This document shows positions 1 through 64,000 of a stretch of DNA of 64,000 bases, one piece after another. Source of the DNA: an uncultured Eubacteriales bacterium (GTDB lineage Bacteria; Bacillota; Clostridia; TANB77; CAG-508); assembly GCA_949294555.1 (NCBI GenBank), contig CASFHP010000008.1, positions 583 through 64,582 of the forward strand. The letters are read 5' to 3'. The notes below the pieces were generated by a model that saw only the letters and a program-made list of their open reading frames with translations, did no database searches and was not told where the DNA came from. Both the position numbers and the translations under genes were made by a program. The stretch's first letter is position 1. Each line of letters begins with the position of its first letter.

Positions 1-162
1 CAAATATTGGCAGAGTTAAGAGAAAAGGCAATAAGAGATGAAAAAGCAGTGGAAAGATTTGGAATAAAAAAAGTTGCAAAAAAAATGAAGGAAAAAGGTG
101 CAGATATAAAATTTATTCAGGAAGTAACAAATTTAACACAGGAAGAAATCGAGGAATTATAG
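1..162 (+). CDS. 3' end of Rpn-family (PD-(D/E)XK) recombination-promoting nuclease/putative transposase, partial
   Basis: Frame 1 reads ...LAELREKAIRDEKAVERFGIKKVAKKMKEKGADIKFIQEVTNLTQEEIEEL*, the typical Rpn C-terminal HTH-like tail. Confidence 0.7.
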   Translation, partial: QILAELREKAIRDEKAVERFGIKKVAKKMKEKGADIKFIQEVTNLTQEEIEEL

Positions 163-218
163 ACAAGATAGTAAAATTGCATGTAAATTTGTAAAAATTT
201 TATAATATATTTCAGAAT

Positions 219-258
219 ACCCTCAACATGAAGAAAGTTTGTATGTCATGTTGAGGGT
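219..258. terminator. Hairpin between convergent genes, probable bidirectional terminator
   Basis: accctcaacatga (219-231) pairs with tcatgttgagggt (246-258). Confidence 0.6.
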
Positions 259-271
259 TATAAAAAATTAT

Positions 272-1045
272 TTAAAATGTCTCAAACAGAAACGTCCCCA
301 ATTGGACATCTTCCATAGCATACATACCAGGTTGTTGGTTAACAATAAATTCAGCAGCTTTTAAAGCACCTTCTGCAAAGACATTTCTAGAATAACTAGT
401 ATGTTTAATTTCAAAAGTCTCAAAATTACCAATAAATTGAACTGTATGTTCTCCAACAATGTTTCCACCTCTAATAGAAGACATACCAATTTCATTTTTA
501 TCTCGTTTTTCATGTTTGTCATGTCTGTTATATTCACAATGAAGCGTATTTCCCAAAGACTCATTAATACTGTCCGCCAACATTTGGGCAGTACCACTTG
601 GACTGTCAACTTTTCTATTGTGATGTGCTTCAATAATTTCAATATCTGTGTTTTTTAAAAGTGGTGCTAGCCAAGAAACGATTTTTTTCATAATCATAAT
701 GTCAAAAGACATGTTTGCAGATTTGAATATAGGAATTGTTTTACTTGCTTCTTCAATAATTTTTGTTTGTTCATCTGTAAATCCAGTTGTTGCAATAACC
801 ATTGGTATTTTATTTGTTTTTGCATAATCTAATATATTTAATGTTGCAACAGGAAGAGAAAAGTCAATAATAACATCTGGCTTCACAGTGATATTTTCTA
901 TTTCTGTAAAGATTGGGAATTTTGAGTCTGAATAGCTTACTTTGTCAAAACCACCAACCACTTGCATATTTTCATTTTCTGCTATCAAATCACATACAAC
1001 ATTTCCCATTTTTCCATTACAACCATTTACAAGTACGTTTAACAT
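272..1045 (-). CDS. dapB: 4-hydroxy-tetrahydrodipicolinate reductase
   Basis: GCNGKMG Rossmann motif, ATTG, EAHHNRKVDSPSGTA, RGGNIVGEH. Confidence 0.95.
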   Translation of the reverse strand: MLNVLVNGCNGKMGNVVCDLIAENENMQVVGGFDKVSYSDSKFPIFTEIENITVKPDVIIDFSLPVATLNILDYAKTNKIPMVIATTGFTDEQTKIIEEASKTIPIFKSANMSFDIMIMKKIVSWLAPLLKNTDIEIIEAHHNRKVDSPSGTAQMLADSINESLGNTLHCEYNRHDKHEKRDKNEIGMSSIRGGNIVGEHTVQFIGNFETFEIKHTSYSRNVFAEGALKAAEFIVNQQPGMYAMEDVQLGTFLFETF

Positions 1046-1116
1046 TTTTATACCTCCATATTTTTTAGATTTATTACTTTGTATATTTGTTAGTTTATTT
1101 ACTTAATAATTTCTAA

Positions 1117-1995
1117 TTAATTTAATTTATCTAATTCCTCAATTAATTTTTGCTCTTTGTCACTACTTAATTTTGTAAGTGGCAATCTAGGAATTCCAAA
1201 ATCAAAACCAATATGATTTAAACCAGCTTTAACAGGTATAGGATTAACTTCTGAGAATAAAGCGTTTATCAAAGGTAAAGCATCTAATTGCATTTTTGTA
1301 GCTTTTTCAATATTACCATCGAAAAAACTTTGAACCATGTCATGCGTATATTGTGGTTTTACATTTGATAAAACAGAGATAACACCAAGACCACCTAATG
1401 ATAATACAGGTAGGACCTGGTCATCATTTCCTGAATAAATATATAGATTGTCTCCACATAGGTGGGCAATTTCAGCTACTTGTGATAAATTTCCACTAGC
1501 TTCTTTGATAGCAACAATGTTATCAATTTTAGATAATTCTAAACAAGTTTCTGGTAAGATATTCACACCAGTTCTACTTGGCACACTGTATAGGATAATT
1601 GGTAAAGACACACTTTCAGCAATTACTTTATAATGTTCAATTAATCCTTTTTGCGTACATTTGTTATAATAAGGTGTAACAATTAAAAGTCCATCAACGC
1701 CCAACTCTTCTGCTTTTTTGGAATTTTCAATAACTTTTTTGGTGTTATTACCACCAGTGCCTGCAATAATTGGTACTTTTCCATTTGCAGTTTTGACAGC
1801 GCAAGAAATAGTAGCGTCTTTTTCTTCTTCTGTCATGGTAGAAGATTCTCCTGTTGTTCCACACACGATAATGGCATCTACACCATTTTCAATTTGAAAA
1901 TTAATAAGTCTTTCAAACTCTTTAAGATTAACACCATTTTCATCAAAAGGTGTACTGATAGCTGTTCCACAGCCTTTGAATAAAATGTTTTTCAT
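1117..1995 (-). CDS. dapA: 4-hydroxy-tetrahydrodipicolinate synthase
   Basis: GTTGES, TPYYNK, YSVPSRTG, IKEASG, SGNDD, NPIPVK motifs; adjacent to dapB. Confidence 0.97.
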   Translation of the reverse strand: MKNILFKGCGTAISTPFDENGVNLKEFERLINFQIENGVDAIIVCGTTGESSTMTEEEKDATISCAVKTANGKVPIIAGTGGNNTKKVIENSKKAEELGVDGLLIVTPYYNKCTQKGLIEHYKVIAESVSLPIILYSVPSRTGVNILPETCLELSKIDNIVAIKEASGNLSQVAEIAHLCGDNLYIYSGNDDQVLPVLSLGGLGVISVLSNVKPQYTHDMVQSFFDGNIEKATKMQLDALPLINALFSEVNPIPVKAGLNHIGFDFGIPRLPLTKLSSDKEQKLIEELDKLN

Positions 1996-2104
1996 AAAAT
2001 CACCTGATTTTCTTTAATAGTAGATAAAAAATATATTTATATTTTTTATACATTGTCATTATATTACAAAAATAGCAAAAAGAGAATAGAAAATGAAAAA
2101 AACG

Positions 2105-2384
2105 CTTCTTAATCATGGTTATAACTTCAGGGTTTTACTTGATTAACTATAAAAAACAACGAATATATAAATATTTTTAAGAAATTCGAATGTGACCGGA
2201 ATAGTTTTACAAATTCTTAAGATAAAACCGTAAAGGGTCCTGTTTTCGGGTATTGTTGCGGTTTTATCGTTAGAATTTGTTAAACGGGAATGGAGGGTAG
2301 CCGAGAATCTTAAAAATATTTATATATTCGTTGTTTTCTAATAAATAATTTTTTAACCCTGAAGTTATAACCATGATTAAGAAG
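2105..2384. repeat. 280-bp nested imperfect palindrome (rod-hairpin family, copy A)
   Basis: 30-bp perfect IR 2105-2134/2355-2384, second 30-bp IR 2153-2182/2308-2337, third inner stem acaaattct...agaatttgt. Confidence 0.9.
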
Positions 2385-2400
2385 TGGTTTATAAACAAAT

Positions 2401-2946
2401 TTAAAATCGTATCATTAATAAACTAAAGAATACATAAGCATATCTAAAGGCTTTTCTCATGAACATTCTAGATTTTATAACTTCCAAAGTCTCAGAAACA
2501 GCACAATATTTATCCACAAACGTCAAAATCAAACCTTCAATAGAAGTTGGAAATTGTAGAGTTACTGGCCACATATGGGTTATAATCATATCTTTTTCTT
2601 TCTGGCTTAAATCAAATATTCGACTTGCATTTTCACAAGCAAGTTTACCATGTGTAAAAGCATGTAAGCCCTTTCTATCAGGTTGTCTAACTCTCCAATC
2701 ATATAAAAACAAGTCATGTAACATAGCAGCTCTAGTTGCTGAAACATAATCTAAATGATATCTTTTACATATTAAATAACAATAATAAGAAACCATATAA
2801 CAATGGTCAAAACAAGTTGTTTCATAATGTTGTCTATAATTTTTCATTTGTTGAACAGTTTCATTATTAATGAAATCATGTATAATATTTAAAAATTCTT
2901 TATTACTCAAAGTATTACATTCATTTTCAATTTTTTTCATAATCAT
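2401..2946 (-). CDS. HD-domain phosphohydrolase
   Basis: QHYETTCFDHC, AAMLHDLFLYDW, HAFTHG, HMWP, VDK motifs. Confidence 0.85.
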   Translation of the reverse strand: MIMKKIENECNTLSNKEFLNIIHDFINNETVQQMKNYRQHYETTCFDHCYMVSYYCYLICKRYHLDYVSATRAAMLHDLFLYDWRVRQPDRKGLHAFTHGKLACENASRIFDLSQKEKDMIITHMWPVTLQFPTSIEGLILTFVDKYCAVSETLEVIKSRMFMRKAFRYAYVFFSLLMIRF

Positions 2947-3063
2947 ACCTCTTACTATTCTATCATTTTTTAAAGTAAAGGTTCATTTCGTTAATAAATA
3001 TATTCTCTACCTTTTATTATACTATAAAGAGTAAAAATAGTAAATTAAATTTTTCTTAAATTA

Positions 3064-3092
3064 TTGAAGGAAAATGAGAAATATATTATAAT
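3064..3092 (+). promoter_or_regulatory. sigma70-type promoter
   Basis: TTGAAG-17nt-TATAAT upstream of the ATG at 3162. Confidence 0.55.
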
Positions 3093-3161
3093 GGTTTTAA
3101 GTTTATATTGTATAAAATGCAAATTAAGCTAATGTGCTTATATAAAGGGGATGAGATAAAA

Positions 3162-4686
3162 ATGACAGCAGGATTTAAAATTTTTTTAGGTGTGTTATTA
3201 ATCATTTTAGGCATTGGAATTTATATATACTTAAAAAGAAAAAAAGGAAATAGACAGGTAGATACATATAAAACAAATCAAATGGGAAATAATAGTACTA
3301 GAAATTCATTACAATATGATAGAAAACATAATGATTTTGTAAAATCAATGAATATTACCCATCCTGAAAAAATTGTCTTAGGTAATATTTTGATAAATGG
3401 AAAACAAGAAGAATTGTCTGCAAAATTAAAAGATAATGGATATATTTATTATCTAAATGAACAACCAATCGGGCGGATATAATCCCAATGTTATGGGAGA
3501 TAATAGGATTATTTTTAGGGAAAACACATTAGAAAATGCCCTTTCAGACCAAATAAAAGATGAAATTGTTCAAGTAATTACCAAGTCTAAAAGAAAATTA
3601 GAACAGGAAAGAGAAAGACAAGAAATTGAAACAAAATTAAAAAACCAAAATTTTTATCAAAAAGAAATGGGATATCAACAAAGTATTGGTGTAAAAAAGG
3701 AAACGAGAGAACAACAAAATAGTCAAAACAAGATAAAAGATAGAGAAAAAAATAATCGAAATCAATTTCAGGAACAGATTAGAGTACAACAAAAGAAAAA
3801 AGAAAATACAATCAAAGATATTTCAATTAAACAAGAAGTAGATATGAATACAATGGCAACAGACATGGATACGATTGGAGAACGTTTAGAAGAAGCAGGA
3901 AAGATTAAAGGAAAAGAAAAAGAAGGAAAACTTGCTTTTGTAGAATCAGATGATTTGAAAAAATTAAAAGATGAAAATGGAAATCGCTTGCAGGGGCATT
4001 CTTCAAGATATGAGGCGGTTAGTATTGATAAACATGGAAATGTAAAAGCATTGGATTTGGAAGAAGATAAACAGAAAGGAACTAATCCAACAGAAAAAAA
4101 TTATCAAGTAAAACAAAATAAAAATGAGAGCGTAGAAAAGGGAGATGTTTTAACAAGATTACAAGTGCAAGGAAATGAAACCATTGGAATTAATAAAGGA
4201 CAATATGGTGTTGTGGAAGTATATCATTCACATGATAAAACATTAGGCGGAAAAGGTGTTGAGGCCAATAGAAGTTTAGATAGAGAATTGGAAACAAAAG
4301 ATGCAAAAAATCCAGTGGAAGGTACAGACCAAGCTACACAAAAATTAGCACAAAAAAATCAAGATGGATATCGTTCAGTAGAAGAGTCTTATCAAGAGGC
4401 AAAACAACATGAAAACGCAAAAGGAGAACCTTGTGAAGAATTGAAGGTAGAAGACATAGACGGAAGTCTAAATACAGTATCACATAGTCACACAGAAGAT
4501 ATTGTCGCAAAATTGATGCAAAACGGAGAAATCAGCGATAAGTTTACGGAAAGAGAGATTAGAGAAAGAGTGGAAAATGCATGGAATAACAAAGAGGAAG
4601 ATATGAGTACCGCAGATTTTGAAAAAAATATAGAAGAAGACATAGAATTAGATGCTGAAAACATGCGAGGAGAGCGAGGAAGATAA
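3162..4686 (+). CDS. Hypothetical membrane-anchored charged protein, split across two frames by a +1 shift at CGG (3474); about 507 aa if joined
   Basis: ORF 3162-3482 has an RBS and N-terminal TM and ends GGG CGG ATA TAA. The +1 ORF 3457-4686 lacks an RBS and continues GGA TAT AAT CCC. Confidence 0.6.
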
Positions 4687-4722
4687 AATTTCTTAAAATT
4701 ATATGAAATTTTGCTAAAAAAG

Positions 4723-4751
4723 TTGCATTATTTTGCCAATAATAGTATAAT
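4723..4751 (+). promoter_or_regulatory. sigma70-type promoter
   Basis: TTGCAT-17nt-TATAAT. Confidence 0.6.
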
Positions 4752-4805
4752 GTAAAAGGTGGAATAATATTATATAGAAAGTATATTTTAAAGAGAGGTA
4801 AAAAA

Positions 4806-6068
4806 ATGGATTATTTATATATACTAAGAGAAGCTTTAGTATGGACAATAACAATATTTTGGTTGTATCAACTTGTTATTAGTTTATGTTCTTTGGTAAA
4901 ATTAAAAGACAAACCTTTAAAAGTAAAAAAAGACCATCGTTTTATGGCAATTATACCAGCACATAACGAAGAAGCTGTGGTAGGAAATTTAATCGAAAGT
5001 TTAAAAAATCAAACCTATAATAAAGACTTATATGATATTTATGTAATTGCAGATAACTGTACAGATAATACCGCAAAAATTGCAAAAGAAGCAGGTGCGA
5101 TTGTTTACGAAAGATTTGATGAAACTAAGAAAACTAAAGGTTATGCTTTAAATTGGTTTTTGCAACAAAAAATTGCAGAAGATGCACCATATGATGCTTT
5201 CTTTGTATTTGATGCAGATAATATTGTAGATAAAAACTTTATCAAAAATATGAATAAAAAATTATGCCAAGGTGAAGAAGTGGTACAAGGATATAGAGAT
5301 ATCAAAAATCCATCTGATAACTGGATAACAGCAGGGTATGCAATCTTCTATTGGCAAATGCATAGATTTTATCATTTAGCTAGATATAATGTAGGCTTAT
5401 CTCCATTATTAAATGGTACAGGATTTATGGTAAAATTTGATGTTATCAAACCACAAGGTTGGGATACAGAAACCTTAACAGAAGATATCGAATTTTCTTT
5501 AAAAAGAATTATCAAAGGTAAAAAATTAGGTTGGGCAACAGATGCAATTGTTTATGATGAACAACCTACAGGATTTAGACAAAGTTGGTCACAAAGAAGT
5601 AGATGGACAGTAGGACATATCCAATGTATCAAAAAATATACAAAGGATTTAGCAATTGCAGCAAAAGAAAATAAAAAGATGATTAATTTTGATGGATTAC
5701 TATATATTGTAGGAAGTATTCCAATGTTTATCATTACAATGGTATTATTATTTACAAACTTTGTCATGTATAATGCAGCATCTATTACAACAGCAGAATT
5801 AATCAAAAACTTAATTTGTTATTTAGTACCAACTTTCATATTGCCAATATTAGTTGGTATATTTGCAATGTGGTTAGATGGAAGAAAAATCAAACCAATG
5901 GCAAAAGGATTACTTTGTTATCCACTATTTTTACTAACATGGATATGTATCAACTTTAAGTGTTTATTTATTAGAAACACATCATGGGAGAAAATTAACC
6001 ATGTAAGAAGTATAAAAATAGCAGATGTTTCTAACGGTAAAACACAAACTGAGAAGGAATTAGTATAA
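4806..6068 (+). CDS. Glycosyltransferase family 2, processive membrane type
   Basis: IPAHNEE, DNCTD, FDADN, TED and QRSRW motifs; N- and C-terminal TM helices. Confidence 0.9.
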   Translation: MDYLYILREALVWTITIFWLYQLVISLCSLVKLKDKPLKVKKDHRFMAIIPAHNEEAVVGNLIESLKNQTYNKDLYDIYVIADNCTDNTAKIAKEAGAIVYERFDETKKTKGYALNWFLQQKIAEDAPYDAFFVFDADNIVDKNFIKNMNKKLCQGEEVVQGYRDIKNPSDNWITAGYAIFYWQMHRFYHLARYNVGLSPLLNGTGFMVKFDVIKPQGWDTETLTEDIEFSLKRIIKGKKLGWATDAIVYDEQPTGFRQSWSQRSRWTVGHIQCIKKYTKDLAIAAKENKKMINFDGLLYIVGSIPMFIITMVLLFTNFVMYNAASITTAELIKNLICYLVPTFILPILVGIFAMWLDGRKIKPMAKGLLCYPLFLLTWICINFKCLFIRNTSWEKINHVRSIKIADVSNGKTQTEKELV

Positions 6069-6089
6069 TCAAATAAGTAAGTGAAAAAG

Positions 6090-6145
6090 ATAAGTGGACG
6101 TTTTAACTGTTATTTTTTCATAACAATTAGGATTGCTCCACTTAT
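6090..6145. repeat. Intergenic imperfect hairpin
   Basis: ataagtgga...tccacttat outer stem with inner tgttat/ataaca stem. Confidence 0.55.
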
Positions 6146-6174
6146 TATTGTTGAAAAAGAAAGGAACTAAACAT

Positions 6175-7696
6175 ATGGAAAAATTGAAAAATATTAATAA
6201 AAAATACATACATATAGCAATTATCGTTATTCGGAATTATATTCATATTTTTATCAGCATTTCATGAAGATATATGGTTTGATGAAAGCTATTCTGTAGC
6301 CATTGCGAAACATAGTTTTACTGAAATATGGACTATTACAGGAAATGATGTACATCCACCTTTATATTATTGGATGTTACACATTTTATGGCTTGTTTTT
6401 GGAAATAATGTAATTGTATTTAGAGCATTTTCTGTTTTAGCAATTGCTATATTAGGTGTTTTAGGATATACCCATATACGAAAAGATTTTGGCGAAAAAG
6501 TAGGTATGTTATTTTCATTTTTAGTCTATTTCTTACCAGTTATGTGTACATATAGCCAAGAAGTTAGAATGTATTCATGGTCATGCTTAATTGTTTCATT
6601 ATTGGCGATTTATGGATATAGATTATATAAAAATGTAAAAAATAAAGATAGCTTAAAAACGCAAAATAAAAACTTAATTATATTCGGAATTCTTAGTATA
6701 GCAGCATGTTATATACATTACTATGCACTAGCAGTTGCAGGCATTGTCAACTTCTTCTTACTAATTTATTTTATCCGAAATCGAAAAGAAAATGCAAAAT
6801 TATTACGTAATTTTATTATTTTAGCAGTTATACAAATAATTTTATATATTCCATGGCTATTATACTTAAAAGGACAAGTAGCACATGTAGAAGGTGGGTT
6901 TTGGATAACATTTGGAATTAGTACATTAGTAGAAGTACCAAGTTTCCAATTTAGAAGACAATTAGATAGTACATTTGTATTTGATGCCAATACGATTATT
7001 GCCTTAGTAGCAGCATTAGCAATGTATGTATATATTGGATATAGAATGTACAAAGCTAAAAAAGAAAAAGAAGAAATGAAACCAGGCGTATTTGCTATCA
7101 TTTTATATATATTAGTTATTTTAGCAGTGCTAGTGATTTCTCTTCTTATGAAACAATCTATTTTATTTGCTAGATATCTATTAGTTATAACTGGAATTTA
7201 TGCTTTTGCCTTGGCATTTTTCATGGCAAAAGAAAAAAGAAAATGGGTAACAGGTCTTATCTATGGCATAATATTGGTATTAGGATGTATTAGTAATGTA
7301 ACCAATATCATGATAAACTATGATGAAAGCAATATGAAACAAATTGAATTTTTAAGAGAAAATATTCAGCCAGACGATATTATTGTTTATTCTAACATTG
7401 GAAATGGTGGCGTTGTTGCAGCATTTTTCCCAGATAATAAGCAATATTTCTATAATGGTGGTTATTGGGATGTAGAAGAAGCTTACAAAGCCTATGGACC
7501 TGGAATGGAAACCATATATAATTATGAAGATATTTTAAAAGATTATCATGGAAGAATTTGGCTAATTGATTCAGAAAACTGTGGCTTATATAATGAATTC
7601 CCAAAAGAAGGTACAACAACGGTTATTGAGCCAACAGAATTTAGAACAAAGTATCAGAATTATATTTATACTATTGTGTTATTGGAAAAAGAATAG
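6175..7696 (+). CDS. GT39/PMT-like polytopic membrane glycosyltransferase with +1 frameshift at CGG (6232); about 506 aa if joined
   Basis: RBS aaagga plus ATG 6175 gives MEKLKNINKKYIHIAIIVI. The +1 frame continues GIIFIFLSAFHEDIWFDESYS...DVHPPLYY into ORF 6374-7696, which carries the YSQEVRMY motif. Confidence 0.8.
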
Positions 7697-7698
7697 GG

Positions 7699-7817
7699 CT
7701 GGTTGAAAAATAATTACAATTTTGGCTACGTCAAATTTCATTTAAAACGCGGTTACATACAAAAGTATGCGCCCTTGCCTTTTAAATAAAATTTTCCTTG
7801 CATTCTTTTCCAACCAG
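7699..7817. repeat. ERIC-like palindromic intergenic element (family F, copy 1)
   Basis: Termini ctggttgaaaaataat / attcttttccaaccag, apical catac-aaaa-gtatg hairpin; related copies at 37533 and 41175. Confidence 0.75.
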
Positions 7818-7881
7818 AGTGTGAAATCTCTGGAGCAAAGTGACATTTACAAAAACGAGTATTGAGAAAGGAACGTAATAA

Positions 7882-9231
7882 ATGCGAGGAAAAAGTGCAA
7901 AAGCATTAATCATTAATATTATTACATTTATCATTTTATGTATTGCCTTGTATTTGGCATACCAATTTTATCAAGGAAATAATTTTAATGATTTTATACG
8001 AAGTGAAGCACAATTACATACATCAGAATTTAAAAGAGATACAGAAGTGAAATATTCAGATGTGAATAGTTATAAAATTACTTCTACAGAATTCAATGAT
8101 GCTATGTTTTCAAAAGTAGTACAAGTAGAACCAAATACACCCTATAGAGTTACTTGTATGATAAAAACAAGTGGGGTGACTGGAGACAAAACCTCATCAG
8201 GTATAGGAGCACAAATCGCAATATCAGATACAACAGAACGAAGTGTTGCCATTAGTGGAGATAGTGATTGGCAAGAAGTAGAATTTATCTTTAACTCTAA
8301 AAATAGAGAAACAGTAGATATCGCATTTCGATTAGGTGGAACAGAAGGATATGCAAAAGGAGAAGCATGGTTTTCAGACTTTAAAATTGAGCAAGGACAA
8401 GCAGAAGAAGATAGCAATTGGAATTTTGCATGTTTTATCTTTGAGAACACAAATGTCAATATAGACAATCAACAAATCAACATACAAGTAACCAACAACG
8501 ATGTTACAGACATTAGAAACACTATAGATAGATTTGAAACAGCTTGTAATGAACTATCAGAAGGAAAAATGACAGCCGAATGTGATATTTATCAAATAGA
8601 AGCACCAATAACCTCTTTATCTTATGATGAAGAATTTGGATATTATGTATCTCCAGAGGATATCGAACAACAAATAAAAGATATTATAAATGAAAATAAC
8701 TATGACCATATTTTTGCGGTTGTGAGACTAGGAAATGAAGAATATGAAGATGATATTGAAATAAAAGATTGGATAGGGTTAGGCTCTATGGATTACTATG
8801 GAATTGGATTTTCGAATATTCGATTGCCAAATAGTTCAAAGAGTTATATTTATAAGTATGATAGAAGAGTAAACCAATTTCCAGAAGAAGTATTTTTACA
8901 TGAATTTCTACATTCTCTAGAAAGAACGGCAAAAGAATATGGATATAGTATACCAGCATTACATGATTACAAAAACTATGGATATGAAAACGAATATTTA
9001 ATAGGACAAAGAGAATGGTATAAAGACTACATGAACCAAGCAATTGCAACATCAGAAGGTTATGTAGGTCTACCAAATGAAATATACACCTTAAAACCAG
9101 CAAAAAAATCTAATTTTGAATATGCATACACATTAGAAGAAGTATACCAAGAACCACAAAATTTCATAGAAGAAATTAGAGGTATATTTGCGAATTTATT
9201 CAGGAATATTAGATTGATATTTGTAAATTAG
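7882..9231 (+). CDS. Membrane-anchored protein with CBM4/9-like domain and zincin HEXXH motif
   Basis: N-terminal TM; VEPNTPYRVTCMIKT...WQEVEFIFNS...GEAWFSDFKI is carbohydrate-binding-like; VFLHEFLHSLE. Confidence 0.55.
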   Translation: MRGKSAKALIINIITFIILCIALYLAYQFYQGNNFNDFIRSEAQLHTSEFKRDTEVKYSDVNSYKITSTEFNDAMFSKVVQVEPNTPYRVTCMIKTSGVTGDKTSSGIGAQIAISDTTERSVAISGDSDWQEVEFIFNSKNRETVDIAFRLGGTEGYAKGEAWFSDFKIEQGQAEEDSNWNFACFIFENTNVNIDNQQINIQVTNNDVTDIRNTIDRFETACNELSEGKMTAECDIYQIEAPITSLSYDEEFGYYVSPEDIEQQIKDIINENNYDHIFAVVRLGNEEYEDDIEIKDWIGLGSMDYYGIGFSNIRLPNSSKSYIYKYDRRVNQFPEEVFLHEFLHSLERTAKEYGYSIPALHDYKNYGYENEYLIGQREWYKDYMNQAIATSEGYVGLPNEIYTLKPAKKSNFEYAYTLEEVYQEPQNFIEEIRGIFANLFRNIRLIFVN

Positions 9232-9322
9232 ACAATTGGGGCCAGGTTGCTTTTTGTATCTTTTTTGTCGAAAAAAGTCGTAATACATTATATTTAGTAA
9301 AAGATGATACCTTGAGAAAGGA

Positions 9323-10357
9323 ATGATAGAAAACATGAAAGTGTCAGAATTTGATTATGATTTACCAGAAGAACTAATTGCACAAACACCAATAGAAAAA
9401 AGAGATGAATCTAGGTTGATGGTATTAGACAGAAGTAAACAAACAATAGAGCATAAGATATTTAAGGATATTATAGAATATTTAGAACCAGGAGATTGTT
9501 TGGTTAGAAACAATACAAAAGTTATACCAGCAAGGATTTATGGAAAAAAAGAAACAGGTGCCCATGTAGAATTTTTATTATTAAACAATATAGAAGGCGA
9601 TATATGGGAAAGTATTGTAAGACCAGGCAATAAGTTACATGTAGGCACAAAAGTAATTTTTGGTGATGGTCTATTAACAGCTGAAATTTTGGAAATTATG
9701 CCAGGAGGAACAAGAAAAGTAAAATTCACATATAAAGGCATATTTAATGAAATCTTAGATAAAATCGGTCTAATGCCTTTACCACCATATATTCATGAAG
9801 AATTAAAAGATAATGATAGATATCAAACTGTATATGCAAAATATGAAGGTTCAGCAGCAGCTCCAACAGCAGGATTGCATTTTACACCAAAGTTATTGAA
9901 ACAAATAGAAGAAAAAGGTGTGAAAATTGCAAATGTTACATTACATGTTGGCATAGGCACATTTAGACCAGTAAAAGAAGAAAATGTAGAAGAACATCAA
10001 ATGCATACAGAACATTTTTATATCAAACAAGAAGATGTTGACAAAATAAATGAAACAAAAAAACAAGGAAAAAGAGTCATTGCAGTAGGAACAACCTCTT
10101 GTAGAGTATTGGAAACCATTGCAGATGAACATGGAATGGTAAAAGAAACAGAGGGAGACACGGGAATATACATATATCCAGGATATCATTTTAAATGTTT
10201 AGATGGATTAATTACCAATTTTCACTTACCACAATCCACTTTGCTAATGCTTGTATCTGCATTAGCAGGAAAAGATTATATCATGAAAGCATATAATGAA
10301 GCAGTTAAAGAAAAATATAGATTTTTTAGTTTTGGAGATGCAATGTTTATCAAATGA
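9323..10357 (+). CDS. queA: S-adenosylmethionine:tRNA ribosyltransferase-isomerase
   Basis: [45 protein letters not shown]. Confidence 0.98.
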
Positions 10358-10383
10358 AAAAACAAAAATAAGTTTGTCAATGG

Positions 10384-10487
10384 TGTCAATGGGGACGGAG
10401 ATTTTGACAACTTAATAAAAGAATTAAAACTATATAATAAATAAGGAAAGAAAGAAGAAGTTGTCAAAATCTCCGTCCCCATTGACA
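10384..10487. repeat. REP-like doublet with GGGGACGGAG core (family G)
   Basis: 30-bp perfect IR 10384-10413/10458-10487; each arm is itself tgtcaa...ttgaca. Confidence 0.9.
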
Positions 10488-10493
10488 ACTTGA

Positions 10494-11627
<1,134 letters not shown>

Positions 11628-11676
11628 ATGTGTATATTAATAGCTAACTATTTATAGATAGATAGGGGGAATACAA

Positions 11677-13155
11677 ATGAATTTATTAAATGAGGACTAT
11701 TCAGAAACTAAAAAAAATAAAACAAAAACACTAATTAAAGTAATTATTGTATTAATTGTTTTGGTTGTTATTGCTATTATTGGAATCATTTCTTATATGA
11801 TGTATTTACAAAGAATGGAATTAAAAGTGCTTCTAAATGCACAACAAAATGATGATTTAAAAAATTTATTAGTTTTTGAAACAGATGGAACCATATATGT
11901 CCCAGTAAGAGCCATTTCTTCATTTTTAGGATATAGTTGTTATAATGGAGAATATACAGATAGATCCGAAGACAATAGTAAATGTTATGTACAAAGTGAA
12001 GTCGAAGTGGCAAATCTTACATTAAATTCTAATAAAATATATAAATTAAATTTATCTGGAAATGAACAAGAATATACATATGTATATATGGATAAACCAG
12101 TAAGAGCTATTAATGGACAATTATATATTACAACAGATGGTATGCAAAAAGTATTTAATACAACTTTTGAATATAATGAAGAAAGCAATACAATTACAAT
12201 TGATACGATACCATATTTAACAAGTATATATCAAACTGCAGTTTTGGATTATGGTTATACCGGATTAAGTGATGTTCTTGAAAATCAAAAGGCAATGTTA
12301 AAAAATATGCTTGTTGTAACAAATGGTAATGGATATGGTGTTATTAATGGATTAGATGGAACAGAAATATTGGAATGTAAATATGACAATATTCTTTATC
12401 AACAACTTGTAGGTGATTTTATTGTTGTAAGTGATGGAAAATATGGAATTATTGGCACAGATCAAAAAACAAAAGTTGAAATAAGTTATGATAATATTAA
12501 ACTAATAGATTATGATGCAGGATTATATTTAGTACAGAGAAATGGTCGATATGGCATTATTGATTTGAATGGGAATACAGTTATATACCCAGAAAATGAC
12601 CAAATTGGTGTAGATATTTCTCGATTTGAAGAAAATAACTTGAAAACAGGATATATATTGGTAGATAATTTAATACCAGTTATGAGAGATAATAAATGGG
12701 GACTATTCGACTTACGTGGAAATCAAGTAGTTGCTTTTGAATATGATAGTTTTGGATATATAGCTAATAATAGTAGAGATGCTATCAATTTATTAGTTAT
12801 ACCAAGCTATAATGTAATTGTAGCTTGTTTAAATAATCGATATACATTATTAAATGCTTCTGGAGAACAAACTTTTAAAGCTTTTGTTGATGATATTTAC
12901 ATGACTAATAATGGTGGAGAAATACATTATACAATGATAGCAAATGATAGAACATATGATGTGGAGGATTATCTAGATAGATTAGGTGTACAACAAGTAT
13001 CAACAAACAATACAACAAATACTTCATCAAATACAACAAATACCTCATCAGGAACAACTGATCAAACAGTTAATGAGACTGTTGAAGAAAATACTCAAAA
13101 CGGAGAAGAACAGTCAAGCAATGAGGGACAAACTATTCAGGAAGTAGAAGAATAG
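11677..13155 (+). CDS. Membrane-anchored WG-repeat protein with stalk (copper amine oxidase N-like) domain
   Basis: N-terminal TM, IYVPVRAISSFLG, repeated KYGII/KWGLFD units, low-complexity T/N/E tail. Confidence 0.65.
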   Translation: MNLLNEDYSETKKNKTKTLIKVIIVLIVLVVIAIIGIISYMMYLQRMELKVLLNAQQNDDLKNLLVFETDGTIYVPVRAISSFLGYSCYNGEYTDRSEDNSKCYVQSEVEVANLTLNSNKIYKLNLSGNEQEYTYVYMDKPVRAINGQLYITTDGMQKVFNTTFEYNEESNTITIDTIPYLTSIYQTAVLDYGYTGLSDVLENQKAMLKNMLVVTNGNGYGVINGLDGTEILECKYDNILYQQLVGDFIVVSDGKYGIIGTDQKTKVEISYDNIKLIDYDAGLYLVQRNGRYGIIDLNGNTVIYPENDQIGVDISRFEENNLKTGYILVDNLIPVMRDNKWGLFDLRGNQVVAFEYDSFGYIANNSRDAINLLVIPSYNVIVACLNNRYTLLNASGEQTFKAFVDDIYMTNNGGEIHYTMIANDRTYDVEDYLDRLGVQQVSTNNTTNTSSNTTNTSSGTTDQTVNETVEENTQNGEEQSSNEGQTIQEVEE

Positions 13156-13374
13156 AATGAGCTTACATCTAATTACATCGAATAAAAAAACTTGTTAGAT
13201 ACGAAAAAATTTATATATAGTTAAGATTAATTCCTATATAATAAAAAGGGTATTTGCTTGAAAAAAGGCAAATATCTTTTTTTGACCAGTCATACTAATA
13301 GAAAAAATTAAAAAAATAGTATATAAATATATAAGGGAAAAAACGTGTATCAAATTCAAGAAAGAGGTATATAA

Positions 13375-14310
13375 GTGAAAAATATACAAATAGTAACCAA
13401 TGGAATTTATTTCCCGAAAAAGCAAATAGCAAATGAAGAATTGGAAAATAGATTACATTTAGAAAAAGGATATATCGAAAAAAGAACAGGAATTAAAAAG
13501 CGATATTATGCAATTGAAGAAACAATAGAAGACATGGCATTAGAAGCTGTAAAAAATGCTTTGTCTAAAACAGAAGAAAAGGAAAACATCGGATTAATCA
13601 TAACAGCAACAACCAGTACAAATTTGCTAATGCCAGGAATATCAAATTATATTCAGAAGACATTAGAGCTTCCTCCTTGTATATGTTTAGATATACTAGC
13701 TGGCTGTGGAGGATATATTAATGCTTTTGATATTGCTAAACTTTATATAGATTCAGGAACTATCGAAAAAGCATTAATCATTGGCGTAGATAAACTATCT
13801 GAAATTATCGACAAAGAAGATGTTGGGACAGCAGTTGTATTATCAGACGGAGCAGGAGCAACATTGATAGCAAAAGATGAAGAAAATAAAAAAGAAAGAA
13901 TATATGTAACCCACATGCAATCAGACGGAGAAAAAAATGAAATCCTAACATATCAATATGGTCAAAAATTATATATGAATGGAAAAGAAGTATATAAATA
14001 TGCAATAACAAACACAGTGAAAAATATTGATGGATTACTAAATAAAGCAAAAATTTCATTAGAAGATATTAAATACATAATTCCACATCAATCCAATTTA
14101 AAAATCATGAAAGCAATTGCTACAAGATTACATATTTCAATGGAAAAAATGTATACAAACATACAAACAAGAGGAAACACCTTTTGTGCAAGTATTCCAA
14201 TTGCGTTATATGATATGCAAAATGAAGGACTTTTGAAAAAAGGCGATAAAGTCATTTTATTAGGATATGGTGGAGGATTAAATACAGGAAGTATTTTGAT
14301 GGAAATGTGA
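13375..14310 (+). CDS. fabH: 3-oxoacyl-ACP synthase III
   Basis: RTGIKKR, LAGCGGY (Cys), IPHQSN (His), RGNT (Asn), GYGGGL. Confidence 0.9.
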   Translation: MKNIQIVTNGIYFPKKQIANEELENRLHLEKGYIEKRTGIKKRYYAIEETIEDMALEAVKNALSKTEEKENIGLIITATTSTNLLMPGISNYIQKTLELPPCICLDILAGCGGYINAFDIAKLYIDSGTIEKALIIGVDKLSEIIDKEDVGTAVVLSDGAGATLIAKDEENKKERIYVTHMQSDGEKNEILTYQYGQKLYMNGKEVYKYAITNTVKNIDGLLNKAKISLEDIKYIIPHQSNLKIMKAIATRLHISMEKMYTNIQTRGNTFCASIPIALYDMQNEGLLKKGDKVILLGYGGGLNTGSILMEM

Positions 14311-14343
14311 TGTCCAATTGGACAAAGAAAGGATGAAGGAAAG

Positions 14344-15270
14344 ATGAAAAAAGCTTTTTTATTCCCAGGACAAGGCGCACAAGTTGTTGGAATGGGAAAA
14401 GATATTTATGAAAAATATGAAGAAGCAAGAAAAATTTATGATGAAGCTTCTAAGATTTCTGGAATAGATGTAAAAAAACTTTGTTTTGAAGGTCCAGAAG
14501 AAGAATTAAACAAAACAGAAAATACACAAATTGCAATATTAACAACAAGTTTAGCAATTTTAGAAGTATTAAAATCAAAAGGAATACAAGCAGATATAGC
14601 AACAGGATTAAGTTTAGGAGAATATGGTGCCTTAATTTATGCAGGAATTATTAGTTTTGAAGATGGCATTAAATTAATCCAAAAAAGAGGATATTACATG
14701 GGAAATCTTTTACCTAATGAAACATTTTCTATGGCAGCAATTATTGGTTTAGACTCAGCAAAAATAGAAGAAGTTTGCAAAGAAATTGCAAAAGATAATC
14801 AATTTATTACAGTTGCAAATTACAACTGTAGTGTACAAACCGTTATATCAGGAGAAGATATAGCAATAGAGATGGCTATGGAAAAATTAAAAGAGGCTGG
14901 TGCAAAAAGAGCCATCAAATTAAATACAAGTGGACCATTCCATACGATTAAATTGGAAAAGGCAAAAGAAGCTTATGAGAAGGAATTAGAAAATATCGAT
15001 TTTCATCTTGATACAAAGGTAAAAGTGATTAAAAATATTGATGGTACATATTACAATCCAAATGACAACATAAAGGAAATTTTGGCAAATCACATTATCA
15101 GTCCAGTAAGATTTGATAAAGCTATAAAATTAATGGAACAAGAACAAGTAGAAGAATATGTTGAAATTGGACCAGGAAGAACGTTAACAGGATTTGTAAA
15201 AAAAGATAATAAAGAAGCAAAAACAGTAAATATAAATAGCTTGGAAAGTTTGGAAAATTATCTAATATAA
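14344..15270 (+). CDS. fabD: Malonyl-CoA:ACP transacylase
   Basis: FPGQGAQ, GLSLGEY, SGPFHT, EIGPG. Confidence 0.95.
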   Translation: MKKAFLFPGQGAQVVGMGKDIYEKYEEARKIYDEASKISGIDVKKLCFEGPEEELNKTENTQIAILTTSLAILEVLKSKGIQADIATGLSLGEYGALIYAGIISFEDGIKLIQKRGYYMGNLLPNETFSMAAIIGLDSAKIEEVCKEIAKDNQFITVANYNCSVQTVISGEDIAIEMAMEKLKEAGAKRAIKLNTSGPFHTIKLEKAKEAYEKELENIDFHLDTKVKVIKNIDGTYYNPNDNIKEILANHIISPVRFDKAIKLMEQEQVEEYVEIGPGRTLTGFVKKDNKEAKTVNINSLESLENYLI

Positions 15271-15295
15271 AAATACGTTTACTATTATTCATAGG

Positions 15296-15504
15296 TTTTA
15301 TCTGAGTAGAGGTAATGATACTAGCCTATTATTTTATAAATTTTTCGGTTCAATACGATATTTAAGAATTTGTAACATAATTTATTTGAGCCTCTTTCAC
15401 TCAGACCCTCACTACGTGAGTACCGTGAACATTCCTCAATAAATTATATAACAAATTCTAAAACATCTCCAATCACTAGTATCATTACCTCTATTTAGAT
15501 AAAA
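15296..15504. repeat. 209-bp rod-hairpin element (copy B)
   Basis: 29-bp near-perfect IR 15296-15324/15476-15504; 52-nt core 15387-15438 identical to 18522-18573. Confidence 0.9.
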
Positions 15505-15538
15505 ATGTGAAATTTAATTAAAGGAAAGGAAGATAAAA

Positions 15539-16279
15539 ATGGAAGAAAACAAAACCGTATTTGTAACAGGTGCTTCAAGAGGGATAGGAAAAGAAGTAGC
15601 CTTAAAATTTGCAGAAAATGGATACAATGTTGTTATTAACTATGTTTCAAGTAAAACAAATGTAGAAGAATTAAAAGAAGAATTTGAAAATAAAGGTGTA
15701 AAAGCCCTTATTATGCAAGCAGATGTAACAGACAAAGACGCAATTGAAACATTAGTAAAAAAGGCAATTGAAGAATTTGGAAGTATTGATGTATTAGTAA
15801 ATAATGCAGGAATTACAAAAGACAATTTATTAATGAGAATGAGTGACGAAGAATTTGATAAAGTGATAGAAGTTAATTTAAAAGGAACATATGTTGTTAC
15901 AAAAGCAGTTACAAAATATATGATGAAAAAAAGAAAAGGAAGTATTATCAATTTATCATCAGTAGTTGGTGTTGCTGGAAATGCTGGACAATGTAATTAT
16001 TCAGCATCAAAAGCAGGAATTATAGGATTTACCAAAAGTGTAGCAAAAGAATTGGCTTCAAGAAATATCCGTTCAAATGCAGTGGCACCAGGATTTATCG
16101 AAACAGATATGACCGCTGTTTTGTCAGATGAAATAAAAGAAAATATACATAATCAAATTCCATTAAAGAGAATGGGAAGTGCTAGAGAAGTGGCTAATTT
16201 AATCTATTTCTTGGGTTCTGACGAAAGTTCATATATTACTGGTCAAGTGATTAATGTTGATGGTGGAATGGTTATGTAA
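15539..16279 (+). CDS. fabG: 3-oxoacyl-ACP reductase
   Basis: TGASRGIG, NNAGIT, YSASK, VDGGM. Confidence 0.95.
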   Translation: MEENKTVFVTGASRGIGKEVALKFAENGYNVVINYVSSKTNVEELKEEFENKGVKALIMQADVTDKDAIETLVKKAIEEFGSIDVLVNNAGITKDNLLMRMSDEEFDKVIEVNLKGTYVVTKAVTKYMMKKRKGSIINLSSVVGVAGNAGQCNYSASKAGIIGFTKSVAKELASRNIRSNAVAPGFIETDMTAVLSDEIKENIHNQIPLKRMGSAREVANLIYFLGSDESSYITGQVINVDGGMVM

Positions 16280-16404
16280 AAACAAATTGAAAGCAGCATC
16301 TTGCACATTTTTGATATCAAATTCAAACTTCGACGTACAAAGAGTACGTCTTCAGCTTGAATTTGATATCAAAAATGCACAATATACTACTTTGAATTTG
16401 TTTT
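16279..16404. repeat. ERIC-like palindromic element
   Basis: 21-bp perfect IR 16306-16326/16357-16377, apical gacgtac-aaaga-gtacgtc, outer aaaacaaatt/aatttgtttt. Confidence 0.85.
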
Positions 16405-16447
16405 AAAACAGACGAATATGTATTATAAAAATGAAAGGAAGAGAAAG

Positions 16448-17689
16448 ATGGAAAGAAGAGTTGTTATCACAGGTTTGGGAGCATTAACTCCAATAGGAAA
16501 TACAACAAAAGATTTTTGGGAAGGAATAAAATCTGGAAAATGTGGAATTGATGAGATTAAGAGTTTTGACACAACAAATTTTAAAGTAAAACTAGCAGCA
16601 GAAATAAAAGACTATAATCCAGAAGACTATTTTGACAGAAGAGAAGCTAAGAGATTAGACAAATTTTCTCAATATGCTATTATTGCTGCAAGAGAAGCAT
16701 GGAAAGATAGTGGACTAGATAAAGAAACAGAAAATATGGAAAGAGTAGGAATTATCATAGGTTCAGGAATTGGTGGGATTGAAACAACAGAAGTTGAACA
16801 CGAAAAATACATGACAAAAGGACCAGATAGAGTATCTCCAATGTATATTCCAATGGGAATTCCAAACATGGCAACAGGAAATGTAGCGATTGAAATTGGT
16901 GCAAAAGGAGAATCTATTGCTATGGTAACAGCATGTGCTTCAGGTACACATAGTATTGGAGAAAGCTTTAGAATGATTAAACATGGATATCAAGATGTTG
17001 TTTTAGCAGGAGGAACAGAAGCAGGAATAACACCTCTTAGTATAGCTGGATTTACAAACATTAAAGCATTAACAAAAACAGAGGACAAAACAAGAGCAAG
17101 CATTCCATTTGACAAAGAAAGAAGTGGATTTGTCATGGGAGAAGGTGCAGGTGTTATTGTCTTAGAAGAATTAGAACATGCAAAAAAAAGAGGAGCAAAA
17201 ATTTATGCAGAAATCGTAGGATATGGTGCTACATCAGATGCTTATCATATCACATCTCCTGCTCCAGGAGGAGAAGGTGGTGCTAGAGCAATGAAAATCG
17301 CCATGGAAGAAGCACATGTCAATCCAGAAGAAATTACATATATCAATGCACATGGTACATCAACACATCTAAATGACTCTTGCGAGACACAAGCAATTAA
17401 AACAGCATTAGGAGAAGAAAATGCAAAAAAAGTAATGGTAAGTTCAACAAAAGGACATACAGGACATCTATTAGGTGCAGCAGGTGGCGTAGAAGCAATT
17501 GTTTGTGCAAAAGCTATTGAAGAAGGATTTGTTCCAGCTACGATTAATTATAAAGTACCAGATGAAGAATGTGATTTGGATGTTGTTCCAAATGAAGGAA
17601 GAAAAGTAGATGTTAAATATGCAATGTCTAATTCATTAGGATTTGGTGGACATAATAGTAGTATTTTGTTGAAGAAATATGAAGATTAA
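16448..17689 (+). CDS. fabF: 3-oxoacyl-ACP synthase II
   Basis: RRVVITGLG, TACASG, NAHGTST, KGHTGHLLGAAG, GFGGHN. Confidence 0.97.
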   Translation: MERRVVITGLGALTPIGNTTKDFWEGIKSGKCGIDEIKSFDTTNFKVKLAAEIKDYNPEDYFDRREAKRLDKFSQYAIIAAREAWKDSGLDKETENMERVGIIIGSGIGGIETTEVEHEKYMTKGPDRVSPMYIPMGIPNMATGNVAIEIGAKGESIAMVTACASGTHSIGESFRMIKHGYQDVVLAGGTEAGITPLSIAGFTNIKALTKTEDKTRASIPFDKERSGFVMGEGAGVIVLEELEHAKKRGAKIYAEIVGYGATSDAYHITSPAPGGEGGARAMKIAMEEAHVNPEEITYINAHGTSTHLNDSCETQAIKTALGEENAKKVMVSSTKGHTGHLLGAAGGVEAIVCAKAIEEGFVPATINYKVPDEECDLDVVPNEGRKVDVKYAMSNSLGFGGHNSSILLKKYED

Positions 17690-17698
17690 TAATTCATC

Positions 17699-17936
17699 AT
17701 TCACAGCTATTTATTTGAAAAGCAAAAGTTATATTATCATATTTTATTCATTAAATGGCTGGCACTACGAAATATACAAATTCTAACATTATAAAGCAGG
17801 CACCTCTGAACCGCAAGTCTGAGATTCTCCTACTTGATAATGCAAGAATTTGTAATATTTCTCCATTAGCACATTTAATTTCATAAAATATGGTAATATA
17901 ACTTTTGCTTAATTAGACAAATTTTTAACTGTGAAT
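17699..17936. repeat. 238-bp rod-hairpin element (copy D)
   Basis: 28-bp IR 17720-17747/17883-17910, inner acaaattct/agaatttgt stem, C-rich apex. Confidence 0.85.
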
Positions 17937-17965
17937 TATAATAATATAAAAATGGAGGTAGAAAT

Positions 17966-18430
17966 ATGGATTACAAAGAAATTAAAAAATTAATGGATGA
18001 TATGGGAAATTCTAAATTAGAGGAATTAGAAATAGAATTTCCAGATGGTGTAAAGATTAGCATGAAGAAAAGTGAAAAGAGAGAAGTCATTGTTGAACCA
18101 CATGTGATAGAAGCAAGTGCTCCAATGACAGTTCCTGCTGTAAGACCTCAAGAAGAAAAAGGAATGGTAACTGTAGAAGAAAAGAAAGAAGAAAACTACA
18201 AAGTAATAAAATCTCCAATGGTGGGAACATTTTATGCAAGTTCATCACCAGATAAAGATCCATATGTAAAAGTCGGAGATAAAATCTCAAAAGGACAAGT
18301 GGTATGTATCGTAGAAGCCATGAAATTAATGAATGAAATCGAATCAGAGTTTGATGGTGAAATCGTAGAAATCTGTGTTAAAAATGAAGATGTTGTAGAA
18401 TATGGTACACCTTTATTTAAAATAAAATAA
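17966..18430 (+). CDS. accB: Acetyl-CoA carboxylase biotin carboxyl carrier protein
   Basis: SPMVGTFY and EAMKLMNEI biotinylation motif. Confidence 0.95.
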   Translation: MDYKEIKKLMDDMGNSKLEELEIEFPDGVKISMKKSEKREVIVEPHVIEASAPMTVPAVRPQEEKGMVTVEEKKEENYKVIKSPMVGTFYASSSPDKDPYVKVGDKISKGQVVCIVEAMKLMNEIESEFDGEIVEICVKNEDVVEYGTPLFKIK

Positions 18431-18446
18431 GACATAGTATAAGATA

Positions 18447-18649
18447 GCAAAGGTAATATATATAATATTTTTTAAGTTCTCCTGTTCATTACATTCAAAA
18501 AGAATTCATAATGCTTTCTCATGAGCCTCTTTCACTCAGACCCTCACTACGTGAGTACCGTGAACATTCCTCATTTGAAAGCTAAATGAATTCTAATTTT
18601 CATTCCAATCAAGCGTCGAAACTTAAAAAATATTATATATTACCTTTGC
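18447..18649. repeat. 203-bp rod-hairpin element (copy E)
   Basis: About 30-bp IR 18447-18478/18620-18649; core 18522-18573 identical to copy B. Confidence 0.9.
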
Positions 18650-18714
18650 GTACGAAAAAAAATATATATAAATTGTGATATTGTAAAAGTAACTATAAAT
18701 GGAGGTTAAGATAA

Positions 18715-19137
18715 ATGTTAAGTAAAGAACAAATTAAAGAAATTATCCCACAAAGAGAACCATTTTTAATGATAGATGAAGTGGAAGAATATATACCAGG
18801 AGAAAGTGCCGTAGCATATAAAAATGTGAGTGAAGATGAATATTATTTCAAAGGACATTTCCCAGGAAATCCAATTATGCCAGGTGTACTAATTGTTGAA
18901 TCACTAGCACAAACTGGTGCAGTTGCTATCCTTTCTATGGAAGAAAATAAAGGAAGAAATGCTTTATTTGGTGGAATCGACAAACTACGTTTTAAAAGAC
19001 AAGTTGTTCCAGGAGATAGATTAAAATTAGAAGTAAAAATCATTAAGAGAAAAGGTCCTATTGGAATTGGGGAAGCATTAGCAACTGTTGATGGAAAAGT
19101 AGCAGTCAAAGGAGAACTAACTTTTGCGATTGTATAA
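18715..19137 (+). CDS. fabZ: 3-hydroxyacyl-ACP dehydratase
   Basis: [38 protein letters not shown]. Confidence 0.95.
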
Positions 19138-19153
19138 AATCTAATAATGTAAA

Positions 19154-19188
19154 AAAATAAATTGCAATTTTAAATTGCAATTTATTTT
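19154..19188. terminator. Terminator hairpin after fabZ
   Basis: aaaataaattgcaattt...aaattgcaatttatttt palindrome. Confidence 0.65.
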
Positions 19189-19200
19189 AAATCATAAAAA

Positions 19201-19409
19201 TTTTCTTAGAGTCCAATACTTAAGGAATAAATAACTAAAAATATAATAGCAATAAAACATTGTGAAGTCAATACTTATAGGACAAAAAATAGAGAATTTT
19301 AAAATTTTATAAAATAAAAAAATAGAAAACAGAAATAGTTTGTAAAGTTAGATATAACAAGCTATTTCTGTTTTTTTATTTATTCCTTAAGTATTGGACT
19401 CTAAGAAAA
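19201..19409. promoter_or_regulatory. Candidate invertible promoter switch (OFF orientation)
   Basis: 34-bp perfect IR 19201-19234/19376-19409 enclosing a minus-strand TTGACT-17-TATTAT promoter (19271-19243) and a plus-strand terminator (19326-19377). Confidence 0.7.
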
Positions 19410-19520
19410 ATAAAAGAAGTAAAAATGTAAAAAAGAAACAAAATAGAAAACGGATTGCTAAAATACAATTTAAGTGAAAAAGAGAAAATGAATAAACAGA
19501 AGAAGGAGGATTTTTGTAAG

Positions 19521-21170
19521 ATGAAAAAACCAGAAAGGCAAAGAAGTAATGGGATTACTTTAATCGCACTAGTCATAACTGTGATTGTATTGTTAATATT
19601 GGCTGGAATTACAATAAGTGCCATAACAGGAGAAAATGGAATTATAGGAAATGCTGGAAGAGCCAAAGAAGAAACAGAAATAGCCAATGAAAAAGACATT
19701 TTGGAAAAAGCAACCGTGCAGGCAATGGGAAATAACAAGTATGGAAATATTGAAGAAGAAGAATTACAAGAGCAACTAGACAAAGAAACAGGAGAAGGAA
19801 AAACAGAGGCAAGAGATGTTGGAGAAGAGTTTGAGGTATTATTCAAAGAAAGTAACAGATATTATACTATTGATAAAAATGGAAATGTAGGAGAAGCAAA
19901 TACATATGAAGAAGACAAATATCCAGGAGATATTACTGTTGGAAAAGATGGAGAAAAATTAGATGGAAATACAGAAGAAACAGCATATCAAATTTGGTGT
20001 ATAGAAGATTTGGTGGCATTTTGCAACATGGTAAATGGAGAAGGTATAAGACTAGAAAATGGAGAAGCAGTACCAATAACATATAGAAATAGCTTTGCTT
20101 CTAAATATGTTGTACTAAAAGCAAACTTAAATTTTAAATCTAATTTGTCATATCAGAATAGTGAAAGAACAGACTTTGGGGATATTAATGGAAATACAGA
20201 AGATGGGAATACTTTGATAAATGAAATGACAACAGGAACAGGTTTTAAACCAATAGGAACAGGTGGTACTTTTGCAGGAAATTTTGATGGAGACAGTCAT
20301 GAGTTAAAAAATATCCATATTAATTGTCCAGAAAGTACAGTAGGACTATTTGGAACAATAGGTGGAACTACTAATGAAGTGAATATACAAAATATAACGA
20401 TTTCTGGAAATATGATAGGTAGTACGGGAGGTGGCATTGTTGGTTATGTGAATATGACTTCAGAAGCACCAACAGAAAATTTAATAACAATAGAAAATTG
20501 TATTAATAATGCAACAATAGAAACGACAGATACAAGTGGAGGAATTGTAGGATATCGATCAACCAATAATGATACTAGAAGTCTAATTATTGCAAATTGT
20601 ATAAATAATGGAACAATTGAAGGAACAACTTCAGGAGGAATAATAGGAATGGCTTATAGAACGGTAAAGATTATTAATTGTTGCAATAGTGGAAATATAA
20701 TTAATAATCAAAATACAGGAAGCTACATTGGAGCAGGCGGTATTGTTGGAACCAGTATGTATAAAATTGCTATTATTAATTGCTATAATTTAGGAAATAT
20801 AGAATCAAAAGGAAATGCAGGAGGAATTATAGGATATTCGTATTGGGCAGAAAAAAGTATAGAAAATTGTTATAGCATAGGAAAAATATCTGGAAGTGTT
20901 GCTGGTGGTATTATAGGAGGGTTAAACTTAAGTAATGATTTACTAACTACAAAAAATTGCTATTATTTGAATACCAATATTTCAAAAGGAATTGGTGGTT
21001 GGAATTCTAGTGCAGAAGCATTGGAAGATATCCAAGGGGTTACAGATACGGAAATGAAATCAAGTGAAATATTAGGAATATTCAATCAATATGTAACAGA
21101 AAATAAAACAAAAGAAGGAATTGATTTAAAAAGTTGGATACAAGAAAAAGATGGATATCCAATATTTTAG
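19521..21170 (+). CDS. Type IV pilin-like N-terminus fused to GLUG/GGIVG-repeat domain (putative adhesin)
   Basis: RBS aaggagg; RSNG|ITLIALVITVIVLLILAGITI class III signal-like; FAGNFDG; repeated GGIVG/NCxNxG units. Confidence 0.75.
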   Translation: MKKPERQRSNGITLIALVITVIVLLILAGITISAITGENGIIGNAGRAKEETEIANEKDILEKATVQAMGNNKYGNIEEEELQEQLDKETGEGKTEARDVGEEFEVLFKESNRYYTIDKNGNVGEANTYEEDKYPGDITVGKDGEKLDGNTEETAYQIWCIEDLVAFCNMVNGEGIRLENGEAVPITYRNSFASKYVVLKANLNFKSNLSYQNSERTDFGDINGNTEDGNTLINEMTTGTGFKPIGTGGTFAGNFDGDSHELKNIHINCPESTVGLFGTIGGTTNEVNIQNITISGNMIGSTGGGIVGYVNMTSEAPTENLITIENCINNATIETTDTSGGIVGYRSTNNDTRSLIIANCINNGTIEGTTSGGIIGMAYRTVKIINCCNSGNIINNQNTGSYIGAGGIVGTSMYKIAIINCYNLGNIESKGNAGGIIGYSYWAEKSIENCYSIGKISGSVAGGIIGGLNLSNDLLTTKNCYYLNTNISKGIGGWNSSAEALEDIQGVTDTEMKSSEILGIFNQYVTENKTKEGIDLKSWIQEKDGYPIF

Positions 21171-21319
21171 TGAATTGACATACTGTATTGTGTTACAGCA
21201 ATAATCTCAAAATAAATCAACAAATTTTAATAAAATAAAAAAATCCTTCCAAAAACTTGTAATTTTTCATAATATTGGTATAATAATAAATGGACAAACA
21301 AGAGAAAGGGAGGATTTTT

Positions 21320-22462
21320 ATGTTAAAGAAAGTAGCAATACTAGCAAATGGTGGAGATGTATCAGGATTTAATGCTGTTATCAGAGCAATTAAGAAAACA
21401 TGCGAAACAAACGGAATTGAATGTTATGGGTATATTGATGGATACAGAGGATTAGTAAAAAATAATTATATTCGATTAGATGGAAATGAAATTGCTTCAG
21501 GAATTTTGCCAAAAGGTGGTTCCATTATTGGTTCATCAACAAATGCAATTGTGTTCCATTACAAAGTAGAACATGAAGATGGAACAGTAACATATGAAGA
21601 TTTATCAGACCAATGCGTAAAAAATGTAAAAGAAGCAGGATTTGACTGTGTATTTACATTAGGAGGAGACAGTACACAAAAATCTGCAAGAGACTTATTC
21701 TTAAAAGGAATTAATACAATTGGTGTGCCAAAAACAATAGATAATGATGTTGCATGTACAGATATTACATTTGGATATAATACAGCAGTTCATGTAGCAA
21801 CTGAAGCATTAGATAGATTACACACAACAGCCGAAACACATGATAGAATTATGGTATTAGAAGTTATGGGAAGATTTGCAGGATGGATAGCCTTAGAATC
21901 TGCAATTTCTGGAGGAGCAGATGTTGCCCTAATTCCAGAAATACCATATGATATCAACAAAGCGGCAGAAGCAATTAATAAGAGAAAAGAACATGGAAAG
22001 AGATTTAGTGTTGTTGTTGTATCAGAAGGTGCACATCCAAAAGATGAAGAGGGAACAACACATTCAGCAGAAGGAATTGACAATAAAGCAGGAATCAGTG
22101 TTAAATTTGGAGGAGAAGGAAACAGAGTTGCCAAAAAACTTCAAGAATTAACAGGACTAGAATCAAGATGTACTATCTTAGGATATATGCAAAGAGGAGG
22201 AACACCAACAGCATATGATAGAGTATTGTCAACAAAATATGGTGCCAAAGCAGTAGAACTTGCAATGGAAGGAAAATTTGGTGTTTTAACCGTTATCAAA
22301 AATGGAAAATTAGACTGTGTACCATTAGAAATTGTTGTTGGAGAAAACAAAGAAATTGGTGCAGTACAAGGTGGTACAGCAGAAAGTAATGTAAGATATG
22401 TAACAATGGATGATGATTTAGTAAAAACAGCAAGAGATATCGGAATTTGTTTAGGCGATTAG
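21320..22462 (+). CDS. pfkA: 6-phosphofructokinase (PfkA family)
   Basis: GGDVSGFNAVIR, GGDST, PKTIDND, EVMGRFAGW, LGYMQRGG. Confidence 0.9.
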   Translation: MLKKVAILANGGDVSGFNAVIRAIKKTCETNGIECYGYIDGYRGLVKNNYIRLDGNEIASGILPKGGSIIGSSTNAIVFHYKVEHEDGTVTYEDLSDQCVKNVKEAGFDCVFTLGGDSTQKSARDLFLKGINTIGVPKTIDNDVACTDITFGYNTAVHVATEALDRLHTTAETHDRIMVLEVMGRFAGWIALESAISGGADVALIPEIPYDINKAAEAINKRKEHGKRFSVVVVSEGAHPKDEEGTTHSAEGIDNKAGISVKFGGEGNRVAKKLQELTGLESRCTILGYMQRGGTPTAYDRVLSTKYGAKAVELAMEGKFGVLTVIKNGKLDCVPLEIVVGENKEIGAVQGGTAESNVRYVTMDDDLVKTARDIGICLGD

Positions 22463-22488
22463 GGACGTGTCGAAACGTTCCTTTTTTT
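22462..22488 (+). terminator. Rho-independent terminator
   Basis: gggacgt...acgttcc hairpin followed by T7. Confidence 0.7.
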
Positions 22489-22581
22489 ATTACATTTATA
22501 TTACATTTTTATTTTTTTATTGTGATAAAAAAATATTATTGGTATAATTTGGGTATAATAAAATACGAAGGAGGAATCGTT

Positions 22582-23748
22582 ATGTTAAAATCAAATGTAG
22601 CATGGAGCACAAATGAAGATAGTTATACACAAGGAAAAGAGGCTGCTGAGAAAGCAGTCGTAGATTTAGTGCAAACAAAAGTAGCATTTTTATATACATC
22701 AGTAGATTGTGACGTAAACAAAGTTTTAGAGGGAGCAAAATCAGAATTGGGAACAGCCCCAATTATTGGATGTACTTCAAGTGCAGGTATTATTGTACCA
22801 GATGGATTTATTTCATCAGACCATGGATTTACAGGAATATTGGCTTTAGGAGACCCAGATACAGAAGTTGGTGTTGCAAGTTCTGAAAGAGGAAAAGACC
22901 CAAGAGAAACTGGTAGAAAAGTTGCAATGGAAGCTATGAAAATGGCAGGTAGAACAGATGCACCAGCATATTTCTATATGGTAGCTTCTCCTGCTGAAGA
23001 AGAATTCTATATTAAAGGAATTGAAGATGTTATCGGTAGAGTTCCAGTATTTGGTGGAAGTGCAGCAGATAACACAGTTGAAGGCAAATGGAGCATTTAT
23101 ACAAATGATAAAATATTTGCAGATGGTGTTGCAGTAGCATTTTTCTATACAGATAAAGAAATGAAAAACGTATACACAGGAGAATATCACGAAACAACAA
23201 ATTCTGGTGTTATCACAAAAATCAAAGGAAATAGAACTTTAGTAGAAATTGATGGAACATCAGCACTTAAAAAATATTCTTCATGGACAGGCAAGAAAAT
23301 GAAAGATTTAGAAGGAAACAACTTATTGGTTTCAACAATAACAGCACCTCTAGGAGTAAAAGATAGATTAGGAGATTTAATAGCAATCCGTCATCCAATG
23401 TATGGAAATGAAGATGGTTCTATGAATATAGGTGCAAACCTAGCAGTTAATACAGCTGTTATTCAAATGGAAGCATCAGTAGATGAACTTATCGATTCTA
23501 CAGGAAAAACAATGAAAGAATTAAATAAAGAAATGAATGGAGAAGTAGGAGCATATCTATTAGTTCATTGTGGTGGAAGAAGATTAGGCATTGGAGACAG
23601 AATTGATGAAGTAGCAAAACAATTAAAGAAACAAGCAAAAGGTGTACCATTTATCACAATATTTACATTTGGAGAATATGGTGTAAAAGATCATGGAGCA
23701 AATACGACAGGAGGTTTAATGCTATCATTTACAGCATTTGGTAAATGA
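22582..23748 (+). CDS. FIST N/C domain protein
   Basis: IIGCTSSAG, VFGGSAAD, LVEIDG, HCGGRR, FTFGEYG motifs. Confidence 0.85.
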   Translation: MLKSNVAWSTNEDSYTQGKEAAEKAVVDLVQTKVAFLYTSVDCDVNKVLEGAKSELGTAPIIGCTSSAGIIVPDGFISSDHGFTGILALGDPDTEVGVASSERGKDPRETGRKVAMEAMKMAGRTDAPAYFYMVASPAEEEFYIKGIEDVIGRVPVFGGSAADNTVEGKWSIYTNDKIFADGVAVAFFYTDKEMKNVYTGEYHETTNSGVITKIKGNRTLVEIDGTSALKKYSSWTGKKMKDLEGNNLLVSTITAPLGVKDRLGDLIAIRHPMYGNEDGSMNIGANLAVNTAVIQMEASVDELIDSTGKTMKELNKEMNGEVGAYLLVHCGGRRLGIGDRIDEVAKQLKKQAKGVPFITIFTFGEYGVKDHGANTTGGLMLSFTAFGK

Positions 23749-23880
23749 AGAGCAGGGGAAAAACCACAATCCAAAGAAAATTATGAATGTACAACTGAGA
23801 ATTACAAAACAAAAGACGGAAATACTGTAGAAGTAACCGTTTGTAAAAATAAAAATCTTGATAAGAAGGAGGGAACAACA

Positions 23881-25314
23881 GTGAAAAATTTAATCGGATA
23901 TGAATGGAAAGAAGCTTCAAATGGAGCAAAAATAGAGGTTGTAAATCCTGCAACACAAGAATTAATTGATACAGTACCAAATGTATCAGAAGAAGATGTA
24001 GATGAAGCTGTAAAAGTAGCTATAGTAGAACAAAAGAAATGGGAAAAAGTATCAATCTATGAAAGAGCAGATATATTATATAAATTTGTTGATTTAGTAG
24101 AAGAAAATAAAGAAAGACTAGCTGTTTTATTATCAAATGAAACAGGAAAACCAATCAAAGAAGCAAGAGGAGAAATTGCAAATGTTAGAATTGGTACAAG
24201 AGGATTTATTGAAAGAGCAAAACACTTATATGGAGAAAGTATACCAGCAGGAACAGAAGCTGGACAAGAAACAACAATGCAAATCACAAAAAGATACCCA
24301 ATTGGTGTCATTGCTGCAATTATCCCATTCAACTTCCCAAGCGACTTATTCTGCCAAAAAGTACCACCAGCATTAATGATGGGAAATAGTATTATTGTAA
24401 AACCATCAAATTATAACCCATTAACATTAATTGAATATGTAAAATTAATGATTGAAGCAGGTGTGCCAGCAGGATGTATTCAAATATTAACAGGAGATGG
24501 ACCAACAGCAGGACAAGCACTAGCAAGACATCCAGGAGTTCACTTAGTATCACTAACTGGAGGAACAGCAGCTGGAATTCAAACAATGGGAACAGCATCA
24601 AAAAATTTAACACATGTTATGCTAGAATTAGGTGGAAATGATGCCTTTATCTTCTTAGAAGATGGAGACATGGACTTAGCAGTAAAAGAAACCATTTGGG
24701 GAAGATTATATAATGGTGGACAAGTTTGTTGTGCAAGCAAGAGATTTTTAATCCACAATTCTAGAAAACAAGAATTCATAGATAGAATGAAAGATGTAAT
24801 CGCTAATTTAAAAGTGGGAGACCCAATGCAAGAAGATACAGATATGGGACCAATGATTAACATCAATGCAGCAAAAAGAATAGAAGAACAAGTAAATCAA
24901 ATGGTAGCAGAAGGTGCAACAATCGTTTGTGGCGGAAAGAGAGAAGATGCTTACTATTACCCAACAATTTTAGATAATGTAACCAAAGATATGGAAGTTG
25001 CAAAAGACATGGAAATCTTTGGACCAGTTATTTCTGTAATTGGATTTGATGATGTAGAAGAAGCTATTGAAATTGCAAACCAATCTTCATATGGATTATG
25101 TGGATGTGTCATTTCAAAAGATTATTCAAGAGCAATGAAAATAGCAGATAGATTAGAATGTGGTGGAGCAGTTGTTAATGGTGCAAGCTTCTATCGTTCA
25201 TTCGAAATGCCATTTGGTGGATGGAAACATTCAGGAATTGGAAATGAAGGTGTTTTAACAACCTTGCAAGAAATGTCAAGAGTAAAAACAATTGTATTGA
25301 AAAATATATTATAA
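23881..25314 (+). CDS. NAD-dependent aldehyde dehydrogenase (possibly lactaldehyde dehydrogenase)
   Basis: PFNFP, LELGGND, GQVCCA, EIFGPV, PFGGWKHSGIG. Confidence 0.92.
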   Translation: MKNLIGYEWKEASNGAKIEVVNPATQELIDTVPNVSEEDVDEAVKVAIVEQKKWEKVSIYERADILYKFVDLVEENKERLAVLLSNETGKPIKEARGEIANVRIGTRGFIERAKHLYGESIPAGTEAGQETTMQITKRYPIGVIAAIIPFNFPSDLFCQKVPPALMMGNSIIVKPSNYNPLTLIEYVKLMIEAGVPAGCIQILTGDGPTAGQALARHPGVHLVSLTGGTAAGIQTMGTASKNLTHVMLELGGNDAFIFLEDGDMDLAVKETIWGRLYNGGQVCCASKRFLIHNSRKQEFIDRMKDVIANLKVGDPMQEDTDMGPMININAAKRIEEQVNQMVAEGATIVCGGKREDAYYYPTILDNVTKDMEVAKDMEIFGPVISVIGFDDVEEAIEIANQSSYGLCGCVISKDYSRAMKIADRLECGGAVVNGASFYRSFEMPFGGWKHSGIGNEGVLTTLQEMSRVKTIVLKNIL

Positions 25315-25316
25315 TG

Positions 25317-25373
25317 TTCAACAAGGGAGATGATGATTTTTTCTCCGTCCCCAAATCATCATCTCCTGTTGAA
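25317..25373. repeat. Single REP-like unit of family G
   Basis: ggagatgatgattt-[tttctccgtcccc]-aaatcatcatctcc hairpin. Confidence 0.8.
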
Positions 25374-25396
25374 TATCTAAGAAAAGGTGAGATAAA

Positions 25397-26041
25397 ATGG
25401 ATAAGAAAAAGAAAATCATAATTATTTCAGTAAGTGTATTAATCGCTATCATTATCATTTGTGTAGCAATTTATTTCATAACAAGAAATGTAGCAGAAGA
25501 AGCGAATGAAAATAAATTAGCAAAAATGTATAATCGAATGATGGAAAATGAAACATATAGCATCAATTTTAAATTAGATGATAACAATCAATATACGGTT
25601 TCAAGAAAAGAAAATGTGGCAAATATTGACACATATAGTGATGGAACACACACAGCAGACATTATTCGAGATGGAAATACCATGTTACTATTGTATAGCA
25701 CTAACAGATATTATACGTACCAAAATAATGAATTAGGATTAACACAATTATCAAACATGTTAGATAATATCATTCAAAGTCAAGAACCAGAAAAGGGCGA
25801 AGAAGAAATCAATGGAAAAAAATATCGCTATGAAGAATACAAAGGTGTTTCTGATTTCTTAATGAACACAGAAAATACGGTTTCTGAAGAAGAAACCAAT
25901 ACAAGATTTTATTTTGATGGCGATGATTTGAAATATATCAGAACAATCATGGGAGAAGAATCTGAACTTGTTCAAGTAGATACATCTTACCAAGTAGATG
26001 ATAGTATATTTGAAATACCAGCAGACTTTGAAGAAGGCTAA
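25397..26041 (+). CDS. Hypothetical membrane-anchored extracytoplasmic protein
   Basis: N-terminal TM; C-terminal DDSIFEIPADF resembles LolA-like/DUF4412 tails. Confidence 0.6.
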   Translation: MDKKKKIIIISVSVLIAIIIICVAIYFITRNVAEEANENKLAKMYNRMMENETYSINFKLDDNNQYTVSRKENVANIDTYSDGTHTADIIRDGNTMLLLYSTNRYYTYQNNELGLTQLSNMLDNIIQSQEPEKGEEEINGKKYRYEEYKGVSDFLMNTENTVSEEETNTRFYFDGDDLKYIRTIMGEESELVQVDTSYQVDDSIFEIPADFEEG

Positions 26042-26220
26042 TTTTAGAAAGAAATAGTAGAAAAAAATGATTTTTCCTATTCAATAAAAAATGACGGACC
26101 AAAATTAATGAGTCCGCATTTTCCTTGCATTATAGGAACTTGCATTTCCAATAATGTAAAAAAACAAAATTGTTTAATTTGAAGTTTTATAAATAAAAAA
26201 AGTTAAGGAGGAAAAGCAAA

Positions 26221-27375
26221 ATGTCAATGAAATTTGTTTTAAATGAAACGTCATATTTTGGAAAAGGAGCAAGAGAAGAGCTTGCAGGAGAAATCCAAAA
26301 AAGAGGATTTAAAAAAGTATTTTTAGTAAGTGATAAATCTTTAGTAGAAGCAGGTGTTGCAGCTAAAGTAGAAGAAGTATTAAATAAAGCAAATATACCA
26401 TATGATTTATATGATGAAATCAAACCAAATCCAACGATAAAAAATGTAACAGATGGTGTTGAAGCTTGTAAAAACTCAGGAGCAGATTTAATTGTTGCTG
26501 TAGGTGGAGGTTCAAGTATCGATACAGCAAAAGGAATTTCAATAGTAATGACAAATCCAGATAGAGCAGATATTAAATCATTAAATGGAGCTTCTAATAC
26601 AGTAAATAGAGGAATGCCAATAATTGCACTTCCAACAACAGCAGGAACAGCAGCAGAAGTTACTATAAACTATGTTATCACAGATGAAGAAGCAGAAATT
26701 AAAATGGTTTGTGTAGACCCAAATGACATACCAATTTTAGCAATTATCGACTCAGAATTAATGGCAACAATGCCAAAGAGTTTAGCAGCAGCAACAGGTA
26801 TGGATGCTTTAACACATGCAGTGGAAGGATATATCACATTAGCACATAATGAAATGTCAGATATGTTTCATATGAAGGCTATCAAAATGATATTCAAATA
26901 TTTATCTGCAGCCGTTAATGATAAAGATGATAAAGCAATTGAAATGATGGGAATGGCACAATATATTGCTGGAATGGGATTCTCAAATGTAGGTCTTGGA
27001 ATTGTTCACTCAATGGCACATCAATTAGGAGCTGTATATGACACACCACACGGAATTGCAAATGCGATGTTGCTTCCAACTGTTATGGAATTCAATGGCG
27101 AAGTTTGCTATGAGAGATTTAGAGATATCTTAAAAGAATTAGGATATCCAGCTGATAAATATACAAAAGAAGAAGTTATTAAAACTTTTGTCAATAAAAT
27201 TAAAGATTTATCAGAAGAAGTTGGCATTACAACAAAAATTACAGATTATGGAGCAAAAGAAGAAGATTTTGAAATGCTTGCTGAGAAAGCAATGAATGAC
27301 CCATGTAAACCAGGAAATCCAAGAGATGTTGATAAAGAAACTTTTGTAGAGTTATTTAGAAAAGCAGCAAAATAA
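26221..27375 (+). CDS. fucO: Iron-containing alcohol dehydrogenase, lactaldehyde reductase
   Basis: VLNETSYFG, GGGSSIDTAK, PTTAGTAAEVTINYVITD, HSMAHQLG, HGIANA, GNPR. Confidence 0.88.
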   Translation: MSMKFVLNETSYFGKGAREELAGEIQKRGFKKVFLVSDKSLVEAGVAAKVEEVLNKANIPYDLYDEIKPNPTIKNVTDGVEACKNSGADLIVAVGGGSSIDTAKGISIVMTNPDRADIKSLNGASNTVNRGMPIIALPTTAGTAAEVTINYVITDEEAEIKMVCVDPNDIPILAIIDSELMATMPKSLAAATGMDALTHAVEGYITLAHNEMSDMFHMKAIKMIFKYLSAAVNDKDDKAIEMMGMAQYIAGMGFSNVGLGIVHSMAHQLGAVYDTPHGIANAMLLPTVMEFNGEVCYERFRDILKELGYPADKYTKEEVIKTFVNKIKDLSEEVGITTKITDYGAKEEDFEMLAEKAMNDPCKPGNPRDVDKETFVELFRKAAK

Positions 27376-27431
27376 AAAAGAATGCATTAATGAAAAAAAC
27401 TATGAGTGGAAGACATTTTATTTAGCTTAAG

Positions 27432-27460
27432 TTGACAAATTACAGAAAAATGACTATAAT
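27432..27460 (+). promoter_or_regulatory. sigma70 promoter
   Basis: TTGACA-17nt-TATAAT consensus. Confidence 0.8.
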
Positions 27461-27495
27461 AATATTAGATATTATATTAGTCAGGAGATGAAAAC

Positions 27496-28713
27496 ATGAA
27501 ATATATAAAAAGATTAGCCGAAAATGTAATTCAAAAACAAGAAAAAATGTTTAAAACAATATTAGTGACTGGTGCAAGACAAGTTGGAAAAACAACAATG
27601 TTAAAAAACATAAAACCAGATATTAATTATATAACATTAGATGATATGCTTTTAAATCAATCAGCAATGGAAGAACCAGAATTATTTTTAAAAGCTAATA
27701 AACCTCCAATTATAATTGACGAAATACAATATGCACCCAATTTATTAAGATATATAAAAATGGCAGTGGATAGCAGTGAAGAAAAGGCAATGTTCTATTT
27801 AACAGGGTCACAACAATTTGATTTAATGAAGGACGTTAGTGAAAGTTTAGCAGGGAGAGTAGGAATTTTAAACTTGTTAGGATTGAGCCTTAGAGAAGTA
27901 AAGGAAATTGATTTTAACGAGCCATTTATACCAACAGAAGAATATTTAAATAAAAGAGAAAAGTGTGTAAAGGAAATTTCTTATGATGAAATATGGAATA
28001 TGATTCATAAGGGAGCTATGCCAGCATTATATCAAGAAGAAAGTGATGTTGACATGTTCTATGCAATGTATGTAAGTACTTATATTGAAAGAGATGTCAG
28101 AAGTTTAACACAAGTTGGAGATACACTTAGTTTTTTGAAATTTATGACGGCATTAGCAAGTAGAATTGGACAATTATTGAATTTGAATAGTATTGCGAAT
28201 GAAGTGGGAATAACTATACCAACAGCACAAAGATGGTTATCTATCTTAGTAGCTTCTAATATTGTCTATGTACTTGAGCCATATTATAACAACATTATGA
28301 AAAGAGCAGTAAAAACACCAAAAGTATATTTTTTGGATACAGGATTAGCAGCATATTTAACGAAATGGAAAACCAGTGAAGTATTAGAAGCAGGGACAAT
28401 GGCTGGAAATTTCTTTGAAAACTATGTGATTGTAGAAATTATTAAAAGCTATTACAATAGTGGAGAATTAAGACCACCAGTATACTTTTACAGAGATAAA
28501 GAAAAGAAAGAAATAGATTTAATTATAGAACAAAATGGCAAACTATATCCAATAGAAATTAAGAAAACAGCCAATCCATCAAAAGTTATGATAGAAAACT
28601 TCAAAGTGCTTGAAACAATAAAAGAAGTTGGAGAAGGCGCAATTATCTGTATGTATGATAAAATAATTAATTTAGATGAAAAAAATAAAGTAATTCCATA
28701 TAAATATTTATAA
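27496..28713 (+). CDS. AAA+ ATPase with DUF4143 domain
   Basis: GARQVGKTT, IIDEIQ, LTGSQ, ESLAGR, KTPKVYFLDTGL, EIDLIIE...PIEIK. Confidence 0.9.
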   Translation: MKYIKRLAENVIQKQEKMFKTILVTGARQVGKTTMLKNIKPDINYITLDDMLLNQSAMEEPELFLKANKPPIIIDEIQYAPNLLRYIKMAVDSSEEKAMFYLTGSQQFDLMKDVSESLAGRVGILNLLGLSLREVKEIDFNEPFIPTEEYLNKREKCVKEISYDEIWNMIHKGAMPALYQEESDVDMFYAMYVSTYIERDVRSLTQVGDTLSFLKFMTALASRIGQLLNLNSIANEVGITIPTAQRWLSILVASNIVYVLEPYYNNIMKRAVKTPKVYFLDTGLAAYLTKWKTSEVLEAGTMAGNFFENYVIVEIIKSYYNSGELRPPVYFYRDKEKKEIDLIIEQNGKLYPIEIKKTANPSKVMIENFKVLETIKEVGEGAIICMYDKIINLDEKNKVIPYKYL

Positions 28714-28774
28714 AAAACACTTGTAAAATTAAAAAAAATGTGTAATAATATTAACATAAAAGAAAAAGACAATA

Positions 28775-29040
28775 AAAAAGAGGAGTAAGTTTACACATAT
28801 TTTTAGAGAATAGAAGTCACTGGCTGGAAGCTTCTTAAATAATGATAAACCGAAGGTAGCTTTTTTGTTGATATTCTGAAAACGATAGTAAGAATATCCG
28901 TTTAAGCAACGTTAAAGGCTAAAGAGATATATAATTGATTTTGTTTTTATCCAAAAATATATAAAAATGAATGATTATATAATTAAGGTGGTACCGTGAA
29001 TATTATTCGCCCTTATGTTTTGCACATAAGGGCGTTTTTG
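28775..29040 (+). promoter_or_regulatory. T-box riboswitch (Val)
   Basis: Stem I AGAGA/GCTG motifs, GUA specifier at 28856-28858, T-box aaggtggtaccgtg 28985-28998, terminator cgcccttatg...cataagggcgttttt. Confidence 0.9.
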
Positions 29041-29075
29041 GTATTTATAAACTAAGTGAATGGAGGAATGATAAA

Positions 29076-29369
29076 ATGGGAAAATTTCAAAAATTTGTGC
29101 CAGGAAGAGTGGACAAAGAGGCAGAAGAAAAGAAGAGATTAAGTGATTTAGAAATGTTAATCTTAAAACCACACACAGAAGGAATTGAAAAACTAACAAG
29201 AGAAGAGTTTAATAAATATATAGATTTAGATGTGGAAGCATTAAAGAAGACAAAAATGAATATAAAAACAATTATTATTGCGCAAGAAACACAAAAAGTT
29301 TTAATAGAACATAAGCAAGAAGTATTAAATAAAATTAAAGAAAAGGAGGAAAAAGAAGATGAACGATAA
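29076..29369 (+). CDS. Hypothetical 97-aa protein between T-box and valS
   Basis: RBS ggagg, ATG; stop overlaps the valS start. Confidence 0.65.
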   Translation: MGKFQKFVPGRVDKEAEEKKRLSDLEMLILKPHTEGIEKLTREEFNKYIDLDVEALKKTKMNIKTIIIAQETQKVLIEHKQEVLNKIKEKEEKEDER

Positions 29370-32019
29370 ATATAATCCAAGAGATTTTGAAGAAAAATTG
29401 TATCAAGAATGGGAGGAAAAAGGATATTTTAAACCAAGTATGGATAAAACCAAAGAAAGCTACTGTATTATGATGCCACCTCCAAATGTAACAGGAAAAT
29501 TACACATGGGACATGCATTAGATGGCACCATTCAAGATATTCTAATTCGTTTTAAGAGAATGCAAGGATATAATACTTTATGGCTTCCTGGAAGTGACCA
29601 TGCTTCTATTTCTACAGAAATGAAAGTTGTTGAAAAATTAAAAAATGAAGGTAAGACAAAACAAGAACTAGGAAGAGAAAAATTTTTAGAAGAAGCTTGG
29701 GAATGGACAAGAATTTATGGTGGAACCATTCAAGAGCAACAAAAGAAATTAGGATGTTCTTGTGACTGGGATAGAAGAAGATTTACATTAGATGAAGGGC
29801 TATCTGACGCTGTTTTAGAGCAATTTGTTGATTTATATAATAAAGGACTAATCTATAAAGGAAAAAGAATGATTAACTATTGTCCAAGTTGTAAAACCTC
29901 TATATCAGACGCAGAAGTAGAATATAAAGAAGAGGCCTCTCATTTATGGCATATCCGTTATCAAATAACAGGAGAAAAAGATAGATATATCATTGTTGCA
30001 ACTACAAGACCTGAAACTATGCTTGGAGATACAGCAGTTGCAGTTCATCCAGATGATGAAAGATATAAAGATTTAGTTGGAAAAACATGTATTTTGCCAA
30101 TTATGAATAAAGAAATTCCAATTATTGCAGATGACTTTGTTGATAAAGAATTTGGAACAGGTTGTGTTAAAATCACACCAGCACATGATATGAATGATTA
30201 TCAAGCAGGTTTAAAACATAACTTAGAGATTGTAGAAGTATTTGACGAAGATTACAAAATGGGAGATTTAGTTCCAGAATATAAAGGAATGGATTTATTA
30301 GAAGCTAGAAAAGCAATTGTCAAAAAGCTTGAAGAAATTGGAGCTTTAGTAAAAACAGAAGACTATACCCATAATGTAGCAAAATGTGAAAGATGTAAAA
30401 CAACCATAGAGCCTAAAATCTCTGAGCAATGGTTTGTTTCTATGAAGGATTTAGCAAAAAGAGCAGCAGACTCTGTAAGAAATAATGAAGCTAGATTTAT
30501 TCCTAAAAAATATGAAAAACAATATTTTAACTGGTTAGATAATATACAAGACTGGTGTATATCAAGACAATTATGGTGGGGACATCAAATACCAGCATAT
30601 TATTGTGAAGAATGTGGACATATTAATGTTGCAAAAACAGCACCTGAAAAATGTGAAAAATGTGGAAGCACAAAATTACATCAGGATGAAGATACATTAG
30701 ATACATGGTTTAGTTCTGCATTATGGCCATTTTCAACTTTAGGTTGGCCAAACACAGAAACAGAGGATTACAAAACATTCTATCCAACAAGTGTCTTAGT
30801 TACAGGATTTGATATTATTACTTTCTGGGTATCAAGAATGATGTCACAAGGGTTAGAATTTACTGGCCAAGCACCATTTAAAGATATTTTAATCCATGGA
30901 ATGGTACGTGATAGTCAAGGAAGAAAAATGTCTAAAACTTTAGGAAATGGTATAGACCCAATAGAAATTATTGATGAATATGGAGCAGATAGTTTGCGTT
31001 TTGCTGTTATATCAGGAACCACAATGGGAAATGATATTAGATATATGCCAGAGAAACTAGAGCAAGCATCAAATTTTGCCAATAAAATTTGGAATGCAAC
31101 GAGATTTATTAGAAATAACGAAGTGAAAGATGAAGATATCATTGATTTCCATACAAAGGTATATGATAAAGAAACGAAAAGATACAAAAATGATTTATTA
31201 AAATTAGAAGATAAATGGATTATTAACAAATTAGAAACCTTGATTACAGAAGTAACCAATAATATGGAAAATTACGATTTAGGAGTTGCACTTGATAAAG
31301 TATATAACTTTATTTGGAATGAATTCTGTGATTGGTATATTGAAATGGTAAAACCAAGATTGTATAGTAATGATTATGAAGAAAAAGTAAAGGTTTGCTA
31401 TGTTTTAGATTATGTATTTGGTATTTCAATGAAACTATTACATCCATTTATGCCATTTGTAACAACAGAAATTTATAGAAACTTAGTAAAATACAATGAC
31501 AAAGAGTTAATGGTGTCAAAATGGCCACACGCAAAAACACAAAATCAATTTAAAGACGAAGAAGATTTTGTTGAAAGATTAAAGTCAATAATAACAGAAA
31601 TCAGAAATACAAGAGCAAATATGAATGTACACCCAACTAAAAAGGCAGAATTGATTTTTGTAACTGAAAAATATGAAAAAGAAATAGAGGAAGCAAAAGA
31701 ATTCTTATTAAAATTAGGATTTGGAAGTAATGTTCTTATTCAAAAAGATAAGACAGGAATTAAAGATAATGCAATTAGCATTGTAGAAGATGGAATAGAA
31801 TTATATATGCCATTTGAAGGATTAGTAGATATGGAACAAGAAAGAAAAAGATTACAAGACGAAAAGAAAAGGCTAGAAGGAGAAGTAGCAAGATGTGAAA
31901 AAATGTTATCTAATCCAGGATTTATGAATAAAGCACCACAAAGTAAAATTGATGAAGAAAAAGCAAAATTAGAGAAATATAAAGATATGCTAGCAAAAGT
32001 AATGGAATCATTAAAATAA
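29359..32019 (+). CDS. valS: Valine--tRNA ligase
   Basis: PPPNVTGKLHMGHA, DWCISRQLWWGH, DTWFSSALWPF, KMSKT, C-terminal coiled coil. Confidence 0.98.
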   Translation: MNDKYNPRDFEEKLYQEWEEKGYFKPSMDKTKESYCIMMPPPNVTGKLHMGHALDGTIQDILIRFKRMQGYNTLWLPGSDHASISTEMKVVEKLKNEGKTKQELGREKFLEEAWEWTRIYGGTIQEQQKKLGCSCDWDRRRFTLDEGLSDAVLEQFVDLYNKGLIYKGKRMINYCPSCKTSISDAEVEYKEEASHLWHIRYQITGEKDRYIIVATTRPETMLGDTAVAVHPDDERYKDLVGKTCILPIMNKEIPIIADDFVDKEFGTGCVKITPAHDMNDYQAGLKHNLEIVEVFDEDYKMGDLVPEYKGMDLLEARKAIVKKLEEIGALVKTEDYTHNVAKCERCKTTIEPKISEQWFVSMKDLAKRAADSVRNNEARFIPKKYEKQYFNWLDNIQDWCISRQLWWGHQIPAYYCEECGHINVAKTAPEKCEKCGSTKLHQDEDTLDTWFSSALWPFSTLGWPNTETEDYKTFYPTSVLVTGFDIITFWVSRMMSQGLEFTGQAPFKDILIHGMVRDSQGRKMSKTLGNGIDPIEIIDEYGADSLRFAVISGTTMGNDIRYMPEKLEQASNFANKIWNATRFIRNNEVKDEDIIDFHTKVYDKETKRYKNDLLKLEDKWIINKLETLITEVTNNMENYDLGVALDKVYNFIWNEFCDWYIEMVKPRLYSNDYEEKVKVCYVLDYVFGISMKLLHPFMPFVTTEIYRNLVKYNDKELMVSKWPHAKTQNQFKDEEDFVERLKSIITEIRNTRANMNVHPTKKAELIFVTEKYEKEIEEAKEFLLKLGFGSNVLIQKDKTGIKDNAISIVEDGIELYMPFEGLVDMEQERKRLQDEKKRLEGEVARCEKMLSNPGFMNKAPQSKIDEEKAKLEKYKDMLAKVMESLK

Positions 32020-32024
32020 ATGTG

Positions 32025-32150
32025 AATGGGGACGAGCGATGATTTGGGGACGGAGCAAAAATCATCATTTCTATAAAGATTTTTTATAAAACTTTTTATA
32101 GAATAAATGATGATTTTTGCTCCGTCCCCAAATCATCTTCCGTCCCCATT
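32025..32150. repeat. REP-like doublet of family G between convergent genes
   Basis: 33-bp perfect IR 32038-32070/32105-32137 plus outer aatggggacg/cgtccccatt. Confidence 0.9.
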
Positions 32151-32411
32151 AATATCCATATCTTCTAAATTTTTAGAACGTGCATATGGTTTTGGCTCAT
32201 CTGTTATTCCTAATAGATAATCAATAGAAGTATCATAATAAAGTGATAAATTTATTAAAATCCTTGTAGGGATGTCATTTTCACCTGTTTCATATTTTGA
32301 ATAACCTGTTTGTGACATGTTTAAAATTGTCGCAATTTTTTTTTGTGTCAAATCATGGTCTTCTCGTAATGAACGAATTCGTGTGTAAACTTTAAAAAAT
32401 TTGTTATTCAT
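32133..32411 (-). CDS. XRE-family HTH transcriptional regulator
   Basis: IRSLREDHDLTQKKIATILNMSQTGYSKYETGENDIP...SIDYLLG. Confidence 0.9.
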   Translation of the reverse strand: MNNKFFKVYTRIRSLREDHDLTQKKIATILNMSQTGYSKYETGENDIPTRILINLSLYYDTSIDYLLGITDEPKPYARSKNLEDMDINGDGR

Positions 32412-32554
32412 ATTTTTACCTCCTTTAATAGTGTCCCCATTTATTTATTTTTAAAATGAAAATGAAAAAAGTTCTTAACAAAACTGTGAAAAAAACCTAA
32501 AAATGAGTAAAAAAAGAGTTTATAAAAATATTTTAAAATATTAAAAAATTACTA

Positions 32555-32610
32555 TTGACTTTTAACCTAAATTAGGTTAAAATATAAATCGAATAACCTG
32601 AAACAGATTA
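32555..32610 (+). promoter_or_regulatory. sigma70 promoter with palindromic operator(s)
   Basis: TTGACT-17-TAAAAT; palindrome ttttaacctaa-a-ttaggttaaaa 32560-32582; second degenerate site taacctgaaacagatta 32594-32610. Confidence 0.7.
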
Positions 32611-32746
32611 AAATACAAAAGTGCGATACAAATAAAATAGCCATACATGTTTCAGGAACGAGGCTATTTTATGCATTATTCTTAACTATAAATATAGTGG
32701 GGGAGACAAACACAATAGAAAAAATAAGGAGGTGAAGGAGGAAGAT

Positions 32747-33385
32747 GTGAAAAGAGTTATATATCGTCGAGGAAAAAGAGCGACCAAAAAGAAAATAAAC
32801 AAGAAAAAACTATTTGGGCTAATCCTTCTTTTTGCAGTCTTTGTGATTATATGCATTGAAATGTATAGTAAAAAAGAAAGCAATGCACATGCAACTAGCG
32901 ACACTTCGGTTGAAATTACAAATGAAACTACGGACAATAACACAGTTTCTGAAGAAGAAAAAAATATTGTAGATGTGGATATCCCTGATACCGTAGGCGG
33001 TTATAATGTCTTAGGTCAATTGGTACTAGAAAAGATAGGTGTAACACAAAATATTTTGGATAGAACTGAAGATGATTCTTTAAAAGTTGGGGTAACAAAA
33101 TTTTATGGACCCAAGATTGATCAAGCTGGAAATTTTTGCATATGTGGTCACAATTACGCAGGTATCTTGAAAGATTTGAAAGAAATGAATGAAGGAGATG
33201 AATTTTATATCATCTCAAAAGATAAAAAAGAAAGAGTGGATTACAAAATTTATGATATGTATTCATGTGAGCCAACAGATTTATCTTGTTTAACGCAAAA
33301 CCAAGACGGAAAGAGAGAAGTAACTCTGATAACATGTGATCCTGGGGGATTAACGAGGCTAATATGCAAGGCAAGAGAGATGTAA
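32747..33385 (+). CDS. Sortase
   Basis: N-terminal TM, GNFCICGHNY (His), VTLITC (Cys), downstream Arg. Confidence 0.9.
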   Translation: MKRVIYRRGKRATKKKINKKKLFGLILLFAVFVIICIEMYSKKESNAHATSDTSVEITNETTDNNTVSEEEKNIVDVDIPDTVGGYNVLGQLVLEKIGVTQNILDRTEDDSLKVGVTKFYGPKIDQAGNFCICGHNYAGILKDLKEMNEGDEFYIISKDKKERVDYKIYDMYSCEPTDLSCLTQNQDGKREVTLITCDPGGLTRLICKAREM

Positions 33386-33450
33386 CGTTAAAAAATGTAT
33401 TGATAAAAGTACATAAGATTATAAAAAAATAAGAAAGGAAAGTGAAAAAA

Positions 33451-34131
33451 ATGAAAAAGAAAATATTAGGAATAGTAATAACATTAGTAATAATGATGGG
33501 AATGATGGTAAGCCAAGTAAATGCTGCCACAATAAGTGCAAGTAATACAGAGGTAAATAAAGGAGATGAATTGACAGTAACCGTTAATTTAGATAATCCA
33601 ACACAAGCAATCGATTTAGTTTTAACTTATGATGCAAATAGTTTTGAATATGTAAAAGGTTCAGTAACTTCAAGTATTGGAGACTTAACAGTAAATGACA
33701 CAGTAGCTGGAGAAGTAAGATTATCAGCTGCAAGTGCAACAAATTCAACAACATCTGTAACATATACATTTGTTGCAACAGAAAACACAGATGCAGCAGC
33801 ATTTAATGCTAGCGGATTAGTAACAGAAAGTGGAGAAGAATTTACAGTTGATTCTGTATCAGTTAGTGTTGTAGAAGCAGAAGAACCAACACAACCAGAA
33901 AATCCAGAACAACCAACAAATCCAGAACAACCTTCAACAGAAAATCCTGGAGAAACAACAAATAACGAACAAAATGGTAGTGAAACAAATACAGACGCTC
34001 CATTAGTAGATGAAAATGGAAATGTTATTACAAAATTACCACAAACAGGTGTAAATGTTTATACAGTAATTGCAGGAATTGCAGTAGTTGCAATCGCAAC
34101 AGTTTTCGTGGTTAGAAAAGTTAGAAAATAA
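33451..34131 (+). CDS. Cohesin-domain LPXTG cell-wall anchor protein
   Basis: Signal peptide; cohesin-like VNKGDELTVTVNL...LTYDANSFEYV; PEQP linker; LPQTG + TM + RKVRK. Confidence 0.8.
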   Translation: MKKKILGIVITLVIMMGMMVSQVNAATISASNTEVNKGDELTVTVNLDNPTQAIDLVLTYDANSFEYVKGSVTSSIGDLTVNDTVAGEVRLSAASATNSTTSVTYTFVATENTDAAAFNASGLVTESGEEFTVDSVSVSVVEAEEPTQPENPEQPTNPEQPSTENPGETTNNEQNGSETNTDAPLVDENGNVITKLPQTGVNVYTVIAGIAVVAIATVFVVRKVRK

Positions 34132-34144
34132 GGAGGAAAAGAAG

Positions 34145-37100
34145 TTGAATAAGAGATTAAAAATAGTATCATCATTAGCATTAGCTGGAATGCTAGTAAC
34201 AAGTAGTTTGGGTATGAACAAAGTATTCGCTGCAACAGCAGAAGATAATTATACAACAAATCCAGTAGCTGTATATAGAAATTTAGTAGAAGGAAAAACA
34301 GTTGTACCATTTGTATTAGTAAATAGAGATGATGTATTAACTGTAAAAGATGTTGTAGAAAGTGATATGTTCAGCGGAAAAGTAGAAACAATCAATGGAA
34401 CAGCAATTTCTTCACTAGACACTTTAGTAGGTACAGGAGATAAATTTACAACAACAGACGGAACAGAATATACAATTGTTGTATATGGAGATGTTGATGG
34501 AGATGGAAGAATTAATGCATTAGATGCTTTACAAGTAGAAAGAAGTAATGTAAATATGGTTACTTTAGATGATGTACAAAGAGAAGCAGCAGATGTAAAA
34601 AATGATGCTAGAGTAAATTCATTAGATTCTTTAGCAATTAAGAGATATGTTGTAGGTTTAAGTGAAAGTGTAATAGATACATTACCAGAAAAAGAAGAAG
34701 TAGTAGAAGATTCTAATTACACATTAAGTTTAAAAGATGCTAGCTATGTAAACAGCACAAATGTTGAAGGAGCTACATTAAAAATGGACTTGAAAGAAAC
34801 ATTAGATAAAGCTACAAATCTAAAACTTGTTGTATCTGATGGAGAAAATAAAGTAGAACAAAATGTAACCGTATCAGCACATACAGATTATATGGAAATC
34901 GCTTTATCATCTTTAGCAGGATTAAAAGATGGAACATTAACAGTTGATTTATATGATGGAGAAACCATTGTAGGAACTGTTCAAGTTGTAAAAAATACAG
35001 TAGTTCCAGATGCTACAAATGTAAATGCTAATCGTACAAGTACAAGAAATGCAACACTTTCTCTAGAAAAATGTGGAGCAAGTGATGTAACAAAAGTAAA
35101 ATATGTAGTTAAAGGAATGAATGATGCAACACCAGCATTAACAGAATTAACAAATTCTGTAGATGTTCAAAATGGAAAACTAACAGATGCTCAAATTGCT
35201 GACAATCTTCAAACAAATACAGCATATAAAGTATTCTATGTAGTAGAAAACCAATATGGTTCACAATCTGCAATTAAAGAAGCAGTTATTGCAAGTGATG
35301 CTGCAAATGTAGAAGCAGAAAAAGCATTACAAGAAGTTGTAGCACCAGATTTAACAGAAACTGCAGAAGCGAAATTTACTTGGTCAGAAACAGGAAACAC
35401 ATATGTTGCAACATTATACAAAGATGGTTCAGCAGTTAGTGAAAAAACTGTAACAGCAAGTGAAGTAGACTTCTCAGCAGAAATGAAAGCAAATGGAACA
35501 TATAAAGTTTCAGTTGTTGTAAAAGGTGCAGATGATGGTTCATCTACAAATTTTCCTGCTAAAGAATCAGCAGAAGTAACAGTAAGCACTTTAAAAGCAG
35601 TTGAAGATTTAAAATTTGAAAATAGAGAAAATGGAAAAGTTGTATTATCATGGACAAATCCAAATGGTAAAGATGACTTCAAAGCATATGACATCGACTT
35701 ATATACTGTTGATGCAGAAGGAAAAGAAACAAAAGTGCAAGATGTAACTTGTAATAAAGTAAATGCAAATAATGAACTTGTAAGCGAAGTTGAAGTATCA
35801 TTAAATACAAATACAATTTATGTTGCTAAAGTAAAACTTGAAGCAAATGATAATCAAGCAGGTGTATTAAGCACAAATTATGTTGCTTCAGAGCAATTCT
35901 ATAAAGTTGCAGCTCCAAATATGGATACAGCAACAAAAGGTTCAACAAGCGTTACATTCACAATTAATCCAATTAATATTGCTAATAAAGAAGTAACATA
36001 TAAAGTTGAAGTATATGATGTAAAAGTAAATAATGATGCAACAGAAGCAAGATATACATTAAATTCAACAAGAGATGTTACAGTAAGCAAAGATAACAAA
36101 ATTACAGTTGATGGTTTGACATCATTAAATACATATGCATTCAAACTAGTTGCCACAGTTGATGGAAACGAAGTTGAATCAGAATATAGTGATGAAATTA
36201 GAACATTACCAACAATTGAAAACTTAACAGTTGATACAGCAGTAGAAGCTGGAAAAGCAAATTCAGGAAAAATTGCTGTTGATGGTAATAACCTAGTAAT
36301 CAATGGAGAAGCATTTGATACAACAGAAATTACAGAATTAGCAACAGCTAAAACAGTTCTTGAGCATCTTGAAGTAGGAGATGTTGTAACAATTAATGAT
36401 AATGCTACAAATGTTACAGTGAACTTAGCTGGTGCAGCTTCAACAACTACTGTTGCAGAAAGAGATTTTGGTGATTTATCAAATGCAACTGTAACAATTG
36501 AAAACAACCAATACAACAAAATCATTAAAGGAACATTTAAAGCATTAACATTAAATGGTAATGGAGCTATTTATACAGTTAATGATGTAACAAGTGAAAA
36601 TCCTATTGTTGTTGCAGATGGTGTAGAAGTTGTAGGAGATAAAGCTTACACAGTTCAAGCTGGTGCAAATGTTATCATAAATGATGTAAAAGTTAGTGCA
36701 ACACAAGAAACTGCAATCAGTGCTTCTGGTAAAACATTAACAGTTACAGCAAATGAAAGTGCTAATAACTTAGTATTTGAAAACGCTTCAGACGAAGCAG
36801 CTACAATCGTATTTGATGGATTAGATAACAATACATCAGAACAAAAAGGAACAATCACCATTAAATCAAATGGTGGAAAAGTTACTGTAAAATCTGATAA
36901 AGTTAATGTAAGTGCAAATATGAATGTTGAAGTTAATAACGGAACAGTAGATATTACTGCACCATCATTAACAGGAGATAAAACAGTTACAGTTTCTGCT
37001 GATGAAGGAAAACAATCATCTGTTATCGCTCAAACAGAAACATCTGCTCCAGACGCAGTTAAAGCTAAAGGAACAGTTGAATTAAAAGCATATACAGATG

Positions 37101-37291
37101 ACCAAATTAAAGAAGTATTTGGCGTTACAGACCAAGATGAAATTATTGCAATTAGCGAATATATTGATTCTTTCGGTTTAAACGGAAAAGGTGCTACAAT
37201 CACATTTACTACAACTGATGAAGGTAAAGAAGCTGTTATCATCACAGTGAATGGTAATGTTGCAGATGTAGACATCAGTAATATTAAATAA
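34145..37291 (+). CDS. Large secreted surface protein with type I dockerin and Fn3/Ig-like repeats
   Basis: RBS aaggagg + TTG, signal peptide; duplicated EF-hand YGDVDGDGRINALDAL / ADVKNDARVNSLDSLAIKRY; Fn3-like LSWTNP...YxxKV units. Confidence 0.8.
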   Translation: MNKRLKIVSSLALAGMLVTSSLGMNKVFAATAEDNYTTNPVAVYRNLVEGKTVVPFVLVNRDDVLTVKDVVESDMFSGKVETINGTAISSLDTLVGTGDKFTTTDGTEYTIVVYGDVDGDGRINALDALQVERSNVNMVTLDDVQREAADVKNDARVNSLDSLAIKRYVVGLSESVIDTLPEKEEVVEDSNYTLSLKDASYVNSTNVEGATLKMDLKETLDKATNLKLVVSDGENKVEQNVTVSAHTDYMEIALSSLAGLKDGTLTVDLYDGETIVGTVQVVKNTVVPDATNVNANRTSTRNATLSLEKCGASDVTKVKYVVKGMNDATPALTELTNSVDVQNGKLTDAQIADNLQTNTAYKVFYVVENQYGSQSAIKEAVIASDAANVEAEKALQEVVAPDLTETAEAKFTWSETGNTYVATLYKDGSAVSEKTVTASEVDFSAEMKANGTYKVSVVVKGADDGSSTNFPAKESAEVTVSTLKAVEDLKFENRENGKVVLSWTNPNGKDDFKAYDIDLYTVDAEGKETKVQDVTCNKVNANNELVSEVEVSLNTNTIYVAKVKLEANDNQAGVLSTNYVASEQFYKVAAPNMDTATKGSTSVTFTINPINIANKEVTYKVEVYDVKVNNDATEARYTLNSTRDVTVSKDNKITVDGLTSLNTYAFKLVATVDGNEVESEYSDEIRTLPTIENLTVDTAVEAGKANSGKIAVDGNNLVINGEAFDTTEITELATAKTVLEHLEVGDVVTINDNATNVTVNLAGAASTTTVAERDFGDLSNATVTIENNQYNKIIKGTFKALTLNGNGAIYTVNDVTSENPIVVADGVEVVGDKAYTVQAGANVIINDVKVSATQETAISASGKTLTVTANESANNLVFENASDEAATIVFDGLDNNTSEQKGTITIKSNGGKVTVKSDKVNVSANMNVEVNNGTVDITAPSLTGDKTVTVSADEGKQSSVIAQTETSAPDAVKAKGTVELKAYTDDQIKEVFGVTDQDEIIAISEYIDSFGLNGKGATITFTTTDEGKEAVIITVNGNVADVDISNIK

Positions 37292-37341
37292 GGTCTCCAC
37301 CTAAAAATTCATATAAATTTGAGTGCCTATAAGGTACAAAG

Positions 37342-37379
37342 ATAATAGAAGATATCATAAGATATCTTCTATTATTTTT
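37342..37379 (+). terminator. Rho-independent terminator
   Basis: ataatagaagatatc-ataa-gatatcttctattat followed by a T run. Confidence 0.8.
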
Positions 37380-37532
37380 GTACATAATTGGAAAGTCATA
37401 CTGATTAAAATGTCATAAGCAAAGAAAATATTAAAAAGGCCCGCTATTGTTCTAACATCTTTTCAGCAAAATAGTTACAATAAATTAAATAAGTATGTTA
37501 TAATAAAGTCGAATATATAAAAGAGGTGAGAA

Positions 37533-37558
37533 GGTTGAAAAATAATTCTTTTCCAACC
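37533..37558. repeat. Internally deleted (termini-only) copy of family F
   Basis: ggttgaaaaataattcttttccaacc equals the joined ends of the 7699-7817 element. Confidence 0.7.
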
Positions 37559-37592
37559 AGGTTTGTGCCTTAAGAAAGGAATGAGATAAATT

Positions 37593-38264
37593 ATGCAAAA
37601 AATTCTAATTGTTGAAGATGATAAAAAATTAAGACAAGAATTAGAAACGTTTTTAAATAAAAATGGATTTCTAGCAAAAGGACTAGAAAAATTTGATAAT
37701 ACCATTTGCGACATCATAGATGAAAAAGCAGATTTGGTATTATTAGATATCAACTTGCCATATATGGATGGAGAATTTGTATGTAAAGAAGTAAGAAAAC
37801 TATCTAATGTACCAATTATTATGGTAACAAGTAGAGATAATGAAATAGATGAATTAATGAGTTTAAATTATGGGGCAGACCAATATGTTACAAAGCCATA
37901 TAATTTACAAATATTACTTGCCAAAATAACAGGATTACTAAAAAGAAACCAAAATTCAGGAAGAAATCCAGAAAAGATTGACTGTAATGGATTTGTCTTA
38001 AACATAGCAGAAAGAGTTATAGAAAAAGAGAATCAAAAGATAGACTTAACGAAAAATGAATATAGTATTTTATATTATTTAAGTAAACATAAAGAAAAAG
38101 TAGTATCAAGAGATGAGATTATGGACTATTTATGGGAAAGTGAAGAATTTATTGACGACAATACACTAAATGTAAATATAAAAAGATTAAGAACAAAGTT
38201 AGAAGAATTAGGATTAAAAGATAGAATAGAAACTAAAAGAGGGCAGGGGTATATATTAAAATGA
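37593..38264 (+). CDS. OmpR-family response regulator (BceR/GraR-like)
   Basis: ILIVEDD, LLDINLP, KPY, DDNTLNVNIKRLR, TKRGQGY. Confidence 0.92.
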   Translation: MQKILIVEDDKKLRQELETFLNKNGFLAKGLEKFDNTICDIIDEKADLVLLDINLPYMDGEFVCKEVRKLSNVPIIMVTSRDNEIDELMSLNYGADQYVTKPYNLQILLAKITGLLKRNQNSGRNPEKIDCNGFVLNIAERVIEKENQKIDLTKNEYSILYYLSKHKEKVVSRDEIMDYLWESEEFIDDNTLNVNIKRLRTKLEELGLKDRIETKRGQGYILK

Positions 38265-39277
38265 AATTTAAGGATTTTATAAAAGATAAAGTCATATTAA
38301 TTGTAACTATCATATTGGCATTAATCAGCATAGAAATATTATTGTTGGCATATCCTATTGGAATAGTTGTAAAAATATATATTACAGCTATTATTGTTAT
38401 GGTTGTAGCTATTTCGCTATTATTAGAATATAAAAGAAAACAACATTTTTATAATCAATTAAAAGCGAATATGGACGAGTTAAAAGAAAAGTATCTAATT
38501 TCTGAAATTATCAAAACACCTAATTTTATAGAAGGCAAAATTTTAAAAGAAGTTATACAAGATACAGGAAAATCTATGCTAGAAAATGTAAATTACTATA
38601 AAAATATTCAAGAAGAGTATAAAGAATATATAGAACTATGGATTCATGAAGTAAAAATACCAATTGCAGCAAGTAAAATGATTATTGAAAACCATAAAAA
38701 TGAAATAACAAAAAGTATAGATGAAGAATTAGATAAAGTAGAAAACTATACAGAACAAGCATTGTATTATGCAAGAAGTAATGCAGTCGAAAAAGATTAT
38801 ATTATTACCAAAACCAACTTAAAAGAAATTGTAAATGGAGCCATATTAAAAAATAAAAGTACATTATTAAATGAAAGAGTTGTCTTAGAATTAAAAGATT
38901 TAGAGCAAGAAGTTTATACAGATAGTAAATGGGCAACATTTATTGTTAACCAAATTATACAAAATGCGATTAAGTATTCAAAAGAAGAGAATAAAAGAAT
39001 AGAAATATTTGCAAAATCAAAAAATGATAAAGTCATTTTATATATAAAAGATAATGGAATCGGTATCAAACAAGGTGAGATCACAAGAGTATTTGAAAGA
39101 GGATTTACAGGAGAAAATGGAAGGAGAATAGGACAAAAATCAACAGGGATTGGTTTATATTTGTGCAAGAAATTATGTGATAAATTACGCCTTGGTATAG
39201 AATTAAATTCTAAAAAGGATGAAGGAACAGAAGTAAGAATTATATTTCCTAAAAATAGTTATACGAATTTGAAGTAG
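38261..39277 (+). CDS. Intramembrane-sensing histidine kinase (BceS-like)
   Basis: Two N-terminal TMs, WIHEVKIP, NAIKYS, DNGIGI, GFTGENG, STGIGLYL. Confidence 0.92.
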   Translation: MKFKDFIKDKVILIVTIILALISIEILLLAYPIGIVVKIYITAIIVMVVAISLLLEYKRKQHFYNQLKANMDELKEKYLISEIIKTPNFIEGKILKEVIQDTGKSMLENVNYYKNIQEEYKEYIELWIHEVKIPIAASKMIIENHKNEITKSIDEELDKVENYTEQALYYARSNAVEKDYIITKTNLKEIVNGAILKNKSTLLNERVVLELKDLEQEVYTDSKWATFIVNQIIQNAIKYSKEENKRIEIFAKSKNDKVILYIKDNGIGIKQGEITRVFERGFTGENGRRIGQKSTGIGLYLCKKLCDKLRLGIELNSKKDEGTEVRIIFPKNSYTNLK

Positions 39278-39346
39278 TTTGGATAAGAGTATAATGCTGG
39301 AGAATGTTAGGGTGTGAAAATAAATAAAGTATTTTATGAAATGTTA

Positions 39347-39409
39347 TTGACATAATTTTAAATATGTTATATAATGTAATCAACTATCAATTGATAGTTG
39401 ATTACATTA
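39347..39409 (+). promoter_or_regulatory. TA promoter with 38-bp perfect palindromic operator
   Basis: TTGACA(39347)-17-TATAAT(39370); taatgtaatcaactatcaa|ttgatagttgattacatta 39372-39409. Confidence 0.8.
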
Positions 39410-39421
39410 GGAGGTAAAAAA

Positions 39422-39826
39422 GTGGCAGAAGGATATCAAGCAACCAAAGGAAATGTAGAAATTTTTCTAAAAGAACTAAAAGAAATACTAGAAAACCCTA
39501 AATCAAAAGTGAATATTATTCCAAGAGAAGATAAGCCAATAGAATATTCAACAGATTATTGTTTAACAGATTTAGGCATGAATAAAGAAGATATAAAAGA
39601 AGAATTAAAAAAATTGAAACTTGATGAATATGTGGAATGTTGTCCTGATAAAAGAAACTTAAAATCAAGAGATTATTATATATTTTGTAAAATATATAAT
39701 CAGAAACAAGTATACATAAAAATAAAAATACAAAGTTATGATAATAAAATTATATTATGTATGTCATTTCATTATGCGGAATATGAAATAACTAAATTTC
39801 CATACAAGGGAAAGGAGGTAGAATAG
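39422..39826 (+). CDS. Putative MqsR/RelE-like toxin
   Basis: RBS ggagg + GTG; C-terminal VYIKIKI...ILCMSFHYAE; directly upstream of an MqsA-like gene. Confidence 0.65.
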   Translation: MAEGYQATKGNVEIFLKELKEILENPKSKVNIIPREDKPIEYSTDYCLTDLGMNKEDIKEELKKLKLDEYVECCPDKRNLKSRDYYIFCKIYNQKQVYIKIKIQSYDNKIILCMSFHYAEYEITKFPYKGKEVE

Positions 39827-39831
39827 ATAAA

Positions 39832-40857
39832 ATGAAAGAATTAAAAAAAGTAAATATGTTTTGTTCTATTTGTGAAGAAAAACATGATGTTAGTTTAATT
39901 GAAGAAGAAAGAGAAACAATTATAAAGGGAGAAAAGATTAAATATAAAGAATTACATTATAAATGTGATAAATATTCAGACAATAATATATTTATGTCAG
40001 ATGATCTGTGGAATATCAATTTGATTAATAGTTTAGACGAATATAGAAAGAAAAAAGATTTATTAACATCAAAAGAAATAAAAGAAATAAGAGAGAAATA
40101 TCAATTAACACAAAGTGAAATGGCATATTTATTAAATTTAGGCGAGATTACTATAACAAGATATGAAACAAAGCAGATTCAAGATGCTAGTGTTGATAAT
40201 ATGATTAGAGAGTTGAATGATAATCCATTATTTGCTTTAAAATTATTAGAAAAGAATAAGAATAAGTTTAAAAGATACAACGAAATAGATAAAAATATCA
40301 AAGATGTAATTGATAAAAATATTATTAATTTTTTAAATGAACAAGAATTAATTGCAAAGTATGTAAAATATGATGAGAAATCTATTATAAATGGTAATAC
40401 AGTCTTAGATATAGGAACTTTAACAAATGTATTAGGATATATTACTAAAGAAATGGGACCAACGAAAAAAGTTGTATTAATGAAGTTATTATGGTATATA
40501 GATAGTTTGAGTTATAAAAATAATGGACATACAATTACAGGATTGGTTTATGAGCATATGCCATATGGAGCTTTGCCAATAGGACATAGAGAGATTATTG
40601 AATTATCATCAATAAAATCGGATTTGTTTATCAATGAAAGTGAATATGAGGAATATAGGATTCAATTTAATGAAAAATATAAAATAAAAAAACTGAAAAA
40701 AGAAGAAAAAGAAATTATAGATAAAGTTATCCATAAATTTAAGAATTATAAAAGTTATGAAATTTCTAATTATATGCATAAAGAAAAAGCATATATGGAA
40801 ACAAAGGATAATGAAATTATACCATTTTCATTCGCAAAAGAAATTAATGAATTTTAA
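39832..40857 (+). CDS. MqsA-like Zn-finger/HTH antitoxin fused to DUF4065 (Panacea/SocA) domain
   Basis: FCSICEE, LLTSKEIKEIREKYQLTQSE...TITRYE, LMKLLWYID...ITGLVYEHMPYGALP...MHKEKAY. Confidence 0.8.
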   Translation: MKELKKVNMFCSICEEKHDVSLIEEERETIIKGEKIKYKELHYKCDKYSDNNIFMSDDLWNINLINSLDEYRKKKDLLTSKEIKEIREKYQLTQSEMAYLLNLGEITITRYETKQIQDASVDNMIRELNDNPLFALKLLEKNKNKFKRYNEIDKNIKDVIDKNIINFLNEQELIAKYVKYDEKSIINGNTVLDIGTLTNVLGYITKEMGPTKKVVLMKLLWYIDSLSYKNNGHTITGLVYEHMPYGALPIGHREIIELSSIKSDLFINESEYEEYRIQFNEKYKIKKLKKEEKEIIDKVIHKFKNYKSYEISNYMHKEKAYMETKDNEIIPFSFAKEINEF

Positions 40858-40905
40858 AATGTTATAATAGTTTATAGGTAAGATACAAAATATCTTGCCT
40901 TTTAA

Positions 40906-41070
40906 TTTATGCATAGAAATCTTTGATTTCGTTATGCATGCTTTTCTTATTACGAAAGAAAAATTGTTAGATTTTTCTGAAGTAACAAGGTTAATTTTCC
41001 TTGGACTGTGCATATTTGCGAAGCAAAATGCACATAAAGTGCGTCGAAAGCTATGCTTTCGTTAACGCAC
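40906..41070. repeat. Multi-hairpin intergenic repeat (family H), inverted copy at 48847
   Basis: 40960-41035 closely matches the reverse complement of 48847-48923. Confidence 0.75.
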
Positions 41071-41077
41071 AATTATC

Positions 41078-41091
41078 TTACAAAAATGTAA
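41078..41091 (+). promoter_or_regulatory. BceR-type binding box
   Basis: TTACA-N4-TGTAA upstream of a TATAAT at 41136 and the ABC operon. Confidence 0.65.
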
Positions 41092-41174
41092 TGTAAATGT
41101 AAGATTAATCAATGGAAAGAAAAAAGAATAAGCCGTATAATAAATATAAATAAAAGATAAATAGAGGTTTACAA

Positions 41175-41297
41175 GCTTGAAAAATAATTGCGTTTTGGCG
41201 TTGTTAGACTTCATCCAAAATCAAATCAACGTGCAAAAGCACACCTCATTGATTTTGGACTTGGTTGCCTAGCCAAAAGCACAATTCTTTTCTAAGC
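41175..41297. repeat. ERIC-like palindromic element (family F, copy 2)
   Basis: gcttgaaaaataattg...caattcttttctaagc termini, tccaaaatcaa/ttgattttgga stem, gtgc-aaaa-gcac apex. Confidence 0.8.
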
Positions 41298-41329
41298 AAT
41301 TTGTGCCTAAAGAAAGGAATGAAACTAAA

Positions 41330-42097
41330 ATGAGTCATGTATTAGAAGTTAAAAATATCGAAAAATATTATGGAAACAAATCCAACTTAACAAAAGCAAT
41401 TGCAGGAATTAGCTTTAATGTAGAAAAAGGAGAATTTGTTGGAATCATGGGAGCATCAGGTTCAGGAAAAACAACTTTACTAAATTGTATTTCAACCATT
41501 GATAGAGTCACTGCAGGAAAAATTATGATTAACAATCAAGATATTACCAAATTAAAAGGAAATCAATTAAACAAATTTAGGAGAGAAGAATTAGGTTTTA
41601 TCTTTCAAGACTTTAACTTGCTTGATACTTTAACAGCTTATGAAAACATCGCATTAGCACTTACCATTCAAAAGGTAAATCCTCATGAAATTGATAAAAG
41701 AGTAAAAGAAGTAGCTGAAAAATTAGAAATATTAGAAATTTTAAATAAATATCCATATCAAATATCAGGAGGACAAAAGCAAAGGGTAGCGTCAGCAAGA
41801 GCCATTATTACAAATCCCAAAATGGTACTTGCAGATGAACCAACAGGAGCCTTAGATTCAAAATCTGCAAGACAATTATTAGAAACATTTGAACACTTAA
41901 ATAAAAACTTAGGAGCAACGATTTTAATGGTTACACATGATGCCTTTACAGCAAGTTATGCAGATAGAATTATCTTTATTAAAGATGGAAAAATCTTTAA
42001 TGAGCTTGTAAAAGGAGAAGATACAAGAAAACAATTCTTTGAAAAAATCATCGAAGTACAAACACTTCTTGGAGGTGATTTGAACGATGTTATTTAA
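41330..42097 (+). CDS. ABC transporter ATP-binding protein (BceA-like)
   Basis: GASGSGKTT, ISGGQKQR, LADEPTGALDSKS, VTHDAF. Confidence 0.93.
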   Translation: MSHVLEVKNIEKYYGNKSNLTKAIAGISFNVEKGEFVGIMGASGSGKTTLLNCISTIDRVTAGKIMINNQDITKLKGNQLNKFRREELGFIFQDFNLLDTLTAYENIALALTIQKVNPHEIDKRVKEVAEKLEILEILNKYPYQISGGQKQRVASARAIITNPKMVLADEPTGALDSKSARQLLETFEHLNKNLGATILMVTHDAFTASYADRIIFIKDGKIFNELVKGEDTRKQFFEKIIEVQTLLGGDLNDVI

Positions 42098-44180
42098 ATT
42101 ATCTATTAAAAATATGAAAAAGAGCTTTAAAGACTATGCCATATATTTTTTAACATTGGTATTAGGTGTTGCCATCTTCTATATGTTCAACTCTTTAGAT
42201 AGCCAACAAGCAATGCTTGAAGTTTCCCAATCTACAAGAGATATGATACAACTCATGATTAGCATGTTAGGAATGGTATCTGTATTTATTGCCATTATCC
42301 TTGGATTTCTAATTGTCTATGCAAATAACTTCTTGATAAATAGAAGAAAAAGAGAATTTGGAATTTATATGACATTAGGCATGGGAAGAAGACAAATATC
42401 ACAAATTATATTAATAGAGACCATACTAGTAGGGATTATCTCTTTAATCGTTGGTATTTTTATAGGTGTATTTGGTTCTCAATTTATGTCTATATTAGTG
42501 GCAAAACTTTTTGAAGCAGATATGAGTGAATTTACCTTTGTATTTTCAAAGGATGCTTGTATCAAAACATGTATCTATTTTGCGGTTATGTATCTAGCAG
42601 TTATGATATTTAACACATTTACCATTTCAAGATATAAATTAATTAATTTGCTAACTGCTGTTAGAAAAAATGAAAAAGTCAAAATTAAAAATCCAATTAT
42701 ATCTATATTGGTATTTCTAATTTCAGCAGTATTATTAGGATATGCATATTATATTGTTACAGGAGGCATTTATGAATTAAATACAGAAGAAAAAATGCTA
42801 GTACCAATTTTAATGGGAATTGTGGGAACAATAGGTGTATTTTGGTCTTTATCAGGATTTATATTAAGAATTATCCAAACAAGAAAAAAGATATATCTAA
42901 AAGGGACCAATATGTTTGTATTAAGACAATTGAATAATAAGATTAATACAACAGTTGTGTCAATGACTGTAATATGTTTAATGTTATTTATGACAATCAG
43001 TGTGTTGTCTAGTAGTTTATCTATTCAAACAACATTAGATTCAGAATTAGAAGAAATGACACCAGTAGATGTCAATTTATATAAAACAGCAAACTTACCA
43101 GAAAGTTATGAAGATTCTTATACAGGTAAGATGATATATCCTACTGAAGAACAAATTGAAGATTCCAAACATCCAATCACCTACACACTGGAAACTAATG
43201 GTTATGATATGAAACAATTAAAAGATATTGTAGAAATTCCAATATATGCAATTCCAGAATGGACTTTAAAATATAGTCTAGGAAATTATTATGAAACAGC
43301 AAAAGCACAATTTTCAATGCTTATGTATGATACACCAGAAGAAGTTATAAAAATATCTGATTATAATAAAATTGCAAAACTCTATGGGGAAGAACAATAT
43401 AGCTTAAATGATGATGAATATATTGTGCTTTGTGATTTTGATAACATGATAGAACTAAGAAATCAAGCATTAAAAGAAAATTCAACGATAGAAATAGAGG
43501 GAAAAACCTTACATGCTAAATATGATGAATGCAAAAGTGGATTTATAGAAATGTCTGCAAGTCATGTAAACACAGGAATTATATTAGTACCAGATAGCTT
43601 TGAATTAAAAGAAGAATGGAAAGAAGAACAATTTTTAGTAGCAAATTATAATGCCGAAACAGATGAAGAAAAAGAAGAAATAGAAAAAGTGTTTACAGGA
43701 GAAAATGCGGCATTATCTACGAATTTAAATGAAAAAGGCATAGAACTAGAAGGTATGACAAAGATTAGTATAATAGAAGCAAGTAAAGGATTAGCAACCA
43801 TTATTATATTTATTGCGATTTATTTAGGTGTTATCTTCTTAATTGCAAGTTCTGCAATTTTAGCATTAAAACAATTAACAGAAAGTTCTGATAACAAACA
43901 AAGATATATGATATTGAGAAAAATTGGTTGTGATGAAAAAATGATAAATCAAGCTCTATTTAGACAAATATTCATATTTTTCATGTTACCATTAGTCTTA
44001 GCCATTATACATTCTATATTTGGAATAAAATTCATATTATCAATGCTTGCTACACTAGCATCTCCAGATGAATTATTACCTTCTGTTGTTGTAACAGCAG
44101 TGATTATTGGTGTGATATATGGATTGTATTTCTTAGCGACGTATATAGGAAGTAAGAATATCATCAAAGAGGAGGATTGA
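42087..44180 (+). CDS. FtsX-like ABC permease (BceB-like)
   Basis: About 10 TMs with a large extracellular loop; RRKREFGIYMTLGM; LRKIG. Confidence 0.9.
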   Translation: MLFKLSIKNMKKSFKDYAIYFLTLVLGVAIFYMFNSLDSQQAMLEVSQSTRDMIQLMISMLGMVSVFIAIILGFLIVYANNFLINRRKREFGIYMTLGMGRRQISQIILIETILVGIISLIVGIFIGVFGSQFMSILVAKLFEADMSEFTFVFSKDACIKTCIYFAVMYLAVMIFNTFTISRYKLINLLTAVRKNEKVKIKNPIISILVFLISAVLLGYAYYIVTGGIYELNTEEKMLVPILMGIVGTIGVFWSLSGFILRIIQTRKKIYLKGTNMFVLRQLNNKINTTVVSMTVICLMLFMTISVLSSSLSIQTTLDSELEEMTPVDVNLYKTANLPESYEDSYTGKMIYPTEEQIEDSKHPITYTLETNGYDMKQLKDIVEIPIYAIPEWTLKYSLGNYYETAKAQFSMLMYDTPEEVIKISDYNKIAKLYGEEQYSLNDDEYIVLCDFDNMIELRNQALKENSTIEIEGKTLHAKYDECKSGFIEMSASHVNTGIILVPDSFELKEEWKEEQFLVANYNAETDEEKEEIEKVFTGENAALSTNLNEKGIELEGMTKISIIEASKGLATIIIFIAIYLGVIFLIASSAILALKQLTESSDNKQRYMILRKIGCDEKMINQALFRQIFIFFMLPLVLAIIHSIFGIKFILSMLATLASPDELLPSVVVTAVIIGVIYGLYFLATYIGSKNIIKEED

Positions 44181-44183
44181 AAA

Positions 44184-44289
44184 ATGGAAGATATTAAAGA
44201 AAAAATCCCAACGATTATTGCGGTAATTATTAGAAAACATGCCTCTTGAAGAAAAAGTTACAGAAATAAAGGCAAATTATTTTGAATAG
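44184..44289 (+). pseudogene. Deletion-fusion remnant: N-terminus of a small membrane-anchored protein (YxeA-like position) joined to an unrelated 3' end
   Basis: RBS + MEDIKEKIPTIIAVII, then a break; another frame gives LENMPLEEKVTEIKANYFE*. Confidence 0.4.
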
Positions 44290-44312
44290 AGTTACTAGAA
44301 ATAGTAGCTCTA
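44287..44312 (+). terminator. Hairpin terminator
   Basis: tagagttacta-gaaa-tagtagctcta. Confidence 0.6.
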
Positions 44313-44412
44313 GTTTGATTTTTTTATTAAATTATTACTTTGTGGTAATTGTAAAAAAATAAACTGTTATGATAAAATAAAAATGCTTAATTGAGATTGA
44401 TAGGAGGATTAT

Positions 44413-44922
44413 TTGACGATGTATGACTATGTATTGCAATATGGTTTTGACAAAGAAACAGAACAATTTGTTCAAAACATAAAAAACTATTTAAAAGAAA
44501 ATAAAATTAAAGATGAAGAAAGAAATTGGTTACCACATATAACAATTGATTTATATAACTGTAAAGACCAAGAAACTTTTATAAATAAATTAGATAACAT
44601 TATAAGTAACATAAAGAGATTTAATGTTAGATTTATAAATTTGAATGATTTTAATGGTAAAATATTATATATTGAACCATTTGACACAAAAGAATTAATT
44701 ACATTAAAACAGATTTTTAATAAAGCATTATATGAATATAGATTAGAAAATACAAGAAATCGAATATATAAACCACATATAACACTATGCAAAAATGATG
44801 ATATAAATCAAAATACTTATGATTTAGCTCATAATGTATTTCATTCATTTATTGGAGAGATAACAGATATATGGGTATATAATCAGAATATGGAATTATT
44901 AAAAGAATATGAGTTAAAGTAG
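44413..44922 (+). CDS. 2H phosphoesterase (2'-5' RNA ligase family)
   Basis: Two HxT motifs: LPHITI and KPHITL. Confidence 0.8.
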   Translation: MTMYDYVLQYGFDKETEQFVQNIKNYLKENKIKDEERNWLPHITIDLYNCKDQETFINKLDNIISNIKRFNVRFINLNDFNGKILYIEPFDTKELITLKQIFNKALYEYRLENTRNRIYKPHITLCKNDDINQNTYDLAHNVFHSFIGEITDIWVYNQNMELLKEYELK

Positions 44923-44931
44923 AGGTTATTT

Positions 44932-45519
44932 ATGAGAATTGGAATAGATATTGATGGGGTCTTAACAGATATAGAGCAATGGCAATTAGATTACGGAAGT
45001 AAAGTTGTATTTGAAAAATACCATAAAGGAATTGTAAATCCAGAAGGATATGACATTAAAGAAATATTTGATGTAGATAAAAATCTAGATGATGAATTTT
45101 GGAGAAAATATTTATTTGATTATGCCAAGAATGAACCAGCAAGAAAATTTGCAAATGAAGTAACCAAAAAATTAAGTAATGATGGAAATAAAGTATATAT
45201 TATAACTGCAAGATTTTTAACTGATAGAGATACAGATGAAGGTCAAAAGATGAAAGAAATCGTAAGAAACTGGTTAAAAGAAAATGAAATTTACTATGAT
45301 GAAATTATATTTAGTCCAGATGATAAACTAGAAATATGCTTAAATAATAATATTGATGTGATGATAGATGATAAAGTAGAAAATATAAATGAAATATCAA
45401 AACATATACCAGTAATATGCTTTAATGCAGGATATAACAAAGAATGTAAAGGAGAAAATATTTATAGAGCTCATTCTTGGTATGATGTATATAATAAGAT
45501 AAAGAGAAAAAAGGAATAA
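44932..45519 (+). CDS. HAD-family 5'(3')-nucleotidase (NT5C-like)
   Basis: IGIDIDGVL, IITAR, MIDDK, SWYDV. Confidence 0.85.
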   Translation: MRIGIDIDGVLTDIEQWQLDYGSKVVFEKYHKGIVNPEGYDIKEIFDVDKNLDDEFWRKYLFDYAKNEPARKFANEVTKKLSNDGNKVYIITARFLTDRDTDEGQKMKEIVRNWLKENEIYYDEIIFSPDDKLEICLNNNIDVMIDDKVENINEISKHIPVICFNAGYNKECKGENIYRAHSWYDVYNKIKRKKE

Positions 45520-45794
45520 AAGAAGATATTGAAGAAATAAATGATACAATAGAAGAAATTGAAAAGCTAGATGATGGTCATATAAAGATAGAGGCAGTTG
45601 GCGCAGAGAGTAAAACAGAAGCATTAGCAATACAAATTGTTGCAACACTATTTTTAGCTATATATCTTTTAGTAAGTTTTTTAACTGGAGCTTGGCATAT
45701 TACTTGGATATTATGGATTGTATTTATATTTGTTGAACTAATTATAAAATTGATTTTTAGTATGAAAGGGGAAAAAGAAAATAATGAAAAATAA
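45498..45794 (+). pseudogene. Start-less ORF: 3' remnant of a membrane protein gene that normally precedes DUF4097 genes
   Basis: Open frame ...LFLAIYLLVSFLTGAWHITWILWIV...; stop overlaps the next ATG; no start codon. Confidence 0.55.
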
Positions 45795-46791
45795 GGGAGT
45801 TAAAATTGTACTTATTATAATATTAGCGATAATAGTTATAGCATTAGTTAATTTTATGATTTATGCAATTATAAATAGAAATAATGATTATAGTGTAAAA
45901 TTTTCTTTAATTGCTTTTGGTGATAATACAGAAAAAATATTTGAAAAAGAATATGAACTAGAAGAATTAGATAAAATTAATGTAGATGTTTTATCTTCAA
46001 ATGTACTTATTGAAAAAGCAGATATAGATAAAATAAAAGTTACAGCTTATGGAGAGAAAGATGAAAAGATCAATGAAACAATTAATAATAATGAACTTTC
46101 AATTACAAAAAGTAAAACAAAAGTATTTATATTCGCAATGTTTTATTGGTGTGATGAAAAAATAATAATACAAGTTCCAAATGATTGTGATGAAGAATTT
46201 AATATACAAACATCAAGTGGAGATATAGTAGCACCTAATTTAGAAAATAATGTTATTAATTTAGAATCATCATCTGGAAAAATTGAATGTGGAAATATTA
46301 ATACTGGTAATTTCAAAAGTTCTTCAGGAGATATTACAGTTGGAAGTGGTAATGAAATTACATTACAAGCAAGTTCTGGAAATATAAAAGCAGGTAACTT
46401 TAATAAATTATCAGCTGAAGCATCATCTGGTGATATTGAAGTAGGAACAATAAGTGAAGATGCAACAATAAAAACTGCATCGGGGAAAATAACACTTAAC
46501 AGAGCAAATAAATTAAAAGCAGAAGCAATTTCTGGAGATATAAAAATAAATAGTATAGAAAATCATTGTGAAATATCTTCAACATCTGGAAATATCATAG
46601 TTGATACAATAAATATTATTGAAAATTCTTCAATAAAAGCTAATTCTGGTAATGTAGTTATAAATAATAAAAATGATATATATGTAGAAACAGAAACTAA
46701 TTCAGGAGATGAAGATGTGAAAAATAATAACAGAATGGCTGAAATTGTATTAAAAATAACTACTACATCTGGAAGTATTAGAGTAGATTAA
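45784..46791 (+). CDS. DUF4097 beta-strand repeat protein (putative adhesin domain)
   Basis: N-terminal TM, repeated (T/S)SSGDI units. Confidence 0.85.
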   Translation: MKNKGVKIVLIIILAIIVIALVNFMIYAIINRNNDYSVKFSLIAFGDNTEKIFEKEYELEELDKINVDVLSSNVLIEKADIDKIKVTAYGEKDEKINETINNNELSITKSKTKVFIFAMFYWCDEKIIIQVPNDCDEEFNIQTSSGDIVAPNLENNVINLESSSGKIECGNINTGNFKSSSGDITVGSGNEITLQASSGNIKAGNFNKLSAEASSGDIEVGTISEDATIKTASGKITLNRANKLKAEAISGDIKINSIENHCEISSTSGNIIVDTINIIENSSIKANSGNVVINNKNDIYVETETNSGDEDVKNNNRMAEIVLKITTTSGSIRVD

Positions 46792-46875
46792 TTTTATATA
46801 AATTATAGATTATTTTCCTCTTAAATGATATACTGTATCAAGAGAGAGAAAATATTTTCTAAAAAGGAGGATGCT

Positions 46876-47091
46876 ATGAAAATAAATAAATGGAAAGTGT
46901 TTCAAACTATTCAATTATTATTATTTATAGGAGTTAGTATATTTCTTCTTACAAGAAGTGTTGATGGAAGTGGAACAACAAATACTTGGAATGTAAAATT
47001 AGTTAGTTTTGCTGTATGGTTAGGATTTTATCTTTTTGTATTAGCTCTTGAATATGGAATACGATTTTTGACAGTGATAAAGAAAAAATAA
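46876..47091 (+). CDS. Small two-TM hypothetical protein
   Basis: RBS aaggagg, two hydrophobic helices. Confidence 0.65.
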   Translation: MKINKWKVFQTIQLLLFIGVSIFLLTRSVDGSGTTNTWNVKLVSFAVWLGFYLFVLALEYGIRFLTVIKKK

Positions 47092-47117
47092 AAAAGTGAT
47101 TTTAGTGGAGGGCTTTG

Positions 47118-47735
47118 ATGAAAAAAATTTTAATTCACGGATCAGGACATAAAGCAGATAGTTGGAACAAAGTAATTGAATATATGAATAATGATAAAGA
47201 TATACTATGCCCAAATTTAGATACAATTCTAAATGGAAAAGAAGCAAATTATACCAATTTATATTCTTCTTTTGTAGAATATTGTAATAAAATAGATGGA
47301 AAAATAAATTTGTGTGGTCTTTCGCTAGGTGGTATATTAGCATTAAATTATGCTATTGATTATCCAGAAAAAGTGGAAAGATTAATTTTAATTGGAACAC
47401 CACATAAAGTCCCTAAAGTAATGTTTAGTATTCAAAATGTTGTTTTTAAACTTTTACCGAAATCTATCTTTAAAACAATGGCTTTTGATAAAAAGAATAC
47501 TTTTATTTTAGGGAAGACAATGAAAAAATTGGATTTTAGTAATAGCGTTCATAAAGTTCAATGTCCAACTTTAGTTATTTCGGGAGAAAAGGATAGTGCT
47601 AATATTAAATCAGCATACTATTTATCAGAAAATATAAAAAATGCAGAATTAAAAATTATTGCAAATACGGGACATGTTGTAAATGAAGAAAATCCAAAAG
47701 AATTAGCAAGTATAATAAGTGAATATTGGAAATAG
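47118..47735 (+). CDS. Alpha/beta hydrolase
   Basis: IHGSG, GLSLGG nucleophile elbow, GEKD, GHVVNEE. Confidence 0.88.
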   Translation: MKKILIHGSGHKADSWNKVIEYMNNDKDILCPNLDTILNGKEANYTNLYSSFVEYCNKIDGKINLCGLSLGGILALNYAIDYPEKVERLILIGTPHKVPKVMFSIQNVVFKLLPKSIFKTMAFDKKNTFILGKTMKKLDFSNSVHKVQCPTLVISGEKDSANIKSAYYLSENIKNAELKIIANTGHVVNEENPKELASIISEYWK

Positions 47736-47838
47736 AAAAAGAGGATTGGTTATATTTTATCTTAAAATTCAAGGAAAATGAACTTGTATAGGTATAAAAA
47801 CAGTTTGAAATATAGCTGTTTTTTGTGTTTTTATAAAC

Positions 47839-47917
47839 TATTTAGATAAATGTCTAAATAACTATTGACATTACAAAATTGAAAGAGTAAAATCTATTTA
47901 GATAAATATCTAAATAG
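47839..47917 (+). promoter_or_regulatory. Promoter with two ArsR/SdpR-type palindromic operators
   Basis: TTGACA(47865)-17-TAAAAT flanked by tatttagataaatgtctaaata (47839-47860) and ctatttagataaatatctaaatag (47894-47917). Confidence 0.8.
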
Positions 47918-47931
47918 TGAAGGTGAGTATA

Positions 47932-48231
47932 ATGGGAATGTCGGAAACATTAAAAGCTATATCAGATCCTGTTAGAAGAAATATACTGGAAATGTTAAGA
48001 AAAGGAAAGATGACAGCAGGTGATATAGCAGACAAATTTAATATAACAAACGCATCAGTATCTTATCATTTATCATATTTAAAGAAAGCAGATTTAGTAA
48101 AAGAAGAGAAATATAAAACTTATATCTATTATGAACTAAATACATCTGTTTTTGAGGAGATACTAGTTTGGATTTATCAATTTAAGAATGAAGACAAGGA
48201 AGGGGATAAAAATGATGAAGAAGAAAATTGA
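47932..48231 (+). CDS. sdpR: ArsR-family autorepressor (SdpR-like)
   Basis: KAISDPVRRNIL, SVSYHLSYLK, IYYELNTSVFEE; upstream of an SdpI-like gene. Confidence 0.8.
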   Translation: MGMSETLKAISDPVRRNILEMLRKGKMTAGDIADKFNITNASVSYHLSYLKKADLVKEEKYKTYIYYELNTSVFEEILVWIYQFKNEDKEGDKNDEEEN

Positions 48232-48847
48232 TTGGAAGATTTTAATTATAACAAGTTTAATATGCTTGATACCAATAATATTTGGAGTAATATTATATGA
48301 CCAGTTACCAGAGCAAATGGCAGTACATTTTGGAGTTAATAATGAACCAAATAGCTTTGCACCAAAAGAATTTGCTTTGTTTGGTATTCCACTATTGATG
48401 TTTATATTGCAGGTATTTTGTTGCATATCTAGTGATTTCATGGAAGAAAAAAAGCAAAATAAAAAATATATTACAATTTATAAATGGATAATACCAATAA
48501 TTGAAATGGTGGTTTATTTAACAATGTTAGCTTATGGAGCTGGAATAGAATTAGATATGCGAATGATAGTATGTATTACATTAGGAATTGTTTTTACGCT
48601 TATAGGAAATTATATGCCAAAAACTGAACCTAACAAACTTCAAATGAATTATATAAGAGCAGATTTTTGGAAAAAGGTTAAAAGACCAGCAGGATATTTC
48701 TTTGTAATAATAGGTTTGGCATTTATAATTTCAGCATTTTTAAATTCAATGGTGTCTTTAATATTATTAGGAATTATTATAGTTGCTGCTATTTTAATTT
48801 CAATATATTCAATATATTTATTTTATAAGAAAAGTGGCTTCGCCTGA
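48212..48847 (+). CDS. SdpI/DUF1648 family membrane protein
   Basis: LYDQLPEQMAVHF, IGNYMPK, multiple TMs. Confidence 0.8.
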   Translation: MMKKKIDWKILIITSLICLIPIIFGVILYDQLPEQMAVHFGVNNEPNSFAPKEFALFGIPLLMFILQVFCCISSDFMEEKKQNKKYITIYKWIIPIIEMVVYLTMLAYGAGIELDMRMIVCITLGIVFTLIGNYMPKTEPNKLQMNYIRADFWKKVKRPAGYFFVIIGLAFIISAFLNSMVSLILLGIIIVAAILISIYSIYLFYKKSGFA

Positions 48848-48936
48848 TGTGCATTTTGCTACGCAAATATGCACGATCTAAGGAAACTTAACCTTGTTGC
48901 TCCGGAAATTTCTAGCGAAATTTCCTATGCAATAAA
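48847..48936. repeat. Family H repeat, inverted relative to 40906-41035
   Basis: tgtgcattttgctacgcaaatatgcac...aaggaaacttaaccttgttgc. Confidence 0.75.
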
Positions 48937-48959
48937 GATAGAAAGTAGGGGGAAGAAAA

Positions 48960-49682
48960 ATGATTGAAATAAAAAATGTTTCAAAATCCTATGTAAAAGG
49001 AAAAAAGTCAGTAGATGACTTAAATCTTGAAATTAAAAATGGAGAAATATTTGGATTTTTAGGACCAAATGGAGCAGGAAAAACAACAACAATAAGAATG
49101 ATAACAGGAATATTAAATATTGATGAAGGAGATATTTTAATAGATGGTAAAAGTATAAAAAAGGAGCCATTAGAAGCAAAGAAAAACTTTGGATTTGTAC
49201 CAGATAGTCCTGATATGTTTCTAAAATTAAAGGGAATAGAATATTTAATGTTTATGGCAGATGTTTATGATGTACCACAAAACAAGAGAAAGGAAAAGAT
49301 AGAAGAACTTACTAAAAAATTTGGAATATATAATGAGCTAAATAACCAAATACAAAGCTATTCACATGGTATGAGGCAAAAAATAGTTATATGTGGAGCT
49401 TTACTTTCAGAACCAAAGAATTGGATATTAGATGAACCAATGACAGGACTAGATCCGAAATCATCTTATGATTTAAAAGAAATGATGAGAGAACACGCAA
49501 AGTCAGGAAAAACAGTATTCTTCTCAACACACATATTAGAAGTAGCAGAAAAATTATGTGATAGAGTAGGAATTATAAACAAAGGAAAATTAGTATTTGT
49601 AGGAACTTTTGAAGAAATGAAACAAAAATTCAAAGAAAACGCATCATTAGAAGATTTATTCTTGGAAATAACAGAAAAATAA
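48960..49682 (+). CDS. ABC transporter ATP-binding protein
   Basis: GPNGAGKTT, YSHGMRQK, LDEPMTGLDP. Confidence 0.92.
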   Translation: MIEIKNVSKSYVKGKKSVDDLNLEIKNGEIFGFLGPNGAGKTTTIRMITGILNIDEGDILIDGKSIKKEPLEAKKNFGFVPDSPDMFLKLKGIEYLMFMADVYDVPQNKRKEKIEELTKKFGIYNELNNQIQSYSHGMRQKIVICGALLSEPKNWILDEPMTGLDPKSSYDLKEMMREHAKSGKTVFFSTHILEVAEKLCDRVGIINKGKLVFVGTFEEMKQKFKENASLEDLFLEITEK

Positions 49683-49703
49683 TATTGGAAAGGAAGAAAG
49701 AAT

Positions 49704-51365
49704 ATGGATAAAGTAATAAAATTAACAAAAATATTTCTTAAAAATTCCTTTTCTAATATGGATGCAAGAATGGGAATTTCTACGAAATCAAAAAATAAAA
49801 TTTTAATTTATGGAATACTATTCTTATATTTTGCAGGACTTATTATATTTTTAGGTTATAACTTACTTGATGGCTTAATTGCAATACATCAAGAAACAAT
49901 ATTTGTTGGGATGATTTTATTTATGATATTTGGATTAGCAATTATTCAAACTATATTTTCAAGTATAAATATTTTATACTTTACAAAAGATAGCGAATAT
50001 TTATTACCATTGCCTTTAAAACCTTATCAAATTATACTTGCAAGAACAAATGTAATGTTAATTGCTGAATATTTAATTATCTTTTTACTAGGCTTTATTC
50101 CTCTTGTAATGTATGGAATATTAACTGGAGCAGGAATAATTTACTATTTAACAATGATTTTTGCAGTTATTTTAATACCAATATTACCAGTATTATTTAT
50201 TAGCATAATAGTAATGTTCATAATGAGTTTTGCGAAACTTACAAAGAACAGAAATAGATTTCAGTTATTTGCTACATTATTGGTTTTAGCAATTATTATA
50301 GCCTTATCAATTTCAACAAGTGGAATGCAACAAGATTTAACAAATGAAGAAATGGCACAAATGGTAGTTAAGGCAAATGGAATGGTAGAATTAATTAAAG
50401 GATATATTCCAACAATAGATTATTTAATGGAAGCATTAACAACAAATTCTCTATTTACAGCAATAGTAGAAGTTTTAAAAACACTAGGAATTACAATAGT
50501 AGGATTTATTATATATATGCTAATTGCTCAAAAAATATATTTTAAAGGTTTAGTAGGTAATCTGTTTGGAGGAGGGGCATCTAGCTCAAATAAAAAAATA
50601 AATCAAAAAGAATACAGAAATAGTAAATTATATAAAAGCTATGTTGGAAAAGAATTTAAGAACTTGGCTAGAAATCCAGTATTTCTAATGCAATGTTTAA
50701 TACCAGCAATTTTAATACCAATTGTCATGGTGGTTGTAGTTTATGCAGGATTAAATAGCGAAGGAATGGGACTAGAACAAATTACCCAGATGTTACAGCA
50801 AATGCCTACAAATACATTCTTAATTGCTTGTGCTATTTTAGGAATTATACAATTCTTTACAATGTTTATCTATATTTCAATTACAGCAATATCAAGAGAT
50901 GGAGAAAATGCAGTATTTATGAAGTATATACCAGTATCACTATATAAACAATATATGTATAAAATAATTCCAAATATTGTCATGAATATTGTGACAATAA
51001 TTATCACACTTGGAATGGCAGAGTATATTTTACATTTACCAATAACAACCTTAATTGCATTATTTGTTGTTGCAACTATAATGGGAATTTTGCAAAGTAT
51101 AGCAATGATTATTGTAGATTTAAAAAGACCAAAATTAAATTGGGATTCTGAATATGCAGTCGCAAAACAAAACTTAAATCTAGTTTTTCCAGTATTACTT
51201 GCAATGCTTAATATTGCAATAATGGTAGGAGCAGTCTTTTTATTAAAAGACATAAATGTATATTTAGGAATGGGATTATTAGGAATATTATATATAGTAG
51301 CAACAGTTGTAACAAATAAATATCTATATAATAAACAATATGAATTGGCAAATAAAATAATATAA
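49704..51365 (+). CDS. ABC-2-type permease (large polytopic)
   Basis: About 12-14 TMs; LLPLPLK, AISRDG, DLKRPKLNWDSE. Confidence 0.8.
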   Translation: MDKVIKLTKIFLKNSFSNMDARMGISTKSKNKILIYGILFLYFAGLIIFLGYNLLDGLIAIHQETIFVGMILFMIFGLAIIQTIFSSINILYFTKDSEYLLPLPLKPYQIILARTNVMLIAEYLIIFLLGFIPLVMYGILTGAGIIYYLTMIFAVILIPILPVLFISIIVMFIMSFAKLTKNRNRFQLFATLLVLAIIIALSISTSGMQQDLTNEEMAQMVVKANGMVELIKGYIPTIDYLMEALTTNSLFTAIVEVLKTLGITIVGFIIYMLIAQKIYFKGLVGNLFGGGASSSNKKINQKEYRNSKLYKSYVGKEFKNLARNPVFLMQCLIPAILIPIVMVVVVYAGLNSEGMGLEQITQMLQQMPTNTFLIACAILGIIQFFTMFIYISITAISRDGENAVFMKYIPVSLYKQYMYKIIPNIVMNIVTIIITLGMAEYILHLPITTLIALFVVATIMGILQSIAMIIVDLKRPKLNWDSEYAVAKQNLNLVFPVLLAMLNIAIMVGAVFLLKDINVYLGMGLLGILYIVATVVTNKYLYNKQYELANKII

Positions 51366-51489
51366 TTTTCATAGATCAGTTTTTAAACTGGTCTATTTTA
51401 ATACGTTAAAAATATTAAACATATATCTTGTTTTTAATTTTATAATATGTCATAATGTTACCTGGAGAGAATAAAAAGGGAAGGAGAAA

Positions 51490-52251
51490 GTGATGATTAA
51501 AGTAGAGCATATAACAAAGAAATTTGTTAGAAACAAAAACAAAAAAGAAAAAGAAGTTTTTTTAGCAGACAATGACATCACCTTTGAGGCAAATGACGGA
51601 GAAATTATTGGGATACTTGGACCAAATGGAGCAGGGAAAACAACGCTATTAAGAATGATAGCAGGAATATTAGAACCAACAGAAGGAAAAATTACTTTTG
51701 ATGGAAAAAATTATAAAGATAATGAAATTGAAATTAAGCAAAATATTGCTTATCTATCAGGAAATACAAAAATATATGATACATTATCAACTTATGAATT
51801 ATTAAAAATGTGTTGTGATATATATGGAGTAGATAAGGAAAATAGCGAAAAGAGAATAAAAGAAATTACAAAAGTATTAGAAATGGAACAATTTTTGTAT
51901 AACAAAATTGCAAACCTATCAACAGGTCAAACTCAAAAAGTAAATTTAGCAAGATGTTTAGTTCATAACCCAAAATATTATATTTTAGATGAAGCAACAA
52001 CAGGATTAGATATTATATCTAGTCAAATTATATTAAACTTCATAAAAGAAGAAAGAGAAAAAGGAAAAACAATACTATACTCTACTCACTACATGGAAGA
52101 AGCAGAAAATATATGTAATAGGGTAATCATGATGAATAAAGGAAAAATTATTAAAGCTGGAACACCAGAAGAAATTAAGAAGGATACCAATACAACAAAT
52201 TTAAGAGATGCGTTCTTTGCAATGATTGGAGGTGTTTCAGATGAAGAATAA
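51490..52251 (+). CDS. ABC transporter ATP-binding protein (NatA-like)
   Basis: GPNGAGKTT, LSTGQTQK, LDEATTGLD, STHYMEEAE. Confidence 0.88.
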   Translation: MMIKVEHITKKFVRNKNKKEKEVFLADNDITFEANDGEIIGILGPNGAGKTTLLRMIAGILEPTEGKITFDGKNYKDNEIEIKQNIAYLSGNTKIYDTLSTYELLKMCCDIYGVDKENSEKRIKEITKVLEMEQFLYNKIANLSTGQTQKVNLARCLVHNPKYYILDEATTGLDIISSQIILNFIKEEREKGKTILYSTHYMEEAENICNRVIMMNKGKIIKAGTPEEIKKDTNTTNLRDAFFAMIGGVSDEE

Positions 52252-53389
52252 TTTATGGAATATATTAAAAAAGGAGCTTCGAGAATTATTTAGAGATAAA
52301 AAGTCTTTAGCCATGATGCTTGTTATACCAATATTTATACCACTTTTAGTTATCGGAATGTCAGCTTTATTTGAATCACAAATAAGTAAAGATGTAAGTG
52401 AATATAATAAAATTGGTTTCGCATACGAAATGACAGATGTAGAAAAAAGTATAGCAGAGGAAATGGATATAGAAATTGTAAATGGAAATGATGAAGAACT
52501 AAAACAAAAATATGATGAAGGAGAAATTGACCTTTATATTACAAAACAAGACAATAAATATATTATAAATACAGATGGTTCTGATAATAGTACATTTGCA
52601 AGTGGTTTAATGGAAACATATTTTAATACATATAAACAATACTTACAACAAAGTTATTTACAAGAGAATAACCTAAATCCAGATGAAGTATTAAATATAA
52701 TTACAGTAGAAGAAAATATGATTGAACAAGATAATTACTTTGCAAACTACATTAAAAACTATGCTTTCTTGTTTATAATGATGGCAATAACAGTATCTGC
52801 TACATATCCTGCAACTGATACAACAGCAGGTGAAAGAGAAAGAGGAACATTAGAAACATTACTAACATTTCCAATAAAGAGTAAAGATATCATTGTGGGA
52901 AAATTTTTAGGAGTTACAGTATCTTCAATTATTACAGGAATAATAAGTTTAGCGTTAGCAATCGTATCTTTGGTGGTTACAAAAAATATGTTTTCAATAT
53001 ATGACGGAATAGATGTAATGTTTTCACCAATTACAATAGTATTTGCAGTAATAGTAATTATTGCATACTCATTCTTTATAAGTGGACTATGTATTGCTAT
53101 TGCAAGTACATCTAAAACATTTAAAGAGGCACAAAGTGCATTAACACCTCTAACATTTATATCATTCTTTCCAGGGATGATTGCATTTATGATGGGTATA
53201 ACTTCAACACCAATACTTTCAATAGTACCATTCTTAAACTTTACATTGATTTTTACAGATATAAACAATGGAACGATAGATTTGTTAAATATTGCATTAA
53301 TGACAATATCTACAATTGTTTATATAAGTTTAGTATTGGCATATATCATAAAACAATATAAATCTGAAAAAGTATTATTTGCAAAATAA
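52241..53389 (+). CDS. ABC-2 permease (NatB-like)
   Basis: KKELRELFRD, AGERERGTLETLL, KTFKEAQ. Confidence 0.85.
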   Translation: MKNNLWNILKKELRELFRDKKSLAMMLVIPIFIPLLVIGMSALFESQISKDVSEYNKIGFAYEMTDVEKSIAEEMDIEIVNGNDEELKQKYDEGEIDLYITKQDNKYIINTDGSDNSTFASGLMETYFNTYKQYLQQSYLQENNLNPDEVLNIITVEENMIEQDNYFANYIKNYAFLFIMMAITVSATYPATDTTAGERERGTLETLLTFPIKSKDIIVGKFLGVTVSSIITGIISLALAIVSLVVTKNMFSIYDGIDVMFSPITIVFAVIVIIAYSFFISGLCIAIASTSKTFKEAQSALTPLTFISFFPGMIAFMMGITSTPILSIVPFLNFTLIFTDINNGTIDLLNIALMTISTIVYISLVLAYIIKQYKSEKVLFAK

Positions 53390-53718
53390 AATTATAAAAT
53401 ATTCTATATTTAGTAATAAGTATAGAATATTTTTTACTAATTTATATATAGAAGAATAAAAAATAGGCTAATATAAAAGTCTAAATGTTGGTTCACAATT
53501 AATTTATTTAATTACAAAATTTTAAGAATATTTTAAGAATAAATAATAGCAATAGCAATAAAAAATTGATATAATATAAAAAATAATATTAAAAGTATTT
53601 ATCAGAAATTAGGCAATAGTTAATAAAACTATATATAAATGTTTTAGCAAAAAGTTAAATAACTATGCAAGAAATCACACACAAATTTATTGATGTTTAT
53701 AGAAAAGGAGAATGGAAC

Positions 53719-54078
53719 ATGAGTCTAATCGGAAACATCTTATGGTTTATTTTTGGAGGTCTATTTAGTGGACTTTCATGGGTATTGTCAGGAATAATAT
53801 GGTGTATAACTATCGTTGGAATTCCATATGGTAAGCAGTGTTTTAAATTTGCATCAATGTCATTTGCACCCTTTGGAAAGGAGATTGAATATGGAGGAGG
53901 AGTTCCATCATTATTTGCCAATATAATTTGGATTATCTTTTTTGGTATTCCAATGGCAATAGAGAACTTCATATTTGGTTGTATTTGGTGCATAACAATT
54001 GTTGGAATACCATTTGGATTGCAATTTTTTAAGATTGCCAAACTTGCTTTAGCACCATTTGGAGCAAGAATCGTTTAG
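53719..54078 (+). CDS. YccF-domain membrane protein
   Basis: Duplicated NILWFIFGG...CITIVGIPxG.QxFK...APFG. Confidence 0.9.
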   Translation: MSLIGNILWFIFGGLFSGLSWVLSGIIWCITIVGIPYGKQCFKFASMSFAPFGKEIEYGGGVPSLFANIIWIIFFGIPMAIENFIFGCIWCITIVGIPFGLQFFKIAKLALAPFGARIV

Positions 54079-54140
54079 AACATAAGGAACAATGAAATTT
54101 TGGGATTTTAAAACATCAATTTAAGTCTAGTGTGATTTTA

Positions 54141-54172
54141 AGGGAGGGTAGCAGATGCTATCCTCTTATTTT
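54141..54172 (+). terminator. Rho-independent terminator
   Basis: ggagggtagca-ga-tgctatcctctt followed by a T run. Confidence 0.6.
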
Positions 54173-54258
54173 TAAGAATTTTTATAATTTATATTGACAT
54201 ATTGTTATAAAGTGTTATAATAAGAATATAACAGATAACAACAGTAAGGAGGGAAAAT

Positions 54259-54636
54259 ATGAATATAATAATTAGTAATAATAGTAGTGTTCCAATTTAT
54301 GAACAAATAGAAAATGCTATAAAAGAAGCTATATTTTCCAATGAATTGAAAGAAGAAGATATGTTACCATCTGTAAGAAATTTAGCTAATGATTTAAAAA
54401 TTAGTTTTTTAACAGTTAAAAGAGCTTATGATGAATTAGAACAAGCAGGATTTATAAAAACAGTACAAGGAAAAGGAAGTTTCGTTGCTCCTAAAAATTT
54501 AGAAATAATCAAAGAAGAAAAGCTAAAAGAAATTCAAGACCATATAGAGAAAGTTTATAATATTTCAAAAATAGCAAATATATCAGAAGATGAAGTGAAA
54601 GAATTATTTAGAATGATATTTGAGGGGGATTTTTAG
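54259..54636 (+). CDS. GntR-family regulator (YtrA-like)
   Basis: PIYEQI, LPSVRNLA, TVKRAYDELE, GKGSFV; preceded by a TTGACA...TATAAT promoter. Confidence 0.92.
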   Translation: MNIIISNNSSVPIYEQIENAIKEAIFSNELKEEDMLPSVRNLANDLKISFLTVKRAYDELEQAGFIKTVQGKGSFVAPKNLEIIKEEKLKEIQDHIEKVYNISKIANISEDEVKELFRMIFEGDF

Positions 54637-54637
54637 T

Positions 54638-55495
54638 ATGGAAAATAATATTGAATTACAAAATGTTTCAAAAAAATATAAAGATTTTGAACTAAAAAAT
54701 ATTAGCTTCAATGTACCACAAGGTTGCATTGTAGGATTAATAGGAGAAAATGGAGCAGGGAAAACAACCACTATTAAATCAATATTAAACATTACTAAAT
54801 CAGAAGGAAGTATAAAGATATTTGGAAAAGATAATAAAAAGAATGAAAAAGAGATAAAGGAAGAAACAGGAGTTGTACTAGACGATAGTTTCCTTTCAGA
54901 GTATTTAACTGCAAAACAAGTTAATTCTATCATGAAAGATTTTTATAAAACTTGGGATGAAAATAAATATATAAGACTTTTAAAACAATTTAATTTACCA
55001 ACAGATAAATTACTAAAAGATTTTTCAAGTGGAATGAAAATGAAATTAAAAATAGCAACAGCAATATCTCATAATCCTAAACTTTTAATATTAGATGAGC
55101 CGACAAGTGGTCTTGATCCAGTTGTAAGAAATGAAATACTAGATATTTTTAGAAAATATATTGAAGAAGATGAAAAAAGGTCAATATTGCTATCAACACA
55201 TATTACAACAGATTTAGAGCATATATCAGATTATATAGTATTTATAGAAAAAGGAAAAATAATTTTCAATTTACCAACAGATGAATTGCTTGAAAACTAT
55301 GGAATAATTAAATGTAGCAAAGAGGACTTTATTAAATTAAATGAAAAAGATTATATTGCTTATAAAAAAGGAAAATATCAATATGAAGTTTTAACACATG
55401 CTAAAAGTGTTATAAGAAGCAAGTACAATATTACAACTATTGATAAACCATCTATTGAAGATATAATGCTATTTTATATTAAGGGGGAAAAATAA
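54638..55495 (+). CDS. ABC transporter ATP-binding protein
   Basis: GENGAGKTT, FSSGMKMK, LDEPTSGLDP. Confidence 0.92.
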   Translation: MENNIELQNVSKKYKDFELKNISFNVPQGCIVGLIGENGAGKTTTIKSILNITKSEGSIKIFGKDNKKNEKEIKEETGVVLDDSFLSEYLTAKQVNSIMKDFYKTWDENKYIRLLKQFNLPTDKLLKDFSSGMKMKLKIATAISHNPKLLILDEPTSGLDPVVRNEILDIFRKYIEEDEKRSILLSTHITTDLEHISDYIVFIEKGKIIFNLPTDELLENYGIIKCSKEDFIKLNEKDYIAYKKGKYQYEVLTHAKSVIRSKYNITTIDKPSIEDIMLFYIKGEK

Positions 55496-55497
55496 TT

Positions 55498-56172
55498 ATG
55501 ATAAAAGGATTATTAAAAAAAGATTTGTATAATTTAGCAACTTACAAGGCATCATTGATTATAATAATTTTATTTTGTGGAATTGCAATAATAGGAACGG
55601 ATGCTGTTACTATTGCACCTACTGTGATTTGTGCAATAGTTGGTATGATTTCACTTTCAACATTTAGTTATGATGATATGTCAAAGTCAAATAGATACAT
55701 TTTAACATTACCAACTAATAGAAAAGAATTAGTAAGAGAAAAATATATTTTAGCAATAGGAGCAACTATATTAGGTGGCTTATTAGGAATGTTACTAACT
55801 ATAATAGTTGTAAATATCATGAATTATTTAAGACCTGAAGATATAATAAATCTTGATTACCAAAGTTTAATTATAGCAACAATGGGAGGTATTTTTGGAA
55901 TATCTTTTATACAATCAGTTCAAATTCCTAGTATGTATAAATGGGGAGCAGAAAAAGGAAGAATCCAAATGTTTATATTAGTTCTTATTATAGTTGCAAT
56001 ACTTGGAGGAACATACTTTTTCATAAATAAAGCCAATATCAATATTGATATGGAGATGTTAAATAATTTTCTAACTAGATTTGGTCTAATAATATTAATT
56101 ATAAGTACAATAATTATGTATTCAATATCATATAAAATTGCATATAAAATATATAAAAATAAAGAAGAATAG
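55498..56172 (+). CDS. ABC-2 transporter permease
   Basis: KGLLKKD, LTLPTNRKELVREKY, six TMs. Confidence 0.85.
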   Translation: MIKGLLKKDLYNLATYKASLIIIILFCGIAIIGTDAVTIAPTVICAIVGMISLSTFSYDDMSKSNRYILTLPTNRKELVREKYILAIGATILGGLLGMLLTIIVVNIMNYLRPEDIINLDYQSLIIATMGGIFGISFIQSVQIPSMYKWGAEKGRIQMFILVLIIVAILGGTYFFINKANINIDMEMLNNFLTRFGLIILIISTIIMYSISYKIAYKIYKNKEE

Positions 56173-56212
56173 TTTATAAATAGAGTTTGTTTTTATAAAG
56201 GAGAGAAATGTT

Positions 56213-56443
56213 ATGATAGTAAATAAAATGACATTAATAAGAATGAAAAAAATTGCCTATGAATTAAAACAAAAAGGTGCAACTGATGAAACTACAAGTA
56301 TAACAATAGAAACAAGAGGCAAAGGGGAAGAAGCTGCTTTAAATTCACTAATTGGAAATAATTTTGTAGGAAGAACAGAAGATGGAAAACTTTATTTAAA
56401 ACAAAGAGAAAAAGAGGAAAAACAAGAAGATATGGAAAGATAA
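56213..56443 (+). CDS. Hypothetical protein
   Basis: RBS aaggag, 76-aa ORF. Confidence 0.55.
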   Translation: MIVNKMTLIRMKKIAYELKQKGATDETTSITIETRGKGEEAALNSLIGNNFVGRTEDGKLYLKQREKEEKQEDMER

Positions 56444-56546
56444 ATTATATAATATATAAAAATGACTAGCTTATAATCTGCAACAAGCAGTTTATATATA
56501 AATGTAGCAACAATAGTCTATTAAATAATTTTAAGGAGGAATGGAT

Positions 56547-56792
56547 ATGAACAGAAAGTTATCTTATAATGGAAAAGAATTATATCAAATGACGATTAGT
56601 GAACTGGAAACACAGCTAAAAACGAACCAAACAAGGATACTTATAAGAAGTTTGTTTTTGCTTTTAGTAACATTAGCTGCTGGATTTGCTATGCCGATTT
56701 TGGTTATTTTTCCAATTGCAGTTCTTGTGATTACAGACTACTGGTTATTACAAAATAACAAAGAAATTAGAAGAGAGATTGAAAGAAGATAG
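56547..56792 (+). CDS. Small two-TM hypothetical protein
   Basis: RBS aaggagg, two hydrophobic segments. Confidence 0.6.
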   Translation: MNRKLSYNGKELYQMTISELETQLKTNQTRILIRSLFLLLVTLAAGFAMPILVIFPIAVLVITDYWLLQNNKEIRREIERR

Positions 56793-56935
56793 TTAAAGTT
56801 CGGTATGCAACTGGTTAAGGTTGTATATGTTGCTACATTAAAAAGAGTTCTAATTGATTCTTTTTCAATTAGTATAAAACATCCCCTTTTATTTTCGAGA
56901 GAATCATTAGAAATAGTGATTCTCTTTTTGCAGTA

Positions 56936-57080
56936 AATACAGAAGAAATCATAAAGAATATAGGAAATATATTAGAAATAGAACTAGAATAAATACCACA
57001 TTATGATACGATAAATAATGTATTTGAAAAGATAAATATAGAAGAACTAGGAAAAATACAAAAATATATGGTAAATAGAG
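56936..57080 (+). pseudogene. Transposase fragment
   Basis: NTEEIIKNIGNILEIELE*IPHYDTINNVFEKINIEELGKIQKYMV with in-frame TAA at 56990; the PHYDTIN segment recalls clostridial DDE transposases. Confidence 0.5.
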
Positions 57081-57156
57081 AATTCAATATACAACAAAAA
57101 ACTAATGAGAACAAAAGTACTCATTAGTTTTTTGAACAACCGAAATAAAAAAACAA

Positions 57157-58053
57157 TCATGATGCTAATATCTTTTTCAAAATTGATATTGCTATTTCAT
57201 TGTTGCTACATTCTGAAAGAGCTTGTATTTTTTCTTCTTTACTAGAAACAAATCCACCAAAAGAGGTTAACAACTTTTGCATAGAAATATCTTGGTTTAT
57301 TACTGCTATATCCATTGGGGTTAATGCAAAACTTTTACTTCCTATAGAAATACCGGTGAAAGGATCGCGGTATTCAACTCCACCATCGTATACAAATCTA
57401 GCATCCGCCTTTAATTTTGCATTAACACTTGCATTATATTTTAGTAAAATTTGTGCTGTCTGAATATCTTTATATAATGTTGCCATATGAAGTGGTGTTG
57501 TACCTTCGCGAGAGTAAAAGTTAGGAGTAGCACCTTTCTGCAAAAACAACTCTACAATATTAGTCTGTTTACCCAATATTGCACTAGAAAATGAATCGTT
57601 GTCGTCTTTTAAATCATCTTCTGATTCTAACAATATTTTTACAATTTCATAATTTTTTCCGTATACAGCAGCAGACAAATCTTTTTTTGTGATTTTCATG
57701 CCTTTATCTATAAAATATTTAGCACTCTCAAAGTTTCCTTTGTAGCATGATATAGTTAAATTTGTCTGCCCACATGCGATAGGGAGATTTATATCGGCTC
57801 CTTTTTCTATGAGCCAATCTGCAACTTCAGTTGTAAATTTACCATTCTCTGCTAACTTGTAAAGCAATGTGTACCCATAACTACTTTCAGTAATATTAAT
57901 ATCAGCTCCTGCATCTAAACAAATTTGACAGATTTGCAAGCTACCATTCTCACAAGCACTTAGAAAAAAATAAAAAAGATTATCTTTTCCGACGTTACTC
58001 AAACTCCGAACAACATTAAGCAGTTCTTGATACTGAATTGTTTTTTTACTCAT
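57157..58053 (-). CDS. Ankyrin-repeat protein
   Basis: RBS aggagg; repeated units LIEKGADIN, GTTPLHMA...LLKYNASVN, TPMDIA. Confidence 0.85.
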   Translation of the reverse strand: MSKKTIQYQELLNVVRSLSNVGKDNLFYFFLSACENGSLQICQICLDAGADINITESSYGYTLLYKLAENGKFTTEVADWLIEKGADINLPIACGQTNLTISCYKGNFESAKYFIDKGMKITKKDLSAAVYGKNYEIVKILLESEDDLKDDNDSFSSAILGKQTNIVELFLQKGATPNFYSREGTTPLHMATLYKDIQTAQILLKYNASVNAKLKADARFVYDGGVEYRDPFTGISIGSKSFALTPMDIAVINQDISMQKLLTSFGGFVSSKEEKIQALSECSNNEIAISILKKILAS

Positions 58054-58318
58054 AATAATTTGCCTCCTTAAAATAATTATTTTATAGTAACTGTCTATTA
58101 TCAATCTGAAAAACAGGATTAAAAGAATTTAATACAAATATTTTATCACATTTTTGGCTTGTTTTCAAGCATTTTTTAGGTAGCGACTTTTTGATAAATT
58201 GATATTTAATAAATTTTTGCTTTAATAAGAAATATTGGTCAAAAATTCAAATTATTTTAGATATTTTATATCTTTTAACATAAAAAAGTAGATTATTTAT
58301 ATATTTTATAGTATTATT

Positions 58319-58552
58319 ATGAAGACAAGTTTATTTTTGAAGAAGGGAGAAGAAAATTATCATTACAATCTAAAAGGACCATACAGCGAAAGATTTTTAG
58401 AAATTAATGAAGATAATTTTGAAGAATATATGAAAAGAAAATATAAATCAATTGTATATGTTGTATCAGGTGGAAATGAAAAAGTAATGAAATTTTATGA
58501 AAATAATGGATTTAAAATGACAGGATATACAATGAAAATGCAAACGGAGTAA
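58319..58552 (+). pseudogene. Probable internally deleted GNAT acetyltransferase
   Basis: Only the GNAT C-terminal motif GNEKVMKFYENNGFK is present in 77 aa. Confidence 0.45.
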
Positions 58553-58587
58553 TAAATTTAAAATTGAACATAAAAGGAGAGTTTAAT

Positions 58588-59286
58588 ATGAAGCTAGTTG
58601 TAAAGAATTTAAAGAAAAGTTTTGAGAAAAAAGAAGTATTAAAAGATATTAATTTTGAATTTGAAAAAGGAAAAATATATGGTTTACTTGGAAGAAATGG
58701 AGCAGGTAAAACAACATTTTTTAATTGCCTAAATGAAGATATAGATATAAATGAAGGAGAATTCTATATCGAAGATAATGGTAGCAAAAGAAAAATGGAA
58801 GCTGAAGATATAGGATACGTTCTATCTACACCAAATGTTCCAGAATTTTTAACAGCAAGAGAGTTTTTAAAATTTTTCATAGACATCAATAAAAAAAGAA
58901 TTAAAGATTTAAAAACAATAGATGAATATTTTGATTTTATGAAAATTGAGGAAGAAGATAGGGATAGATTATTAAAAGATTACTCACATGGTATGAAAAA
59001 CAAAATGCAAATGTTAGTTAATATTATTGCAAATCCTAATGTATTACTTTTAGATGAACCTTTAACTTCATTTGATGTAGTAGTTGCTGAAGAAATGAAA
59101 CAAATGCTACGAGAAATTAAACAAAATCACATTATCATATTTTCAACTCATATTATGGAATTGGCATTAGATTTATGTGATGAAATCGTTATCTTAAATA
59201 AAGGTGTTCTAGAGGAAGTTGATAAAAACAATTTGAATAATGAACAATTCAAAAATAAAATAATAGAAGCATTAAAGGAGGAATAG
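58588..59286 (+). CDS. ABC transporter ATP-binding protein
   Basis: GRNGAGKTT, YSHGMKNK, LDEPLTSFD. Confidence 0.92.
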   Translation: MKLVVKNLKKSFEKKEVLKDINFEFEKGKIYGLLGRNGAGKTTFFNCLNEDIDINEGEFYIEDNGSKRKMEAEDIGYVLSTPNVPEFLTAREFLKFFIDINKKRIKDLKTIDEYFDFMKIEEEDRDRLLKDYSHGMKNKMQMLVNIIANPNVLLLDEPLTSFDVVVAEEMKQMLREIKQNHIIIFSTHIMELALDLCDEIVILNKGVLEEVDKNNLNNEQFKNKIIEALKEE

Positions 59287-59290
59287 AAAG

Positions 59291-60868
59291 ATGATAGAAA
59301 CATTTATAACTTCCTTTAAATTGCAAAATACATATAGAACAAATAGCATTATTTATTCTTTAAAACAATTACCACTAATAAAAAGAATATTACCAAATAG
59401 CTTATACAAAAATAGAGGATTAAAAATATTTGCAAGTATCATTAGTATCTTGTGGGAAATAATAAATATTTTTATTGGAAAAATTTTATATATTTTATTA
59501 ATGATTTTTACGACGTTAACCTGGTATCATACAAATCAAGCAGATACATTTATACATATATTTGTATTTCTAACATTTGCTGGAGGAATGCTAAATACAT
59601 ATATGTTAAATCCTACAAAAGATAAATATTATGCAATTATTCTAATGAATATAGATGCAAGAAAATATGGATTATCTAACTATTATTACCAATTAATAAA
59701 ATTAGTTGTTGGATTTTTACCATTTACTATACCTTTTGGAACGATAGCAGGTGTTCCGTTATGGATTCAAATAGCATTACCATTTTTTGCACTAGCAATA
59801 AAACTAATCGTAATGAATTACAGCATATATGATTTTAGAAAAACAAACAAAGCATCAAATGAAAATTTACCTACAAAAATTGTATGGGGATTTGTAGCAG
59901 TTTGCTTGGTACTTGCTTATGGCTTACCTGCAATAAATTTTGTAATAACTCCAAGCATTTTCCTATGTGTATTTATTATCTCAATCATACTTGGAATATA
60001 TAGTTTAGTGAAAATACATAATTTTAAAGATTATAGAAGAATGTATAAACAAGTATTAACAGAATCTAATGTATATATGCAAGAAAGAAAAGCTGGAACA
60101 CAAGTGATAAAAGATACAAGTTTAAAACAAATAGAATTAGACAAGAATTATACAAGTAATAAATCTGGATTTGCATATTTTCACGATTTATTTGTAAAAA
60201 GACATAGTAAGATATTAACAAAAGCAGTAAAAAAACAATCTATTGTTATATTAGGCTTATTTATTGCAATGATTATTGGAATAAGTGTAAATGATACTTT
60301 TAAAAGTAAAACAAATGAAATATTGATGGTATATTTACCATACTTTGTGTTTATCATGTATTGTATAAATAGAAGTTCATCAGTTACACAAGTAATGTTT
60401 ATGAATTGCGATCATAGTATGCTAACATATAGAATATATAGAACACCAAAAGTTATTTTAGGAATATTTAAAGAAAGATTAAAAACATTGATAAAAATAA
60501 ATCTTTTACCAGCAGTATTAATGGGTGGAGGATTAGCATTGTTATTATATTTATCTGGAGGAACAGATAATCCACTTAATTATGCAATATTATTTATATC
60601 AATTATAGCAATGAGTATATTCTTTTCTGTTCATTATTTGGTAATGTATTATTTATTGCAACCTTATAATGTAAGTACAGAAATGAAAAGTAGTACATAT
60701 AAAGTAGTTCAAGGTTTAACTTATATTGTTTGTTGGTATATGATACAAATTCAAATGCCTATATTTTCTTTTGGTATAGCAACAATAGTATTTTGTATAG
60801 CATATTGTTTAATTTCATTATTCTTGGCATATAAGTATGCACCTAAAACATTTAAGTTAAGAGTATAA
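59291..60868 (+). CDS. Putative ABC permease (polytopic membrane protein)
   Basis: About 12 TMs, coupled to the upstream ATPase. Confidence 0.75.
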   Translation: MIETFITSFKLQNTYRTNSIIYSLKQLPLIKRILPNSLYKNRGLKIFASIISILWEIINIFIGKILYILLMIFTTLTWYHTNQADTFIHIFVFLTFAGGMLNTYMLNPTKDKYYAIILMNIDARKYGLSNYYYQLIKLVVGFLPFTIPFGTIAGVPLWIQIALPFFALAIKLIVMNYSIYDFRKTNKASNENLPTKIVWGFVAVCLVLAYGLPAINFVITPSIFLCVFIISIILGIYSLVKIHNFKDYRRMYKQVLTESNVYMQERKAGTQVIKDTSLKQIELDKNYTSNKSGFAYFHDLFVKRHSKILTKAVKKQSIVILGLFIAMIIGISVNDTFKSKTNEILMVYLPYFVFIMYCINRSSSVTQVMFMNCDHSMLTYRIYRTPKVILGIFKERLKTLIKINLLPAVLMGGGLALLLYLSGGTDNPLNYAILFISIIAMSIFFSVHYLVMYYLLQPYNVSTEMKSSTYKVVQGLTYIVCWYMIQIQMPIFSFGIATIVFCIAYCLISLFLAYKYAPKTFKLRV

Positions 60869-60877
60869 AATATTAAG

Positions 60878-60919
60878 TGAGAGTGATTTATTGATAATTA
60901 CTCTCATTTATGATATTAT
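60878..60919 (+). promoter_or_regulatory. Hairpin/promoter module (copy 1)
   Basis: tgagagtgatt...aattactctca hairpin containing TTGATA, then 17 nt, then TATTAT preceded by TGn. Confidence 0.6.
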
Positions 60920-60956
60920 CTAGGCAATAAGTAGAATTTTTAAGTGAGTGGTAGCA

Positions 60957-61346
60957 ATGGATAATAATATAGAAATAGAATATTTAACACCAAATCATTA
61001 TAATATGGCAATTACTTCTAATATAGAAAAAGAGTTAGATAGAGAACATGAAATATATACTGAAGAACCAGAAATAAAGGATTGTTTAGTAATTAAACAT
61101 TTAGTAGTGAAAAAAGAATATAGATGTCTAAATATTGCAACTCAACTAATAGAAAATCTAAAGGAATATTCTAAACAGAATAAAATAAAAAATCTATATT
61201 TATGGACTACTCCAGATAATAAAGTGGCACTAAAATTTTATAAAAAAATAGGATTTTATAAAATGGGAGATTATAGACCAGCAAATGGAACTTTTCAAGG
61301 ATTAAATAATTTTCATTCAATAATGATGGTTTATAAAGTGAAATAA
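60957..61346 (+). CDS. GNAT-family N-acetyltransferase
   Basis: HLVVKKEYRCLNIATQL, DNKVALKFYKKIGF. Confidence 0.8.
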   Translation: MDNNIEIEYLTPNHYNMAITSNIEKELDREHEIYTEEPEIKDCLVIKHLVVKKEYRCLNIATQLIENLKEYSKQNKIKNLYLWTTPDNKVALKFYKKIGFYKMGDYRPANGTFQGLNNFHSIMMVYKVK

Positions 61347-61364
61347 AATATAAAGGAGAAAGTC

Positions 61365-62063
61365 ATGAAATTGAATAATATAAGAGCAATATTTTTTGAT
61401 GCAGATGATACGATAGTAGACCATAAAGAATGTGAAAGACAAGCATTATTATTTTTATTTAGTAAAATAGACAAGGAATACAAAGAACAATATCAAAGTA
61501 TTTTTAGACCATTAGATAGAGAATTATGGGATAGTGCTGAACATGGATTAAATACTATTCCAAAGAAAGATATACCTGAATATAGATTTAAAGAATTTTT
61601 TAAACGAATAGATTTAAACTATAATGATTATAGAAAAGCAAATGAACTTTTTAAAGAAGGATTAGCAAATTCAACAGCTTTAACAGAAAATGCTTATGAG
61701 ATAACACAATATTTATATTGCAAAAATTATAAATTATATGTAGTTACGAATGGAATAGTTGAATTACAAAAACCACGAATTAGAAATAGTAAAATATCAA
61801 AATTTATTTCTGATATTATTGTGTCAGAGGAAGTGAACAGTTGCAAACCTGATTCTAAAATATTTAGAGTGCTATTAGATAAAATAAATATGAAATCAAA
61901 TGAAGTAATTATGATTGGTGATAGTTTAGAAAAAGATATACAAGGGGCGAAAAATGCTAATCTAAAAGCAATTTGGTATAATCCTGATAATAAAATAAAT
62001 AACACAAAGATTGAGCCATATTATCAAATTACAAATTTAATACAATTAAAAGAGATATTATAA
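61365..62063 (+). CDS. YjjG-like HAD nucleotidase
   Basis: FFDADDTIVD, VTNG, KPD, MIGDSLEKDIQGA. Confidence 0.88.
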   Translation: MKLNNIRAIFFDADDTIVDHKECERQALLFLFSKIDKEYKEQYQSIFRPLDRELWDSAEHGLNTIPKKDIPEYRFKEFFKRIDLNYNDYRKANELFKEGLANSTALTENAYEITQYLYCKNYKLYVVTNGIVELQKPRIRNSKISKFISDIIVSEEVNSCKPDSKIFRVLLDKINMKSNEVIMIGDSLEKDIQGAKNANLKAIWYNPDNKINNTKIEPYYQITNLIQLKEIL

Positions 62064-62117
62064 ATAATTAAATGAATCGAGAAACAAATTATAGAAAAGA
62101 ATGGAGATGAACTAACC

Positions 62118-62594
62118 ATGGCAAATGAAAACAAAAAAGATTTTAATGCTATGATGCAAGATAATAAGGATATGCCTAAAACACAAATTATAACTGATGA
62201 AAAAACAATTAAAAGATATGGTGGAACTAAAATGTTTTTTGCACCACCACTTTATTATGATGAATTGATGAAGAAAGTGCCTAAAGGAAAATTAATTACA
62301 GTAGGTCAGATGAGAGATTATCTTGCAAAACAAAATAATGCTGATTTTACTGATCCTATGACAGCTGGAATATTTGTAAATATTATAGCTTGGGCAAGTT
62401 ATCAAAGAAGTGAAGATATAACACCATATTGGAGAACATTAAAAACAGATGGAGAATTAAATATTAAATATCCAGGAGCAATTGAATTGCAAAAAAGATT
62501 ACTAGAAGAAGAAGGACATACAATTATTTCAAAAGGAAAAAAGAATATTAAATACTATGTTAAAGACTTTGAAAAAAGTTTAGTAGAATTATAA
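62118..62594 (+). CDS. Alkyltransferase-like (ATL/MGMT-family) protein
   Basis: VPKGKLITVG, PYWR in place of PCHR, LQKRLLEEEG. Confidence 0.8.
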   Translation: MANENKKDFNAMMQDNKDMPKTQIITDEKTIKRYGGTKMFFAPPLYYDELMKKVPKGKLITVGQMRDYLAKQNNADFTDPMTAGIFVNIIAWASYQRSEDITPYWRTLKTDGELNIKYPGAIELQKRLLEEEGHTIISKGKKNIKYYVKDFEKSLVEL

Positions 62595-62616
62595 TAATGT
62601 GAAAGTGAGAAATATT

Positions 62617-63162
62617 ATGAAATATATAGCGTTATTACGAGGAATAAATATAAGTGGCAAAAATAAAGTTCCAATGAGTGAATTGAAATTAGAATTAGAA
62701 AAAAATAAATATCAAAATGTTTCTACTTATCTTAATTCTGGCAATGTTATTTTTGAAACTAATATAGATAATAAAGAATCTATAATGGAAGATATTTATA
62801 AAATTATCAAAAGTAAATTTAATCTTGAAATACCTGTTTTTGTTATGACTGCATTTGAACTTGAAGATATATTAAATAATAATCCTAGCTGGTGGGGAAC
62901 GGATAATAAGGAGATATATGATAATTTGATTTTTATTATTCCACCTACAAAATATGAAGAAGTATATAATGCTATTGGAAAACCAAAAGAAGATATAGAA
63001 AAAATAAAAAAATATAATAATTCTATATTTTGGTCGTATGATTTAAAAAATTATAGAAAATCAAATTGGTGGAACAAAACAGCAAGTACAAATATTAGTG
63101 ATAAAATTACTATAAGGACTGCTAATACCATGAAAAAAGTATTAGAAATATGTAAAAAATAA
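62617..63162 (+). CDS. DUF1697 family protein
   Basis: YIALLRGINISGKNKVPM, TYLNSGNVIF, TIRTANT. Confidence 0.9.
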   Translation: MKYIALLRGINISGKNKVPMSELKLELEKNKYQNVSTYLNSGNVIFETNIDNKESIMEDIYKIIKSKFNLEIPVFVMTAFELEDILNNNPSWWGTDNKEIYDNLIFIIPPTKYEEVYNAIGKPKEDIEKIKKYNNSIFWSYDLKNYRKSNWWNKTASTNISDKITIRTANTMKKVLEICKK

Positions 63163-63210
63163 TATAGTGTTTTATAGAAAAATAGTAAAATTTGTAGGGG
63201 AGACTAGAAT

Positions 63211-63747
63211 ATGAGATTAATTAATAAACAAGATTTAGATAAATATAAAAAAGAAGATTATGTATGGTATGCTTGTTATGGATCTAATATAAACTATGAA
63301 AGATTTATGTATTATATAAATGGTGATATAAAAGGAAAATATAGTACAATAAATGGTTGCGAAGATAAGTCAGAACCAATAGAAGAAAGAAAATATATAT
63401 TTGAATGTCCTATTTATTTTGCTGGGAATAGCGAAAGGTGGGATGGAGGAGGTTTTGCTTTTTTAGATTATGAGCATGAGGGAAAAAGTTATGGAAAACT
63501 ATATAAAGTAAAAATGAACCAGTTTAAAGGAATATTAGAACAAGAACAAAGATGTAAATCATATGATGCAATATTATTAGTTGATTATATTGAAGGCTTG
63601 CCCGTTTTTACTTTTACGGCTCAACATAAGTTAAATGATTTATTGCAAAATCCAAGTATTCAATATGTTGAAGTGATAAAGAAGGGATTATTAAGTTTAT
63701 ATGATAACATGGACAGCAATCAAATAGACGCTTATTTAAAAAATTAA
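63211..63747 (+). CDS. Gamma-glutamylcyclotransferase-like hypothetical protein
   Basis: YVWYACYGSN, IYFAGNS..W.GGG.AFL, PSIQYVEVIKKGL. Confidence 0.6.
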   Translation: MRLINKQDLDKYKKEDYVWYACYGSNINYERFMYYINGDIKGKYSTINGCEDKSEPIEERKYIFECPIYFAGNSERWDGGGFAFLDYEHEGKSYGKLYKVKMNQFKGILEQEQRCKSYDAILLVDYIEGLPVFTFTAQHKLNDLLQNPSIQYVEVIKKGLLSLYDNMDSNQIDAYLKN

Positions 63748-63771
63748 AATATTTAAGTAGACAAATTTTGA

Positions 63772-63814
63772 TGAGAGTAGTTATATTGATAATTACTCTT
63801 ATTTATGATAATAT
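63772..63814 (+). promoter_or_regulatory. Hairpin/promoter module (copy 2)
   Basis: Near-identical to 60878-60919; TTGATA-17-TAATAT. Confidence 0.6.
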
Positions 63815-63853
63815 GGAGCAAATAGCAATAGTAATTTGAAAGTGAGATCTAAA

Positions 63854-64000
63854 ATGGAAAATGTAAAGAGAGAAGAACTAGAAAAATTAGTTGGAATTGA
63901 TAAAGTTAATACTTTTTATAATATTGTGAATGAAATAACAAAACTTTATGATATGGAACAAGTATGGAATAACGGTGGGAAAAAATGGACTTATGAATAT
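63854..64000 (+). CDS. DUF3788-like protein, 5' part
   Basis: MENVKREELEKLVG...YDMEQVWNNGGKKWTYEY runs off the window. Confidence 0.55.
   Translation, partial: MENVKREELEKLVGIDKVNTFYNIVNEITKLYDMEQVWNNGGKKWTYEY

Follow-up and report, generated by a model that had tools for sequence, protein, structure and literature searches.

How can the same 52 nucleotides come to cap two unlike stems? In the stretch of DNA analysed here (the window; 64,000 nucleotides of contig CASFHP010000008.1 from an uncultured Eubacteriales bacterium), a 52-mer occurs exactly twice, both times on the + strand, at 15387-15438 and 18522-18573. By chance a second occurrence is expected zero times, as judged from 100 dinucleotide-preserving shuffles. 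An earlier note, which had located both copies correctly, read them as a conserved recognition head mounted on covarying or exchanged stems. We consider it reasonably probable that the two 52-mers are the heads of a superfamily of hairpin-forming, MITE-like elements in uncultured gut Clostridia, that the head serves as a site in folded DNA, and that its apex has been exchanged between element types.

Two hairpins in the fab operon

Copy 1 (15300..15500, + strand) occupies the gap between fabD (14344-15270) and fabG (15539-16279), and copy 2 (18447..18649, + strand) that between accB (17966-18430) and fabZ (18715-19137). Each copy is self-complementary, as the earlier note had stated: each 52-mer caps a hairpin of about 200 nt, the DNA fold of which reaches -31.4 kcal/mol in copy 1 (-10.45 +/- 2.85 in 200 shuffles; z -7.35) and -36.8 kcal/mol in copy 2 (-11.1 +/- 2.6 in shuffles; z -9.88), with no shuffle folding as well in either case. 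The nested TGAG/CTCA, TTCAC/GTGAA and CTCAC/GTGAG stems, together with pyrimidine-rich internal loops, are present when either copy is folded as DNA at minimum energy. The head of copy 1, to which that of copy 2 is identical, is built from two short helices that do not vary and two internal loops rich in pyrimidines, topped by an apical hairpin that does vary.

The arms had been described as strongly different, which is true of their sequence and not of their origin. A single blastn alignment of 113 nt, head included, joins the two copies at 80.5% identity, from which an identity of about 64% is derived for the aligned part of the arms; nothing aligns further out. Both copies have an AAGAA box on the left (15364..15368, 23 nt before the head, in copy 1; 18500..18504, 22 nt before it, in copy 2) and a TTCTAA box on the right (15456..15461 and 18591..18596, in each case 17 nt after the head), which identifies the arms as diverged homologues rather than arbitrary stems. 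The arms of copy 1 are of the A type, whose conserved core (15334..15476, + strand) is common to contigs C10, C14, and C18 of the same genome with 91.6-95.1% identity over 142-143 nt (blastn). Its outermost left arm (15300..15324), which pairs with 15476-15500 in the DNA fold, is locus-specific, the sole blastn match in the genome being its own inverted copy. The arms of copy 2 are of the D type and can be aligned to elements of the D2 group from other genomes. The content of the fabD/fabG gap differs between strains, 15266-15523 being replaced by 230 other letters in one DNA contig.

A constrained head on covarying stems

In this genome the 52-mer is present in four exact copies and in one copy with three mismatches, and a covariance model places the number of head sites at about 11; further divergent heads were not found with this model, nor was any relationship of the head to the other hairpin family of the fab operon (17715-17912). 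Elsewhere, at least 93 full heads were found in MAGs labelled Clostridia, Clostridiales, Eubacteriales, or Bacillota, sitting on at least five arm types. The elements measure 65-330 bp, and an ORF of at least 90 aa encloses only two of 99 heads. The fab operon has been colonised at 9 loci in seven other genomes in addition to the two described here, in five different gaps. Copy 1 had no blastn match in plasmids and phages, and the head pattern had none in the viral contigs of IMG/VR.

Hardly any variation is seen in the flanks of the head (22 + 19 nt, or 41 bases) and in the two boxes, the spacing of which is fixed; for the left half of the head this invariance is in part ascertainment, since the search pattern fixed this half. 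The right half, for which a match to a 14-nt pattern with at most two mismatches was required, is present too in 93 of 106 pattern matches in other genomes. AAGAA precedes the head by 22 nt in 77/93 elements and by 23 nt in 8/93, and TTCTAA follows it after 17 nt in 67/93, 16 nt in 20/93, and 18 nt in 5/93. The helices between flanks and boxes behave differently. In 87 distinct elements, pairing is intact in 97.5% of 2157 pair cells, as against 32-50% when the partner is slid, and 362 double changes are counted as against 106 +/- 9 in shuffles, none of 500 shuffles reaching this number; one-sided changes number five. Change proceeds almost solely through Watson-Crick pairs, G·U accounting for 6 of the 2157 cells, and mismatches in the arms are more often A·C (135) than G·T (97). 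The two head helices, although palindromic like the arms, are unchanged in the 87 sequences, whereas in the helices next to them two-sided changes occur in up to 50 sequences. From genome to genome and from one arm type to another, the unpaired loops and the asymmetric arm segments remain conserved, and a more distant variant keeps one head helix while the other is swapped in a compensated manner. The head flanks and the two boxes are under sequence constraint, and the intervening helices need only pair. The AAGAA and TTCTAA boxes accompany the head at fixed spacing in all arm types, which disfavours a head that moves alone as a tiny element inserting into apices.

The picture of a conserved head on covarying or exchanged stems is borne out on both counts, covariation among additional copies being strong, if of the Watson-Crick kind only, which is unusual for a structured RNA, and apex types reassorting with arm types. 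The CTCAC..GTGAG apex, which is that of the A and B types, is found in one of 32 elements with D arms, namely in copy 2. The head is 100% identical in four copies of this genome, the arms of which have diverged by about 5%. We infer that the 52/52 identity on two arm types goes back to gene conversion, by which families within this genome exchanged the apical hairpin.

Mobility and the search for a mobilising enzyme

The earlier note had called the arrangement the reverse of a normal MITE, with variable ends and a conserved middle. Complete relatives contradict this description, as they possess terminal inverted repeats and 8-bp target duplications. Terminal inverted repeats are found in the D1 elements of a second genome (G017), in locus L261, and in the B type. 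Perfect 8-bp duplications flank six of the eight D1 elements detected in G017, and L261 combines 17-bp terminal repeats with an 8/8 duplication. Duplications judged by eye amount to 8/8 at L111, 8/8 and 7/8 at the B-type elements on contigs C6 and C2, respectively, and 8/8 at the copy on C10; automatic detection of ends and duplications by hairpin extension stalled at an asymmetric segment in A-type copies. The C10 insertion (about 277 nt) is absent from the orthologous site in the sister species G010 and G071. Terminal repeats, duplications, and a site that is empty in two sister species together establish a family of non-coding, MITE-like mobile elements. The duplications and the insertion polymorphism argue that the elements are moved in trans by an enzyme making an 8-bp staggered cut. 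At the two window copies no terminal repeats or target duplications are recognisable, so that their own former mobility is deduced from relatives; both copies are probably decayed, immobile relics in gaps of the fab operon.

Two other origins of the arms are rejected. Had the C10 copy inserted into a pre-existing hairpin and thereby acquired its outer arms, these should remain at the empty sites of G010 and G071, which hold neither arm; moreover, the seemingly unique arms are diverged homologues common to the G071 copies. Fold-back resynthesis of one arm at each transposition is ruled out by the conserved asymmetric arm segments.

No autonomous element or transposase bearing the family's ends was found among 142 neighbouring ORFs. 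The end motif and the 8-bp duplication presumably resemble those of IS66, but this candidate parent was rejected since its transposase is absent from the genome under study (G000) as well as from G017, G010, G071, and G019; G014 contains one weak match. A metagenome scan with the end motif yielded 50 loci, mostly due to chance, and at none of them was the end repeated in inverted orientation at a distance of 1-2.6 kb. The missing autonomous relative is weak evidence because MAGs often lose IS copies. A crude regular-expression search for head-less arms gave nothing useful, and G017 contains 31 loose matches to the D1 right-end motif.

Orientation relative to replication

The strand that carries the C-rich head is the G-rich strand of its surroundings: GC skew of the head strand is positive in 64/74 loci. 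The same holds for all 11 convergent and for 11 of 14 divergent gene pairs (22/25), where transcription gives no single direction. Ten of 12 sites in G000 lie on the G-rich strand, as do eight of the ten primary D1-type left-end matches with usable flanks in G017, both exceptions being incomplete. The elements are therefore strongly oriented relative to replication, the component of skew attributed to replication (0.16) exceeding the coding component (0.10). Between co-directional genes the head runs with transcription in 42 cases and against it in seven; the two orientations are confounded, with only about four loci discordant between the readings, and loci from related species are not independent of each other. 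Since in 95/95 elements the hairpin of the + strand is less stable than that of the other strand, the bias may reflect survivorship rather than mechanism.

Folded DNA and its alternatives

The suggestion of an undescribed structured RNA or ssDNA element can be narrowed down, as the near-absence of G·U, the invariant flanks and boxes, and the orientation relative to replication favour folded DNA over RNA for the family. The head might nevertheless be a functional RNA module of operons, its C-rich, anti-Shine-Dalgarno-like loops or its hairpin tuning how neighbouring cistrons, for example those of fab, are translated or processed, or how stable they are. Among the small RNAs of Firmicutes, unpaired C-rich motifs typically serve as seed regions, and a structured RNA is usually recognised by conserved internal loops flanked by covarying helices. 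The review PMC3184786 notes that MITEs transcribed together with their neighbours, ERIC being an example, can change the stability of the mRNA. The 42 to 7 excess along transcription, the scarcity of heads in long ORFs, and the occupation of five fab gaps fit such a module as well. The pairing statistics speak against it, with A·C mismatches outnumbering G·T and hardly any G·U, as does the persistence of the orientation bias between convergent and divergent genes. The stems are well over 100 bp long and include transposon ends, and there is neither an excess of promoters nor a terminator-like site at the elements. Comparison with Rfam did not assign either head to a family (cmscan, window 14000-20000, E <= 10). 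Taken together, these points make an RNA module unlikely. Away from the heads, two miRNA-precursor models matched the hairpin at 16276-16407 far below gathering score, and there was one weak match at 16733-16751.

A further alternative is a REPIN- or REP-like element that is moved as single-stranded DNA by a RAYT (HUH Y1) transposase, the head being its REP hairpin. The genome encodes two RAYT-like proteins, the head matches a REP in size and is imperfectly palindromic, and an orientation bias relative to replication is known from single-strand transposons of the IS200/IS605 type. However, each of the two genes has a distinct repeat family of its own on its flanks, and when the surroundings of 13 Y1_Tnp loci from five genomes that carry the head were scanned to about 1.5 kb, no head was detected (covariance model R1, E <= 10). 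HUH transposition is not known to make a target duplication, in contrast to the 8-bp duplications of complete elements, and each element has a single asymmetric head instead of two inverted REPs. This alternative appears very improbable, and the HUH nicking role that the earlier note had considered finds no backing in the flanks of these loci; nor is there any indication that the head is a catalytic site. Somewhat less remote, if still improbable, is a head without function, the conservation of which is apparent and due to a young family or to short-tract gene conversion, while arms diverge fast by error-prone copying from one another. The reassortment of apex and arm types, the identical heads above diverged arms in four copies of one genome, and the mirrored changes in the arms would all follow. 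Left unexplained would be head helices that stay fixed where their neighbours change on both sides, unpaired loops and asymmetric arm segments that are kept across genomes and arm types, and the compensated swap in the distant variant.

If the head is a site in folded DNA, it would act in cis, probably on the lagging-strand template, and would set or stabilise the orientation of the element. The stems would be kept complementary at the DNA level, either by copying or repair between arms or by selection on the DNA hairpin. The head is best regarded as a candidate site. A more specific proposal is that head and boxes form a folded single-stranded-DNA module that couples a target-duplicating miniature transposon of the cut-and-paste type to the replication fork, with strand-specific insertion or retention on the lagging-strand template. 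Such a coupling is speculative and, on balance, doubtful; as a corollary the stems would be free to vary, only duplex geometry, with about two helical turns from box to head, being read. A literature search found no description of a hybrid between structure-specific single-strand recognition and 8-bp duplications.

Relation to known elements

A full-text literature search found no paper describing this element. The family resembles the hairpin MITEs Correia, ERIC, RUP, and Nezha, as reviewed in PMC3184786, in being small (about 65-330 bp), non-coding, intergenic, and multi-copy, in the terminal inverted repeats and direct target duplications of complete members, and in frequent co-transcription with neighbouring genes. 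It differs from them in that conservation is strongest in an asymmetric apical module and two boxes at fixed spacing, common to arm families with differing stems, and in Watson-Crick-only stem covariation, strong orientation relative to replication, and the lack of a known parental insertion sequence. What makes the family unusual is that its tip, rather than its ends, is best conserved. With REPIN-RAYT systems and REP/BIME mosaics it shares hairpin-forming intergenic repeats and a mosaic or nested build, and classical REP pairs and RAYT genes exist in the same genome; the single head per element, its absence beside RAYT genes (0/13), and the 8-bp duplications set it apart. Elements of the IS200/IS605 type likewise depend on recognition of imperfect hairpins and are oriented with respect to the lagging-strand template. 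Their hairpins are subterminal at both ends, and such elements are not known to duplicate the target, in contrast to the central head and 8-bp duplications found here.

If the head is a cis-acting site in folded DNA, it would offer a natural handle on how small palindromic transposons sense the direction of replication and on what keeps long inverted repeats complementary as they diverge. Should it be functionless, the family would still be of use for annotation as a new superfamily of MITEs, recognisable by a diagnostic signature of 41 bases. Repeated colonisation of gaps in the essential fab operon may affect expression. The family is a large, previously undescribed group of repeats in MAGs of gut Clostridia that breaks assemblies, and several of its copies lie at contig ends.

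Two hairpins with a shared tip in a fatty-acid synthesis operon

The earlier note described an identical 52-nt structured core on two different long stems, and an exact 52-mer, here termed the head, indeed occurs twice in the window, at 15387–15438 and 18522–18573, both on the + strand and against a chance expectation of none. Both heads are intergenic and lie within a fatty-acid synthesis operon containing fabH (13375–14310), fabD (14344–15270), fabG (15539–16279), fabF (16418–17689), accB (17966–18430), and fabZ (18715–19137); copy 1 occupies the fabD/fabG gap and copy 2 the accB/fabZ gap. Each 52-mer forms the tip of a hairpin of ~200 nt. Folded as DNA, 15300–15500 (copy 1) reaches −31.4 kcal/mol (z −7.35) and 18447–18649 (copy 2) −36.8 kcal/mol (z −9.88), with no shuffled sequence folding as well in either case. 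Both DNA folds show the three nested stems named in that note, together with pyrimidine-rich internal loops. The arms do differ, as it had stated: the alignable part of the two copies spans just 113 nt, head included, with 80.5% identity. The head is carried by several arm families, among them A-, B-, and D-type (the last including D1 and D2). In copy 1, a locus-specific stem of 25 bp encloses the 143-nt A core. Copy 2 represents the inner part, ~200 nt, of an element of D-type. Transposon ends and target duplications are absent from both window copies, and the two are read as relics. Gap content turns over fast: the fabD/fabG gap of another genome (G010) holds entirely different DNA, though its FabG is 98% identical, and 15266–15523 is exchanged for 230 other letters in one metagenome contig.

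Anatomy and covariation of the element

The centre of the element is a variable hairpin at the apex, 9 to ~60 nt long, with 22 and 19 nearly invariant bases on its two sides, which form the helices TGAG/CTCA and TTCAC/GTGAA together with two pyrimidine-rich internal loops. Outside the head follows a helix of ~14 bp whose sequence is wholly different between arm types and whose pairing is always kept. Beyond it, each side has a box. The left one, AAGAA, begins at a distance from the head of 22 nt in 77 of 93 elements and of 23 nt in eight; the right one, TTCTAA, begins at 17 nt in 67 of the 93, at 16 in 20, and at 18 in five. A conserved asymmetric segment with poor pairing lies outward of the boxes, followed by more paired stems, and the outermost parts in complete members are transposon ends. 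In an alignment of 87 sequences, 97.5% of 2157 cells are paired, compared with 81% after column shuffling and 32–50% with slid partners; two-sided changes number 362 versus 106 ± 9 in shuffles, none of 500 of which reaches that count. Both head helices show zero change in this alignment; the invariance of the left half is partly a matter of ascertainment because the search pattern itself fixed most of it, and for the right half a 14-nt pattern with at most two mismatches was required. A distant variant (loci L212 and L261) keeps TTCAC/GTGAA and has the other helix swapped with compensation. Hairpin tips seem to attract further palindromic DNA: an A-type element on contig C13 of the window's genome, G000 (32414–32716), has its head split by an insertion of ~150 nt made up of three further small hairpins, and the apical hairpin of L106 holds a hairpin insert of ~50 nt.

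Mobility and candidate mobilising enzymes

The head family consists of mobile, MITE-type DNA. In genome G017, perfect 8-bp direct duplications adjoin short terminal inverted repeats in six of the eight D-type elements detected, among which is a 65-bp mini-element with a perfect 8-bp duplication. The metagenomic locus L261 combines 17-bp terminal repeats and an 8/8 duplication with A-type inner arms and a variant head. Duplications identified by eye are 8/8 at L111, 8/8 (C6) and 7/8 (C2) for B-type elements, and 8/8 for an A-type copy on C10. The last is ~277 nt long; in G010 and G071 the orthologous site lacks it, between flanks that are 84–96% identical. The outer arms of this copy were considered as target hairpins and this was rejected, the arms being part of the inserted DNA; at first taken as copy-specific, they are fast-diverging homologues also present in copies of G071. 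As defined in the review PMC3184786, MITEs have terminal repeats and target duplications, lack a transposase, and are often co-transcribed; the complete members fit this definition, whereas the window copies themselves do not.

The 142 ORFs adjoining 71 head loci are housekeeping genes; they include one serine-recombinase fragment and two genes for tyrosine recombinases, and no transposase is among them. No head lies within ~1.5 kb of the 13 Y1 genes of five head-bearing genomes. G000 has two RAYT-like genes, each flanked by its own repeat, one a classical REP of ~36 nt with many inverted pairs and one an inverted repeat of ~40 nt. The RAYT-like gene at C13:12942–13277 scores 69.7 bits against NCBIfam REP_Tyr_transpos, below the 80-bit cut-off; the ~36-nt REP following it occurs at dozens of sites, mostly as inverted pairs 35–40 nt apart, and forms a REPIN population of the classical type that has no relation to the head. 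IS66 was considered as the mobilising system for a presumed resemblance in ends and duplication length and was discarded, its transposase not being found in G000, G017, G010, G071, or G019, with one weak match in G014. Searching metagenomes for the end motif yielded mostly chance matches and no autonomous element.

A DNA-level or an RNA-level hairpin

A DNA-level hairpin is favoured because covariation is of the Watson–Crick type only, orientation follows replication, and target duplications and insertion polymorphism occur. G·U accounts for six of the 2157 alignment cells, one-sided changes number five versus the 362 two-sided ones, and arm mismatches of the G·T kind (97) are not above those of the A·C kind (135). 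The replication component of GC skew in G000 (0.16) exceeds the coding component (0.10), and local skew therefore reports the replication strand. The + strand of the head lies on the G-rich strand at 64 of 74 loci (by flanking gene pair, 41/42 co-directional (+,+), 11/11 convergent, 11/14 divergent, and 1/7 (−,−)), and at 10 of 12 in G000 alone; in G017, the G-rich strand likewise carries eight of the ten primary left-end matches of D1 type whose flanks were usable, both exceptions being incomplete. Relative to transcription, 42 heads run with and seven against, a count in which the directions of transcription and replication are confounded (only ~4 loci are discordant) and related loci are not independent. 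In 95 of 95 elements, the + strand hairpin has the lower stability of the two, by 3.8 kcal/mol on average; the orientation bias could therefore reflect a survivorship effect, with the gentler hairpin persisting on the exposed strand. Genome-wide GC skew in G000 is unusually strong, at about ±0.2 over tens of kb, and coding-strand skew averages +0.262 for majority-oriented and −0.065 for minority-oriented genes.

Origin of the 52/52 identity

Of the 52 bases, 41 are conserved throughout the family; the other 11 make up the apical hairpin, and the type of this hairpin reassorts with that of the arms. The apex CTCAC..GTGAG is found on 28 A-arm, seven B-arm, and one D-arm elements, CTCTCG..YGAG on ten A-arm and 14 D-arm elements. 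The sole D-arm element with the former apex is window copy 2, and A copies in G000 bear an identical head. The simplest account of the 52/52 identity would be an exchange of the apex between families within G000, by gene conversion across the conserved head flanks.

Family size and distribution

G000 (1.90 Mb in 68 contigs, 28.5% GC) contains four exact copies of the 52-mer and one with three mismatches, besides variants with an apical hairpin one base longer or wholly different, one truncated copy, and the one with an insertion inside the head. In this genome, a covariance model based on the 87 distinct elements recovered ~11 head sites and no additional divergent heads. The left-half pattern is present in five of 41 genomes, G000 included: four of 24 others within the genus and none of 16 from four other families of the same order. 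In a scan of one genome per species, at least 106 loci match the head pattern; among the 80 matches listed, nearly all are MAGs labelled uncultured Clostridia, Clostridiales, Eubacteriales, or Bacillota, of animal-gut origin judging by record titles. The right half is also present in 93 of the 106, nine fall in unrelated phyla without it and are due to chance, and four are truncated, masked, or variant. Plasmid, phage, and viral-contig collections contained nothing similar, and no Rfam family matches either head.

Comparison with known hairpin MITEs and other repeats of the fab gaps

No description of the head element was found in the literature searched. In contrast to described hairpin MITEs, the family has a sequence-invariant asymmetric apical module and fixed-distance boxes common to several arm families, its stems change solely in mirror image via Watson–Crick pairs, it is oriented relative to replication, and it recurs in five different fab-operon gaps, at nine loci in seven other genomes (L055, L063, L072, L080, L081, L083, L100, L102, and L112) and the two in the window. 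These make up 11 of the 73 head loci that have flanking DNA, 71 of them from other genomes and two from the window, which is far above the operon's share of intergenic gaps.

The fab-operon gaps are a recurrent home for repeats. Among 15 genus relatives (L140–L158) whose fab gaps were examined, those lacking the head hold other hairpins or tandem repeats. In the window, a third long hairpin in the fabG/fabF gap (16276–16407) belongs to another repeat family with ~10 blastn matches in G000 and caps an older, locus-specific hairpin, of which the close relatives G010 and G061 retain only different halves, the inner element being missing in both; its only Rfam matches are sub-threshold miRNA-precursor models, a long-hairpin artefact. 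A fourth, in the fabF/accB gap (~17715–17912), is a member of the most abundant family, for which blastn gives 54 HSPs in G000. Its GC-rich head is different, yet its arm motif, AAGAATTTGTAA / ACAAATTCTAA, is the same; the inverted repeats that enclose some copies of this family are also found on both sides of the C5 RAYT-like gene. Where copy 1 would be, the fabD/fabG gaps of G010 (L140) and G061 (L142) contain a conserved G-rich/C-rich motif of ~70 nt, starting aaggg..aggg and ending ggtgtgtcccctgaca, which could be a separate structured element. In a metagenome contig of a related organism (L234), a solitary MITE end motif at 126–144, between the fabF stop and the accB ribosome-binding site, looks like what is left of an element in a further gap of the fab operon.

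Follow-up and report, generated by a model that had tools for sequence, protein, structure and literature searches.

The question raised by this locus is whether the DNA between positions 19201 and 19409, upstream of a gene for a large protein with a pilin-like N-terminus, is a promoter switch that can be turned around by recombination and, if so, which enzyme would flip it. The window analyzed here is a stretch of 64,000 nucleotides (G000:C8:583-64582, from contig C8) of an uncultured Eubacteriales bacterium, whose genome assembly, G000, comprises 1.90 Mb in 68 contigs with 28.5% G+C. A preliminary description of the window had read this stretch as an invertible promoter and terminator segment lying in the OFF orientation. 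From comparisons made at the sequence level, we consider it likely, with a probability of roughly 0.8, that it is an invertible promoter switch, OFF in the assembly, flipped by a tyrosine recombinase acting in trans, and one of at least 24 of its kind. The early reading gained its support from the at least 24 homologous cassettes, from ON copies with recombinant junctions, from matched centres in the repeat arms and from linkage of a recombinase to cassettes in sister species; current flipping at this locus, the enzyme responsible and the outcome for expression are the parts of the reading that we infer. The features needed to follow the argument are given below.

18715..19137, plus strand: fabZ-like gene, the final gene of the upstream fatty-acid operon (PF07977, E 3.1e-33)
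19154..19188, no strand: perfect A+T-rich palindrome (17-1-17) between the fabZ stop and the left arm (repeat search, I7)
19201..19234, plus strand: left, gene-distal repeat arm (exact 34-nt match; register from a 22-cassette comparison)
19235..19375, no strand: putative invertible segment of 141 nt between the arms, here in the OFF orientation, homologous to 12 other cassette interiors
19243..19271, minus strand: predicted promoter TTGACT-17-TGcTATTAT, facing away from the gene (promoter scan, 10/12 plus TG)
19267..19282, plus strand: third repeat-core copy, degenerate and overlapping the -35 (read in the sequence; I9 of the repeat search)
19320..19381, no strand: hairpin preceded by an A-run and followed by a T-run (folding and compensatory changes)
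19376..19409, minus strand: right, gene-proximal repeat arm, an inverted copy of the same core site (exact 34-nt match; 22-cassette comparison)
19410..19520, plus strand: leader from the right arm to the start codon (sequence; RBS GGAGG at 19505-19509)
19521..21170, plus strand: regulated gene, an ORF of 549 aa with a pilin-like N-terminus (NGITLIALVITVIVLLILAG) followed by GLUG-like repeats of about 33 aa

The perfect 34-bp inverted repeat around 141 bp that had been described at the outset is exact, i.e., the locus has the short segment bounded by inverted repeats by which invertons are recognized. The repeat is unique to this place in the window, where two matches and no others were found at up to three mismatches, and 0 of 100 shuffled sequences gave a match; imperfect complementarity extends further, to 56 nt at 82% (I1). 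The left arm is formed by an outer part, TTTTCTTAGAGT (19201-19212), an asymmetric centre, CCAAT (19213-19217), and an inner part that starts with ACTTAAGGAATA (19218-19234). The core site of this locus is thus written TTTTCTTAGAGT-CCAAT-ACTTAAGGAATA, and the centre of the right arm is again CCAAT, read on the minus strand at 19397-19393.

The segment contains a predicted promoter on the minus strand, with -35 TTGACT at 19271-19266, a spacer of 17 nt, and -10 TATTAT at 19248-19243; its score of 10/12 plus TG agrees with the extended -10 promoter facing away from the gene that was reported in the preliminary description. This is the best of seven promoter-like sites in 18600-19700, all of which are on the minus strand; the promoter scan found none on the plus strand of this region and thus none from fabZ to the ATG. 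A match to the promoter consensus alone is weak evidence, because the number of sites in this region is not above that of shuffled sequences (5.5 +/- 2.1). The promoter box is conserved in 24 cassettes, and by sequence the predicted promoter would face the gene in one orientation of the segment only, which is the other property expected of an inverton.

The plus-strand hairpin with seven T, also noted earlier, was recovered by folding: the region 19312-19384 reaches -22.6 kcal/mol (z -6.9) on the plus strand and is followed by seven T, and it folds on the minus strand with -16.7 kcal/mol (z -5.9). A simple terminator scan returned 0 sites at the locus. Across the eight cassettes of family A, a set that includes the window locus, the hairpin is supported by 19 consensus pairs, seven of them with compensatory changes, and its appearance is that of an intrinsic terminator working in both directions, which would shield the switch from the fab operon. 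On the gene side, the ribosome-binding site and start codon lie where they had been placed before, with the ATG at 19521 positioned 11 nt past the GGAGG at 19505-19509. On the other side, the fabZ-like gene is the left border of the switch and stands outside the switch proper; FabF-, BCCP- and FabZ-like genes are found upstream of the cassette, and a phosphofructokinase gene downstream of the regulated gene. The palindrome at 19154-19188 has T-runs at either side and may be a two-way terminator, both for the fab operon and for the outward transcript of the OFF promoter. The third copy of the repeat, which had been proposed to overlap the -35, is present at 19267-19282, where 15 columns match with two single-base indels and the centre is one base short and out of register (by eye); nevertheless, it is not conserved in the alignment of the seven other family-A cassettes and is probably incidental.

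Further copies of the repeat in front of other GITLIAL-type genes were what the preliminary description had led one to look for, and many exist. The repeat core recurs genome-wide as inverted pairs approximately 170-190 nt apart, and the first 15 pairs found were all (15/15) beside a gene whose product has a hydrophobic N-terminus of the GITLIAL/GITLLAL type. An alignment of 13 cassettes (A1) revealed four conserved parts: the two arms, the promoter box by one arm, a variable A-rich stretch, and the T-run hairpin by the other arm. A census of the promoter box, carried out independently of the repeats, gave 24 boxes in G000, each of them within a cassette or at one; an inverted pair surrounds 22 of them, and the remaining two are within 40 nt of a contig end. 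The count of cassettes is given as at least 24, with additional ones that were recognized by eye and have other centres or no matching box (C10:586, C21:52987, and partial ones at contig ends). The short cassette at C21:52987-53095 has 65 nt between its arms, and of the usual parts it retains the terminator hairpin but no longer the promoter, so that the 161-aa pilin-like gene that follows would be without a switchable promoter.

When the 24 boxes were scored by script, 19 were OFF, one was ON (C33), and four had no gene near. The box at C19:21143, however, is OFF too, given that a gene at C19:21536 encodes an AITLIAL N-terminus, and the final tally is 20 OFF, one ON, and three located 38-336 nt from contig ends. 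Both ARRANGEMENTS exist among the cassettes: C33 and three loci from other assemblies (L105, L168 and L171) are ON, and most others are OFF. In C33, which holds a run of N, an outer flank of the gene-proximal type is joined, by way of the core, with the end of the interior that carries the promoter, and this joint is the junction predicted by inversion. Contigs that end inside cassettes (C48, C32, C4 and C34) were considered as a sign of mixed orientations and set aside, given that the breaks fall in the interior common to the cassettes, i.e., they are ordinary repeat breaks.

The arms themselves point to the class of enzyme. Core sites of tyrosine recombinases (lox, FRT, dif and att cores) consist of a pair of symmetric arms flanking a short, asymmetric centre, which is matched between partners; the overlap is 6-8 bp in this class, and serine invertases make a 2-bp stagger. 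When 22 cassettes were compared, the arms could be placed in a common register, with an outer part TTTTCyTAGAGT, a 5-nt centre and an inner part ACTCTAAGAAAA. In all 22, two inverted arms surround a short asymmetric centre; the complementarity of the arms to each other covers 6-9 of 9 positions, and the centre, which is never symmetric, has 13 different forms in G000. The two partner arms of a cassette carry an identical centre in 21 of the 22, against a mean of 2.5 and a maximum of 10 when partners were shuffled (10,000 shuffles), so that partner sites share their putative overlap as core sites of tyrosine recombinases do. The second arm of C33, beside the run of N, has the same centre as its partner by direct reading, and the lone exception is C39, with a difference of 1 nt. 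The centre TCAAT is common to several loci, so the centres are not all private. Distances from centre to centre range from 167 to 193 nt (21 cassettes). Given the odd length of the centre, a 7-bp overlap (T-NNNNN-A) would be a better fit than the 2-bp stagger that serine invertases make, and the conservation of the centres suggests that identity between partners is needed. Heterospecific variants of lox and FRT, which have the same arms and different spacers, recombine only with a partner that has the same spacer; those variants are man-made, whereas the variation of the centres described here would be natural and, judging from its conservation, would work in the same way.

No recombinase had been seen in the window, and a profile search of the whole genome agrees with this, since none of its 11 tyrosine-recombinase (PF00589) and 10 serine-recombinase (PF00239) matches is on C8. 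Among the tyrosine recombinases, C10:44833 is XerD, above the model cut-off; C2:105126 is an XerC-like protein of 327 aa, found in four of five relatives, two of these without detected cassettes; and three further ones have 402-450 aa. Two candidates were discarded: C3:53512, which is in a mobile-element region and has no orthologue in the five relatives, and the split recombinases at C5:8454-9270 and C50:620-1429, which belong to an IS91-like element. The candidate invertase is G000:C10:39462-40394, an intact frame of 310 aa in which the R, H-x-x-R and Y motifs were recognized by eye. Its domains are Phage_integrase (116 bits) and a SAM_3-type N-terminal domain, and its nearest relative among solved structures is the Tn1549 integrase (E 2.6e-20). 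With the FimB/FimE-type models it stays below both cut-offs, at 30 bits for NF007370 (cut-off 221) and 21 bits for NF007371 (cut-off 222). About 17 gut MAGs, whose titles name uncultured Clostridia, Clostridium or Eubacteriales, contain orthologues with 73-93% identity.

The distribution of this recombinase among relatives connects it with the cassettes. The sister species G010 has one orthologue (93%), and G024 has five paralogues (51-55%), each of which directly adjoins a pilin-like gene; no counterpart was found in G015, G019 and G004. At locus L105 of G024, the gene is followed by an arm, a promoter that faces the gene, the second arm and the recombinase, and adjacency of recombinase and cassette recurs in further relatives. 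At another locus, L135 (G042:C6), inverted core sites at 1351 and 2464, with centre ATGTA, flank the recombinase gene itself, so the enzyme would invert the gene that encodes it. A member of this family is present at E <= 1e-40 in 22 of 80 genomes of the genus, with exactly one copy in G000. The dyad TAGAGT-N5-ACTCTA occurs at least eight times solely in G000 (17), G010 (8), G059 (15) and G061 (22), precisely the four genomes in which the recombinase match has an identity of at least 76%. The dyad TTAAGT-N5-ACTTAA occurs at least five times in eight genomes, all of them recombinase-positive, although this pattern is noisier because the reversed-pattern control reaches 11 in one genome. With both patterns summed, the 10 genomes with at least five sites are all (10/10) among the 22 positives, and the maximum in the 58 negatives is four (G069, in which a spaced inverted pair is present and no recombinase matches at E <= 1e-40); 12 of the 22 positives have fewer than five sites of the two arm types searched. 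These counts overstate independence, and the association is no statistical proof, because the compared genomes are kin. On the basis of its adjacency to cassettes in relatives and its co-occurrence with the sites, C10:39462-40394 is most likely the invertase.

The closest orthologues after that of G010, at G059:C16:7703-8634 and G061:C26:8131-9061 (loci L109, L110, L132 and L133), are interrupted by stop codons. G059 and G061 keep their 15 and 22 TAGAGT-N5-ACTCTA sites despite the interrupted frames, which may be assembly errors, the result of a recoding event, or the mark of locked switches.

It could be argued that the cassettes are flipped by a different enzyme, i.e., the XerC-like protein C2:105126, XerD or one of the serine recombinases. 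The XerC-like protein is 100% identical in G010, 70-75% identical in G015, G019 and G024, and not found in G004, a genome that is also without the pilin-like gene family; moreover, ten genes for serine recombinases are available in G000. However, G015 and G019 have the XerC-like protein together with 20-31 pilin-like genes, and no cassette was seen at the loci read and 0 dyad sites were found. The serine-recombinase frames are mostly of 480-630 aa, with one short frame of 172 aa, and the long ones are of the phage or mobile-element type; the odd 5-nt centre fits a tyrosine-type overlap of 6-8 bp better than a serine-type 2-bp stagger; and in relatives it is the family of C10:39462, and no other, that adjoins cassettes. 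We therefore judge the participation of a different enzyme to be unlikely, and retain the 310-aa recombinase as the candidate in what follows.

The same cassette design was found in other genomes and in metagenomes, and these provide further information about orientation. In G010, six cassettes of the same families lie upstream of pilin-like genes, all six OFF, with matched centre pairs (CAGAT/CAGAT, TCCAT/TCCAT and CAGGA/CAGGA); matched centres were also recognized by eye in cassettes of G024, G079, G082, G074, G054 and G042. L105 was scored ON by script, and L113, L115, L117 and L127 were scored OFF by eye, a reading that was needed given that their -35 variants (TTGAAA, TTGCAA) are outside the script pattern. 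A metagenome scan with the promoter box returned 119 loci; among the 80 that were read, 16 are cassettes and the other 64 are unrelated. Of these cassettes, 11 are OFF, two are ON (L168 and L171) and three are without an orientation call. An exact 27-mer of the repeat gave 0 matches in the metagenome contig collection. One identical cassette was present in five metagenome contigs (L174, L178, L182, L216 and L229), with centre TCAAT and arms CATTAAGT/CCTTAACG; three of these contigs are titled human gut metagenome, two are known by accession alone, and the cassette is OFF in 4/4 scorable contigs. Among 19 fabZ loci of other species, a pilin-like gene follows fabZ in G010 only, and without a cassette there: positions 1930-2680 of L023 (G010:C13) contain fabZ, a small minus-strand ORF and then the pilin-like gene. 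The module of cassette plus gene after fabZ is thus not common even to close species.

At the window locus, the information about orientation comes from assembled contigs. The stretch is found in 20 public runs, in all of them as contigs, and the labels, where given, are metagenome, gut, faeces and chicken gut metagenome. In three of the four runs examined (X1, X2 and X17), it is covered by pieces corresponding to 18900-19230, 19205-19405 and 19380-19648, with no differences inside the cassette. These contigs stop 30 nt into each 34-nt arm, i.e., the word length minus one of a word-31 assembly, and such breaks say nothing about flipping because any inverted repeat longer than the word of the assembler breaks likewise. 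In the fourth run (X5), one contig of 392 nt with depth 4 spans 19251-19579 collinearly, and in the OFF arrangement only; a joint of this run that skips 108 was set aside, given that one of its sides has 22 nt at 90% likeness. Thus, OFF is the one orientation read at the window locus, from a single X5 contig, and both arrangements are found among paralogues and relatives.

Another reading of the locus is that of a locked or fossil switch, i.e., a descendant of an inverton that no longer flips here, its gene being silent or expressed otherwise. This would be in line with OFF as the only state wherever the locus is readable, with the 20/21 scorable cassettes that are OFF in G000 and the 6/6 in G010, and with the broken orthologues of the recombinase in G059 and G061. 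Nevertheless, the arms are identical over 34 nt, centre included, the 310-aa frame of the candidate recombinase is unbroken and has the usual motifs (by eye), one paralogous cassette is ON in the same assembly, and consensus assemblies show the majority state only. A switch that has lost its ability to flip thus appears rather improbable.

A third alternative is that nothing is inverted and the region is static, the arms being operators for a DNA-looping regulator and the outward promoter producing a small divergent RNA. Dyad-symmetric sites at a fixed distance of 167-193 nt would suit a looping repressor. However, such an arrangement leaves unexplained why the asymmetric centres vary by locus and yet are matched between inverted partners, and why homologous interiors occur in both orientations (C33, L105, L168 and L171), and we consider it very unlikely. 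Finally, it is hardly credible that the unit is a MITE, bounded by terminal inverted repeats, which inserted itself in front of genes, the alternative raised in the preliminary description, for although about 20 dispersed copies have terminal inverted repeats and an IS91-like element is beside two cassettes, neither target-site duplications nor unrelated insertion sites were found (the longest word shared by the flanks has a mean of 4.41 nt versus 4.19 in shuffled flanks, the highest shuffled value being 4.77), the cassette has a fixed place and polarity next to the pilin-like gene in 21/21 scorable cases, and the arm centres differ between copies and match within a copy.

Under the preferred reading, that of an invertible promoter flipped in trans, the switch would operate as follows. 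In the OFF state, the sole good promoter would face away from the gene, and the two-way terminator by the gene-proximal arm would stop transcription arriving from the fab operon. Flipping would be due to a tyrosine recombinase with its gene elsewhere, which would bind the two dyad-symmetric core sites (TTTTCTTAGAGT-CCAAT-ACTTAAGGAA) and, by strand exchange within the asymmetric centre, turn the 141-nt segment around. In the ON state, transcription would start at about the inner edge of the right arm, producing a leader of approximately 145 nt to the ribosome-binding site and the ATG at 19521; the terminator would then be upstream, and the switch would still be insulated. Each of the at least 24 switches would control one member of a family of 29 pilin-like proteins, and with one switch per gene each cell would probably show only a few of the 29. 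The heavy predominance of the OFF state, 20 to 1 in G000 and 6/6 in G010, counts against this reading.

Regarding the protein under control, its designation as a pilin-like adhesin stands in part. The N-terminus fits; however, the Pfam model N_methyl gives 17.7 bits, below its cut-off of 21.2, and the Glug model also stays below its cut-off, with 18 bits (20.5). The 549-aa product therefore lacks the PF07963 match above cut-off by which a type IV pilin is recognized, and it also lacks the Glu at +5, where it has Ala (G-ITLIA). No NCBIfam model matched this product, and Glug and N_methyl are found in the nearest Atlas clusters, a result taken as a lead only. Direct repeats of 99 nt (33 aa) are located at 20483-20918 of the gene (D1 and D2), with the pattern IENC.N.G.I...SGGIIG, and these are GLUG-like repeat units. 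There are 29 genes with a pilin-like N-terminus in G000, and the genome carries a gene with a prepilin peptidase domain together with PilB- and PilT-like ATPases. A type IV pilus operon is located at G000:C22:197-9445, with PilC-, PilT- and PilB-like genes, two small pilin-like genes, a peptidase and a pilin of 134 aa. The N-terminus of this pilin, RGITLIALVITIIVLLILAG, is the same as in the 29 large proteins, with Ala in place of the canonical Glu at +5. By sequence, the switched products may be regarded as modular pilin-like proteins, which could possibly make use of the pilus machine.

Invertible promoters are a known route to surface variation in gut bacteria, and the well-studied cases that involve multiple loci are the capsules of Bacteroides, C. 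difficile and the lipoproteins of mycoplasmas. In E. coli, the invertible promoter fimS precedes a pilus subunit gene and is flipped by the tyrosine recombinases FimB and FimE; in contrast with this single locus that has its recombinases alongside, the candidate described here reaches 30 bits on NF007370, whose cut-off is 221. In Mycoplasma penetrans, the enzyme that acts on the mpl genes is a tyrosine recombinase. There are 38 mpl genes in this organism, each turned ON or OFF by inversion of its own promoter (PMC10502178). The likeness of the mpl genes (P35 family) to the present case is that of a large family of surface-protein genes with a promoter inversion for each gene, and the differences are that lipoproteins are involved there and pilin-like proteins here, in another organism.

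Another point of comparison is RecV of C. difficile, a tyrosine 'master' recombinase that acts on short invertible segments (cwpV, flgB, cmr and others; PMC5903667). The resemblance is that the gene for the enzyme is distant from its targets, which in C. difficile are several segments upstream of surface and motility genes; in contrast, the seven sites there have mostly unrelated repeats, whereas at least 24 homologous cassettes with one site design are found here, and the candidate is nearest to the Tn1549 integrase among solved structures. Mpi of Bacteroides fragilis is one enzyme that acts on at least 13 scattered invertible promoter regions, giving combinatorial surface variation (PMC5903667). 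Multiple invertible promoters over the genome and one enzyme (a candidate here) are shared with that system as it is described there, but Mpi is a serine recombinase that serves polysaccharide loci, in contrast to the tyrosine-type-looking sites and protein genes of G000.

Invertons of group 139, with 'invertase group 35', are described from gut Clostridia of the defined community hCom2; the main text of PMC11892184 reports 33 of them, 32 from Clostridia, with a tyrosine recombinase near each, and orientation shifts that were measured in culture. Both systems concern Clostridia with a tyrosine recombinase (a candidate here), and the word 'pilin' occurs 0 times in that text. The literature search found no paper on invertons before pilin-like genes in such Clostridia, and the PhaseFinder and DeepInverton catalogues may already list such cassettes. 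Our verdict is that of a probable multi-locus invertible-promoter regulon for pilin-like proteins, invertible promoters being in themselves of a known kind.

A more ambitious proposal, which we hold tentatively and at slightly less than even odds, is that a single orphan tyrosine recombinase, a relative of the Tn1549 integrase, serves the at least 24 switches, that these have natural 'heterospecific' centres, and that the result is a set of combinatorial phase-variable adhesins displayed via a single type IV pilus machine. If this is true, locus-specific centres would allow a single enzyme to act on every switch and would keep exchange between different switches low. A site design with the same arms and with varying centres that are matched between partners amounts to a natural experiment in recombinase specificity, and could explain how many switches coexist without scrambling the chromosome. 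An uncultured lineage of gut Clostridia with a small genome appears to devote at least 24 switches to 29 pilin-like proteins; it comes from chicken and other gut or faecal metagenome runs and, by record titles, from chicken and human-gut MAGs. Consensus assemblies of such organisms would hide most of the expression states of these adhesins, and one enzyme with many orthogonal sites would represent a compact, testable set of interest for synthetic biology.

A last observation concerns the IS91-like element mentioned above, which is composed of a tyrosine integrase followed by a zinc-finger transposase and is present in two copies, at approximately G000:C50:415-4303 and G000:C5:8200-9575. The same frame shift, located after HSLRH, is seen in the integrase of both copies. 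The C50 copy splits a pilin-like gene within the conserved N-terminal coding region, and the C5 copy abuts a cassette remnant at 9400-9575 that consists of the terminator, the promoter and one arm.

Follow-up and report, generated by a model that had tools for sequence, protein, structure and literature searches.

A probable sortase-cohesin-dockerin surface-display cassette in an uncultured gut Clostridia bacterium

Three open reading frames, all on the forward strand within positions 32747-37291 of the window (the whole 64,000-nucleotide stretch of DNA analysed, from an uncultured Eubacteriales bacterium), encode a sortase, a small cohesin protein and a large cargo protein of 1048 aa (Table 1), and form a conserved cassette of this gut Clostridia bacterium that probably combines a wall-fixed cohesin socket with a non-enzymatic stalk protein plugged into it by a dockerin. 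An earlier note had described a sortase, an LPQTG-bearing cohesin and a large dockerin protein in this region; all three genes are present, and the assignments are confirmed by Pfam and fold comparisons. The folds, motifs, synteny and co-occurrence of the cassette are directly supported. We consider it reasonably likely that the cassette is a dedicated surface-display operon, in which the sortase-anchored cohesin docks the stalked cargo via the dockerin.

Table 1. Features of the cassette and its surroundings (positions in the window)
Feature	Position	Strand	Remarks
Divergent XRE-type helix-turn-helix gene, 92 aa	32133..32411	-	ORF; homolog upstream in 18/21 loci
Predicted promoter TTGACT-17-TAAAAT with palindrome and second site	32555..32610	+	best regional match, 10/12
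Membrane-anchored sortase, 212 aa	32747..33385	+	Pfam Sortase; His (ICGHNY), Cys (TLITC), Arg (TRLICKA) motifs
Anchoring protein, 226 aa	33451..34131	+	signal peptide, one cohesin, linker, LPQTG, hydrophobic stretch, basic tail
Single cohesin	33523-33873	+	part of anchoring protein
Pro/Glu/Asn-rich linker	33874-34035	+	part of anchoring protein
LPQTG	34036-34050	+	sorting signal of anchoring protein
Cargo, 1048 aa	34145..37291	+	secreted; model mean pLDDT 86.2
Cargo signal peptide	34145-34231	+	
Cargo beta X module	34253-34483	+	
Cargo dockerin, type-I-like	34484-34669	+	Dockerin_1
Cargo Ig/Fn3 modules, about five	34712-36214	+	Fn3 chains in structure search
Cargo C-terminal module, ~360 residues	36215-37288	+	no known family
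AT-rich 19-bp hairpin with T-run (likely terminator)	37338..37380	+	read off sequence

Organization, conservation and control of the cassette

The synteny among relatives on which the earlier note had made its reading depend is present: the cohesin gene is followed by the cargo gene in 20 of 21 related loci (at least four of which are the same contigs as in an earlier set of seven), the sole exception being broken by a contig end, and a sortase gene lies upstream in 19. Full-length cargo is found in six of 40 relatives; these six, unlike the remaining 34, also have an orthologous cohesin (E <= 1.9e-42), whereas dockerins as such are present in 32 of the 40. The flanks of the cassette differ between loci.

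The sortase, whose GTG start codon is preceded by AAGGAGG, scores 65 bits with Pfam Sortase (PF04203, cut-off 26.6) and 44.4 with TIGR01076 of NCBIfam (cut-off 39.35), and its ICGHNY, TLITC and TRLICKA segments align with the motifs of the closest solved relative (4d70_A, E 3.1e-8), i.e., the family model is accompanied by the catalytic His, Cys (TLxTC) and Arg. No NCBIfam model of a sortase class (A-F) reaches its cut-off, the best being class C (58.2 vs 160), followed by SrtD (50.4 vs 140), class E (39 vs 160) and class D (38.5 vs 165). In one related locus (L036), cohesin and cargo are encoded without a sortase, and in three others (L031, L032 and L042) the sortase match is broken over two frames; therefore, a dedicated sortase may be dispensable, and the whole genome contains ten sortase matches, i.e., nine besides that of the cassette.

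The upstream XRE homologs are 70-96% identical to the protein encoded in the window. The palindrome TTAACCTAAATTAGGTTAA (32562-32580) lies between the hexamers of the predicted promoter, and a second operator-like site, TAACCTGAAACAGATTA, is located at 32594-32610. This promoter/operator block is near-invariant over 15 aligned loci, and the window shares the motif CTATTGACTT with 18 of the 21 loci. Judging from its position and the conserved operator, the XRE gene likely encodes a repressor of the cassette. The hairpin downstream of the cargo gene is likely the operon terminator; it was missed by a G+C-biased terminator scan, and hairpin-type noise hits of Rfam (37333-37384) overlap it.

The anchored cohesin and its counterparts

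The anchoring protein starts at an ATG behind GAAAGGAAAG and is equal in length to its nearest homologs. Its cohesin fold spans residues 28-144, counted from an upstream GTG at 33442, with blocks of pLDDT 94-98 over residues 31-140, and the model has the nine-stranded beta-sandwich of the solved cohesins. In a Foldseek search with this model, ranks 1-9 are all cohesins, headed by 2w1n (E 2.3e-8), and the target-normalised TM-score against 2jh2_A is 0.72; a profile of the protein's own family finds the C. perfringens cohesin 2w1n_A with E 1.8e-7. Pfam Cohesin (PF00963) is marginal on the small protein: a six-frame genome scan gave it 24.3 bits (cut-off 24.1), and hmmscan at E <= 0.1 did not list it; a precomputed match exists in 22 of 64 homologs. 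At the C-terminus, the motif, hydrophobic stretch and basic tail together form an LPXTG sorting signal that scores 21 bits with PF00746 (cut-off 20) and 18.5 with TIGR01167 (cut-off 15.9), and four positions of the motif (L, P, Q and G) do not vary among 44 aligned homologs. The small secreted cohesin-like protein with LPQTG is, in agreement with the earlier note and on the strength of its modelled fold, a cohesin with a sortase signal.

A complex of cohesin residues 27-150, cargo residues 30-200 and two Ca was predicted with a score of 0.38 (runs 0.46, 0.38 and 0.28) against 0.01 for the best of three controls, with a partner pLDDT of at least 84 and at least 7% of contacts shared between runs. 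In the calibration, the mark was attained by 116 of 157 solved complexes and two of 215 mismatched pairs, and the scores of 0.60 or less belonged to 18 of the 157 solved complexes and to both mismatches. Cohesin-dockerin complexes have already been solved, and therefore a pass may mean likeness rather than binding. The complex prediction that the earlier note had called for separates the pair from the controls, but it gives weak support to binding of the cargo dockerin by the cohesin.

Cohesin-like folds occur in adhesins without dockerin binding, and together with the marginal Pfam score and the appearance of a CLIPPER domain at Foldseek rank 10 and of streptococcal adhesin domains at ranks 17, 37, 41 and 44, this raises the alternative that the small protein is an Ig-like wall protein of cohesin fold that binds no dockerin, the genes being mere neighbors. 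Given that the top nine structural matches and the family profile point to true cohesins, that linkage and co-occurrence with the dockerin protein are strict, and that the predicted complex, albeit weakly, outscores its controls, we regard this alternative as most improbable.

Sortase-anchored single-cohesin anchors are already known (ScaE with CttA, Sca2, cSca5), and the anchoring protein shares the ScaE-type (type III) architecture. According to PMC4611034 and PMC13463774, ScaE of Ruminococcus flavefaciens and R. champanellensis is an anchoring scaffoldin. Like the protein described here, it combines one cohesin with a linker and an LPXTG signal for anchoring by sortase. The ScaE clients CttA and ScaB, like the cargo, contain an X-module and dockerin dyad. 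CttA itself is a binding protein rather than an enzyme, and its gene adjoins scaE. ScaE serves a cellulosome, the dockerins of its clients are C-terminal and, to our knowledge, its gene cluster includes no sortase gene; in contrast, here the dockerin is N-proximal, the sortase belongs to the operon, and none of the dockerins sits on a plant-cell-wall enzyme. ScaE is absent among the best 50 fold matches listed by Foldseek, an absence that does not exclude an unlisted family.

Two further counterparts come from gut Firmicutes: R. bromii Sca2 (amylosome), which PMC4611034 likens to R. flavefaciens ScaE and describes as a cohesin protein with a sortase signal whose ligands extend to non-amylase dockerins, and cSca5 of Limousia pullorum (mucinolysome), according to PMC12997984 a small, very highly expressed LPxTG anchor with an N-terminal cohesin. 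According to these accounts, both are cohesin proteins that, like the one described here, end in a sortase signal, and both hold dockerin proteins at the wall, non-enzyme clients included in the case of Sca2; however, they serve many enzymes and scaffoldins encoded elsewhere, whereas here a three-gene operon comprises one cargo and its own sortase. By both profile and fold, the closest cohesins are those of C. perfringens (GH84C/NagJ, GH33; 2w1n, 2jh2, 2vo8, 2ozn), which are non-cellulosomal as well. These cohesins are built into secreted glycosidases, where their ligands are the FIVAR-dockerin modules that other enzymes carry, in contrast to the predicted sortase-anchored stand-alone socket of the cassette.

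The dockerin-bearing cargo

The cargo starts with TTG downstream of TAAGGAGG. Among the HMM searches suggested in the earlier note, those for the dockerin (Dockerin_1, 44.8 bits vs 22.9) and fn3 (28.7 vs 25) exceed the Pfam cut-offs in the cargo, in addition to the marginal Cohesin match of the small protein. The dockerin, with two calcium-loop/helix repeats, conforms to type I (PF00404) in both family model and fold, and in the model about five modules follow this N-proximal domain, in accord with the Fn3/Ig-like repeats noted before. Searches of the cargo with Pfam, NCBIfam and PHROGs yielded neither SLH nor LPXTG nor any catalytic family. The two-loop dockerin is genuine, and the initial description of a protein with a duplicated dockerin motif and none of these elements stands.

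Clustered at 50% identity, the cargo family amounts to about 105 representatives in a set of 1.84 billion proteins; of the 65 representatives with at least 900 aa, 53 have an N-proximal dockerin. The X-dockerin part is the most conserved (for example, 78% identity in L031 vs 66% for the C-terminal part). In two representatives (P0227 and P0259), its usual position is taken by N-terminal ChW repeats, which presumably bind the wall; Pfam gives these repeats just the name "Clostridial hydrophobic W". The C-terminal module matches no Pfam family (best E 0.66), no Pfam family is matched by more than four of 19 orthologous C-terminal parts, a profile of the module against PDB sequences gives a best E of 0.79, no PHROGs family is found, and Atlas scores are at most 0.76. 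The cargo is a lineage-restricted, fast-diverging stalk protein with a putative distal module of no known family.

In the model, residues ~772-962 of this module form strands of 3-7 residues with short turns over ~190 residues, a pattern that might fit a divergent glycan depolymerase or lyase of beta-solenoid fold, i.e., an enzyme on a stalk, and the structure searches, in which matches to the Fn3 and dockerin modules took up the lists, barely covered this region. The negative searches with Pfam, PDB sequences, PHROGs and Atlas argue against such an enzyme, which we find quite unlikely.

The earlier note had also called the cargo abundant and S-layer-like or adhesive. A lattice or coat tethered by the cohesin would be in line with a large, secreted, non-enzymatic protein, and RNA libraries from four studies contain short contigs over parts of the gene, although these indicate presence only and could stem from DNA. 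However, the cargo lacks an SLH module, whereas another protein of the genome has one; its model is a beaded stalk rather than a compact lattice unit, and presence in six of 40 relatives is an odd pattern for the main wall coat. Neither "abundant" nor "S-layer-like" finds support here, the chance of a lattice being slim.

A wider display system and a proposed mechanism

A genome scan identified five dockerin proteins (the cargo and four more, which bears out the suggestion that dockerin proteins are encoded elsewhere) and six cohesin matches, five of these beyond the cassette, with at least three further cohesin/dockerin loci. The five dockerin ORFs carry, respectively, no enzymatic domain (the cargo), SLH/Flg_new/GDSL, cohesin with Big_2, and SH3_3 in two cases, once with Big_2; one dockerin protein (C29) directly matches GH73-type autolysins, and another (C21) resembles them by eye in its N-terminal part. 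A cellulosome was considered and rejected: none of the five dockerin ORFs contains a plant-cell-wall glycosidase family, and no ORF in the genome has more than one cohesin, as the scaffoldin of a cellulosome would. The label "non-cellulosomal" is retained, whereas "minimal" is not, considering the additional loci and the ten sortases; therefore, the cassette does not stand alone but belongs to a broader display system of non-cellulosomal type.

With so many potential partners, the anchored cohesin might be a general socket for several or all dockerin proteins, such as the GH73-type wall hydrolases, the SLH/GDSL protein and the adaptor, with the neighboring cargo being just one client or docked mainly to another cohesin. 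The X-dockerin of the cargo is akin to that of C21 (35% identity over residues 58-174), and Sca2 offers a precedent for binding dockerins of unrelated proteins (PMC4611034). Nevertheless, the adjacency of the pair in nearly all loci and its restriction to the same six relatives, against the broad distribution of dockerins as such, make this unlikely, if compatible with a dedicated operon; the true cohesin-dockerin partners could differ or overlap.

For the dedicated display operon, we infer anchoring, docking, stalk polarity, adhesion and repression as follows. The membrane-bound sortase would cleave LPQTG of the small secreted protein and link it covalently to peptidoglycan, and the linker of ~50 residues, rich in Pro, Glu and Asn, would take the single cohesin across the wall. 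The cargo, secreted separately, would bind this cohesin in a Ca-dependent manner through its N-proximal X-dockerin and would therefore be held by its N-terminal end, with the five Ig/Fn3 modules as a stalk and the C-terminal module of 360 residues as the distal working tip, most likely a binding module of the adhesin type. The divergent XRE protein would probably repress the operon at the conserved operators. Gram-positive LPXTG fibrillar adhesins likewise consist of an Ig/Fn3-like stalk and a binding tip displayed on the wall by sortase, but in these the protein's own C-terminus is the covalent anchor and the N-terminus carries the tip; here, attachment is expected to be non-covalent and, because it involves the N-proximal dockerin, the C-terminus would be free and the polarity reversed.

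More tentatively, the cassette could be a non-covalently mounted, reverse-polarity fibrillar adhesin that is mobile, fast-diverging and part of a general, genus-wide mounting system. Under this possibility, the N-proximal dockerin, used instead of an LPXTG of the cargo itself, would free the C-terminus for a lineage-specific tip of an undescribed fold, and the whole set from XRE gene to cargo would be an island transferred from one genome to another, in keeping with the differing flanks and patchy presence. The cassette would diversify rapidly under host, phage or substrate pressure with the operator remaining invariant, and the genus-wide cohesin-dockerin pairs would be exchangeable mounts for adhesins and wall hydrolases.

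The cassette adds a clean, compact case to the evidence for the cohesin-dockerin interaction as a general surface mount in gut Firmicutes, beyond polysaccharide breakdown. Being small and conserved, the pair would be easy to test, and it could find use in protein display as an orthogonal plug-and-socket. The distal module of the cargo is a candidate attachment determinant of an uncultured animal-gut lineage.

Organization and conservation of the cassette

The cassette consists of three co-directional ORFs in window 32747–37291, encoding a sortase, a small LPQTG protein (226 aa) and a large secreted protein (1048 aa; hereinafter, the cargo), in a window of low G+C content (about 0.24–0.34) from a 1.9-Mb genome in 68 contigs. 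The start codons, chosen by ribosome-binding sites, agree with the gene coordinates of the earlier note.

Features of the cassette, its cargo protein and the other dockerin- and cohesin-bearing proteins of the same genome
Feature	Location	Description	Basis
Long hairpin	window 32016–32159	about 140 nt, nearly perfect, between convergent valS and XRE genes	
XRE-type gene	window 32133–32411	92 aa, divergent from cassette	
Palindrome block	window 32555–32610	palindrome between -35 and -10; second operator-like site just downstream	
Leader	window 32598–32672	inverted repeat CCTGAAACA ... TGTTTCAGG, and hairpin followed by TTTTAT	
Sortase gene	window 32747, + strand	GTG start	ribosome-binding site AAGGAGG
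Small-protein gene	window 33451, + strand	ATG start	ribosome-binding site GAAAGGAAAG
Cargo gene	window 34145, + strand	TTG start	ribosome-binding site TAAGGAGG, which overlaps the stop codon upstream
3' hairpin	window 37338–37380	AT-rich, 19 bp, with T-run, 3' of last gene	
Signal peptide	cargo 1–29	low pLDDT over 1–36	read from sequence
Beta (X) module	cargo 40–113	no family	predicted model, Pfam
Dockerin	cargo 114–175	three helices	Pfam, predicted model, fold searches
Linker	cargo 185–188		predicted model
Ig/Fn3 modules	cargo about 190–690	five modules	predicted model, fold searches
C-terminal module	cargo 691–1048	small alpha/beta part, beta-rich part (772–962), helical-plus-strand end	predicted model
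Dockerin protein	contig C28	1225 aa, SLH/Flg_new/GDSL, dockerin at end	
Adaptor	contig C28	321 aa, cohesin-Big_2-dockerin	
X-dockerin protein	contig C21	758 aa, SH3_3, Big_2, ending in X-dockerin	
Dockerin protein	contig C29	516 aa, SH3_3 and dockerin	
Cohesin	contig C28	171 aa, membrane-anchored	
Cohesin	contig C28	239 aa, LPNTG	
Cohesin	contig C21	353 aa, LPKTG, adjoining a sortase	
Cohesin-like protein	contig C21	422 aa, cadherin-like modules and membrane anchor	21 bits, under cut-off

A cohesin profile retrieved 21 related loci from species-representative genomes, all of them uncultured Clostridia MAGs. The synteny offered as a check in the earlier note was found: the cohesin gene is followed by the cargo gene in 20 of the 21 loci (the remaining one is cut), with a sortase upstream in 19 and the XRE gene upstream in 18. 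At least four of these loci are on the same contigs as in a second set, namely seven loci around the full-length cargo genes of relatives, in which the trio is complete in five, a sortase is missing from one, and a contig end truncates the last. Across the 21 loci, identity to the window is 70–96% for the XRE protein, 40–92% for the sortase, 34–99% for the cohesin and 29–69% for the cargo; divergence is fastest in the exposed proteins.

Full-length cargo is present in 6 of 40 relatives and the orthologous cohesin in the same six and none of the others; dockerins in general are found in 32 of the 40 and, within the genus, in 23 of 24 genomes. Of the 21 loci, just 3 have a ValRS gene upstream of the cassette, hence its flanks vary. 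Taken together with the flanks of loci L029–L049 and with the relative G027, the cassette seems to occupy differing sites in a patchy, accessory-island-like manner, although mobility genes were not seen. In G027, assigned to another family of the same order by the tool's placement, contig C42 (G027:C42, L024/L034) encodes the cassette with a 55%-identical cargo. The two-component system located downstream (37593–39277) was considered as a part of the cassette and rejected; the 21 loci contain no match to it, and among the seven cargo-gene loci only L028 yielded one, a weak match to the response regulator and kinase (32–37% identity) beside its cargo gene.

The anchor, the sortase and the cargo

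The small protein is a cohesin. The Pfam Cohesin family is not among its hmmscan matches at E <= 0.1, reaches 24.3 bits (cut-off 24.1) in a six-frame genome scan, and has a precomputed hit in 22 of 64 homologs. Searched singly against PDB chains, the sequence reached no better than E 0.044, with a Clostridium perfringens NagJ cohesin; a profile of 44 homologs reached 1.8e-7 for C. perfringens cohesins and 1.5e-5 for an Acetivibrio cellulolyticus cohesin. In the AlphaFold model, residues 31–140 have pLDDT of 94–98, with the signal peptide, linker and tail disordered, and all Foldseek hits of ranks 1–9 are cohesins, headed by C. perfringens GH84C (2w1n, E 2.3e-8). The sorting signal exceeds the PF00746 and TIGR01167 cut-offs, in keeping with the LPQTG-anchored cohesin proposed in the earlier note; L, P, Q and G of this motif are invariant across 44 sequences, and one distant ortholog has IPQAG instead.

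The sortase scores 65 bits with Pfam Sortase (cut-off 26.6) and exceeds the cut-off of TIGR01076, and none of the NCBIfam class models reaches its own cut-off, the top one being class C (58 vs 160). Its best solved relative is 4d70_A (E 3.1e-8), with which the His (ICGHNY), Cys (TLITC) and Arg (TRLICKA) motifs align. Ten sortase matches, on ten contigs, are found in the genome and form three similarity groups; by BLASTP the cassette sortase clusters with the C5, C21, C32 and C6 copies. A simple pattern search returned 10 C-terminal sorting-signal candidates, 8 of which were judged plausible, and several of the sortases adjoin proteins with LPxTG-like tails at the end (C6, C14, C3, C44). In three related loci (L031:4293-4944, L032:4294-4945, L042:4252-4918), the sortase match falls in two reading frames, with an identical split point in L031 and L032; possible explanations are frameshift, pseudogene formation and assembly error.

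Pfam detects Dockerin_1 (44.8 bits) and fn3 (28.7 bits) in the cargo, and the full model has a mean pLDDT of 86.2. Fold searches with the whole model returned Fn3 chains and dockerins only and barely covered the C-terminal module, the beta-rich part of which has many short strands. No family was assigned to this module: the best Pfam E value for the C-terminal 359 residues was 0.66, no Pfam family was matched by more than four of 19 orthologous C-terminal parts, a profile search found no match among PDB sequences (best E 0.79), and Atlas, the scores of which are leads only (<=0.78 overall), gave <=0.76 and no family. PHROGs had no match for the cargo. DNA repeats within the cargo gene are only weak, so it contains no recently duplicated modules.

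An exhaustive profile search of 1.84 billion proteins recovered the C-terminal module in 105 representatives, without exception as the last part of proteins of ~1000–1200 aa or in fragments, and no member of this family is named in any source checked. Among the 65 representatives of at least 900 aa, a family-specific profile places a dockerin at about residues 82–190 in 53, and 35 possess the X module. The 12 without a dockerin comprise one spurious hit (P0282), two proteins (P0227 and P0259) with ChW repeats at the N-terminus, where other members bear the X-dockerin, and nine that lack both a dockerin and any anchor module; the majority of the nine start inside the first Ig region and look as if cut N-terminally. 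The ChW repeats, named in Pfam merely "Clostridial hydrophobic W", presumably bind the wall and apparently represent a swap of the N-terminal module.

Complex prediction with cohesin residues 27–150, cargo residues 30–200 and two Ca ions gave a score of 0.38 (runs 0.46, 0.38, 0.28), compared to 0.01 for the best of three controls, with partner pLDDT of at least 84 and contacts agreeing between runs in at least 7%. Of 157 solved complexes, 116 reach the mark that it passed, as do 2 of 215 mismatched pairs; at scores of <=0.60, the mark is reached by only 18 of the 157 and by both mismatches. This model weakly suggests that the cohesin binds the X-Doc (X module and dockerin) of the cargo; because solved cohesin-dockerin complexes exist, the pass may reflect likeness to them.

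Putative control region

The best promoter match in the region is TTGACT-17-TAAAAT. Across 15 aligned loci, with protein identities down to about 35%, the palindrome and the second site show almost no variation, and their block is conserved much more strongly than the coding sequence; the -35 block was found in 18 of the 21 loci. The exact palindrome occurs in no other locus besides the window's own region, and variants with 1–4 base differences are conserved in the aligned loci. In L031, L043 and L044, the second site almost exactly repeats the first. From this arrangement, we infer that the XRE protein would repress the cassette at these candidate operators.

The leader repeat and the U-run hairpin are limited to the main clade, the distant loci L045, L046, L048 and L049 having a short leader. 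An RNA switch is unsupported: the single sequence does not fold better than its shuffled versions (z -1.31), 12 leaders together give a weak consensus fold (-4.34 kcal/mol), and CUGAAACA/UGUUUCAG pairing, invariant in 10 of the 12, shows no convincing covariation. The repeat may equally be an RNA attenuator or a third DNA half-site. The long hairpin between valS and the XRE gene is probably a bidirectional terminator; several Rfam miRNA models match it on both strands, well under their gathering scores, and the Rfam scan gave only such hairpin-type noise, there and at 37333–37384.

The wider cohesin-dockerin repertoire and precedents

Besides the cargo, four ORFs of the genome bear dockerins, namely an SLH/GDSL protein, an adaptor and two SH3_3 proteins. 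The system is non-cellulosomal, as proposed in the earlier note; the note's description of it as minimal does not hold, given that further cohesin and dockerin loci are present and the cassette is only part of the system. The N-terminal part of the C29 protein is similar to GH73-type autolysins (6u0o_B, E 4.1e-20) and, judged by eye, that of the 758-aa C21 protein resembles it. A paralogous cassette, L051 (G000:C21:54679-60264), encodes the LPKTG cohesin, a sortase, the 758-aa protein and the cadherin-like cohesin protein; C21 thereby repeats the design of the window cassette with a probable wall hydrolase as the cargo. In L050 (G000:C28:4273-10216), the 1225-aa dockerin protein is followed by three cohesin genes (membrane-anchored, LPNTG and adaptor) and then by response-regulator and histidine-kinase genes, an arrangement also seen downstream of the window cassette.

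At least half of the sampled words are contained in 9 runs from 6 studies (a possible source study left out), four of the six being labelled chicken gut metagenome. Contigs of >=90% likeness number 12, 13, 8 and 14 in four RNA-library runs from four studies; among them, pieces of 165–445 nt lie on the cohesin and cargo genes with 0–18 differences, which is no more than a hint of expression, since RNA libraries can contain DNA.

A search of titles and abstract openings found no description of this cassette or cargo family. Single-cohesin anchors with a sortase signal are described for Ruminococcus flavefaciens ScaE and R. bromii Sca2, the latter also binding non-amylase clients (PMC4611034), and for Limousia cSca5 (PMC12997984); rumen metagenomes are reported to include lysozyme-like and further non-fibrolytic proteins that bear dockerins (PMC6487960), and single-cohesin proteins of unknown function form a category in one survey (PMC11557425). 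Sortase-signal single-cohesin anchoring is thus already known. Unlike ScaE, Sca2 and cSca5, the window cassette includes the sortase within the operon, and its cargo has an N-proximal dockerin, implying reversed polarity, and a distal module without a known family; these three features set it apart.
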